Program-made: the position numbers and the translations under genes | The notes under the pieces: generated by a model | Seen by the model: the letters and a program-made list of their open reading frames with translations, nothing else | Database searches by the model: none | Told to the model about the DNA's origin: nothing | NCBI GenBank assembly: GCA_039096225.1 | Contig: JBBPEB010000032.1 | Coordinates: forward strand, 1 to 64,000 | Length of the DNA stretch: 64,000 nt | Direction: 5' to 3' | Source: Blastocystis sp. Blastoise | Taxonomy: Eukaryota > Protista > Bigyra: Opalinata | Shown: positions 1 through 64,000 of the stretch, piece after piece | Layout: every line of letters starts with the position of its first letter | Position numbering within the stretch: position 1 is the first letter of the stretch

Positions 1-336
1 TATTTTATTATTATTCTATTCTATTATTATTTTATTCTATTATTATTCTATTATTATTATATTCTATTATTCTATTTATTATTATTATTCTATTTATTAT
101 TCTATTTATTATTATTATTATTCTTTTTATTCATTTATTCAAATTTTTTTTTATTTATTTATTTTATTTATTTATTTATTTTTATATTAAAAATCTAACC
201 CTAACCTAAAAATTATTTTATATTAACCCTAATCTATTATTTTAATATTCAATTTAACCCTAATCTATTATTTTTTTATATTAAATCTAAAACCATTATT
301 TTATATTAAACCTAACACTAACCCTAAACCCTAACC
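1..336. repeat. G-free low-complexity tract with degenerate telomere-like CCCTAA/CCTAA units (about 196-336)
   Basis: No G on the + strand from 1 to 347. (TATT/TATTC)n in 1-190, then ctaaccctaacctaaa, aaccctaatc twice, and aacctaacactaaccctaaaccctaacc directly abutting coding sequence. Confidence 0.7.
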
Positions 337-3300
337 AATCTTCTATTGTTTGGGATGATTCTAAAGCTGATAAATTATTTGATTCTAATTATAATACTCG
401 TTTTGCTACTTGGTTTAGAGCTTCTAATCCTGCTCCTCAATGGGGTGCTGGTAATCTTCAGAATTGGTCTTATGAAGTATTTAATAAATATTGTCTCGTT
501 AGTAATTTTGATGCTCCTCAAAGTGATCCTAAGAAGATTACTCTTTCTGCTTCTACTGGTAGTTGGGATAAAACTGCTTTTGAAATTATTGATGCTCAAG
601 AAAACATTGTATTTGATGGAAGATCTCAACGTATTTGTTTCTATATGCCTACTGTTACTAAAGCTTATAATATTTTCAAGATTTCTACTCTTGAAACTAA
701 TGTTGCTCCTCCTGATAATGATAGATTTTATCTTGCTGAATTAGAATTCTTCTTAATTGATTTCAATAAACTTACTATTCCTCCTCTTGATTATTCTGCT
801 TCTTCTGTTACTGGTTATACTAATTCTCAAATTACTTCTTTATATCCTACTTCTGAATATTATAGACAATTTACTACTACTCCTGCTCTTCCTGCTGGTA
901 TAACTCTTTCTGCTTCTACTGGTATTATTTCTGGTACTCCTACTGCTCCTTCTTCTGGTACTTATACTATTTCTGCTACTGGTATTACTGGTACTGCTAC
1001 TACTGTTAGTGTTACTATTACTATTCAAAATTGTGCTTTACCTAATGTTTTCTTTAAGGTAGTTTTCACTGGTATGGATGATGGTAATGCTTATCAAAAT
1101 AGTTTCTCTCTTAATAATATGGCTGGACAAGTTGTTGATAAATTAGATGCTTTCCCTAATTATTCGTCTATTGATTTAATTCGTGGTTATTGTCAACCTT
1201 CTGGTATCTATTCTCTTATTTTAAAGGATTCTTTCAGAGATGGTTGGAATAATGCTAAAGTTACTGTTTATAATTATGATGATATTATTATTCTTCAAGA
1301 TACTCTTCTTTCTGGTGAATCTCCTAAGACTTTATATATTAACGTTAACTATTTAGTTGCTTTTGGTCAAAGTTCTTGGAAGTATACTTCTACTGTTCAA
1401 TCTGGTACTGCTTGGGCTGCTACTACTTTCAGTGATGCTACTTGGTCTACTGCTCAAGCTGGTTCTTTCACTGGTTTAACTGGTACTACTGTTTATTATA
1501 GAACTACTTTTACTGTTAATAATCTTGAACAATTCTCTCTTTATGAATTATCTCTTAAGATTAAGGCTGGTATTATTGCTTATATTAATGGTAAAGAAGT
1601 TTATAGATATGCTGTTCCCACTACTGGTGTTACTTCTTCTACTTTAGCTAGTAGTGAATTTGCTAATGTAACTACTGTTACTTCTTCTGAATCTGCTCAA
1701 TATGGTAGTTTAGTTGCTGGTCAAAATGTTTTAGCTGTTGAGATTCATAGATATAGTGATGTACAAGAAACTACTTTTGATGCTCAAGTTGTTCTTCAAT
1801 TAACTGGTGCTAACAGAGTTTCTGGTGGTAGTGTTAAGACTAATGTTCCTGGATATAATACTGATCAATATCATGAAACTGAAGATATGGCTTTTGATGG
1901 AAATATTAATACTCGATATTATGGTAAGGGCTGTGGTCAATCTATTTGGTTAGAATATATTTATAATTATAATTGTAAAGAATATGTTTCTTCTGTTTCT
2001 GTTTCTCGTGCTTCTAATGGTAATCGTCAACCAACTGCTTTCATTTTATCTGCTTCTAATGATGGTATTAACTATATTACTCTTACTGGTGATTTCAATA
2101 TGACTTTTGGTGATTATATATCTTCTGCTGGTACTAGAACATATGATTTCTTTAATAAGGTTGCTTATAATAGATATAGATTCACTTTTGATATTCGTTC
2201 TTGTTCTGAAGGTGTAGAAATTGCTGAATTAGCACTTACATCTAAGAGAATTGGTACTACTTGTCCTGCTGAAGGTTCTTATAGTGAAACTATTGAAGGT
2301 GGCTATTCATTCCAAGAATGTCCTACTGGTTATACTGGTATTCAAAGAAGATTATGTAATGATGGTGTATTTGGTGATGTTGAATTCTTTTGTACTGTCG
2401 TTGCTCCGATAGACCTTTCTTATACTGCTTCTCCCTTTATTTATCATAAAAATATACCTGTTTCTCTTTCTCCTATTATAGTTGGTGCTGAATTGACATA
2501 TACTATTGATCCAGCTCTTCCTAATGGTCTTACTATTAATCAAATTAATGGTGTTATTTCTGGTACACCTACTACTTATTCTGATATTACTACTTATACT
2601 ATTACTGCTACGAATACAGCAGGTTCTGTTTCTACTACTATCATGATTTTTATAGATTTAGTTTTATGTACTTCTGAAGATAATTGGCCTCTTACTGAAA
2701 TTGGTCAAGAAGCTTCATTACCTTGTGAAGATCCTATTAATTATGAAGGATCAAGAACAAGATCTTGTCAACCTGGTTATCCTGCTGTTTGGGGTTCTAT
2801 TATTAATAATTGTGAATTAAGAATGCCAAGTATAATATATACAGTACCTACAACAATTGGATATAAGAATGTTCCTATTACACCTAATACTGCTCTTATT
2901 ACTGGAAGTAATTTAAATTCTCTTACTATATCTCCTTCTCTTCCTGATGGATTATTATTTAATCCTACTACTGGATTAATTTATGGTACACCCAAAACTT
3001 CTTCTTCTAATACTTATACTATTACTGTATCTAATTCAAGAGGAGAATCAACTGCTACTATTACTATTATTATTAGTATTATTTCATGTGTTGCTGAAAA
3101 TGGTTGGTCTGCTACAGAAATTGGCCAACAAATCACATTACCTTGTGAAGATCCTATTAATTATGAAGGATTTAGAACAAGATTATGTAAACTTGGTTAT
3201 CCTGCTATTTGGGATACTGTTATTAATAATTGTGAATTAAAGATGCCTTCAATTTCTTATAATACTAATGAAATTATTGGATATAAAAATATTGCTATTA

Positions 3301-4637
3301 CTCCAATTATGGCTTCTATTACAGGTGGTAATTTGAATCCTATTACTATATCTCCTTCTCTTCCTGATGGATTATCATTTAATCCTACTACTGGATTAAT
3401 TTATGGTATTCCTACTTCTGATTCTTCTAATAGTTATACTATTACTATTTCTAATTCAAGAGGAGAATCTACTGCTACTATTACTATTACGATAAGTATT
3501 ATTTCTTGTGTTGCTGAAAATGGTTGGTCTATGACTGAAATTGGTAACCAAATTACATTACCTTGTGAAGATCCTATTAATTATGAAGGATTTAGAACAA
3601 GATTATGTAAACTTGGTTATCCTGCTATTTGGGATACTGTTATTAATAATTGTGAATTAAAGATGCCTTCAATTTCTTATAATACTAATGAAATTATTGG
3701 ATATAAAAATATTGCTATTACTCCTATTATGGCTTCTATTACAGGTGGTAATTTGAATCCTTTTACAATATCTCCTTCTCTTCCTGATGGATTATCTTTT
3801 AATACTCAAAATGGTTTGATATATGGTATTCCTACTTCTGATTCTTCTAATAGTTATACTATTACTATTTCTAATTCAAGAGGAGAATCTACTGCTACTA
3901 TTACTATTACGATAAGTATTGTCTATTGTCCTTCTGATGATATTTGGCCTATTACAGAAAGAGGTATAACTGCTTATATTGAATGTCCTTTAGGTCAGTC
4001 AGGTATTCAAAGTCGTGTTTGTCAAAATACAGGTGTTGGTACTGCTTCTTGGCAAATTGCTGATAATTCTGAATGTTATGTATTTGCTGCCAGCGAAAAT
4101 CCAGGTGATAATAAAGTATTTATTGATATTCCTATAAAACTTGAAGGATTAACTGAAACTGCTTTTAATACTCCTTCTACTACTGAAACCTTTAGAACAC
4201 TTATTGTTCAATCTCTTACTAGTTATTCTATTCCTTCTTCTACTGTAAAGATTATTAGTGTTTCTAGTATATCTACTTATTCTGATGGTGTTTCAGTTAA
4301 TGTAAGAATAACTGCTAATGAATCTGATGAAGATAATATAAAGAATGATATAAATACTTTATTTACTGGTATTGATTCTATTCTTCTTAATGCATGTAAA
4401 ACAAGTAATGATTCTAATCTTCAAAATATTACTAATACTTCAATTAATGGAAAAATAGTATCAACAGGTAATTCTCTTTCAATTACAACAATTATTCTTA
4501 TTGTTGTTATTGTAATTCTTATTGTACTTTTGATATTATTATTTGTTCTAAAAAATATAAAGAAAGAAAAGAAATTACAACCTCACAAAAAAATAGAAGT
4601 TGAAACTGTAAAAGTTGAAAAACCTGTTACGTTATAA
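336..4637 (+). CDS. Large type I surface protein, 5'-truncated: discoidin/galactose-binding-like domains, putative-Ig (He_PIG-like) repeats, Cys-rich HRM-like repeats, SEA-like module, C-terminal TM helix
   Basis: The ORF 645..4637 frame stays open and coding-like back to about 336 (QSSIVWDDSKADKLFDSNYNTRF...). Motifs: LP.G(I/L)..N..TG.I.GTPT repeats; C...W..T..G....LPC......G.R.R.C.......W......C repeats; TM IILIVVIVILIVLLILLFVL followed by a basic tail. Paralogous to 35563-42716 but lacks its N-terminal part and signal peptide. Confidence 0.8.
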   Translation, partial: QSSIVWDDSKADKLFDSNYNTRFATWFRASNPAPQWGAGNLQNWSYEVFNKYCLVSNFDAPQSDPKKITLSASTGSWDKTAFEIIDAQENIVFDGRSQRICFYMPTVTKAYNIFKISTLETNVAPPDNDRFYLAELEFFLIDFNKLTIPPLDYSASSVTGYTNSQITSLYPTSEYYRQFTTTPALPAGITLSASTGIISGTPTAPSSGTYTISATGITGTATTVSVTITIQNCALPNVFFKVVFTGMDDGNAYQNSFSLNNMAGQVVDKLDAFPNYSSIDLIRGYCQPSGIYSLILKDSFRDGWNNAKVTVYNYDDIIILQDTLLSGESPKTLYINVNYLVAFGQSSWKYTSTVQSGTAWAATTFSDATWSTAQAGSFTGLTGTTVYYRTTFTVNNLEQFSLYELSLKIKAGIIAYINGKEVYRYAVPTTGVTSSTLASSEFANVTTVTSSESAQYGSLVAGQNVLAVEIHRYSDVQETTFDAQVVLQLTGANRVSGGSVKTNVPGYNTDQYHETEDMAFDGNINTRYYGKGCGQSIWLEYIYNYNCKEYVSSVSVSRASNGNRQPTAFILSASNDGINYITLTGDFNMTFGDYISSAGTRTYDFFNKVAYNRYRFTFDIRSCSEGVEIAELALTSKRIGTTCPAEGSYSETIEGGYSFQECPTGYTGIQRRLCNDGVFGDVEFFCTVVAPIDLSYTASPFIYHKNIPVSLSPIIVGAELTYTIDPALPNGLTINQINGVISGTPTTYSDITTYTITATNTAGSVSTTIMIFIDLVLCTSEDNWPLTEIGQEASLPCEDPINYEGSRTRSCQPGYPAVWGSIINNCELRMPSIIYTVPTTIGYKNVPITPNTALITGSNLNSLTISPSLPDGLLFNPTTGLIYGTPKTSSSNTYTITVSNSRGESTATITIIISIISCVAENGWSATEIGQQITLPCEDPINYEGFRTRLCKLGYPAIWDTVINNCELKMPSISYNTNEIIGYKNIAITPIMASITGGNLNPITISPSLPDGLSFNPTTGLIYGIPTSDSSNSYTITISNSRGESTATITITISIISCVAENGWSMTEIGNQITLPCEDPINYEGFRTRLCKLGYPAIWDTVINNCELKMPSISYNTNEIIGYKNIAITPIMASITGGNLNPFTISPSLPDGLSFNTQNGLIYGIPTSDSSNSYTITISNSRGESTATITITISIVYCPSDDIWPITERGITAYIECPLGQSGIQSRVCQNTGVGTASWQIADNSECYVFAASENPGDNKVFIDIPIKLEGLTETAFNTPSTTETFRTLIVQSLTSYSIPSSTVKIISVSSISTYSDGVSVNVRITANESDEDNIKNDINTLFTGIDSILLNACKTSNDSNLQNITNTSINGKIVSTGNSLSITTIILIVVIVILIVLLILLFVLKNIKKEKKLQPHKKIEVETVKVEKPVTL
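2660..3920 (+). repeat. Three tandem 420-bp (140-aa) Cys-repeat + Ig-module duplications inside the surface-protein gene
   Basis: ccttgtgaagatcctattaattatgaagga occurs at 2721, 3141 and 3561 (period 420). Units 2 and 3 are nearly identical at DNA level. Confidence 0.9.
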
Positions 4638-5229
4638 TGCTTTTGTTTATAATTTCATATATATATATATTATTATTTTTTAATAATTATTCATGATTAA
4701 TATAATGATAATTTTTTATTGGTTTTGTTATATAATAGTCATATTAAACATTGATAAAAGTATAGTGAGTTACTTACTTTTCATATAACTATTCATATTA
4801 TTTAAATATTTATTTTTAAATATTTTTTAATAAAAATGATTTTTAGTACAGTGTCTTTCAAAATGATATTTTTTTCTGCGGTACAATTATCATACAAAAT
4901 GTGACACTTTATTAAATTTTTGATGATGAAAATTTTTTACATTTTCTATATAAAGTAATCTACAGTAGTTTTTTATGACAATCACAACAAGTGCCACAAA
5001 ATGTTAGGAAAACATTAATTATCTATTATGATTAAAAGTATTATGTAATAATTATATTGATTATCTTTTATTATTATAATCATATTTAAGAAGCAATTAA
5101 CAAAACCATTTTATATATTAAATCCATTAAGAAAATACTAAGATATATGTATATAATAAAAAAACTTTTTTCAATAAAGAAAAGAAAACAATATAAATAT
5201 ATAAACACATAATAATGTATTATCCTATT

Positions 5230-6806
5230 TTATGCTCTTCCCCAGACTTCATAATCTTCTACTTTATAATTATTTTCAGAATTAGCATAATGTGTATTTA
5301 CAAATAATGATGATTTATGAGGAGTATACCTTTCTGAAAAATAAGATGCTTTACAAGAAGAATTAGTATTACTATGGCATTCATCAGATATATAGATATC
5401 ATGACAATCTCCAAATATTGGACCATAAGAAGAACGACAATATATACTAAATCTTCTATCACTATCAATATAATCATATTGAGTAGGAGAAACATCATGT
5501 TCATTACTTAATGTAAATAGAAATTCTTGAGAATAAGGTTTATTATCTATATAAAATATATTGATTAATTATATATAAATAAATAAATATACGACCTAAA
5601 CCAGATTCCCAATTTTGATCTGTATATCCTCCAAATATATTCATATGATTATTTTTACCTATATGTTTTATTATAGTAGCTGTTTCTCCTTTATTATCAC
5701 AATATCTATGAAATTTGCTTGCTAAGTAATTATGTTCACTTGCTCTATATATATAAGAATAAGAAAACATAATATAAATACCTAAATAATAATTTCCATT
5801 TCTTTTTTTCATCAAGCCAATTCACTAATGGAGTTTCAAAACATTTCTTCTTAATTATCGTTGAATCCACAAATACAGTTGGTATTTCATTCAAATATGT
5901 TTTAGCAGCTTGTCTTCCTTGATCACCAAATACACTATACATTTCATTCTCTAATAAGCTAATATCTATATTTTTACTTCTTCTTTTTTTACATAAAAAT
6001 AGCCACTTTCCATATATTCAGTAATACACTTCATATACTTATAATTCATATTCATAGACATAATATCATTTATATAATCATAATCAACATATCCATTCTT
6101 ATATTTCATTATATAATCATCCCATAAATTATTCTTCATTAAATAATTCTTAATCGTATCATCTTTCTTTTCATTAATATTTAGAGAAACTTCATCACCT
6201 TTTTCATACTGTTTTTGTTTTTCATTTCTTTGTTCTCTGCAATCTAATAATTCTATAGGAATTGGTAAATTACAAAATTCAAATAACTCAAGCAACTTGG
6301 CTTGTTCTCGAAACTCAATATGACTATAATCTACAGCTTTACCATTCAAGTGATCTAGTAAATAATACACGTATCCATCGTTTCCTCGATAGTCAAGGAA
6401 AATATTTCCATCGTTTGTTCTCAATTCTTCTTCAGATTGTTCATAAATATAGGAATAAGGGATCGAATTGATAATTGTTTTCGATAATGAAAATAAAGGA
6501 CCATTTCCAGTGAAAAGAATAAGCTCAGTATCATTAGCATCACTCGAATTCATTATTGTAGTAGTTTTTCCTTTAGTATTATCAAGAAAATGTTTCAATT
6601 TTGAGAATTTATCACTTTTTCTTTGAATACAATCATCATCTAGATTATTAAGAACACCTTGAAGTTTCTCGACAAGAATAAAGAGTCAAAGAAAGGATAG
6701 AAGTGAATCCTTCAACGATCTTCTTCATTAATTTATCTAAACCACTAACAGCTTCTTTAGCTTGATTCAAAGAATCTAAATCAAATAAAACATCTTCTTT
6801 TATCAT
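5230..6806 (-). pseudogene. BTB/POZ-like + TLDc domain gene with three apparent 1-nt frameshifts
   Basis: Starts MIKEDVLFDLDSLN (ATG at 6806) and is colinear with 12754-17509. TLDc motifs: WKLL(F/Y)RASEH, NIFGGYTDQNW, EFLFTLSNEH, YGPIFG, VEDYEVWGRA*. Frame breaks near 6670, 5970 and 5338; the last two lie in homopolymers. Two short introns. Confidence 0.75.
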
Positions 6807-7082
6807 TGTAAATTATGATTAAAATGAAGAAAATAAAAAAAAATGTATTTAAAACTTGCAAAGATATAATCCAAGGAATAAAGCAACATGTCAGCTATTT
6901 TTCATAATTTTCATAATCTATCAAAAAATATTGAATATATATTATTTTGTTTTCTAGATAGCCTTAAGTGATTTTAATTTATTTGAGTAAGCTTTTAGCA
7001 ATTAATTAACATATATTTTATATATACCTGTTTTTTATCATGATTCTTGAACTCATTATGTCATTATAGTTCAATTACTGCC

Positions 7083-11182
<4,100 letters not shown>

Positions 11183-14100
11183 GAATATTTAATTCTTTAT
11201 ATAAATGATTATTTCTAGCTTATATGATTATTTTTTTTTTAATAAATTTCTTGTCTTAATCATTTTTGGTTTATTAATGTATCTATAAAATATATATATT
11301 GTTTTATTAATATTATTTCTTGTTTTATTTTTAAATATTAGTGATTTAATAAAATATTAATTTAGTATTATATGTAAATGATTATTTTATATAATACTAT
11401 TTTGGGATTATTATATATTTAATTCTTTAGTATTCATAAAGGATCAACTTGATAAATATTTCTGCAGAATTCTAATTATCACGATGATATCCTCAACTAT
11501 GGATAAAAACTTTTTTAACGTTGTTTTTAAAAATAGATTAAAATTAATGACTTTCTTGATAAACAAATTAATTAATATAATAAGAAAACCAATAAGTTTT
11601 TACAGTTTATTTTGCTTACTATTTTTTATATAACATTTTTCTATTTAAGAACAGTTACTGAGAAAGTGTTATAAAATAATTAAAACAGATAATTTACTCA
11701 AACATATTTTTCATCTTCAATGTGCATAATAGTTTATAATGAAGTATTAGTATATATATTAAATAAAAATAAAAATGAATCGAATCATAATTGTATTATT
11801 ATATGTATTGTTAAGAAATATATTTTAATCAAAATAAAAAAAGAATAATCGAATATTGGTGTTTCAATTCTTATTAAGATTATTATATATTAAATATTCT
11901 TAATATAGAATATTATTTGAAAATTATACACAAATTATAGGTAAAATAAAACAATATATATTTATTCATGTATCTTTCTATTAATAGACAAGCGACATAT
12001 ATATAATACACATTTTATTATTAATAATTCTTTATTGAATAAAATATCAAAAATACTTATTCTTTATCATATATATATAGATAATTTAGTATCAATAAGA
12101 ATATGATGATATAGATGTCTTAATAAATTATTTTATAAATATAAAGAGAATAAAATAGTGTAAATTTAAAATGGCAGAATAATTAGAAGGAAATAGAAAT
12201 AAAGGAGAGATTTTTGTATCTAAAGACTACAGAAGAGATTATATTTGAGTAATAGAAATATATTGTGTAAATAAAACATAAAAATAGATAAAAATGTATT
12301 ATATTCAGCAGAAATCAGCAATGATTAAAAAGAAAATATAGTTATTCATCTCTAGATAAGCAATAATTAGTATATTTAAATATAAAGATGTATAATAAAT
12401 AAAAATAGAAATGTATCTGTTTAAAAGAAGAGACTTATAAATCAAATTGCAAATTAATCAAGAGATATATACGAATTAAGCATGTCATTATGTCTCTAGC
12501 ATCATCCAGATTTTATATTATTATTCAGTCTTTTATTTAAAACAATCAATTAGATAAAGATCCACAATGTACTTTTTATTTTAAGGAATTCTTAGCAGAT
12601 TCTAGTAGATCCTATTGAGTATTAATTATTTAATATAATATTATTAATTATAAATGAATAATAAGAGAATAATAAAGAAATAAAAAATAATTGAAAAAAT
12701 AAAAATAAACAAGGGGAAACAACTCAATTAATTTAATTATCATTATTTCATTAATGGTGAAAGAAAAAGTGTTATTTGATATTGATAAATTCAATAGATT
12801 GAATGAGGATATCAATGTATATGAAGAATTGATGAAAGATGTAATTAATGTATTTGGATCAGTAATGAATCTTGGAATACATTCTGGAATGTCGATTAAT
12901 AGACTTATAAAACATATTGGAGATGATTGTATTGAAAAAGAAGGAGAAAGAAATGAATTTGAAAAGAAATGTGTTTATGAAAGTAATAATCATGAAGATA
13001 TGAATGTAAATATGTATAATAATAATGATAATGATATGGATTTGATACGATTTACAAATAATGGTCCTGTATTTCAAATATCGAAATCTATTTTAGATAC
13101 CTTAATAGGTTCTTTTATTGAAGAACAACGTGATGAAGAATATAGAACAAGCGATGGGTCTATATATCTTGATTATCCTGGAAATGATGCTTTTATTTAT
13201 TATTTATTAGATTATTTGAATGGAAAGAAAGTAGATTTTGATTCTTTATGTTATGAAGAACAATTAGAACTATTGAATTTATTTGAATTTTGTGGATTAT
13301 TGATTCCTTTAGAATTAATAAATTGTAGAGAAAGAAGAGATACTAAGAAAAAGAAATATGAAGAAGAAGATAAAGTTTCTTTGACTATTAATGAAAAGAA
13401 AAATGATATTATTAAAGAATATTTAATAAAGAATGGATTATGGAATAATTATGTAATGAATTATGATAATGGATTTATTAATTATAATCCTATAGATAAT
13501 GGTTTATATATGAATAAGAAATATGAATATATAGAATATATTACTCAATATGTGAATAATGGAACTATAGATATAGAAGAAGATAAGATAATTGATATTA
13601 ATAAAGAATTATTAGAGAAAGAAATGGTTGAATTATTTGGTGATAAAGGAAAAGAAGAAGCCAAAGAAGCAATGATTCCAGGATGGTTCAAGCAATCAAC
13701 TATTATTGATAAAGAACTTACGAAACCATTAGTTAATTGGCTTGGTAAAGAAAAGAAATGGAAATTATTATTTAGGTATTTATTATTTTATTATATTATA
13801 TCATTGTATATATATAGAGCAAGTGAACATAATTATTCTGCAAGTGAATTCCATAAATATTGTAATAATCAAGGAGAAACAGTTACTCTTATTAAACATA
13901 TAGGTAAAAATAATCATATGAATATATTTGGAGGATATACAGATCAAGATTGGGATAGTTCACGTAGTATATTTATTTTTTATTTAATTATTCAATATCA
14001 TTTATATAGGTTGGAAACCTAATTCTAAAGAATTTCTATTTACTTTAAGTAATGAACATGGTATTCCTCCTACTAAATATGATAATACTAATAGTAGTTC

Positions 14101-14338
14101 TGGTATATGTTGTAGTTCTTCTTACTAGGGTCATGCCGCAGGTCCGGGGCCTAACGGCACCGGACCGCGGCTGCATAAAATAATAACAGTTTGGTTTTTA
14201 TTTTCTTTTTTTCATTATTATATATTATCTATTATATATTATTATTTATTATTTATTATTTATTATCTATTATATATTATTATTTATTATTTATTATCTA
14301 TTATATATTATATATTATATATTATATATTATTATCTA

Positions 14339-14802
14339 TTATATATTATATATTATATATTATATATTATATATTATATATTATATATTATATATTATAT
14401 ATTATATATTATATATTATATATTATATATTATATATTATATATTATATATTATATATTATATATTATATATTATATATTATATATTATATATTATATAT
14501 TATATATTATATATTATATATTATATATTATATATTATATATTATATATTATATATTATATATTATATATTATATATTATATATTATATATTATATATTA
14601 TATATTATATATTATATATTATATATTATATATTATATATTATATATTATATATTATATATTATATATTATATATTATATATTATATATTATATATTATA
14701 TATTATATATTATATATTATATATTATATATTATATATTATATATTATATATTATATATTATATATTATATATTATATATTATATATTATATATTATATA
14801 TT
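14339..14802. repeat. 7-bp (TATATTA)n minisatellite inside Helitron copy 1
   Basis: Homogeneous 7-mer run. It produces the spurious YIIYYIL ORF. Confidence 0.95.
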
Positions 14803-15249
14803 ACTTTAATAACACTTCTTATACTCTATATGGAGAGTTACAATCATTTATTGATTGTAATCAGGTTCAATTCCTGATATAAGAATTAAATAAATTCTTT
14901 AAATGATATCAAAAAAACTAAAAACAATACTTGAAAGAAAATTAAAAAACTATTTTGAATCATTATACATATTATTTATTATTTTTAAAATATATTTTGT
15001 ATTTATTAATAACTAAACAACTGTTTTAAACATTTTGTGAGTTTTTAAAGTCAATAACTTTAGAAATGAGTCACAATGTGAAGAACTCTGAAGTATTTTT
15101 AATTCATAAAATTTATATAAATAAACGTAATATAATGATTTAAACTCATTTTCATACTTTTTAAAAGAATTAGAAAGCTTTAATCATAACAAAGTCAGCA
15201 TTCATTCTAACTTTGACTAATAAAACATGGTTTAAAAAGTTAATATTTC

Positions 15250-16720
15250 TTCAGTTGTCTCAAATACGTATTTTAATCATAAATGACTCGAAAAAGTGAC
15301 TTTTAAAGAGACTTTACCCATTCAAGATCCACTGTATCAAAACAGTTTCCTTCAGTCTTTTGATATAGTATAGAGTTTATCATACTATTTATTAAATAAA
15401 AGTAAATGTTTTGAATCTCTTTCTTAAAGACCCTTTTTGACACATTATGAAAAGTTGACACACTTAAACTCATTTTTATAAGCTAATATTTACATACTAT
15501 ACTCAGTATAGTGTTAGCTACACATTGGTCATCACTTTAAAACATTTTATAAACCTTTTGCATTTGCTCATTTACTTTGACCAAAATATTTTCGTCCCTC
15601 CTTTTGACATAATATAGACTGTGTGGTCTAGTTATATGAAAGTGAGGGGGAATTTTGAATCTCGTCCTCTAAGTCAATCATTTTTACATTTTTCAAAATT
15701 TATACCCCTAAACTTGATATTTTGACTCAACTTTTCTACAGTGTTCCAAAAACACGATTTTGCTCAAACTGAGTGAAAAATATTTTTTCAATAACTCTCA
15801 CAACCCTTTACACATCCACTCTCTAAAAATAGATTTTGCTATATTTTTGATATGTTGTAGAGTGTCTCTTAGTGTATACTGAACAATATCTCGTTTCTTA
15901 AAACTCTCATTTTATGACTCTCTTTGAACATATTATTACTAATTGAAAGGCTTAAACATATTTTTAAAAGCTAATATTTACATAGTAGACTATATATGAC
16001 TCTATAAGCACATTAGTCAACACTTTAGACTTATTAAGAAGACTTTACCATTTGGTCATACACTTTGATCAACATATTTTCGTCCCTTCTTTTAACATAA
16101 TATAGATCATACACTCTAGTTTAATGAATAAACACTCAAATATTGAATCTCGTCCTCTAAGTCACTCATTTTTACATTTTTTTAAATTTAAGACCCTTAG
16201 AGTTGACCTTTTGACTCAATTTTTCTACAGTGCACGAAATTCACGATTTTAAACAAACTAAAGTAAAAATAAATTTTAAATAATAGTCACAACCCTTCAC
16301 ACATCCACTCTCTAAAAATTATTTTCTTTGTACTTTTGATATGTTGTAGAGCTACTACAGCTGTACACTAATTAATATCTCTAAATTTTTTATTCAAAGT
16401 CTAAGACTATGTTTTATACATTTATTTAAATTTGACAACCTTAAACTATTTATTTAAAGCTATTATTCATAAAATAGACTTAATACATGATTCTAAACAC
16501 ATATAGACACCCTTTTACTTTTTAAGACACATTTTGTCATTTGGTCATACACTTTGACCTTCATAATTTTGACTCTCCTTTTGACATCGTATAGAGTATT
16601 ATCTCTAGTTTACTAAATAAAAGTCATTATATTGAATCTCTCACTCTAAGACCACTTAATTCACATTTTTCAAAATTGTGACACTCAAACTCATTATTTT
16701 AAGACTTTGCTTTGACTATA
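15250..16720. repeat. About three diverged ~488-bp tandem units inside Helitron copy 1 (mirrored at about 19480-20950 in copy 2)
   Basis: ttgaatctc occurs at 15655, 16143 and 16632. aagcta(a/t)tatt occurs at 15480, 15968 and 16457. An extra ttgaatctc at 15411 suggests a ~244-bp sub-period. Confidence 0.8.
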
Positions 16721-18883
16721 GTAGTTTTAGGACCTATTGATTACTATGCTGTAATATTAGTCAATTATAAGAAGATCGAAGAAAATATCGATCACTCAAA
16801 AATCGTCCTCAGGAGCTCAAAATCGCTACACCTAGGTTTTTTGACCTCCTGAATCAGAATATGATGTCAAATTGAGAATCTAAATTTGACCGTTAAGGCC
16901 TCACGTGTTCAATATGAAAAAGTATTAAAAAATAGATAAATATAAAGAATAAACACGAATAACGTATATCGTGGGATTGAGAAAAAATCAAGTTTACCCC
17001 ATGTTTATTTTTCAATTGTCTGGTCAACAATTTTTATCGGGATGATCCCAAAGAGCCAATCAAAAACGACTCAAAAATCATGTTTTCTGTTCTTTTATTA
17101 ATATCTTTTTAATTATAAATAATATCGCTTAACCAAATATATGGTGCACAACTACACGTTATATCCTATTGAACTGTGTTTCAACGAAAAGTTAACTCCC
17201 CGTAAGTTTAGAGGAGTTGTGGGTACAAACTCTAGTATATAGTAGCCAATCAAATGAATCTTCCAAAAACTGACCAATGGGAATTTTTTTGCCTATTTGC
17301 TTTATAATAGTAATGATAGTCCAACATTTTGTGGTCATGATATCCATATATATGATCAATGTCATAGTAATACTGATTCTTATTGTAATGCATCTTATTA
17401 TTCTGAAGTGAATACTCCTCAAAAATCATCATTATTTGTAAATACTAATAATGTTAATTCTGAAAATCATTTAACAGTAGAAGATTATGAAGTTTGGGGA
17501 AGAGCTTAAGAACAATTATTTATACATAAAAATATCAAATTTTCATATATATTTATGTATGTAATTATTTTTTAGTATTTTATTTATGAGCTATTAAAGT
17601 TATATTATCATTATTTATCTATTTAAATTATTCTAAAAGTGTGTTTTTTTAATTCAACATTTTTATTAATAATCAAATGAGTTTCGTTTTATATTTAAAC
17701 AAATAATCTTTTTTAATTAATTAATTCATTTACAAGAATAGCAAATTATATTCTATAAATATAATTTCATAACAATATATTAAAAAAATGATTTATTGAG
17801 GATTAACAAAATATCTAGATATTTGTTATTTATATATAATTGATAGTGATGGATTATATTTCTTTTTATAATTTTCTAAAATAGATGAATAATCAAACTC
17901 ATATCTATATTTATATAGTTATTAAACGAAACTATGCAACACAAATAATTCAAAAGTATCTAATTGAATTAATAAAATGTTAAAAGAACATTTTCTTTTA
18001 ATTTTTGCTTATTAATATTAATAATTTTTGATAGTATTATTTATTCTATTCTTCTAGTTGGCTCACATCAAACAAAAAGATATTTTGATTGGATCATTAT
18101 TAAAATATTAATATTCCCGTGAATTTATCAAATATTTGTTAGCTTATCCGCATGTATATGACCTAGTTGAAAAAACTAGTTTTTATCGCATGAAAAAACT
18201 AGGTTTTGTAGAAATGTATTGAAGAATTATGACATATTTTTTAATTTATTTCAAATATGAATTTAGTTGTATCTATTGTTATATGTACATCTGGTAATCA
18301 ACATCAGTATTATGATTATATAAAACAATTCTTTGGCAATGTATTAAATGTATTAGATCACTGGTAGGCATTTTCACGGATATCAAAAAAACGACAAATT
18401 CGAAAAAGTAAACAAAAAATTTTAAGACTATTTTCAGCCAGGCGAAAAGAGTAGCCAAAAACTAGGTTATTTCTGTCGGATATTGTCTTTCTTTTCATTC
18501 GTTCAGAATTCTTTTAGAAACGTCATTTTTTTTTATTTATTTAATCGTTGTGTGAATGATAATAAAAACATATAAAACAAAAGACAATAAATAATAAGAT
18601 AATAATTAACACTATAATAAAAGTAATAAAATAATAATTATTTTGATTTGCTTTGAGTTAATTGTGAACCAATTTGAGGACTATACATATAAAAATAATA
18701 GAACTAATAATAATATAGATAATACAGAATATATACCTTCATACCCACTTGTAGAATACCCCTTGAAGAAAAGCCAATACTATAAAAATATATTGAATAA
18801 AAAATAATATAATATAACAATATACCTTCAACCACCAAACAGACTAGACCAAGAGAGACTTCATGAAGGACCTAGAACCTATA

Positions 18884-21800
18884 TCATTACTATTATAAAG
18901 CAAATAGGCAAAAAAATTCCCATTGGTCAGTTTTTGGAAGATTCATTTGATTGGCTACTATATACTAGAGTTTGTACCCACAACTCCTCTAAACTTACGG
19001 GGAGTTAACTTTTCGTTGAAACACAGTTCAATAGGATATAACGTGTAGTTGTGCACCATATATTTGGTTAAGCGATATTATTTATAATTAAAAAGATATT
19101 AATAAAAGAACAGAAAACATGATTTTTGAGTCGTTTTTGATTGGCTCTTTGGGATCATCCCGATAAAAATTGTTGACCAGACAATTGAAAAATAAACATG
19201 GGGTAAACTTGATTTTTTCTCAATCCCACGATATACGTTATTCGTGTTTATTCTTTATATTTATCTATTTTTTAATACTTTTTCATATTGAACACGTGAG
19301 GCCTTAACGGTCAAATTTAGATTCTCAATTTGACATCATATTCTGATTCAGGAGGTCAAAAAACCTAGGTGTAGCGATTTTGAGCTCCTGAGGACGATTT
19401 TTGAGTGATCGATATTTTCTTCGATCTTCTTATAATTGACTAATATTACAGCATAGTAATCAATAGGTCCTAAAACTACTATAGTCAAAGCAAAGTCTTA
19501 AAATAATGAGTTTGAGTGTCACAATTTTGAAAAATGTGAATTAAGTGGTCTTAGAGTGAGAGATTCAATATAATGACTTTTATTTAGTAAACTAGAGATA
19601 ATACTCTATACGATGTCAAAAGGAGAGTCAAAATTATGAAGGTCAAAGTGTATGACCAAATGACAAAATGTGTCTTAAAAAGTAAAAGGGTGTCTATATG
19701 TGTTTAGAATCATGTATTAAGTCTATTTTATGAATAATAGCTTTAAATAAATAGTTTAAGGTTGTCAAATTTAAATAAATGTATAAAACATAGTCTTAGA
19801 CTTTGAATAAAAAATTTAGAGATATTAATTAGTGTACAGCTGTAGTAGCTCTACAACATATCAAAAGTACAAAGAAAATAATTTTTAGAGAGTGGATGTG
19901 TGAAGGGTTGTGACTATTATTTAAAATTTATTTTTACTTTAGTTTGTTTAAAATCGTGAATTTCGTGCACTGTAGAAAAATTGAGTCAAAAGGTCAACTC
20001 TAAGGGTCTTAAATTTAAAAAAATGTAAAAATGAGTGACTTAGAGGACGAGATTCAATATTTGAGTGTTTATTCATTAAACTAGAGTGTATGATCTATAT
20101 TATGTTAAAAGAAGGGACGAAAATATGTTGATCAAAGTGTATGACCAAATGGTAAAGTCTTCTTAATAAGTCTAAAGTGTTGACTAATGTGCTTATAGAG
20201 TCATATATAGTCTACTATGTAAATATTAGCTTTTAAAAATATGTTTAAGCCTTTCAATTAGTAATAATATGTTCAAAGAGAGTCATAAAATGAGAGTTTT
20301 AAGAAACGAGATATTGTTCAGTATACACTAAGAGACACTCTACAACATATCAAAAATATAGCAAAATCTATTTTTAGAGAGTGGATGTGTAAAGGGTTGT
20401 GAGAGTTATTGAAAAAATATTTTTCACTCAGTTTGAGCAAAATCGTGTTTTTGGAACACTGTAGAAAAGTTGAGTCAAAATATCAAGTTTAGGGGTATAA
20501 ATTTTGAAAAATGTAAAAATGATTGACTTAGAGGACGAGATTCAAAATTCCCCCTCACTTTCATATAACTAGACCACACAGTCTATATTATGTCAAAAGG
20601 AGGGACGAAAATATTTTGGTCAAAGTAAATGAGCAAATGCAAAAGGTTTATAAAATGTTTTAAAGTGATGACCAATGTGTAGCTAACACTATACTGAGTA
20701 TAGTATGTAAATATTAGCTTATAAAAATGAGTTTAAGTGTGTCAACTTTTCATAATGTGTCAAAAAGGGTCTTTAAGAAAGAGATTCAAAACATTTACTT
20801 TTATTTAATAAATAGTATGATAAACTCTATACTATATCAAAAGACTGAAGGAAACTGTTTTGATACAGTGGATCTTGAATGGGTAAAGTCTCTTTAAAAG
20901 TCACTTTTTCGAGTCATTTATGATTAAAATACGTATTTGAGACAACTGAAGAAATATTAACTTTTTAAACCATGTTTTATTAGTCAAAGTTAGAATGAAT
21001 GCTGACTTTGTTATGATTAAAGCTTTCTAATTCTTTTAAAAAGTATGAAAATGAGTTTAAATCATTATATTACGTTTATTTATATAAATTTTATGAATTA
21101 AAAATACTTCAGAGTTCTTCACATTGTGACTCATTTCTAAAGTTATTGACTTTAAAAACTCACAAAATGTTTAAAACAGTTGTTTAGTTATTAATAAATA
21201 CAAAATATATTTTAAAAATAATAAATAATATGTATAATGATTCAAAATAGTTTTTTAATTTTCTTTCAAGTATTGTTTTTAGTTTTTTTGATATCATTTA
21301 AAGAATTTATTTAATTCTTATATCAGGAATTGAACCTGATTACAATCAATAAATGATTGTAACTCTCCATATAGAGTATAAGAAGTGTTATTAAAGTAAT
21401 ATATAATATATAATATATAATATATAATATATAATATATAATATATAATATATAATATATAATATATAATATATAATATATAATATATAATATATAATAT
21501 ATAATATATAATATATAATATATAATATATAATATATAATATATAATATATAATATATAATATATAATATATAATATATAATATATAATATATAATATAT
21601 AATATATAATATATAATATATAATATATAATATATAATATATAATATATAATATATAATATATAATATATAATATATAATATATAATATATAATATATAA
21701 TATATAATATATAATATATAATATATAATATATAATATATAATATATAATATATAATATATAATATATAATATATAATATATAATATATAATATATAATA

Positions 21801-22082
21801 TATAATATATAATATATAATATATAATATATAATATATAATATATAATATATAATATATAATATATAATAGATAATAATATATAATATATAATATATAAT
21901 ATATAATAGATAATAAATAATAAATAATAATATATAATAGATAATAAATAATAAATAATAAATAATAATATATAATAGATAATATATAATAATGAAAAAA
22001 AGAAAATAAAAACCAAACTGTTATTATTTTATGCAGCCGCGGTCCGGTGCCGTTAGGCCCCGGACCTGCGGCATGACCCTAG
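18884..22082 (+). mobile_element. Non-autonomous Helitron, copy 2 (3,199 bp), nested in the CACTA-like element
   Basis: A|TCATTACTATTATAAAG... at 18884. Hairpin gccgcggtccggtgcc-gtta-ggccccggacctgcggc (22036-22072), then CTAG|T at 22079-22083. Reverse complement of copy 1, longer by exactly one 7-bp satellite unit. Confidence 0.92.
21398..21868. repeat. 7-bp (TAATATA)n minisatellite inside Helitron copy 2
   Basis: Reverse complement of 14339-14802. Confidence 0.95.
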
Positions 22083-23229
22083 TAAAAATAAAAGTAGTTA
22101 ATTTAAAAAAAATAAAATATAATAAAATACCTTTAAAACCAGATAGTCAAGGATCAAGGAGACCAGAGACAACAGTTGAACCTATAGAAGACAATAAATA
22201 AAAATAACCTAGAGAATGTAAAAATAAATACCTTCAACAACACAGGATTCCTTCTAGTCCAGACTCCACAACTCATAGCCTAACTAAATAGAATAAAAGA
22301 AATGAAAAAGAAACATACCTTTAAAGAAGAAGACCAATTGCGACCTATTTGAAATCATTTGGATAGACCAGTAAGCCTATATAGCATAAAATAAATAAAA
22401 AATATTATATACATTTTATAATATATAAAATATATCTGAAAAATAAATAAAAATAAAAATAAATATGTGAAAATATTAAATCTTAAAAACAATGAGAAAT
22501 TCCCCCTTATAAAATCTTTATTTCTATAATAAAAGTCTGTATAAATTCGTTGTTTCCAGGGGTTAAAACATTTTAAAAATTTCCTTTTTTCTCTTTTATA
22601 AAGTCTATTTGAATGTAAAAATGATTTTTAAATGTATTATGTGTTTATGAACCTAAATTATTTTATTTCAACATGTTTAAGACTTATTAAAACAAAAATG
22701 TTGTTATTTTAGCACATTATAATTCTAATTCAAAATATTTATCAGTAATATTATATCATAATATTTTATTTATAAAGTAGAGAGTATGAAGAATAAAAAA
22801 ATATATTTAATATAATTATTTATTAATATAAGAATTATAATTTATTAACTTTTATTTTAAATATGTTTTATTAAAACGAATTATCGAATATTATAAGTGA
22901 CTGAATAAAATTATTTTTTTGAAAGGTCATTAAGTTGCTTTAGACATAATAAAGAATGTAATTCATTAAAATATAAAGTAGATTCATATTTTATCTCTTT
23001 CTTTCTATTATTCTAAAAGAATTCTATAAATATTATTATTGTTAAATACCACAAAACAAAAGGAATAATATATAAATAATTAAAAAATAAAAGATAGATA
23101 AAATAGATAATATATAGTATATATAGTAATATATCATTATTATATGAATATATATAAAACTTCTTTCTATCCTATATATACATGATTTTTAAACTATATA
23201 TAATTTAAATATATATATATATATTGATA

Positions 23230-23807
23230 TAGTATTATAAATGTATATATACATTGGAGAGTTATCATTTTTTAAAAATACAAAATAAATTATCCAAAAG
23301 TCTATATAATAATAATAATAAAATAATAATAGTATATATACATATATATATATATACAATACATCATAACCATGTTCTCATAATCATGGTTATCAATAAG
23401 GGAAATAAAACACGGGTATTAAAGGAGGTATATAGTTGTATATATATTTGATATTTTGAATTTATAATAGATAATGGTTTTTTTCTGTAGTATGTATGGA
23501 ATTGTGATACATATATATAATATACTATATCAAAAGTATAATAAAGTATAATAAAGTATATATATATATACAATTGAGAAATTCTCACGAAAAGTATTTC
23601 CCGTGATTATTGATTCATAATGACAACGCGCCACTGTAAGGAGGGAAGATAAACTATGGGATAACAGGAGAACAGTATATAACCACGGGAATAATTAGGT
23701 ATATCTAAAAATATAGATATTGAATATTATATATATACCCAGTATATTTAATAAGATAATCATGTGACGTTAGAAGTTGATAGAGAGATTCATATATCTA
23801 TAGATTC

Positions 23808-23876
<69 letters not shown>

Positions 23877-24793
23877 AAATTATCTAGTATATTCACATCA
23901 TATTTTTCTTCTTTATTCGTGGTTTTCAGTCGATTACGAAGAAGAGAATATACATATTGAACATCAATAGCTATATATATACAGAACCATATAATAATAA
24001 GAGAAACATAACAATATATAAAAAATATATATAATAAAACCATAATAAATATAATAAATATAAAACATACAATGATCTTTTTCTTCTTCTTCTTCTCGCT
24101 TTCCTATATACCTAAACATATCTATCATTTCTTTTTCTTTCTTCTTTCCTGTTTCTTCTTCACCTTCAATTTCAACCGTATTCAGTATATGACTTAATCC
24201 ATAAATCAGTTCTCGAATATATTTCTTTTACTCCTTCTCCTCTTTCTTTCTTTTCATAAGTATTCATTAATCCTATTTCTTTTTCTTCAGGTACTTCCAT
24301 ATCATCATCATCCATTAAATCAGTTCCTGTATCTTTATATGCACCTGTAAAATAATTAGTAGGAGGAGGAGGAGGGAAAGGAGGACTATATACTTCTTCT
24401 AGACTATTATGACTCATATTAAAGGAAATAGAATAAATATCAATCTTTTTAATGTATGTAACTGAAGAGGTATATAAGAAGAAGGACAATGAGTTATTTT
24501 GAATAATTTCTTCTATTCTTGTTAATAAGGTATATATCATATCTTGAGGAATATAACTCAATTCATATATATATAGACTTACTAATATTGTTTCTCTTCT
24601 TTGTATTATATATAATAATATGATATAATATTATAAGTAAGAAACGAGATAGTAAGGTATATAACTGAAATAGATTTCAGAGAAGGTTCAAAAGTATAAT
24701 AAATTGAAGAATAATTTAAAACACTTTTATAAATATATTGCATTCCTAAACCATGTTGTTAAGAAGTCTATAACAATATATAATAATAATAAA

Positions 24794-24846
<53 letters not shown>

Positions 24847-25104
24847 AAGCTATATGATTTATAAAGTGGAATCAATGAGAATATCACGTGCTTTTCTTCA
24901 TTTGATTCGGGAGTACAAATGCATCCTTAACGGAAAATAACTCACCAACTGTTTTCTATAATAATAATAAGAATGCTATTATAATACATAATATATACAA
25001 TAGAATTTCGAATAGAATCAGGAATAGGTTGTGATTCAGGGATGTCATTTATATATAATACTAGCAATTTACTTAATACTTTAATACTCTATATATAATA
25101 TATA

Positions 25105-25137
<33 letters not shown>

Positions 25138-26792
25138 CTTGTTCTGTACATATATCAACACTTGTATTTAATAATAAACTTTGTAAATATTCACGTTCTA
25201 TATATAATAATAAGTATAATAATAATACTATATATATATACGTTGATTAGGGAAGAGAGGGAGTAGTTGACATATAATGGTAGTTGCTTGAATGGATTCA
25301 TATATACGATTATTATGAACAGCTTCATAAAATATATCAATATCCTTATTTGTTAAAGGGATAACAGTGCATATATATTGAAGAAGAGAGAGAGACAATC
25401 GTAACGTTTCTGTATTTAAACACTGTCGGAATAACACATCTAATATATCCTATATATAATAAGTATATATATATAATTATAAGTAATATGTATATATAGT
25501 TATATATACTCTGTCTCGTATGTATTGAACAAGTGATTTATAAATAGCAGATTTTTTTATCGTTTGAAGATCATTAAATAATGTAGTTAAATTAGTTATT
25601 CCCTATATATATATATATATATATAATTATTATATACATCAATTTTATTTTTAATACTTGATCTCATCAATATATATATATATATTAATATATAATTTTT
25701 GATAATCATAAGGTTCTTGATAACTATATATATATATATATATATATTAATAATATAATAAATCATAATTACATTTTTCGTTTTTCAGCAATTTTCAGTG
25801 TATTTGTATATTCATCAACATCAATTTGGCGGGGAAAATCACTTGGTAAAAATTTTAATAAACTATATATATATATATAATAAATATACCCAAATATATA
25901 TATACATTTCATTACAAATAGTAACAAGTGAAGGAAGAGAAGTAAGTATATATATATATATATGCTTAATTTATACATAGAGAATAAGTATTCAAACTAT
26001 ATATATAATAATAATAATAATAACATATATATAAATATATATATATATACATCTTTTCCAAAGTCGATATCTGCCCATAATGATTGTAATACATTCATAT
26101 ATTCATATAAAGAGGTTTCAATAGCTTTATATAAAGAACTATAGGGTTTACAATAATATCGTTTATCTGTATATTCCTCGACAAATGATTTGAGTTCCGT
26201 ACTGAGAATGGGGTCCGTTGGAGGGGGATTGAGGGGAGTCACGAGACGATCACGTGCTGGAATTTCTTTTAGAATCGTATATGAACCTTGAGGTAAATCA
26301 AAACTATATATAGGGTTGAATATAAATATAATAGAATATATTATATGTATACATAAATGCTCTATTATCACTATTTCGTATAAGTGAATATGTATATTTA
26401 TCAGAAATGGGGGAGTAAGAAAGATCTATTATGGTATAAATCCTATATATATATATATATGTAATATATATATATAATATATATACTGTTTGTCCTGATG
26501 ATAATAAATAAGTAAATTCTTATCATGAGATGTATTGGTTAGTACAAGTGACGCATCTAGATGACGCTCCAGGTAAGGAAATGGCTCTACTCTATAATAA
26601 TAATATATAATAATAATATATAATAATATATAATAATAATAATGATAATAATATATATATACATATCAACTTGAATATCTTCTAATCCATAAATATCTAC
26701 TTGTGTATATCCATCTAAATAAACTCTGTATATATTCTTATATATACCTCTCTCTTCAAAGAAATCAAGCACTATTCCCGTGATTCTAAAGA

Positions 26793-26886
<94 letters not shown>

Positions 26887-26950
26887 GTATAATTATCATT
26901 AACATGAATAGACAGATAGAGACCAGTATCCTTTGTAAAATCAGTCTATA
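23230..26950 (-). pseudogene. Intron-rich, largely alpha-helical gene fragment of unknown family carried inside the CACTA-like element, with several disablements
   Basis: Exons bounded by GT-AG introns, e.g. ITGIVLDFFEERGIYKNIYRVYLDGY, FDLPQGSYTILKEIPARDRL, LFRQCLNTETLRLSLSLLQYIC, SPPFPPPPPTNYF. Frameshift near 24228. All three frames contain stops in the exon at about 24850-24955. No DDE/transposase motif recognised. Confidence 0.55.
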
Positions 26951-26989
26951 TAATAATAATAATTATAATAAATATATTTTGAATTACCT

Positions 26990-27400
26990 TTTTAATTTTT
27001 AAAGAACACACCAGCAACCTAATTCACCAATGGCAACTAAAAAGCACCTTCCTATATAATATAATATATAATAAACATATACTAAAAATAGAGTAAATTA
27101 AAAAAAGAATAAAAGAATATTGTAACATAGGAAAAGAGAAAAAAGAAAAATATCTAAATGCAAAGAAAAAAAATATATATAATTATATACCTTCTAGACT
27201 TTGTTAATTGATTATTTGAAGTACCGACAAAACCTAATAAACAACCTAAAAAAATTAAAAATAAACAAATGTAATAAAATACCTTATAAGAAAAAACCCA
27301 ACAAGTACACATGATGAACCACTTTGAAACCGACCTGGGAGAATATCTGTCAGGAAAAGGATTTACACAATGGAAAATTATAAAGTACATACCTGCTTTA
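26990..27400 (-). other. Short exon-like islands at the 5' side of the cargo, probably element-derived leader exons
   Basis: Islands ending AAG|GTA at about 27283, 27191 and 26988 on the - strand. Their composition resembles the 18640-22380 islands. Confidence 0.35.
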
Positions 27401-30400
27401 AAAACTCCTTAAATATGTACAAAAATGTCTATATATGTTTGGTTATAATAATTTAAAAATAAAGATGAATTCACTAATATAATAAAATTTGTTAGTCAAA
27501 TACTAAAAATTTTCGTAAAAATAGCTTTTATATTTTTTTTAATTTTTTATGACTCACTACTAAAATTACAAGTATTAGCACGTCATGCACTGCACTACTG
27601 ACATAAAAGTTTTGTATCCCACAACTTCCAGCTTTTAAAAAATAACTCATTTTTGTTGACTCTCTGATCTGTTGACTAACTCGTCTAGAAACTATTGATT
27701 TTGACTTAAGATGTTTGCACGTTACATAATTAACTCTAAAAATGACTTTTTGAGAGACTTTTATTTGATTCTGAGAAAAAACATTTTTTTTATAAGCTTT
27801 GACATACTTTGTGTATGCGGAACTTTGAGTCATAATAAAATTTAATGAAAAACCTTTTTTAAAACACTTGTGTCCTCTTATATACAATAAAATATAAATA
27901 GACTCAGTTTTGAACAAGAAAAATATTCCCGTAAATATTTTAAAAATTCAAAACTCTGGTCTGACTGCCCATGGAACAAATAGGCTCGGCTCAATTTTTC
28001 AGTGTAAAAAAAAAATAAATTTTTGACTTTTTGGCTGAATTTTGGTTCTGAGCCATGGAGGTCAGCTTATTCACTTTTACACATACTTGTGACTCTGAGA
28101 TGGTCTTCACTTTAAACACAACTATAAAATATTTTAAAATATTGACCCCATTATTTGTCGGAATTGCGACTTTAAAATAAAGAAAAACGTTTTTGATATT
28201 GTGTGACCCTCTATAAATAAAAAATAATGTCAATTCTTTATTAAAATATGTCTAATAGGGTTTTTAAAGTCTAATAAAACGTCGTCTTAAAATTTTTGTG
28301 AAAATTTTCATTTTTTTGCCTAAGTCTTTTTTTTATTCAAATTTTATTGGCTGAATAAGTTCTGAACGAAAATTAGCCAATCAAAAACCTTCAAAAACTC
28401 AAAAGTGCCTACCAGTGGATGAAAGACGTAATGAAATTTTGGGAAAGAATAATGCTTCTATTCGTTATCAATTTGTTCAATATAGTAATTATGATGATAG
28501 AGTACCTATTGATTCAAGTGGAATGAGTAAACCAAATGATTTCTCTGATACATTTTTAAGTAGTGAAACAAGAACAGGTGCTGGTTTCTGTAGCCGTTGT
28601 GGTCATACTTGTAAGGATGTGAATGGTGGTTTAATAGAAGCATTAAAAGAAATTGATAAATTCCCTGGTTGTACTCATATATTATTGGTATGTGGTGGAG
28701 ATCCTATGCATAATTTAGTAAAAGAATGTAAATTAGTATATCCCTATAGAGGAATTGATTTGAATGAACAATATCATATGATCTGTGAAACTATTGTTAA
28801 ACGTAATGTTAAAGTACATTTTATGCCTATTGAAAGAAAAGATATATTATTAAGTGCTGATAAATTAAGAGAAGAAATTGATAATAATGTTTTTGATGGT
28901 AAAAAAGTTGAAGGTAAAGATTATATATTTGATGAAGACTATTTGGTAGACCCTAATAGTAATAAAAGTAATGAGGAAACATTACAGAAAATGGAAGATA
29001 TGTTTGATGATATTCTTATTAATGAATATACTCAAGTATTAAATTCTGTGTAATCTTTATGTTTATTAAATTTTAATTATTTATTTATTTAAATTTTTAT
29101 GCACTTATATATTAATTATATTTTTGATTATCTATATATATAATTTGTAGTATTTGTATTTATTATATATTTCTCCTTTTTTCATTTAATAATATTATGC
29201 GTGAGTTTTGTTTTTAAAAATTTAATCATTGATAATATTCAGTGTAATATATATTAAAAATACTTTTATAGAAAATTCTCTTGTTAATTCAACATTTATT
29301 ATAAGGAAACTTAGGATTATTTATAATATACATGATAAATCCTATAATAAGCTTTTTAGTGTCAAAAACATTTTTTTTATGTATTATTATGATAATGCTC
29401 AAGGAAAATATTATTAAATAAAATGGGAATGGATATATATATACAACTAGTAAATAGAATGAATATATAATTATATTATAAATAGAATAATACTTAATAA
29501 ATTGTTTAGTGATAGTTCAACTAGTTAAGAGTTTCATTTGTATTATGATAATATGAAGAATATAGTTTTATTTATTAATCATATTGATAATCAGAGAATA
29601 GTCAATAGATTTGATGGATATATATATATATAAGAAATGGAAATAATAAAAATATACTAAAATATTAAGAATACTTTAATATGAATTGTTATTGAAAAAA
29701 TTTAACAAAAATAAAATATAAAGAATAATAATAGGTTCATTTTTCTCATGTTATTTATATTTAAATATATAATAAGTACACTTAATGATATTTTATTTAA
29801 TAAAAGTATAAATAAAAGTTATTAATTCTCATATAGTTCAATTAAAATATGATAATTTATGCTTAGATAATGCTTTAAATAAGTGTAACTTGATAGACAT
29901 ATGTAGCAATAATTTTGAACATAATAAGAAGTTTATTGAAGAAAGTATATTATTTTAATGTGATTTCATTTTAGAATAGAAGAATTCAGATCCAGTAATA
30001 TCTTTTTCATAAACATAGATTCATAATTTGACTTTCGAAAAAATTCAAATGAATAGATAAACATGTAAGTATGATCATCTATCTCAATTTGAATTATAAA
30101 ATGAATAATTTGTAATTATTTGATATTTGCTATATCTAACCATATTATTTTGATAGAATAGATAAGAATTTACTCTATTTTGATAATTTAATAAATATAA
30201 TAAGTACTCTTTTTGATAGTATAATGTAAATAGACATTTAAGACTTGAATATGAGCATATACTGAATTTTTATTTTTTAAAATAATCAATAATAAGGCAG
30301 AAATAATGAATAATGAGTTGTTTTTGAAAAAAAATTATAGAAAAAGACCTGAAAATGACTGAAAAAGAATCATGGATATTTATAAGAAAATAGTTCAATT

Positions 30401-30584
30401 TTCTTTTTTTTCAGGAAAAATATTCAAAAAAGTTGCAAGTTTTATTCTTTGCTTATCTCAATGAATCATCATATATGTTGCTAATTACAACATATTTTAA
30501 AGTATTTATTAATTATTCGTATAAAAGGTATCTTTTAAGCATAAGAGTATATTATTATTTTATCATTTTAGTTGAAAGTGAGTC

Positions 30585-32338
30585 ATGTCAGACACCGAAT
30601 TTCATTTTACTGATGATAAATGTATTTAAATATGAAGATCAATATTTTAGTATATTTTTAGATTTGTTTACATTTCAAGATGAGACGAAATTATGGATTT
30701 CTAAAGAATTTATTAAGAAACATCAGCAATTACCCTTTTATGATATCATTAAACACTCTGAGAAATATGGGGATGGTAGCTATTATATAGATATACTTCC
30801 TTTTCATATTGAAAAAGTGATTTCTTTTTTAATGGACGAAACTATGGATATTTCTTCTTTAAATCTGCGAGATAGTTATGATATATATAAAACATTTGTT
30901 GATTACCCATTTACGATTGATAATGAAATTCAAAATGATTTATTATATCATGTTAAAGAGCTATTTGTTAATTATTTAAAAGAAAATTCATATTATGTAT
31001 ATGACTGTTTTGGCGACGATGATAAGCTGCAAATTCCTATGATTTTATTTAGTTCAAATATTAAAAAAATATATATACAAGGTAATTCTATAATATTTTC
31101 AAAATAGAAATATTATTTATTAGGATTATTTAGTCAACAACAAAAAGATGATTTATTATATTATTCATTACTTTTTAAAATGATGAATGTTATTAGAGTG
31201 GAGATTGAATGTATATATATTATATTATATATTATATATTAATAGAAATATAGATGAATATTCCTCAAATATTCCAGTAGAATATATATGTCCATCATGT
31301 ATTAAAGATATATTCCCTTCATTAGAAGAATTAAAAATAACTGGTATATATATAATTAATATTAATAAATATATATAGCAATTACACATTATAAGAAAAC
31401 TAATCAATTATTGAATCCAAATAGCGATGAATACACTAAGGAATATATTCGTTTAGAGGATACATATAAATATAAAGAAAATAAACCTTATGATTATGAT
31501 TATTACACAGAATCAGAAATGAATGAATATAATAAGATTTCTTCTTTATATTTTGATAATTCATATTATTCCCATGATTCTATTGATTCCTATAATGGAA
31601 AAAGACAAAAGAATGAATTACCTAAGTTATATAAATATATAGTTAATGAAGCTATATATACAGATAATTATTCACATGTAGAAACAAGTAAAACAGAAGA
31701 AGAATATACGATTAAGGATCAAGTTAGAATTATATATGATGGTATATATTCTTTAAAATCATATAACTTATTATCATTATATATAGATAAAGCAAATGAT
31801 AAAACATTTTGGTATATAATTATGTTATATTATATAATGAATTAATTTAAACATATATAATTAATAGCATTAATGAAATATCATCAAAATGGGGTATATC
31901 TCAATTATTAAGTCTTCCTTCCTATTTATTAATTTCAAGAATCAGATTAGATCCATGTATATTGATATATAATATATATATAAGAATTCATTTTAGATAT
32001 TAATTCAAATAATGATGTTATCATCTTTATAAAACTATTAGAAGAAGGTGTTTTTGATTCTTTAACTATATTAACTATCAATTGGAGTATTCTTTAATTG
32101 TTATTATTTTTAATATAATTTCTTTATATAGTTATCAGTTTAACTCGTAGAATTGATAATAATCTATTTAACAAAGTTATAACAACTCACGTATTTCCAA
32201 ATGTTACTGAACTAGTATATGATGATGATGATGGTATATATACATTTATATGTATATTTATATATATATAGAATATTTCGAATCATCTATAATACAAAAA
32301 GAATGCTTCCCAAAATTACATATAGTCAATTATAATAC

Positions 32339-32380
<42 letters not shown>

Positions 32381-33078
32381 GTATAATGTACTAGATACTG
32401 CAAGTTGTGAATCAACATTTCCTATGAATTTAATATCTTCAATTGATATTATTCATCTAAATAAAATTGATAATGATCAACAACAGAAAATGGCAATTTT
32501 TCTGGATAGTTTGGTTTATACTCATTCGATTCACATTGATGGAATTGGTATATATATATACATATATAAATTTAAATCAATATATGTATATTAGTATTCA
32601 TAAAGTTTATATACGTGTTTATAGATAATATGATTTATTATTTTCCACATTTAAAAGAATTATTAGAGAATAAACTTATTTCTGTTCATAAATTCTATAG
32701 TATATAATATTTATTATTTAGTATATATTATTTATTATTTATTATTTATTATTTATTATTTAGTATATATTATTTATTATTTATTATATAAAGTTGATTC
32801 TGTTAATTCTGAAAATGTCAAAAAATTAGATTATTTTGAAAATTATAAGCAGAACATTGATTATTTAAATATTAGTTTTAGTATAATTATATTTAATAAA
32901 TATATTAAATTGATATATATAATTCTATTAAAAATGTTTATTGTTTTATAGGTGATGAAATATATAAAGATGGTACAAATAAAACAAATATAAGAAATTC
33001 TTTCGAACGATTTTTCAAGAATGACTTTCTACAACATTTAAATACTTTAGTTGTTTCATGTAATTTTTTTCTTTATAT

Positions 33079-33109
<31 letters not shown>

Positions 33110-34405
33110 TTTGAAATACTATCTACAGTGTACAATGATATAAGTATTGAATATTTAACATGGATATATACTCTCTTTAATAGCATTAACTGTAATACTA
33201 TTCATGAAATAACAATTGATTGTATGTTATATTATAAATCCCAACAATAAATATATATATATAGTATATTCTTATGGAGAACAAATATCATCTGAATATT
33301 TAATTATACTTGAAAATATAATGAAACAATTGATATCAATGGCTGCCATTATAACTATTACAAGTAATTATTTATATATATATGATTCATATTAATTTTG
33401 TTATGAATCTAACTATTAATATAAATAGGTAATATGGCTTTTATAAACCGATTAATTCGCAAGGGTTGTTTTCATAATACAACTCAATTAACTTTATGTA
33501 TATATATATTTAAATATAATTCTTTTATAATATATACTATATTTCATTCTCTTTTTATATGAATATTATTTAGTAATTAATGATCAACCTAATGATACAT
33601 TTTGTGAACTATATACTATAAATAATTTCCCTCAATTAAAGTCTATTCAATTTGGTATATAATAATATTATTATTATAGATCATAATTATTTATATATAT
33701 TTTTTTATTATTTATTTATATATATATATATAGGACAATATGAGAATAGAAAATGGTGGTGTGATTTTATTATACAATTATGTAGATATATTCATAACAG
33801 AAATTTTCCATCATCCAGTATTATTCAATTAGTTGGTATATAAATAATAATGATTCAAATGCATATTTTATTAATATTATAATTATATAGATACAAGTTG
33901 TGATGATGATTATATTTATAATCCAAATACTTCTATTCTTCAGTCTAAATATTGTTTTCATTTATCGATAGATTCAATTATTGGTACAAAAGGTATATAT
34001 ATACATATACCTAACATATTATTTAATTATATATAGAAAAAGAAATATGTGATTATGAGATAGAAACATTATTTGATTCTATTGATAGAAACAAAATTCA
34101 TAATTTAAAACATTTGGAATTATGTATTCAAATAATAAATATTTTATATTCTATTTCGTTTTTATAGATATTTGTGATGAAGACCAATTACCCAAACTTA
34201 TCGATTATATAACTTATGGAAAAATTCCTAAATTGAAAGAATTTATTTGTAATATAAGTATATATATAGTTAATTATTATATTGATACTCTATAGATTAT
34301 GATATTTCACTTAGTGAATTTGATATGTATGAAAAACAATTATCTGATTCTCCATTTATACAAAATAATCATATGTATATAAATTTCAATAAATATATAA
34401 ATTAA
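30585..34405 (+). CDS. Multi-exon BTB-like + degenerate LRR-like protein, paralogue of 7083-11182
   Basis: ATG 30585 (MSDTEFHFTDDK|YLFTFQDETKLWISKEFI...). Same intron positions and the same near-identical exon (SNIPVEYICPSCIKDIFPSL). Stop TAA at about 34403-34405. Confidence 0.75.
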
Positions 34406-35562
34406 TTTTTTTGAAAATATTTAATGTTTATATTATTTTTTATTATTTTTATAATTTTTGGCATAATTATTTTTTGTCTATTAACGTTTTTATATAATAT
34501 ATATAATAAATTAAATTCTTTTTTTGCTTTATTTTTAAAATATAAAAAAAATAGTAACCAAATTAAATATATGTTATTCATATATACAAATAATATACAG
34601 TATTGAATATAGTTTATTGTTTATGATGAAACTATTGTTATAGTGTTTACTAAGTATTAACATTATAAATATATATACAAAACTGTAACCATTTCAATAA
34701 TACTCTTAAGTTGGCGAAAAAAAAAATTTAATTATTTTTTAACAAAAATAAAAAATAGTTTTTGTCTCCTTCCTCTTATATCTAATACTGTAATATTCTT
34801 AATATTTTATATTTTCATTTCTTATCATTATTGTTATTCATTAACATTCTATTAACTCTTGATTATTATTATATTTTCGTTATTCTATGATCTACTATTA
34901 TTTCCAGACACTTCCTTCATTTAGTAACAGCTGTTATGACCATAGTTGACAGCCACTTTCAGTCAGACTTAATGACTAAATACAAAAATAATTATACACC
35001 TTAAAATATATATCTTGATGACAATAGAAACAAGATAATTCCATTCAATAACGTGGGAAGCTACTGATCACTCAAGAATATATGTATAACTATGTAAATA
35101 AATAATATTATATTTATATATATCAATATCATGATAAAAAAGTAAAACAAATAATAATTATATAATTAAAGAGTTTAGATATGATTATAAATTGATTGAG
35201 TATATAGATAACTACATAATAAATTTATTTAATACACAATTTTATGTTTTTACCAAATAATTAGATTAAATAATACAATAACATATGCTATTTATTAACA
35301 ATATTTTAATAGGAATAAATTTAGATTCAAACAATGTTATCCGAAATATTACATACTGCATTAAACGAATCAAAGTCAGTTAAAATAGAATAAAAGACAA
35401 TAAATTAAAAAAAGAAGAAACACAAATTAATATTTGATTATTTCAAATTTTTCTCTATTTTCTGACAAAAAAACCTTGAATATCATTTTTTAATAAATAT
35501 ACAATCAAAATTACTTCTTTGACTTTGTTTTGAAAGATATTGATAAGATCTAGAAGAAAATA

Positions 35563-38500
35563 ATGATACATAATATATGCTTTATAACTTTGATTCTACT
35601 GATGTTACTAGATCAGAGTAAGTACTAACTTAATTTATATACTATATATATATAGGTTTCACAGCATGCCCAGAAAATACTATTGAAACCATTGTTACAC
35701 GACAATATGGGAATTGGGTACAATATGAAAGATTTTCAATTTATCAAGGTACTAGATCTAGTGGAACACTGGTTATTGACATGCAAGGAAACAATGGGCA
35801 AGAGTATTATCTTGAAACATTCAAACTCTGCTTAAAACCTACTCTTCACACAGTTGTAGCCATTTCTTCGTAATTATTTTAGTTTAGGAATATCTATTTT
35901 GTTTGATTTGAATAAAGCGTAGTGTTGTTAAATATATTTATTATGTTTCTTCTTTTTTTATGCATATTATTTGCAAAGAAAAATATATTATTGATATGAA
36001 ATATTTTTTTTTTCTTAAATTCTTTTTTAAAAATTTATTTCAATATTAAAAAAATAATAATATTAATATTTTTTTATATAGTTGGGGAAAAGGTTGGAGT
36101 TATGGTTCTTATATAATGTTATCTATTCATTTATCCGTATTAAGTAAATATACTTTGAGTCAAGGTTCTTATGGTGAATTCTCTTTCTATCGTAAATATA
36201 TGTTTAATTTATATTTGCATTTTATTAATAATTCTATTATAAAAATTTCTTCATAACTATAAAGACTAATATTATATATATATAGCTTATTACATACTAG
36301 ATACTAGTAGTTCATGGAGATATACATCTACTCCTATTCCTTATAAAGAATGGATTTATTATTCTTATGATGATTCGAATTGGAATTATTATTATAGTGG
36401 TCGATTTCCTACTCCTTCTTCTATTACTCGTTACTATAGACGTACTATTCAAATCAATAAAGATATTTCTGGCATTACGTTATTAGAATTATCCATTAAA
36501 TCAAAAGAAGGTATTATTATCTATATAAATTCAAAATTATTAACTTATCATTATGTTCAAAATACCGATCTATCTCCCAATGATTATGCAATTCAATCAG
36601 ATCCAGCATATACCTTAAAATCGTATTCAGGTAGTTATCAATATTATGTTGGTAATTCTACAGATATTATTATAGCTATTGAAGTTCATCAAGCAAAGAA
36701 TGTACCTATTACTAATGATGAATTTGAAGCTACATTATTATTTCTATCTGGAGATCAAGTACAACGTAGTATTAATGGCACATCTACTTCTACTCCTCTA
36801 TATAAAGAAGAAAATAAAGCTGATAATGCATTTGATGGTGTATATACAACGAAATGGTCAGGATTAATGATCAATGAACGTGCTTCCTTATTATATACAT
36901 TCCCAAATCAACGTAAAGAATGGATTAATACAATAGATATGGCATGTGATGTTTCGGATTATAAATCTCTTCCTAAATCCTTCTTTATTTCTGGATCTAA
37001 TGATAATGGCACTACTTGGGAACCTATTGCTTTCTATAGTAATTTAATGTTTACGAATATCAATGATTTACAAACATTTTATTTCTTATCTAATATACAT
37101 CTATTTAATATTATCAATATTACATTTACAGAAACCTATCAAACCTCTACTTATGTCTCTGTATTAAATATCAATTTCTATGCAAGTAATAAAGAGATTC
37201 TACAAGAATATTCTTATGGCTCTGATTCATTTACTTGGTTTATTAGTATAGAGAAAGTGAATATCTCTCCTTTTCATTCTGGTGTATCCGATTATAGAAT
37301 GAAATCTCCTTCTTCTCTTCCTAAAGGATTGACATTAGATTCTATTTCTGGAACTATTAGTGGATATCCTACAGTTACTTTTAGTGATGATTTTATTATA
37401 GAAGCGTATAGCTATTTATATGAGAAAACTATTACTATTACATTTCATGTAGATATCTTAGTGTGTAGTAATGATAAATATGTAATTGTTGATTTAATAA
37501 AGAATTCAGCAGCTGCTTCTTATGAATATGAATATATAGAATTAATTAATATAAATAATACTACTATATATTTAGATCATGCTATTTCTTCTTCTACATA
37601 TTATAGAACCTTATGTTTATTAAAAGGTATATATATACTACGTTTATCATCATCAGGATCTATTTCTTGGTCTACTTCTTCTAATTTAAAAATATCCTTA
37701 AGAGATGATATTTACTCAAATACTATTTTCTATGGTACTTTACATAATGGATATTCACAAGAATCTCCAATTGCATTAGATTATCTGATAAATAACCGTG
37801 ATTCTTCTGTTCTTTGTAAATTAGATAATGATACATTCATAGATTCTACTTGGTATACAAATGATTATTTTACTTCTTCTTCTTCTTCTCCTATAACAAA
37901 TACATGGTTTTCATGTTTAAATACGTCTTCTCGATTGAAATATAATAGTTATAATCGTTATTATCGTACTACAATTAATATTGATGATACTAATAAATAT
38001 CAAGGTATGGAAATCATATTAAAAGGTCCTAATGGTGTATTATTATATATAAATGAACAAATAGCTTATAAAACAGATCTTAATGATACTTCTATTCCTA
38101 TTACTGATAATACTATGCCTTCTAATAATAATACTAGCGTTACTCATAGAACTATTTCTTTATCAATGTATTATTTTCATAATGGTATCAATACTATTGC
38201 TTTTGCTACTCTATATAGTAGAACAACAAAATTACCTTATACAAATAATGTAGAATTAAGTATACATTATTTATCATCTAGTGCTATATATCCTAGACTA
38301 TGGAATATATTTGGTTCTATTAATACTACGGAAGTAGATAATTATGTTTCTGTTTTATTTGATTTGAAGTACTATATTTCATTTACTTTATCTTATAAAA
38401 CTCAAGTTGAAAAACCACGATTAATATCTGTATTTTATGAATCTAAATATCGATTTGAATATATTAATAAGTATTGTATTACTATTAATTCTAATTATCC

Positions 38501-41500
38501 TAACAATGGAATTGAATCATGGGCATTCTATGGTTGTGATTATGAACAATTAAATTGTATATTATTAGATACTCAAGAAGATATGAAATGGAGTTCTTCT
38601 ATTAGTAGACGATGTTTCTATACATATCCTCATATACAATCCTATCCTATTTATTTATTATATATATATAAACCTAAAGAAGATAATCAATATAATTCTC
38701 AAATGAATCAATTAGAATTTTATATGTTTAATGAGAATTCTATTCTTATTCCTGAATTAACATATTCTCTAAATCCTATTATTGGATATATAGGAATAGA
38801 TATATCTACTTCTTATCCTAATGATTATTATTTATCATTCAGTATTATAGAAGGAACATTACCAAAAGGATTATCTTTTAATTTCTATACAGGTATTATT
38901 GTAGGTATACCTTTAGAAACTACAGATAATACTATTATTATTATACAAGGAAGAGATATTCGAAATGAATATAAGAATGCTACATTAACTATACAAATAT
39001 ATACATGTATATCTCCAAATATATTATTTAAATCTGTGTTTTCTCCATCTTGGGATGATACTTATAATTCATTTTCTTATTATATTCAAGATAGAGAAAC
39101 AAAAGAAATTATTGGTAATTATACTCATTATACTAAAATAACAGATAATATAGTTTCTAATTGTCGAAAAACATTTGATTATTCGATTACTTTAATTACT
39201 CAAAGTGATTATGGTTGGCTTTCTTCTTCTGTTACTGTTCTATTAAAAGATGGTACGAGTGTATTTACAGGCACTTTATCTCCTTCAGAATATGAAAAAG
39301 AATATTATTTTTCTGTATATGATGTTTTATTACCTAATGAAATACAATGGACTTATTATGATGATACTTTAACTCATAATCCTCTTCCATCTGATTGGAT
39401 GAAGATAGATTATCAACCAATAGGATGGAAGACAGAAACTATATTAAATATGTCCCCACCTCAAGGTATAACACAATATTATCGTATGAATTATTATATT
39501 ACTACATTACAGAATATAGCTGTTCTTTCTTATACAATAACATTAAGAGGTGGTTGTATATTATATATAAATGGAAAAGAAACATTTCGATATGGATTAG
39601 AAAATATATCTATAACTCGTGATACATTCTCTATATTTGATCCTTATTTACCTGAAACAGTAGGTGGAAGTATTCATTTACAATTAAGTCCTGCTTCTAT
39701 AAATATAGGGAATAATACTATAGCTGTAGAAATACATCGTGGTAAACGTATATTTAGTGATACTATATTTAGTGCTAGCTTTGTACCTATATTAAATAAT
39801 ATACGTAATCAGAATAATGGTTATGGATCTACTTCTTATGAAGATACTAATAATCAATATTATATTCAAAATGCATTTGATAATAATAAGAACACTGTTT
39901 ATAGATATAACTCACAATGTGTTGGTGTTTCTATTTCATATATTTATAATAATCAAATAAAAGAATATATTAATCGATATTCTATAAGTAATTCATATTT
40001 TTGTAATATATATACTCCTTCAGGATGGACATTAGAAGGTTCTAATGATAATATTAATTATACTATTATACATCAAGTAAAACAACAATATTTTATGTAT
40101 TCATATGAAGAAAAAGTTTATTCTATTATTAGTGATATTCCTTATTATATATATAAGTTAACTATTGATGAATGTGAAAATAATTATCTTGAAAGTGATG
40201 AAAAATCTTTATGTACTTCAGAATTAGCTGCTCAAATATCTGAATTCTCATTATTCACAGGACTTATGGATAATTATTGTACATCAATTGATGGATATCC
40301 TTCTGTTTATTATGGAGAATATTCATATAAATCTTGTGGATTATTTTATACAGGTCAAAAGAAACGACTCTGTTCAGATAAAGGTATTTGGGGTAATGAA
40401 GATAGTAAGAATTGTATTTTATCTCCTACAACTATATTTAATTATGATCAATCAATCTATTTATTATATGCTTCAACATCTATACGTATAAATGTTCCTT
40501 TCATAGATGCTCTCTATATGAATTTCACTAGTTCTCCTTCTCTTCCTTCTTCTTTCTCATTAAATACAGCTACTGGTGTTATTACTAGTATTCCTTCTTC
40601 TACTTATATTCCTCTTACACAATATACTATAACTGCTTCTTCTAGTCATTATAATACTACTATATCCACAATTTTATGTATATCTGTTGCCACAGATATG
40701 AATCGTGATTTCTGTAAAGAAGATGATGTATGGTCAAGAACCTATCAAGGAAATACTACGACTATCGATTGTCCTTCTGGTTTTAGTGGTTATTATCAAC
40801 GATCTTGTATTCCTCCTTCAACTCCGAATGGAATTCCTTCTTGGTCTTCTATTGAGAATCATTGTGTTTTATCTTCTAATTATATAGTTTTATCCTATCC
40901 ACATTCATCTTATGTATTTGTATTGAATCGAACTGTTTCTGTTGAACCTATAGTAACTTCAGGTATCGTTGAGAAATGGTCTATTACTCCTTCTTCTCTT
41001 CCTAATGGTCTTCTATTTAATAATGGAATTATTTCAGGAATACCTTTATTATATACAGAAAAGAATAATTATACAATAACAGCAGAAGGTCAATATAATA
41101 ACGTTACTATTCTATTAATAATAAGTACTGATACTTATTTATGTTTTGAAGATGGTGAATGGCCTCCAGCTAGATATAATACAGATAATTATTTATCTTG
41201 TCCTGATGGATATATAGGTATACGAGAACGAAGATGTTTAGATTCTACATCTTCAAAGAATTTCTATGTAACAGAAGATGGATATACTGCTATAAAATGG
41301 GATCAAGAACATTATAATTGTAAATTAAAATCTCCTTCTATTTCTATGACTCCTTCTTATATACAAGCAGTGATTAATTCTGAATTATATCCTATTACTC
41401 CATTATGTATAGGTATATGTACTTCATGGTCTATTATTCCTTCTCTTCCTGAAGGACTTATTATGAATGTAACTACAGGTACTATCACAGGTATACCTAA

Positions 41501-42716
41501 ATCTCCTTATTCTGAATCTATTCATATGATTATTGCTTCAAATACTGATAATTATTCATATATACCTATATCAATAACAGTAATCAATCCTCAATGTCCT
41601 GCAGAAGGTCGTTTTCCTGCTACAAATAAAGGAGAAACAATCACTTTAGATTGTGGAGATCTATATAAAGAAGGTTCTATTACACGAATATGTAGTAATG
41701 ATTATATACCCAAATGGACTAATATATCCGATACGTGTATATATAAAACACCTGTAGTTACTTATCCTATTACTTATATTGTAGCTTATATACAAGATCC
41801 ATTAATAGGAATATCTCCTAATATTCAGAATTATATTAATTCATGGACTGTAACTCCTGATTTCCCCACGGGAATCACATTAAATACGAAAAGTGGAGTT
41901 ATTGAAGGAACACCTATTATACTATCATCTTTAAAACCTTATAAAATAACTGCAAGTAATCCAGATAAGCAAGTGACTATAGATATACAACTAGTGATTC
42001 GAGAACATACATGTAAAGAAGAAGATGATTGGCCAGAAACTTCTATTGGTCAAACAGCTTATTTATTATGTACTTCTATTCGAACTTCTTATAGAGCACG
42101 TGAATGTGTTCGTAATGGAGTTTCTGCTCTATGGTCCAATGAAAATAGAACACGTTGTTTATTACCTTCTTCTTCTCCTTCTTCTTCTTATGTATATATA
42201 GAGTATACTATATATATATCAGGAATAAGAAGTGAATCAATTCAAGGAAAACAAATTTACATATTATTAAATACATTAGATAGTTATTTATCTGTTTATT
42301 CTATTCCTTCTTCTCATATATGGATTATGTCATTAGAAGATATATATCTTAATAATAATAATAAGATTCGTATGATTATTCGTATTATGGATATTAAAAG
42401 AGAAGTTGAGAAATGGAAGGATACAGTATATCATTATCTTATGAATGAATATAAAGATGCAAATAATGATATTCAAGTATTATTATCGGATTGTACAATC
42501 ACTAGTAATTATGATGACATACATATTATAGAAAATATCAGTAATGGTTCTTTAATATATATTATTATCGGTAGTGTAATAGGAATAACAGTATTCATTA
42601 TTGTCGGATATTTTATTTATCATTATTGTAAATATCATATAGTGAATAATAATTATAATCGTAAGGTATATAAAGATATATATATCAAACAAGGTTTACT
42701 CTCGTCTATACAATAA
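35563..42716 (+). CDS. Giant type I surface protein (signal peptide, discoidin/galactose-binding-like, putative-Ig and Cys-rich HRM-like repeats, SEA-like module, TM), about 2,250 aa
   Basis: Signal-like MIHNICFITLILLMLLDQ at 35563. Three 5' introns (about 35618-35655, 35870-36081, 36192-36285), then a long exon containing ORF 36867..42716. LPKGL...TG.I.G.P repeats. TM IYIIIGSVIGITVFIIVGYFIY. Confidence 0.82.
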
Positions 42717-43302
42717 TTTTTATTTTCTATGAAATTTTGTATATATCTTTTGAAAACTTCTATATAACTTATCTTTTCTAGCTTTTTATACTCTATGTAG
42801 TCTAATATTTATTTTTAAAATTTTTAGTTTATTTTAACTATAAATATTTTCTTATTTATTTTAATTTTCTTTAATCTTTAAAAAGAATTCATTGTGATTT
42901 TTTTTATACATTTTCTTTTTTTCTTATTTCCAGATATATATATATATTTATTTATATCTTTTTGATTATTGCTTTATTTGTTATTAAATACTAATTATTA
43001 ATAATCAATACTGACTGATCTATTTATTAAGTTATTTTAATTACTCTAGTAGTAAAGTATAAATATTAAATTGTTTTGTTTTTTGTTTTCAGTTTCTATT
43101 TTATTGTAGGAGTCTTCTTTAATTTTTTTAATGGTTCTCATGACAAGAAATGGTTGTCAATTTCAACTACACTTAAGTTGGCAGAATTCATAAAATTTGA
43201 AAATATACTTTCAAAAAATAATAATTTTTGTTATAAATTTTAATCGCGATTTCCACATGAATAAAAAGGATTCAATGAAAGGACTTTAATTAATAATATG
43301 AA

Positions 43303-43333
<31 letters not shown>

Positions 43334-44663
43334 CTTCTTCATCAATATCTTAGCAAATAAAGTATATTTTTTTATATATAATATATACATTATTATTTCA
43401 TAAAAAACATATATGCGATTATTTAGGAATAGTTGAATACTACAAGTAGTTTCTTTAAAAGTACATACAAATAAAATATAGATGCGTATCTAATTAAATT
43501 ACAATATTTTGTTTTTATAATTATTGATAATTAATATATTAAATAAAATTATTGTGAACATAATGAACTTTTTTATACATGAATATATAGATTTTTATAT
43601 TCAATATAAATGTATATATATATATATATATAAATATATATTCAGTTCTTATTCTTAAAAAAATGAAGATATTTATCATTATATTTTAATTGTTATATAT
43701 ATACAAACCTAAAGAATAATTAGTATTCTAAATATCACATATATTATAGATAAGAACTAAATTCATATTTCATTTTAAATGAAAATATAAAATAATAAAT
43801 CTATAAAAAGGTACACAATTCCTTATAAATAAGCTTTTCTTTTAAATCCAAAATAATGTTCATGAAAAGTAGCTATATATTAATATGAATAGCATTAGTA
43901 TTTAAAAGTTACCTATATTTTTCTTATTTAAGAATATTAATGTTTATAAATCAATATAATTAATTAAAATATATTCCATCACTATCAATATTCATTCTTA
44001 AATATCGTCAAATAAATAAAAATTCTATTAAAAATTATTTTCGCATCCATATCATTGTTTAACAGCGTAATAGATATAGTATGAATGCCTTTTTTTGAGC
44101 TATAAATAGTTTAGGATTGCATAGAAAAACAAACAGCTTATGAACTCATGGATAATTATATGGAATAATAAATTTATCTTGAATTGCTGCAGAAATTACG
44201 TTGTTCTATAAGAATAGCTTTAATTTATATAATTCTTTACATATAATACTTATTGTTGAGTTTCTAAAATGATATTTATTCTTTTTGAGAAGAAATTCTT
44301 AGTCTGTTTTGAAATGAGTATTAATAAAAAATTTATTTACCCTGAAAATTCATCATAGAAATGTAATTCATTTGATCGTTTTAATATACGCTACTTGTGA
44401 CTTCAAACAAAGCAACATAGGAATAAATAGAATCTTAGTATATTTCAAATACTTCATTTAGTTAAGAATTACCTCATAGGATGTCCAAAAATATATGCAT
44501 GCCTTACAATAGAAGAAAGCAAATGAAGTATTCTTCATAATTTAAAAAAAAATAATAATAGCGATTATACTCAAATATTGACTTGAAATTTCTCTTCTTT
44601 TCATTTTTTTTAATAGTGAAACCATTTTTGTTATTTTTTCCATTTATTTCCATCGAAATCAAA

Positions 44664-47148
44664 ATGAATCAGTCGATATCAGCAGCTTATAAGTTTCTAG
44701 AAAATCAGAAATATGCTAAAGCTCTAAAAGTCTTAGAATCACCTGAATGTAAAAATTCTTCAGATGCACATTGTTTAGCAGCAGTTTGTGCAATTTATGA
44801 TGATGATTCTCAACGATGTAAGCAACATCTTGACGCATTGGCTAATCTTGAATGCACAGAAAAGTCTTCATTAATGCAGGCACTTATGGCATCTCATTAT
44901 TTAAATGATTATACTACTATTTGTAAATTATATGCCAAACAATTTGAGACAAATCCAAAAGATATTGATATAGGAAAAAATTATTATCTTGCTCTATTAG
45001 GTGCTGTATTTATTTAACATTTTTTTTTGTCTGTTATGAAAATATATTATTTTATATATATAGAAAGATTTCAAGACTATGAAGGCAGTAGGAATGAAAT
45101 TATATCAGATTCATAAAGATCAAAAGTATTTTATATGAACTATTGTAAATGTAATTATATAGATACTTTTTATATGATACTGGATTATGTATTTTGGAAG
45201 AAAATCAGAAAAGTTCTATGGAGATGAATTTTGCTGAAAAAATTATTCAAAAAATATATAATGAAGTATTTTGTTTTTAAATAATAGATTTCACTTTTTT
45301 TATACTTAATAATATCTTAAATAAATATATACTTTATATATAGAATAAAAATTAATTATTATTTTTTTTTTATATAAAGAATAAAAAAGTTTTAATCTAT
45401 TTATATATATAGAGTAAAAATAAAGAAGAACGTTTATGGCGTAATTTACAATGGTTATATATACAAATATGTATATTAAATAAACATTATGAAACTGCTG
45501 AAGTTGAATTATTAGAAAGAACTTCTAAATATCATGTAATATTATATATATATATATATATATATGCTTATATAGGTTAGTAAATATTTATATGATGATT
45601 GGAATCAATTATTACAATTATATACTTTTATGAATAAAATGTATATATATATAGATTTCATTATTATATATATATAATTATATATAATTATAATAGCACT
45701 TATAGTAATATATATATATATATATAGTCCTTCCTTCTTATGTATATATGAGTCACATCTATTATCTTTGGAACCAATGGATATATCCTGGGATTTATTA
45801 ACTCTTTATAATAATACTATACATACATGTACATATATATATATATAATTACTTTACTATATCTGTAGTATATTCAGGAAAAGATTTTTATAATACGATT
45901 TCTATATTTATAAATAAATATAAGAATTTATTTGATGCCAAAAATCTTAAGTATTCCCGTGAATATTTATTATATGTTATTGAGAATGAATGGTATTTAT
46001 ATACTGATATTAAAGAAGATAATATTATTACTTATGAACAATGTATATATACATATATTGATATGTATGGTAAAAAAGGATGTTGCTATGAAGATATTCA
46101 TAAATATATTCAAGTATTAACAAATAACACAGGTATATATAAACTTTTATATAAATTGAATAATGATTAATATATATATATGTATGTATATATATAGATT
46201 CTATATCTCGTTTGTTAAGTCACGTGCATAAAATAATGTCTTCAGAAATATGTACAGAAGTTGGTGATATTCAATTGGCAGATATACAACTTCATGTCAC
46301 GTGCTTACGTATTCTATTGGATTATGGTCATGTGTCTCAAGAAGAAATTCAAAAATATTATAAAATGTATATATATATATTAAATAATATTATTGAATAA
46401 TATTTTATATAATTATATTTATTTTATTTATTATTATAAATATTTAGATATCTTCAAGCTTCCCATGATTATTCCTCATCTGTTGCTGATAAAGAAATAC
46501 TTTCCCTTGATTATTTAATTATATATGTTGCCAAAGCCATAAAACTATATTGTATATTTTTTATATTTATTATCATATTTATTATTTTTATTATCCTATT
46601 TTATTATCCTATTTATTATCATTTTTATTATATTTTTTATATTTATTATATTTATTTACCAATTATTTAGCGATTAATCTTGATGAATTTGAAAAACAGA
46701 AATATATATATATATATTTAACTATTTTAGAAGATGCATATCAACATAGAAAGTATATATGTTTCTTATTATACTACATATAATGATTAATATATATATA
46801 TATAGTCATAATATTCGTTTATGTTTGGCATTAATATCAGAATATTTATCTCTATCGCTTTCTCTTAAAGCTTATTATTATTACCGTATATATATATATA
46901 TATTTATTTATTTATTATTATTATAATATAATATTTTACATTATAATATACTATAGTATATTATAAAATAATATAATATAATATATATATAGATGAAATG
47001 AATATAACACAAGTTCAACTTCAATCATTATCATATATATATTATTCACTTCTTCTCTCTCCTTCTCTTTCTCTTCCTCATTCAGAACTAAGTAGAGAAC
47101 TTGGTCTACATAATACATTCTTTAAAGAAACGTATATATATATATATA

Positions 47149-47188
<40 letters not shown>

Positions 47189-47945
47189 ATATATATAGAA
47201 TGATAGAATCTCAGAATAAATTAATTCAAAGTTTAGATAATTATACCTATATGTCAATTCCTACTATATATACATTTAGAGATACTATTCGTTTATCTAT
47301 TGATTCTTATATACCTCTTATTTATAAAGGATTATATATATTTATTGACTCTATTCAAAATGATGTATATATATTTATATATATATTAATAATATTCGCT
47401 TTATTATATATATATAGAAAAAAGATGCTCTTCAAACTATTTATAATAATCTTAAATTTATACCTGTATATATATATATATATAACAATTCATTTTACTT
47501 ATATATCTAAATAGACGGATTTAAAGTATTCCCACGGGGATGTGACTGTTTTTAATTTTTGGAATTTATCTACTAATTCATTTAACGATATTTATAATAA
47601 AAAATATCCTTTAAATATTTTCATATTAAATAAATATAAAATAAAAAATGAACAAATATATATAGTTTTTCTTAATATATTAACATTATCTATTCCATTT
47701 TTTACTTTACAAAAAGAATTATTGAATTTATATGCTTCTATTTATTTATCTCTTCCTCTTCCTTCTTTCGATTCTATTCGTACTGTTATCCGTACAATTG
47801 GTTCTACATTAACGAATTGTATAAATATATTATATATATATTAATAAAATTATATTTATTTTATATATAGCTTCAAGTGATATATTATTTTATATTCAAA
47901 TGATTGAAAATTTACTTTCATTTATTGAATACATTCAATCAAGTA

Positions 47946-47983
<38 letters not shown>

Positions 47984-48068
47984 GTAATTATATATTATTA
48001 TTATAGGTGACTGTATTGAAGAGTCTAAAGTTAATTCTGTTATTTCTTATTATAATGAATTTTTTAAG

Positions 48069-48157
<89 letters not shown>

Positions 48158-48306
48158 TAATTATATATAGTAAGAATATGTATACTTCAAATAATTTATT
48201 TAATATGAATATTCTTACTCTATATAATATTCTATATTCACAATTTATATATCCCTTACTTCTTCTTATTCCTAAACAGAAAAAAGGCAAAAAAGCTACA
48301 CCATCA

Positions 48307-48353
<47 letters not shown>

Positions 48354-48403
48354 AATATGCTTATTGGAAACGGTCTGAAACACATTATTAACTTGATATC
48401 TTT

Positions 48404-48441
<38 letters not shown>

Positions 48442-48708
48442 ATATTTCTTTAATAAATATACTCAATTCCTATGAATACTCTTGATAATATTAATAAGAT
48501 CTATTCAACTATATCTACTACTACAAATGTATATATAAATATATTATCCTATATATATGTAACTTTATAGATATATGATATTTCAGTAAATTCTTCTATT
48601 TTTTCTTCTATTTCAAAGAGTTATAACAACTCTATATATGCAAATATTCACGAATTATCTATTCTGAATCAAAATATGAAAAAGATTTTAAAAACAAAGG
48701 GATTCTAA
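44664..48708 (+). CDS. NAA25: N-terminal acetyltransferase B auxiliary subunit (NAA25/MDM20), many introns
   Basis: TPR N-terminus (...LYAKQFETNPKDIDIGKNYYLALL|KDFKTMKAVGMKLY...) matches the NAA25 pattern LYE.AV...PN.EE...LFMAY.R..EYKKMQQAGMALYK. Also YGKKGCCYEDI (cf. FGDKPCCFTDL) and MNITQVQLQSLSY (cf. LDAKHIQHDTIGY). Confidence 0.8.
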
Positions 48709-49079
48709 TTTTTTATGATTATATTATTTATCTACAAATAATTTATAATTTAAATATTCTTTACTATATATATATATTTATCTGTTGTTTAAGAACTCAT
48801 TAATTGTCGTTTTTTTTCATATATTCAAAAACTGTCTTTCTATACTCTTCTTTTTAAATAAATTATATTAACAAAACAATGATAATAAATAAGACAATGA
48901 TAATTAATAACTTTAAAATATTCAGAAAATTGAATAAGATAAGGATACTATAAGGAAATAAAAAACCAAAGTATATATAAACACATATAATATAAAATAG
49001 AAGGTCTTTTTAAATATTAATAAAAAATATATGAAATATAAAAATTATTGAATTATTAAATCTATATATAAATAAAAAT

Positions 49080-50780
49080 AAAACATTATGATTTAGATTT
49101 TATTGATAATTATTATTCGATAAAAACCGTATTATCTAATCATAAATCATAAAAAGTAAATGAAATAGTGATCACTACATAAATATATATAATAAAAAAA
49201 AAAACATATATATAAATATATAAAACACACTAGAAGATATTTAGATTTCTTGTGGATACATTAAAGAATAAAAACGATATTATTCAATCATATATCTATA
49301 AAAAAAGTAAATAAAACAAGTGATAACTCTATAAATAATATAAAATTAAAAAAAAAAAGTATTATAATTTTTGTAGCCAATAATAATAGACAAAAAACGG
49401 CATTATCCAATTATATATATCTATAAAAATTAGATATACTTTATAGTTATATAAATATAAAAAGTTAAATAAATAAATAAAAAAGAATACACTATAGAAT
49501 ATTTAAAAACGTTTGATAATACTTTTAGATAAAAACGATATTATCCAAAATGAAATATTAATAAATAAATAAAAATAGTGTATAACATATATATAAATAA
49601 AAAGAATATATAAATAAATAGAATACTAACAAAGTATTTATATTCTTTCAATAAATAAAATAGAAACAAACGGCAGTATCAATTGTATATATCTTATAAA
49701 TAAATATACTTTATAGTAATAAATAAATAAAAGGATATATATAAATACTAATAAGATATTCATAATTTTTTAAACGAAAAATCAGTAGATAAAAACGATA
49801 TTATCCAAATATAAATATTATAAATAAACATAATAGTAATCAATATATATATAATATATAATAAAAAGTATTTTATTCCGTTATATAAAAAATAGATAAA
49901 AACGGTATTATCAAATTCTATATATATAAAATAAATATACTTTATAAATAAAAAAGTATATAGAAAAAACTAGTAAGTAAAATTGATTCTTTGAATAATT
50001 AATGAATAAAAACGATATTATTCAATTAGAAATCATAAAAACAAATATACTTTACAGTTATAAAAAATAGTAAGTATTTTTATTCCTTTCAATAAATGAA
50101 ATAGGTAAAAACGGTATTATCCAATCATATATCTTAAAAATAAGTATACTTAACCGTAATATATAAATAAATATAAAAATAAATAAATAAAAAAGAATAC
50201 ACTAGATAATATTTATATTCTTTCAATAATAAAAATACTGGGTAAAAACGGTATTATCCAATATAAATATATATATTAAAAATAATAAACAGAATAGTGG
50301 ATAATATATAAAAAAATATTAAAAAAAAACTAAAAAAGTATTAAGATTATTTGAACAATAATAAACTAGATAGAAACGATACCATCTAATAATAATCTTG
50401 ATATATAAATATACTTTATAGTCAAATATATAATAAAAATTAGACATATAAAAAGTATTTTATTTCGTTATATAAAAATAGATAAAAACGATATTATCAG
50501 ATTCTATATATATAAAACAAATATACTTTATAAATAGATAAATAATTAAAATATATAAATAAATTACTAAAAAGGAAATACATAATAAACTTGAATAGTG
50601 AATAAAAACGATATTACTCAATTATATATAGAACAAATACACTTTATAGTAATATATAAACAAAATAGATATATATACATATATAGAAAAATAAAAGTAT
50701 TTATATTCTTTCAATAAATAAAATAGATACAAACGGCAGTATCAATTATATATATCTTATAAATTAATATAAAGAATTAT
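49080..50780. repeat. Array of 14 diverged ~100-150-bp units, each a hairpin with a conserved AAACGRYA loop
   Basis: Loops start at 49124, 49272, 49395, 49533, 49668, 49793, 49900, 50010, 50109, 50246, 50374, 50486, 50606 and 50731, flanked by GATAA/TTATC or covarying equivalents. Confidence 0.85.
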
Positions 50781-50954
50781 AAATATAAAAAATAAACAAT
50801 TTATATATAAATAAATAAAATCAAAAAAAAAAAATTATAAAACAAATATAAATTATAAATAAATAAAAGAAAACCTTCGAAATTATATATATATATATTC
50901 ATAGAGTTGAGGAGAAAACAATAGATAAGGAATAATTATATGGAGAGAAGAAAT

Positions 50955-51480
50955 ATATATATATAGTTAACAAACAAAATTAAATTGAATTATAAAATAT
51001 TAGATATAAATAACATCAAATATATAGATAACAAAATGATATATAATATAAAAAAAATAGATTGAGTTATAAAAAATGAGATATAATAACATCAAATATA
51101 TAGGTAACAAATTGATATATAATATTAAAAAAATAGATTGAGTTATAAAAATGAGATATAATAACATCAAATATATAGTTAACAAATTAAATTAAATTAT
51201 AAAAAATTGAGATATAATAACATCAAATATATAGTTAACAAATTGATATATAATATAAAAATAGATTGAATTATAAAAAATGAGATATAATAACATCAAA
51301 TATAGTTAACAAATTAAATTAAATTATATAAAAAATGAGATATAAATAACATCAAATATATAGATAACAAAATGATATATAAAAATTGAGATAAAATAAC
51401 ATCAAATATATAGGTAACAAATTGATATATAAATAACATCAAATATATAGGTAACAAATTGATATATAATATAATATAAA
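50955..51480. repeat. Second degenerate tandem repeat (core GATAT..TAACATCAAATATATAG.TAACAAA), about 8 copies, variable 37-75-bp period
   Basis: aacatcaaatat occurs at about 51012, 51087, 51162, 51219, 51292, 51348, 51398 and 51435. Confidence 0.85.
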
Positions 51481-52155
51481 AAAATATTATAAAACAAATA
51501 AGAAGAATATATATATATATACATTCAATAGGACGGGAAATAGATCACATAATGATCCAAAGTACATATATATATATATATAGAAAGGTATTATAACAAT
51601 TGACAACGAACTAATTTTTATTAGGTTTTAATTATATATTACTTTTTTTTTTTTATTATTTTTAATTGTAACTAACTACTTAATAATTTTTTTTTATTTT
51701 TATTTTTTTTTAAATATATACATATTTTTTTATGTATATTTATAATTATTATTATTTTTTTTTTATTTTATTTTAATAATTTTTTTTTAATAATTTTTTT
51801 TTTAATTATTATTTTTAAAGATATAATAATATTATTATTATTATTATTATTAAATTGTTATAATTACCTTATATTATATAAGAATTATACTAAGAGGATG
51901 AGAGAAGGAATTATTATGAATAAAACGATATATATATATATATAAGATTCACGGGATAAAAACTTATAAATATACATATAATTAAAAAAAAATGAAAAAT
52001 ATATTTAAAAAATAATATATATAACTACTAAATATATATATTATAAATGTAGAAGAAAATATATTTATCAAATAAATAATAATTCCAAAAAAAATTTACA
52101 TATAAATATCCTCTTAATAAAAAAGAAAATGGAAAAGTGAAAAAAAAATATAACA

Positions 52156-52338
52156 ATAAATATTGTTATTAGAGTATAATAAGAAAAAGTTTAAAAAAAG
52201 GGAAAATTGATATTCATATAAAGAATAATCAAATTAATAAATAACAATAAATATAAATATTGTTATTAGAGTATAATAAGAAAAAGCTTAAAAAAAGTGA
52301 AAATTGATATTCATATAAAGAATAATCAAATTAATAAA
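52156..52338. repeat. ~85-bp direct duplication (period about 97 bp) just 3' of the giant coiled-coil gene
   Basis: ataaatattgttattagagtataataagaaaaag...attgatattcatataaagaataatcaaattaataaa occurs at 52156 and 52253. Confidence 0.85.
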
Positions 52339-52373
52339 AAAAATATATATATATATATAATATAAAATAGATC

Positions 52374-64000
<11,627 letters not shown>

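Follow-up and report, generated by a model that had tools for sequence, protein, structure and literature searches.

A probable non-autonomous CACTA-like transposon with a family-wide interior module and a nested Helitron interrupts a gene of Blastocystis

What has split a protein-coding gene of Blastocystis sp. Blastoise (NCBI), and is the multi-exon gene found inside the intruding DNA a piece of the host genome or part of a transposon's own equipment? The locus lies in a window of 64,000 nucleotides, the whole stretch of DNA analysed, from a tortoise isolate whose genome comprises 33.3 Mb at 23% GC and for which the genome paper gives bulk transposon percentages only (5.6–7.5%; PMC10690189). 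An earlier sequence-only reading had described a 10-kb CACTG-ended element that carries host cargo and splits a vWA gene. The element occupies window positions 18359–28417 (10,059 bp). Its terminal inverted repeat (TIR), CACTGGTAGGCA, stands at 18359–18370 on the plus strand and at 28406–28417 on the minus strand; the right end is the reverse complement of the left at 12 of 12 positions, and similarity between the ends falls away beyond these 12 bp. Both ends are flanked by a GAT target site duplication (TSD; 18356–18358 and 28418–28420). Comparison of the two ends bears out the TIR, the duplication and the CACTG termini of the earlier description, as well as its remark that the GTG listed as an open reading frame start at 28415 is really the final three bases of the TIR. 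Inverted 10-mer runs between the ends number seven, compared with 1.1 in shuffled sequences, and none of 500 shuffles reached seven. Of three inverted subterminal motifs reported previously, two hold: TTCGTTCAGAA, ~140 bp from the left end and 47 bp from the right, and AAATTTTAAGAC, 58 bp from the left end and 122 bp from the right, are found at these same distances in the majority of 12 other copies. The third, ATATCAAAAA, is conserved in the left arm only, and its right-hand match therefore looks like chance.

The interrupted gene can be reassembled across the element. Its 5' piece (18257–18358, plus strand, codons 1–34) ends in a GAT codon, which is the duplicated target, and its 3' piece (28421–29053, plus strand) supplies codons 35–244 and the stop. 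Joined, the two form an open frame of 244 codons (translated by a local script, while the searches used the two pieces separately). An intact paralogue, P0002, has the same length of 244 amino acids and aligns without gaps to both pieces, at residues 1–34 for the first and, with 68% identity, at residues 35–244 for the second. An intact paralogue joining both halves colinearly was among the checks that the earlier reading had proposed, and it agrees with the claim that the element splits a gene. It is thus shown that the element went into codon 34 of this gene of 244 codons and made a 3-bp duplication. The insertion has inactivated the host gene in its original form, and public annotation supplies it with a transposon-derived start: mapping of the P0001 sequence to the window places the 5' part of gene model WA158_005159 at 27585–28417 (plus strand), with exon 1 at ~27585–27611 and an exon 2 that enters at ~28358 and reads through the TIR. 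The vWA label found no support. Neither host piece, nor P0001, nor P0002 has a Pfam or PDB sequence match, and the alternating strand–helix order in an AlphaFold model of P0002 (mean pLDDT 38) would fit a Rossmann-like or vWA fold but at this low confidence proves nothing.

The element belongs to a family. The exact CACTGGTAGGCA 12-mer occurs 27 + 27 times in the genome and 0 + 0 times for the control, and these 54 occurrences form 21 convergent pairs of 6.5–33 kb that jointly make up ~0.78% of the genome. Matching 3-bp flanks were found in 10 of 12 full copies, and a perfect TSD is absent from the other two; the match expected by chance, calculated for this base composition, is ~3.5% per pair. 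Eight different 3-mers serve as TSDs (GAT, AAA, ATT, AGA, ATA, TTT, ATC and ACC). The recurrence of TIR and TSD is far beyond chance, and the search for further copies with 3-bp TSDs, which the sequence-only reading had advised, turned out in its favor. Several TIR variants coexist in the genome, beginning CACTGG, CACTAG and CACTATC. One sister variant (L066) has a true CACTA end, CACTATCAGGT, and the TSD ATT/ATT, another carries CACTAGTAGGCA, and the pattern CACTRNYAGGYA has 216 matches vs. 47 for its control. Among CACTGGTAGGCA copies the outer parts are shared: the first part of the left arm (18359–18883, plus strand), which holds the motifs at ~58 and ~140 bp, is common to all 12 other copies at 84–88%, the second part (22083–23241, plus strand) to other copies at ~80%, and the right arm (27375–28417, plus strand) at 85–99%. 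Over its last 587 bp the right arm matches two transposase-bearing elements (C15:760025 and C28:407889) at their right ends, with 87% identity. The interiors enclosed by these arms differ, i.e., A (the window and L045), B (10 copies) and C (L051), and 10 of the 12 other copies compared contain an interior (B or C) unrelated to that of the window.

The gap between the two parts of the left arm is filled by a second transposon. A non-autonomous Helitron of 3,199 bp (18884–22082, plus strand) begins with TC, ends with CTAG and is flanked by A on its 5' side and T on its 3' side, with no TSD. A GC-rich hairpin (22036–22072, plus strand) ends 10 nt before the 3' CTAG; its DNA fold of −19 kcal/mol (z −4.4) was equaled in stability by none of 200 shuffles. 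The Helitron interior contains repeats of ~470 bp as well as a microsatellite with a 7-bp unit (about 21398–21990), and no open reading frame of at least 60 amino acids was found in it save one low-complexity frame across the microsatellite. Position 18883 directly abuts 22083 in all other copies, with L045 representing the empty site, and A|TC is seen at 10 of 10 other Helitron 5' junctions. More than 140 candidate copies exist genome-wide, together with at least 50 RepHel ORFs, seen as 51 Helitron_like_N matches at ~200 bits, mostly in ORFs of 1,400–1,650 amino acids. Its ends, hairpin, insertion between A and T without TSD, and RepHel-encoding relatives mark the insert as a Helitron. An inverted twin, 99.8% identical with one 7-bp indel, lies 1.5 kb upstream of the element (14125–17316, minus strand). 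The Helitron would have entered the left arm at an AT dinucleotide after, or around the time of, the insertion of the element itself. The nested 3.2 kb raise the element from 6.86 to 10.06 kb. Accordingly, the "10-kb" description was right as to total length, while the size is owed to the Helitron; the core measures 6,860 bp, compared with 6,853 bp for the closest copy. Three layers are thus stacked in the window: a gene, a CACTA-type element within it, and a Helitron within the element.

Transposons of the CMC superfamily have TIRs that start with CACT(A/G) and short TSDs of 2–4 bp, classically 3 bp, of variable sequence. TIR, TSDs and subterminal motifs agree with the earlier assignment of the element to this CACTA/CMC type, and the search for Transposase_21 and DUF4218, likewise advised by the sequence-only reading, led to related ORFs inside larger pairs with the same TIR. 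Specifically, eight of nine CACTGGTAGGCA pairs of at least 13.9 kb hold an ORF of ~790–900 amino acids related to Transposase_21/DUF4218 ORFs, and no such ORF (L011-like) occurs in any of the 12 pairs of up to 10.1 kb; the assignment is by coordinates and homology. Transposase-bearing elements include C2:77035–93168, C17:856638–872548, C8:599420–613287, C28:499660–513527, C18:6778–20893 and C23:437100–451244. Genome-wide, four ORFs (744–758 amino acids) exceed the Pfam cut-off for Transposase_21. DUF4218-like matches number 35, in ORFs of 430–1,618 amino acids, all under the Pfam cut-off (17–26 bits vs. 27), and one 744-amino-acid ORF has both matches in the correct order. Pfam makes no Transposase_21 call on the 410-amino-acid fragment of the L011 ORF, and the link to CMC is carried by coordinates and by the homology of this fragment to the four cut-off-passing ORFs (E 6e-15 to 3e-12); the DUF4218-like matches fall in the same ORFs as the L011-related ones. 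Sequences around the L049 insertion in the C15 transposase-bearing element did not resemble the left arm in the window. Within the window there was no Transposase_21, DUF4218 or L011-like match, and Pfam returned nothing for the interior ORFs and gene models of the element; a run of nine gene models gave no usable match. The element has no recognisable transposase of its own and is non-autonomous, as had been claimed, and the presence of the transposase ORF in eight of nine long pairs and in none of 12 short ones points to autonomous relatives. Overall, the element probably belongs, as a non-autonomous member, to a cut-and-paste family of the CMC (CACTA-like) kind; it has autonomous relatives, a family-wide interior module and a nested Helitron. 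Larger elements with the same TIR would supply a DDE transposase in trans, which would recognise the TIR together with the subterminal motifs by binding, excise the element and reinsert it via a 3-bp staggered cut.

The interior module itself, A (23242–27374, minus strand, delimited by comparing interiors across copies), was found at 25 or more places at 76–93% identity and under three TIR variants. Annotated within it is gene model WA158_005158 (P0011, 618 amino acids, 17 exons; 23735–27312, minus strand, from the exon map). P0011 matches the 1,124-amino-acid P0012 only at residues 148–338 and 826–1092; it has no counterpart of the middle region 339–825, and its N-terminus is different. Judged by this alignment, WA158_005158 corresponds to a 1,124-amino-acid family gene with an internal deletion. 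The long form would have a Fibro_Slime-like domain and helical repeats. The domain match (TIGR02148) reached E 6e-10 and 39.5 bits vs. a cut-off of 45, and a genome search for Fibro_Slime gave one weak match only, itself within a CACT element. A protein language model offered USP9X-type ARM/UBL proteins as a lead, with a score of 0.89 that is under the tool's reliability line; this identity was rejected as PF22900 and PF25010 were blank in the genome and a PDB sequence search was blank as well. AlphaFold modeled P0012 residues 339–825 with a mean pLDDT of 35. The "cargo" is a family-wide module: many sister elements carry this multi-exon gene, which is restricted to the lineage, and the window copy of it has an internal deletion. 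The gene may go back to an old capture of host DNA or belong to the element as an accessory gene.

One possible, though doubtful, explanation is that the family owns the interior gene as an accessory gene, with a role analogous to that of TnpA of En/Spm, and that the window copy may have arisen by deletion from an element in which this gene and a transposase were once both present. Presence of the gene in all three TIR-variant subfamilies and in at least 25 copies would fit such a role, as would the signs of purifying selection: Ka/Ks among four module-A gene copies is 0.44–0.61, and exons have diverged by 2.4–4.1% vs. 3.8–6.2% for introns. However, Ka/Ks is calculated here from only 16–45 substitutions per pair, and gene models of different copies range from 252 to 1,124 amino acids, which suggests decay. 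Internal deletion of a long form, as in the window, is the usual route to non-autonomous elements, and at C28:171714–178084 a transposase-like ORF and a diverged long-form middle are found on opposite strands, separated by 4 kb. On the other hand, the autonomous CACTGGTAGGCA pairs have no module-A match save ~430 bp beside the right arm, and a Fibro_Slime-type domain is unexpected in a DNA-binding accessory protein.

The alternative closest to the sequence-only reading, transduplication of the Pack-CACTA type in which host coding DNA at 23.2–27.4 kb was captured at the DNA level and is carried by a non-autonomous CACTA element, is unlikely. It would account for the same termini enclosing the unrelated interiors A, B and C, for an interior gene that has several exons, introns and no transposase domain, and for the mosaic look of that gene, in which a Fibro_Slime-like domain (P0012) is joined in a sister model (P0014) by an added fragment of a Tc1/IS630-type transposase; the language-model lead, sub-threshold as it is, points to USP9X-type ARM/UBL proteins. 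However, no parent was found. Searches with an exon, P0007 and P0012 in 1.8 and 5.8 billion proteins yielded homologues only among the annotated models of this genome, and all those mapped here lie within transposon copies. The long-form middle occurs at only five places. CACT-ended elements enclose four of these, and a transposase-like ORF is 4 kb away from the fifth; the searches with PF22900, PF25010 and TIGR02148 yielded no host gene. The module is also older than the window copy, given its three TIR variants and its range of identities, and a Ka/Ks of ~0.45 with exons less diverged than introns is unlike freely decaying cargo. The operational criterion for Pack-TYPE elements is an interior that matches a host coding gene which is neither transposase nor transposon (PMC8903248). 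The present element is a non-autonomous TIR element with a TSD, and different interiors occur within the same ends; since homologues of its interior came from this genome only, and neither a parent outside transposons nor a separate long-form locus was found, it falls outside that definition, although a diverged parent could escape such a search. The claim that this element captured ~3.7 kb of host gene is not supported. Somewhat unlikely is the suggestion that non-autonomous members of the family multiply a spliced, mildly constrained, lineage-restricted gene that might represent either the first transduplication in the manner of Pack-CACTA outside plants, with the gene kept functional, or a new transposon accessory protein.

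That the element belongs not to CMC but to another superfamily with 3-bp TSDs or CAxTG ends (PIF/Harbinger, Zator or Tc1/mariner) is very improbable: Tc1/IS630-type DDE_3 ORFs number 43 in the genome, two of them adjoin CACTAGTAGGCA termini and one interior gene model includes a fused DDE_3 fragment, but the TSDs are varied 3-mers and neither TA (Tc1/mariner) nor TWA (PIF/Harbinger), most DDE_3 ORFs, including at least 15 of 17 with identical scores, are far from CACT termini, and the ORFs within TIR pairs are related to Transposase_21. DDE_3 was also rejected, on coordinates, as the mobilising partner.

The biology of the non-autonomous CMC element is standard, ordinary transposon biology in a genome that has been little studied. 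This genome has many transposase and RepHel ORFs that are open and share identical search scores, and across two probed stretches three Helitron copies do not differ, which suggests that DNA-transposon activity is recent or ongoing in this Blastocystis lineage. Two public gene models are marked as transposon-derived, i.e., WA158_005158 and the chimeric start of WA158_005159, and such models bear on gene counts and on claims of "lineage-specific genes".

Compared with known systems, the nested insert resembles other non-autonomous Helitrons in its TC and CTAG ends, the hairpin 10 nt from the 3' end, A–T insertion without TSD, tandem arrays, and RepHel-encoding relatives in the genome; it differs in that it has no coding capacity and contains ~470-bp repeats and a long 7-bp microsatellite. 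With plant Pack-CACTA and Pack-TYPE elements (PMC8903248; bioRxiv 10.1101/342816) the element shares non-autonomy, TIR and TSD, an intron-containing non-transposase gene and different interiors between the same ends. In contrast to these, the defining match to a non-transposon parent is missing for the window interior, which is present in dozens of copies and shows signs of mild purifying selection. The element differs from CACTA/En-Spm and its dSpm/I-type derivatives in its host, a gut protist of the stramenopiles whose genome has 23% GC, and in transposase ORFs whose divergence puts them out of reach of most Pfam cut-offs; in addition, the plant-type domains Transpos_assoc and DUF4216 have no matches in the genome, and several TIR variants exist side by side. 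The likeness lies in the CACT(A/G) termini, the 3-bp TSD and the subterminal repeats, and in the combination of large autonomous members that carry a Transposase_21/DUF4218-related ORF with shorter, rearranged members that would be mobilised in trans.

The element, 10,059 bp at window positions 18359-28417 of the Blastocystis sp. Blastoise contig (taxid 3128533), lies in very AT-rich DNA (GC of the window ~20%) and displays well-defined ends. Its 12-bp terminal inverted repeat (TIR), CACTGGTAGGCA, starts at 18359 and is identical over all 12 bases to the reverse complement of 28406-28417; past the TIR, the two ends match at scattered bases only. Both ends are bordered by GAT, and in silico excision of 18359-28420 with a local script joined 18257-18358 to 28421-29053 in an open frame of 244 codons. 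The 'GTG start' at 28415 in the ORF track corresponds to the final three TIR bases. The repeat, the target-site duplication (TSD), the clean rejoining and the reassignment of the GTG in the sequence-only reading were therefore correct as written. Two subterminal motifs occupy fixed positions, are inverted between the arms and are kept across copies, and no transposase domain was found in the interior ORFs or gene models. By its ends, TSDs, subterminal motifs and lack of a transposase, the element is structurally of the CMC/CACTA type and non-autonomous, as had been proposed.

The interruption of the host gene is precise. The 3' ORF piece as a protein query recovered two proteins of Blastocystis sp. 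Blastoise. WA158_004765 is an intact 244-aa paralogue of the split gene; its residues 1-34 align without gaps to the 5' piece (34 aa, 38% identity) and its residues 35-244 to the 3' piece (210 aa, 68% identity), the pieces having been searched separately and the joined frame translated by the local script alone. Both halves are thus colinear with an intact homologue, as the earlier interpretation demanded, and the gap-free alignments place the insertion precisely at the boundary of codons 34 and 35, in a gene equal in length to its paralogue. In the public annotation the interrupted gene is modelled as WA158_005159 (27585-29053, 240 aa), a chimera with a transposon-derived start: exon 1 (about 27585-27611) lies within the right arm of the element, exon 2 enters at about 28358 and reads across the TIR, and the first 30 residues derive from the right arm. 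Pfam and PDB sequence searches of the host-gene pieces and proteins returned no match and gave no support for vWA, the identity assigned earlier. Structure predictions were unusable for both the intact paralogue (single-sequence AlphaFold model, mean pLDDT 38) and the interior gene.

The element belongs to a multicopy family. Its terminal 300-bp stretches match at least 40 places in the genome for each end, and among twelve full copies compared, all carry the same TIR and ten are bordered by a matching pair of 3-bp flanks, with eight sequences represented among them; the anticipated TSD-bearing copies do exist. Genome-wide, the exact 12-mer CACTGGTAGGCA has 27+27 occurrences (0+0 for the control), forming 21 convergent pairs of 6.5-33 kb. 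Related elements end in CACTAGTAGGCA or in a true CACTA terminus, CACTATCAGGT, the latter with the TSD ATT/ATT. The degenerate pattern CACTRNYAGGYA gave 216 matches vs 47 for the control, including six pairs spaced exactly 97 bp, which from their coordinates are probable MITE derivatives within the superfamily. Five of these sites have convergent CACTATTAGGCA termini (C8:600098-600194, C15:526190-526286, C15:562109-562205, C15:681252-681348 and C16:1331656-1331752; C numbers denote contigs), and the sixth (C8:2293714-2293810) ends in CACTAATAGGCA and CACTGATAGGCA. At C17:65038-68901, CACTAGTAGGTA is repeated, partly at 324-bp spacing, which suggests a satellite that includes a TIR-like motif and not the termini of elements.

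In every other copy, the base corresponding to 18883 is joined directly to that at 22083, leaving 3,199 additional bp (18884-22082) in the window copy. This insert begins with TC, ends with CTAG and lies between A and T without duplication, the empty site being preserved in the closest relative of the element (C29:586877-593729). It contains a GC-rich 37-nt hairpin that ends 10 nt from its 3' end (-19 kcal/mol, z -4.4), ten of ten other 5' junctions read A|TC, and the genome holds more than 140 candidate copies, some in tandem arrays at about 3.17-kb spacing, as well as 51 Helitron_like_N matches of about 200 bits, most of them in stop-free ORFs of 1,400-1,650 aa. These marks identify the insert as a nested Helitron of the non-autonomous kind; autonomous Helitrons look intact and numerous in this genome (examples of Helitron_like_N loci are C4:1529821-1530390, C14:1063034-1063603 and C8:78227-78796). 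Without the Helitron the element measures 6,860 bp; its closest relative measures 6,853 bp and is 92-99% identical. An inverted twin at window 14125-17316 (minus strand), 1.5 kb away, is 99.8% identical to the nested Helitron and differs by one 7-bp microsatellite unit; a third copy (C14:1085056-1087572) is 100% identical over both probed stretches. At C4:1504403-1542691, 3.2-kb copies are arranged in two head-to-tail runs, spaced about 3.17 kb apart and beside a RepHel ORF, which looks like tandem Helitron arrays. The Helitron stretch at window 21318-21375 resembles a tRNA T-arm/B-box (GGTTCAATTCC, minus strand); ARAGORN reported no tRNA there.

Transposase_21 and DUF4218, which occur in that order in CACTA transposases, had been suggested as profiles for finding an autonomous partner, and they led to candidates. 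Four ORFs of 744-758 aa passed the Transposase_21 cut-off genome-wide; DUF4218 gave 35 matches, all sub-threshold (17-26 bits), in ORFs 430-1,618 aa long, and one 744-aa ORF carries both domains, with DUF4218 downstream of Transposase_21. One locus, L011, includes the initial 410 codons of a transposase-type ORF of 834 aa, a fragment to which Pfam assigned no name. Searched against the genome, this fragment hits all four Transposase_21 ORFs at E 6e-15 to 3e-12, plus some 50 further loci. Of the nine CACTGGTAGGCA pairs with a length of at least 13.9 kb, eight contain an L011-type ORF (C2:77035-93168, C17:856638-872548, C8:599420-613287, C28:499660-513527, C18:6778-20893, C23:437100-451244, C8:2194228-2215457 and C15:1019301-1052225), against none of the twelve pairs of at most 10.1 kb; the combined length of all pairs is about 259 kb (0.78% of the genome), for which chance predicts about 0.4 matches. 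The ninth long pair (C8:58383-83455, 25 kb) owes its size to an internal RepHel Helitron. Independent copies agree on where the ORF lies: its distance from the left end is about 5.4 kb for both C2 and C17, and 6.66 kb for both C8 and C28. Elements starting at C15:760025 and C28:407889 also carry an L011-type ORF and match the right-terminal 587 bp of the window element at 87%, and its last 290 bp at 95-96%. From coordinates and homology, these larger same-ended elements are candidate autonomous partners. Unusually long open frames with CMC-type transposase similarity (1,201-1,631 aa) at C34:613755-617705 and C26:595262-599208 may be fusions with another domain. Tc1/IS630-type DDE_3 gave 43 matches in ORFs of 361-455 aa; because 17 share an identical score and a 361-aa open frame, recent activity of this Tc1-like family is suggested.

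What the other CACTGGTAGGCA copies have in common with the window is limited to about 1.7 kb at the left end and 1.0 kb at the right. Between these arms lies unrelated sequence, one interior (B) in ten copies and a second (C) in one copy; shared arms with different interiors are a Pack-like pattern. The interior gene of the window copy, WA158_005158 (23735-27312, minus strand, 17 annotated exons, 618 aa), is transposon-derived. Searches of 1.8 billion representative proteins with HMMER and of 5.8 billion with a word-based method found no homologues outside this genome; those recovered are models from sister copies, of 252 to 1,124 aa. Compared with the longest, P0012, residues 339-825 are missing from the window copy, whose N-terminus also differs. 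Only five places hold this missing middle: four lie within CACT-ended elements, and the other is 4 kb away from a transposase-like ORF. A Fibro_Slime-like domain in P0012 (E 6e-10, under the NCBIfam cut-off) and a Tc1/IS630 transposase fragment at the start of a sister model make the gene look mosaic. Across four copies, Ka/Ks of the annotated exons is 0.44-0.61 and divergence rises from exons (2.4-4.1%) to introns (3.8-6.2%) to arms (up to 17.5%); at these small counts, the pattern suggests a degree of coding constraint as well as interior exchange between subfamilies. Window DNA 23600-27400 matches at least 25 places at 76-93% identity, so the interior is not private to this copy, and interior-bearing elements cover all three TIR variants. 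An intron-containing gene does lie between the arms, as the proposal of captured cargo held, but capture by this copy does not stand, and we read the interior as an old, family-wide module, which the family may once have taken up from the host.

A transposase of ~830-900 aa would act in trans on the TIR and on the subterminal motifs to mobilize the element, which would insert by a 3-bp staggered cut. The Helitron would have entered after the element reached its present site, since it is absent from every other copy.

In operational terms, a Pack-TYPE element has to match a host gene that is not part of a transposon (PMC8903248). Because the interior of the window element matched, in the protein searches, only models from element copies of its own genome, the earlier Pack-CACTA-like assignment is not retained. 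For this Blastocystis, an isolate from a Russian tortoise (33.3 Mb, 33 contigs, 23.1% GC), transposons are given only as a bulk figure of 5.6-7.5% (PMC10690189). The window provides a CMC/CACTA element from an organism whose transposons have so far lacked detailed description.

What the first reader, a model, noticed from the sequence alone, without database searches (positions are those of the whole stretch)
49080..50780. Array of 14 structure-conserved hairpins with an invariant-length AAACGRYA loop and compensatory stem changes
Seen: in ~90% AT intergenic DNA between convergent genes (NAA25 and the giant coiled-coil gene), 14 units 99-148 bp apart each carry an 8-nt loop (AAACGATA, AAACGGTA, AAACGGCA; once AAACCGTA). 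The stems covary: GATAA/TTATC in most units, GAATAA/TTATTC (49266, 50004), GATAC/GTATC (50726; related unit at 49663), TAGATAG/CCATCTA with a G-C closing pair (50367), and TGGGTAA/TTATCCA with a G-U pair (50239). Many units extend into ~85-110-nt imperfect fold-backs closed by ACACTA(T)/(A)TAGTG (e.g. 49489-49581, 50199-50299) or AAGTAT/ATACTT (e.g. 49865-49942, 50071-50152), while the intervening sequence drifts freely. Units 5/14 and 7/12 are sister copies, so the array grew by unit shuffling. Inference: selection acts on single-stranded structure plus loop sequence, not on primary repeat identity as in ordinary satellites. Candidates are a multi-hairpin ncRNA (a protein-sponge RNA analogous to bacterial CsrB, or a polycistronic small-RNA precursor) or an array of ssDNA/cruciform recognition sites. 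I do not recognise a described element like this.
Basis: partly seen in the sequence, partly recalled or inferred. Interest (0 to 1): 0.85.

Follow-up and report, generated by a model that had tools for sequence, protein, structure and literature searches.

The report
Tandem array of degenerate palindromic hairpin units
A 1.7-kb stretch between two genes of a tortoise gut protist (Blastocystis) holds 14 diverged repeat units, each a weak fold-back with a strongly conserved 8-base tip. The hairpins are real, but nothing shows that they act as an RNA, and they occur at only one recently duplicated locus.

Summary

The spacers do not drift freely. The units align end to end (mean identity 67%), so this is a diverged ~124-bp minisatellite. 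The genome is Blastocystis sp. Rus-B ("Blastoise").

For hairpin maintenance:
- Six loop positions are fixed in 83 of 84 cells, while flanks deviate 33-38%.
- There are three independent compensatory stem changes (tree-aware p 0.004-0.04).
- Each unit's two arms fit each other better than other units' arms (p<5e-5).
- Fold z-scores are -1.3 (+) and -2.1 (-), against -0.1 for control AT-rich DNA.

Against an RNA gene:
- The conserved hairpin is marginal (about -1 to -3 kcal/mol) and the arms are only 72% complementary.
- Rfam gives no match.
- The only other copy is a 98% identical paralog inside a 34-kb segmental duplication. Between the two copies the cores change as fast as the flanks.

Transcription and related species could not be tested.

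Best reading (0.42): a locus-specific palindromic minisatellite that forms hairpins when single-stranded, with a sequence-constrained tip. DNA versus RNA is unresolved. Earlier notes of this scan report other hairpin clusters in this genome, on other DNA.

The parts
49080..50780 (.). Diverged tandem array of 14 units (99-148 bp, mean about 124 bp; mean pairwise identity 67%). Each unit is a degenerate fold-back.
49119..49136 (+). Unit 1 core, GATAA-AAACCGTA-TTATC. The loop C is derived; the paralog has G.
49266..49285 (+). Unit 2 core, GAATAA-AAACGATA-TTATTC.
49389..49407 (+). Unit 3 core, GACAA-(A)AAACGGCA-TTATC. It has an extra A and a C.A mismatch.
49528..49545 (+). Unit 4 core, GATAA-AAACGATA-TTATC. 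Outer stem ATACACTAT/ATAGTGTAT.
49663..49680 (+). Unit 5 core, GAAAC-AAACGGCA-GTATC. C-G closing pair and one A.A mismatch.
49788..49805 (+). Unit 6 core, GATAA-AAACGATA-TTATC.
49895..49912 (+). Unit 7 core, GATAA-AAACGGTA-TTATC.
50004..50023 (+). Unit 8 core, GAATAA-AAACGATA-TTATTC.
50104..50121 (+). Unit 9 core, GGTAA-AAACGGTA-TTATC, with a G.T pair.
50239..50260 (+). Unit 10 core, TGGGTAA-AAACGGTA-TTATCCA.
50367..50388 (+). Unit 11 core, TAGATAG-AAACGATA-CCATCTA. G-C closing pair and one A.C mismatch.
50481..50498 (+). Unit 12 core, GATAA-AAACGATA-TTATC.
50600..50619 (+). Unit 13 core, GAATAA-AAACGATA-TTACTC, with one A.C mismatch.
50726..50743 (+). Unit 14 core, GATAC-AAACGGCA-GTATC. The paralog has AATAC.
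48841..64000 (.). Left part of a 34-kb direct segmental duplication (C21:48841-82903 against 288490-322546, 94-99% identity). The array sits at its left edge.
52374..62258 (-). Giant coiled-coil reading frame (3294 aa, continuing upstream). The array lies 1.6-3.3 kb downstream of its stop codon on the same strand.

Best explanation
The array is a locus-specific, AT-rich palindromic minisatellite. It has 14 head-to-tail, about 124-bp units in the 3.5-kb spacer between a NatB/NAA25-like gene (+) and a giant coiled-coil gene (-) of Blastocystis sp. Rus-B.

Shown: each unit is a degenerate fold-back whose tip is the 18-22-nt core GATAA-AAACGRYA-TTATC. The tip sequence is constrained base by base. 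The arms of each unit are more complementary to each other than to the arms of other units.

Inferred: the units adopt hairpins when single-stranded, most simply as DNA during replication or repair. Arm complementarity is renewed by template switching or hairpin-templated repair rather than by strong selection on an RNA fold. The tip is, or was, a recognition site for a sequence-specific factor.

The present sequence gives no evidence of a functional RNA. The cores have evolved as fast as the flanks since the 34-kb duplication that made the only other copy.
For: - Tandem homology over the whole unit.
- Loop positions fixed in 83/84 cells, against 36% deviation at loop positions 6-7, 14% in the stem and 33-38% in the flanks.
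- Apical stem 83.5% paired against 23-51% in slid controls, with 3 compensatory events.
- Matched column-pair background: 11% of pairs show at least 1 compensatory type and 0.12% show at least 2.
- Cognate arms -10.7 kcal/mol against -7.6 for non-cognate, permutation p<5e-5. With DNA parameters, -9.0 against -6.75.
- Arm alignment score 38.1 against 29.4, p<5e-5.
- Unit fold z -1.33 (+) and -2.05 (-), against -0.10 for 36 control AT-rich windows.
- Unit-specific multi-base inverted repeats: 12 bp in unit 3 and 14 bp in unit 11. Template-switch events produce this pattern (PMC8794818, PMC8604942).
- Paralog comparison: 4 substitutions and 1 indel in 252 core nt, against about 18 substitutions and 6 indels in 1642 other nt.
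- Only two arrays in 33 Mb, both inside the duplication.
- The array lies about 240 bp inside a duplication breakpoint.
Against: - A purely mutational process does not explain why six loop bases are almost invariant while two bases between them vary freely. It also does not explain why a C and a G survive in 86% AT DNA. Some recognition of the tip must be assumed, and no factor is known.
- Isolated core hairpins are barely stable as DNA (mean about -1 kcal/mol, 5-6 units at 0), but all 14 fold as - strand RNA (-0.8 to -5.6).
- A.C-type arm mismatches, which are G.U pairs in a - strand RNA, outnumber G.T-type 34 to 11. The - strand also has the lower z-score. These weak hints favour a - strand transcript.
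- The paralog test has low power, and 28 redundant units would weaken selection on each one.
Confidence: 0.42

Rival explanations
1. The array is a transcribed multi-hairpin RNA. It is made most likely from the - strand, as a very long 3' UTR or downstream transcript of the giant coiled-coil gene. Its 14 tips (UAYCGUUU on that strand) would be displayed for a loop-specific RNA-binding protein that acts in scaffolding, sponging, localisation or stability control.
For: - Motif-type constraint on the loop.
- Compensatory closing-pair changes.
- All 14 cores fold as - strand RNA, mean -3.1 kcal/mol.
- Lower z-score on the - strand.
- Excess of A.C-type over G.T-type arm mismatches, 34 to 11, against about 28 to 17 expected from composition.
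- The array was duplicated together with the gene and lies on the gene's downstream side.
Against: - No expression data could be obtained.
- RNAalifold finds only a 5-bp hairpin of -1.2 kcal/mol and no conserved outer stem.
- The arms are 72% complementary, with 122 A.A mismatches.
- No Rfam match even at E<=1.
- No constraint on the cores between the paralogs. Five differences were seen against 1.3 expected under the historical constraint, my Poisson estimate p about 0.01.
- Tree-aware covariation is only marginal.
Confidence: 0.27
2. The array is a set of double-stranded binding sites for a sequence-specific DNA-binding protein. The core holds inverted AGATAA/TTATC(C) GATA-like half-sites. 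It could act as an enhancer, boundary, replication or termination element between the convergent genes. The hairpin would then be incidental.
For: The 18-22-bp core is conserved, with base-specific constraint and 2 free positions. The site is repeated 14 times at roughly nucleosome-scale spacing. The array lies in an unusually long 3.5-kb spacer, against a median of 645-719 bp in tortoise isolates (PMC10690189).
Against: A protein site does not predict symmetric double changes that keep complementarity but destroy the GATA core in both half-sites, as GAATAA/TTATTC does in units 2, 8 and 13. It also does not predict co-adapted outer arms. The motif is absent from the rest of the 33-Mb genome, which is odd for a transcription-factor site.
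Confidence: 0.15
3. The array is a relic of a mobile element, for example tandem ends or subterminal repeats of an extinct Helitron-like or fold-back element. Its hairpin would once have been recognised by a transposase acting on single-stranded DNA.
For: The genome carries at least 51 Helitron_like_N matches, most within open frames of 1.5-1.6 thousand residues, so hairpin-recognising enzymes are abundant. An earlier unchecked note reports Helitron terminal hairpins with compensatory changes. The units are fold-backs.
Against: The core motif and the covariance model hit nothing outside the two arrays, and so none of the Helitron copies. The other DNA matches are simple ATAA repeats. No array lies at the other end of the duplicated segment. 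No Y1 transposase was found. The Helitron termini themselves could not be fetched.
Confidence: 0.1

Closest known systems
Dyad-symmetric (non-B-DNA-forming) satellites and palindromic AT-rich repeats
   Same: It is AT-rich tandem DNA whose units contain inverted repeats able to form hairpins or cruciforms. It sits next to a rearrangement breakpoint, here the edge of a 34-kb duplication.
   Different: The array is small (1.7 kb) and confined to one locus. The arms are only 72% complementary. The tip is conserved base by base, which such repeats are not known to need. The resemblance rests on my own knowledge and on no library match.
Hairpins created and maintained by replication template switching (PMC8794818; PMC8604942)
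   Same: It shows multi-base, unit-specific arm complementarity and apparent one-step compensatory changes in short inverted repeats.
   Different: Those studies concern rRNA and other RNA genes or coding inverted repeats, not tandem arrays. Template switching can also invert the spacer, but the loop here never inverts.
Repeat-borne hairpins of long non-coding RNAs (Xist A-repeat type)
   Same: It has several copies of a short conserved hairpin separated by A/U-rich, less conserved linkers.
   Different: No transcript is known here. The hairpins are AT-rich and marginally stable. The lineage is unrelated. The comparison is from memory.
CsrB/RsmZ protein-sponge RNAs
   Same: It has many hairpins carrying one loop motif.
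   Different: Those RNAs are bacterial, with GGA loops bound by CsrA. There is no GGA here and no Rfam match.
Bacterial REP/BIME elements
   Same: They are short imperfect palindromes clustered between convergent genes, with compensatory stem changes.
   Different: REPs are scattered genome-wide and mobilised by RAYT (Y1) transposases. Here there is a single locus and no Y1_Tnp in the genome.

Membership tests
Tandem repeat (minisatellite) | Head-to-tail units that are homologous over their whole length | tested here: met
   TRF finds periods of 99 and 137 at 76% matches. The 14 units align with a consensus over about 100 nt. Mean pairwise identity is 67%.
Any Rfam RNA family | Covariance-model match | tested here: not met
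   No match at gathering score in the window. No match at E<=1 in 48800-51600.
Structured RNA with conserved fold | Significant covariation once relatedness is accounted for | tested here: inconclusive
   The covariation score exceeds 500/500 shuffles and all slid controls. A tree-aware null gives p=0.0375 by types and 0.0045 by cells. The consensus fold is only 5 bp at -1.2 kcal/mol.
Structured RNA with conserved fold | Transcribed | not testable with these tools
   Only one weak holder run was found and none is on record as RNA.
Polycistronic miRNA / small-RNA precursor | Long near-perfect stem, with conservation highest in a stem arm and lowest in the loop | tested here: not met
   The arms are 72% complementary with 122 A.A mismatches. 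Conservation peaks in the loop. A Piwi-domain gene does exist in the genome.
CsrB-type sponge RNA | GGA motifs in hairpin loops | tested here: not met
   The loops are AAACGRYA and none contains GGA.
Transposon terminal or subterminal repeats (Helitron, CACTA, fold-back) | The same motif at the ends of multiple element copies in the genome | tested here: not met
   The pattern with up to 1 mismatch and the covariance model R1 find only the two paralogous arrays. None lies near the 51 Helitron matches. The Helitron termini were not inspected directly.
Centromeric satellite | One array per chromosome, with the family shared among chromosomes | tested here: not met
   There are two arrays 240 kb apart on one contig and none on the other 33 contigs.
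CRISPR-like array | Conserved repeats separated by unrelated spacers | tested here: not met
   The 'spacers' are homologous between units. The metagenome matches to the core word were bacterial CRISPR arrays unrelated to this unit.
Element under purifying selection today | Fewer changes in the cores than in the flanks between the two paralogous arrays | tested here: not met
   There are 5 differences in 252 core nt, against about 24 events in 1642 other nt. Two of the five break stem pairs and one hits the fixed loop G. Power is low.

The most novel reading that the evidence does not exclude
The array is a natural multi-hairpin display. Its 14 copies (28 with the paralog) of a loop-specific recognition hairpin would be read as RNA, most likely as the - strand tail of the giant gene's transcript, or as single-stranded DNA. 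A dedicated factor would read them, and stems and arms would be kept paired by compensatory evolution. That would make it a eukaryotic counterpart of sponge or scaffold RNAs in a protist where no such RNA is known. Other hairpin clusters with different loops in this genome (C16:646520-646930) might belong to the same class.
Probability: 0.22. Interest if true: 0.7.

Novelty: new variant of a known kind. Interest (0 to 1): 0.4.

Why it matters
If the tip motif and the arm pairing are really maintained, this would be one of few cases in which a tandem repeat evolves under constraint on single-stranded structure rather than on primary sequence. It would also be a first structured non-coding element in Blastocystis. 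If instead the symmetry is renewed by template switching, the array is a clean natural example of that mutation process acting repeatedly within one locus. It also warns that compensatory changes in repeat-borne hairpins need a mutational null. In either case the array marks the edge of a recent 34-kb duplication in a genome whose enlarged intergenic DNA is unexplained (PMC10690189).

Tried and rejected
- **Expression.** Expression is therefore untested.
- Two later steps come near them. First, a look-up by id of the library protein P0081 (852 aa, the NAA25-like product), which may include residues encoded there, returned nothing. Second, the Pfam scan was limited to its residues 1-450.
- **Metagenome pattern scan.** It returned 120 or more loci. 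Those with many copies of the core word are mostly bacterial CRISPR arrays with a 36-nt repeat ending in AAAACGATAT; the rest are other unrelated repeats. None resembles the unit.
- **Whole-array DNA search of the own genome.** The non-paralog hits are ATAA-type simple repeats without cores or unit words.
- **Orthologous loci.**
  - The C-terminal part of the giant protein found no homologs.
  - No record exists for its exact product.
  - The representatives search with an NAA25-like exon found only this genome's own protein and a 60-aa fragment on a 1.5-kb contig.
- **GATA-factor site reading.** Units 2, 8 and 13 lose the GATA core in both half-sites while keeping complementarity.
- **snoRNA and tRNA readings.** No tRNA was found. 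By eye, the consensus has no C/D-type boxes on either strand.
- **Strand call from wobble pairs.** In the 7-bp apical stem, 84 pairs form on + and 88 on - (my count), so the strand cannot be called.

Full report
**Organism and setting**

The window is the first 64 kb of contig C21 (1.15 Mb) of a 33.3-Mb, 34-contig genome with about 20% GC. Exact and near-exact protein matches carry the name Blastocystis sp. "Blastoise" (WA158_ locus tags). The assembly statistics fit strain Rus-B from a Russian tortoise: 33 scaffolds, 33.3 Mb and 23.1% GC (PMC10690189).

That paper reports long intergenic regions (median 645-719 bp) and 12% low-complexity DNA in the tortoise isolates. It does not mention this element.

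Degenerate CCCTAA repeats at window 195-340 suggest that the contig starts near a chromosome end.

The array lies in a 3.5-kb spacer.
- On the left is a + strand gene whose library product (852 aa) scores 25.5 bits on NatB_MDM20, just under the 27.6-bit cut-off, on residues 1-450.
- On the right is a - strand reading frame of 3294 aa. It is coiled-coil-like and low-complexity at its C-terminus, and its stop is at 52374.

**The observation**

The word AAAACGRYA is about nine-fold over chance in the window, and ten of its 14 matches are in the array. All the listed stem variants and outer closures are present. Units 5/14 and 7/12 are the closest pairs, at 81% and 85%.

Four details need correcting.
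- The region is 86% AT.
- Unit 3 has one extra A.
- Four units have an internal stem mismatch.
- The sequence between cores is not free. The units align along about 100 nt to a consensus with conserved blocks on both sides of the core, and TRF detects the repeat.

The object is therefore a diverged minisatellite with a mean unit identity of 67%.

**Distribution**

A 17-nt core pattern with up to one mismatch, a whole-array DNA search and a covariance model of the core (R1) each recover only one other place in 33 Mb. That place is C21:288729-290419, which is 98% identical. The remaining DNA hits are ATAA-type simple repeats without any core or unit word.

The second array is part of a direct 34-kb segmental duplication, C21:48841-82903 against 288490-322546. 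Its left boundary is sharp and lies about 240 bp before unit 1.

The element is thus not a dispersed family, not a centromere-type satellite, and not shared with the genome's many Helitrons. Rfam gives nothing, even at E<=1. A metagenome scan with a two-core pattern returned bacterial CRISPR arrays and other unrelated repeats.

**Is the hairpin more than chance?**

Three results say yes.

1. Conservation is highly uneven. Deviation from the consensus is:

| Region | Cells deviating | Share |
|---|---|---|
| Loop positions 1-5 and 8 | 1 of 84 | 1% |
| Loop positions 6-7 | 10 of 28 | 36% |
| 5-bp stem | 20 of 140 | 14% |
| Proximal flanks | 64 of 196 | 33% |
| Outer flanks | 139 of 364 | 38% |

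Two freely varying bases sit between invariant ones, and a C and a G are retained in 86% AT DNA. This looks like base-specific constraint, not a cold spot or a conversion tract.

2. The apical stem pairs in 83.5% of cells, against 23-51% when the partner is slid. Three pairs show changes on both sides. By descent these are three events:
   - A-T to C-G at the closing pair in the ancestor of units 5 and 14;
   - A-T to G-C at the same pair in unit 11;
   - G-C to A-T in units 2, 8 and 13.

   Among column pairs of similar variability in the same alignment, 11% show one compensatory type and 0.12% show two. A null that re-places each column's changes on the flank-based unit tree gives p=0.0375 for three types and p=0.0045 for six cells. 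This is suggestive but not decisive, the more so because this scan has examined thousands of features in this genome.

3. The arms of each unit fit each other better than the arms of other units.
   - Duplex energy is -10.7 against -7.6 kcal/mol, with 0 of 20,000 permutations as good. With DNA parameters it is -9.0 against -6.75.
   - Collinear arm alignment scores 38.1 against 29.4, again with 0 of 20,000.

   Independent decay from a palindromic ancestor does not predict this, so the symmetry has been renewed unit by unit. Whole units also fold better than dinucleotide shuffles (mean z -1.33 on +, -2.05 on -). Thirty-six control AT-rich windows from the same 64 kb average -0.10.

**What weakens the structured-RNA reading**

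- RNAalifold keeps only the 5-bp tip hairpin, at -1.2 kcal/mol, and no outer stem.
- Isolated 22-nt cores fold at about -1.9 (RNA +), -3.1 (RNA -) and -1 kcal/mol (DNA), and several units sit at zero.
- The arms are only 72% complementary, and 122 of the mismatches are A opposite A, because both arms are A-rich on the + strand.
- Between the two paralogous arrays the 252 core nucleotides carry 4 substitutions and 1 indel, against about 18 substitutions and 6 indel events in the other 1642 nt.
  - Two of the core changes break stem pairs and one hits the fixed loop G.
  - Both copies carry derived damage.
  - With the historical rate ratios I expect about 1.3 differences, so 5 gives a Poisson p of about 0.01. 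This is my calculation.
  - Either constraint was relaxed recently, or selection per unit is weak in a redundant array, or the historical pattern has another cause.

**DNA or RNA, and which strand**

This stays open. Weak hints favour a - strand RNA:
- the lower z-score on that strand;
- all 14 cores folding on that strand;
- 34 A.C-type against 11 G.T-type arm mismatches, where composition predicts about 28 to 17, giving my binomial estimate of p about 0.06.

The - strand is the sense strand of the giant gene, whose stop lies 1.6 kb upstream of the array on that strand, and the gene and array were duplicated together.

Hints for a DNA-level process are the breakpoint position and the unit-specific multi-base inverted repeats (12 bp in unit 3, 14 bp in unit 11). 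Template switching creates such repeats in one step and can also produce apparent compensatory changes (PMC8794818; PMC8604942). I did not reconstruct any such event.

**Context in this genome**

Earlier unchecked notes of this scan list other hairpin clusters. I located one at C16:646520-646930. It has five GAATG-AGGTGTAAG-CATTC hairpins with identical stems, followed by CCTGTC-loop hairpins on different stems. Short hairpins with conserved G/C-containing tips in AT-rich spacers may therefore be a recurring feature of this genome. That would favour a general process over a dedicated factor for each.

The genome has a Piwi-domain gene, at least 51 Helitron_like_N matches, most within open frames of 1.5-1.6 thousand residues, and no Y1 transposase.

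**Verdict**

The best reading is a locus-specific palindromic minisatellite with a constrained tip that forms hairpins in single-stranded nucleic acid.

| Reading | Probability |
|---|---|
| DNA-level palindromic minisatellite | 0.42 |
| Transcribed hairpin array | 0.27 |
| Double-stranded binding-site array | 0.15 |
| Mobile-element relic | 0.10 |

**What could not be done**

The one protein-id look-up that may touch them is described under Tried and rejected.
- Related tortoise isolates could not be inspected, because no accessible records were found.

Noticed in passing
window 48841-64000 and on to C21:82903; paralog C21:288490-322546: A direct 34-kb segmental duplication (94-99% identity) lies 240 kb apart on one contig. 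It carries both arrays and the giant coiled-coil genes. The left boundary is sharp, with unrelated sequence to its left in both copies.
   Followed up: partly
window 50955-51480: A second, unrelated-looking tandem array (76/129-bp units, 83-92% matches) lies directly right of the hairpin array. Its copy number differs between the two paralogs. Its units contain an ATCAA...TTGAT dyad and a TAGATAAC word reminiscent of the first array's TAGATAA.
   Followed up: partly
window 50758: Unit 14 of the window copy lacks 27 nt, including the ATACTTTATAG block, that its paralog retains.
   Followed up: yes
window 195-340: Degenerate CCCTAA telomere-like repeats lie near the start of contig C21, so the array is about 49 kb from a probable chromosome end.
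   Followed up: no
genome-wide (e.g. C4:1529821, C34:607239, C10:150153): There are at least 51 Helitron_like_N matches with nearly identical scores. Most lie within open frames of 1.5-1.6 thousand residues, which suggests a recently active Helitron family. ATAA-type simple repeats lie a few kb from several copies.
   Followed up: partly
L179:1290-1925 (C16:646509-647144): Another hairpin cluster: five GAATG-AGGTGTAAG-CATTC hairpins with identical stems, then CCTGTC-loop hairpins on different stems.
   Followed up: partly
C26:481274-482069: A Piwi-domain (Argonaute-like) gene scores 170 bits, so small-RNA machinery may exist in this Blastocystis lineage.
   Followed up: no
window 36867-42716 and 645-4637: Large He_PIG plus HRM-domain receptor-like genes have 90-96% identical paralogs on other contigs. 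This points to much recent duplication in this genome.
   Followed up: no
L064, L079, L094, L116, L123, L127 and others (metagenome contigs): Bacterial CRISPR arrays have a 36-nt repeat ending in AAAACGATAT and a 66-bp period. They matched the core word by chance.
   Followed up: yes
window 51640-51830: The + strand switches abruptly from A-rich to T-rich and back inside the spacer. Just before it, at about 51520-51640, lies a small island richer in G+C that contains a GATCA...TGATC dyad.
   Followed up: no
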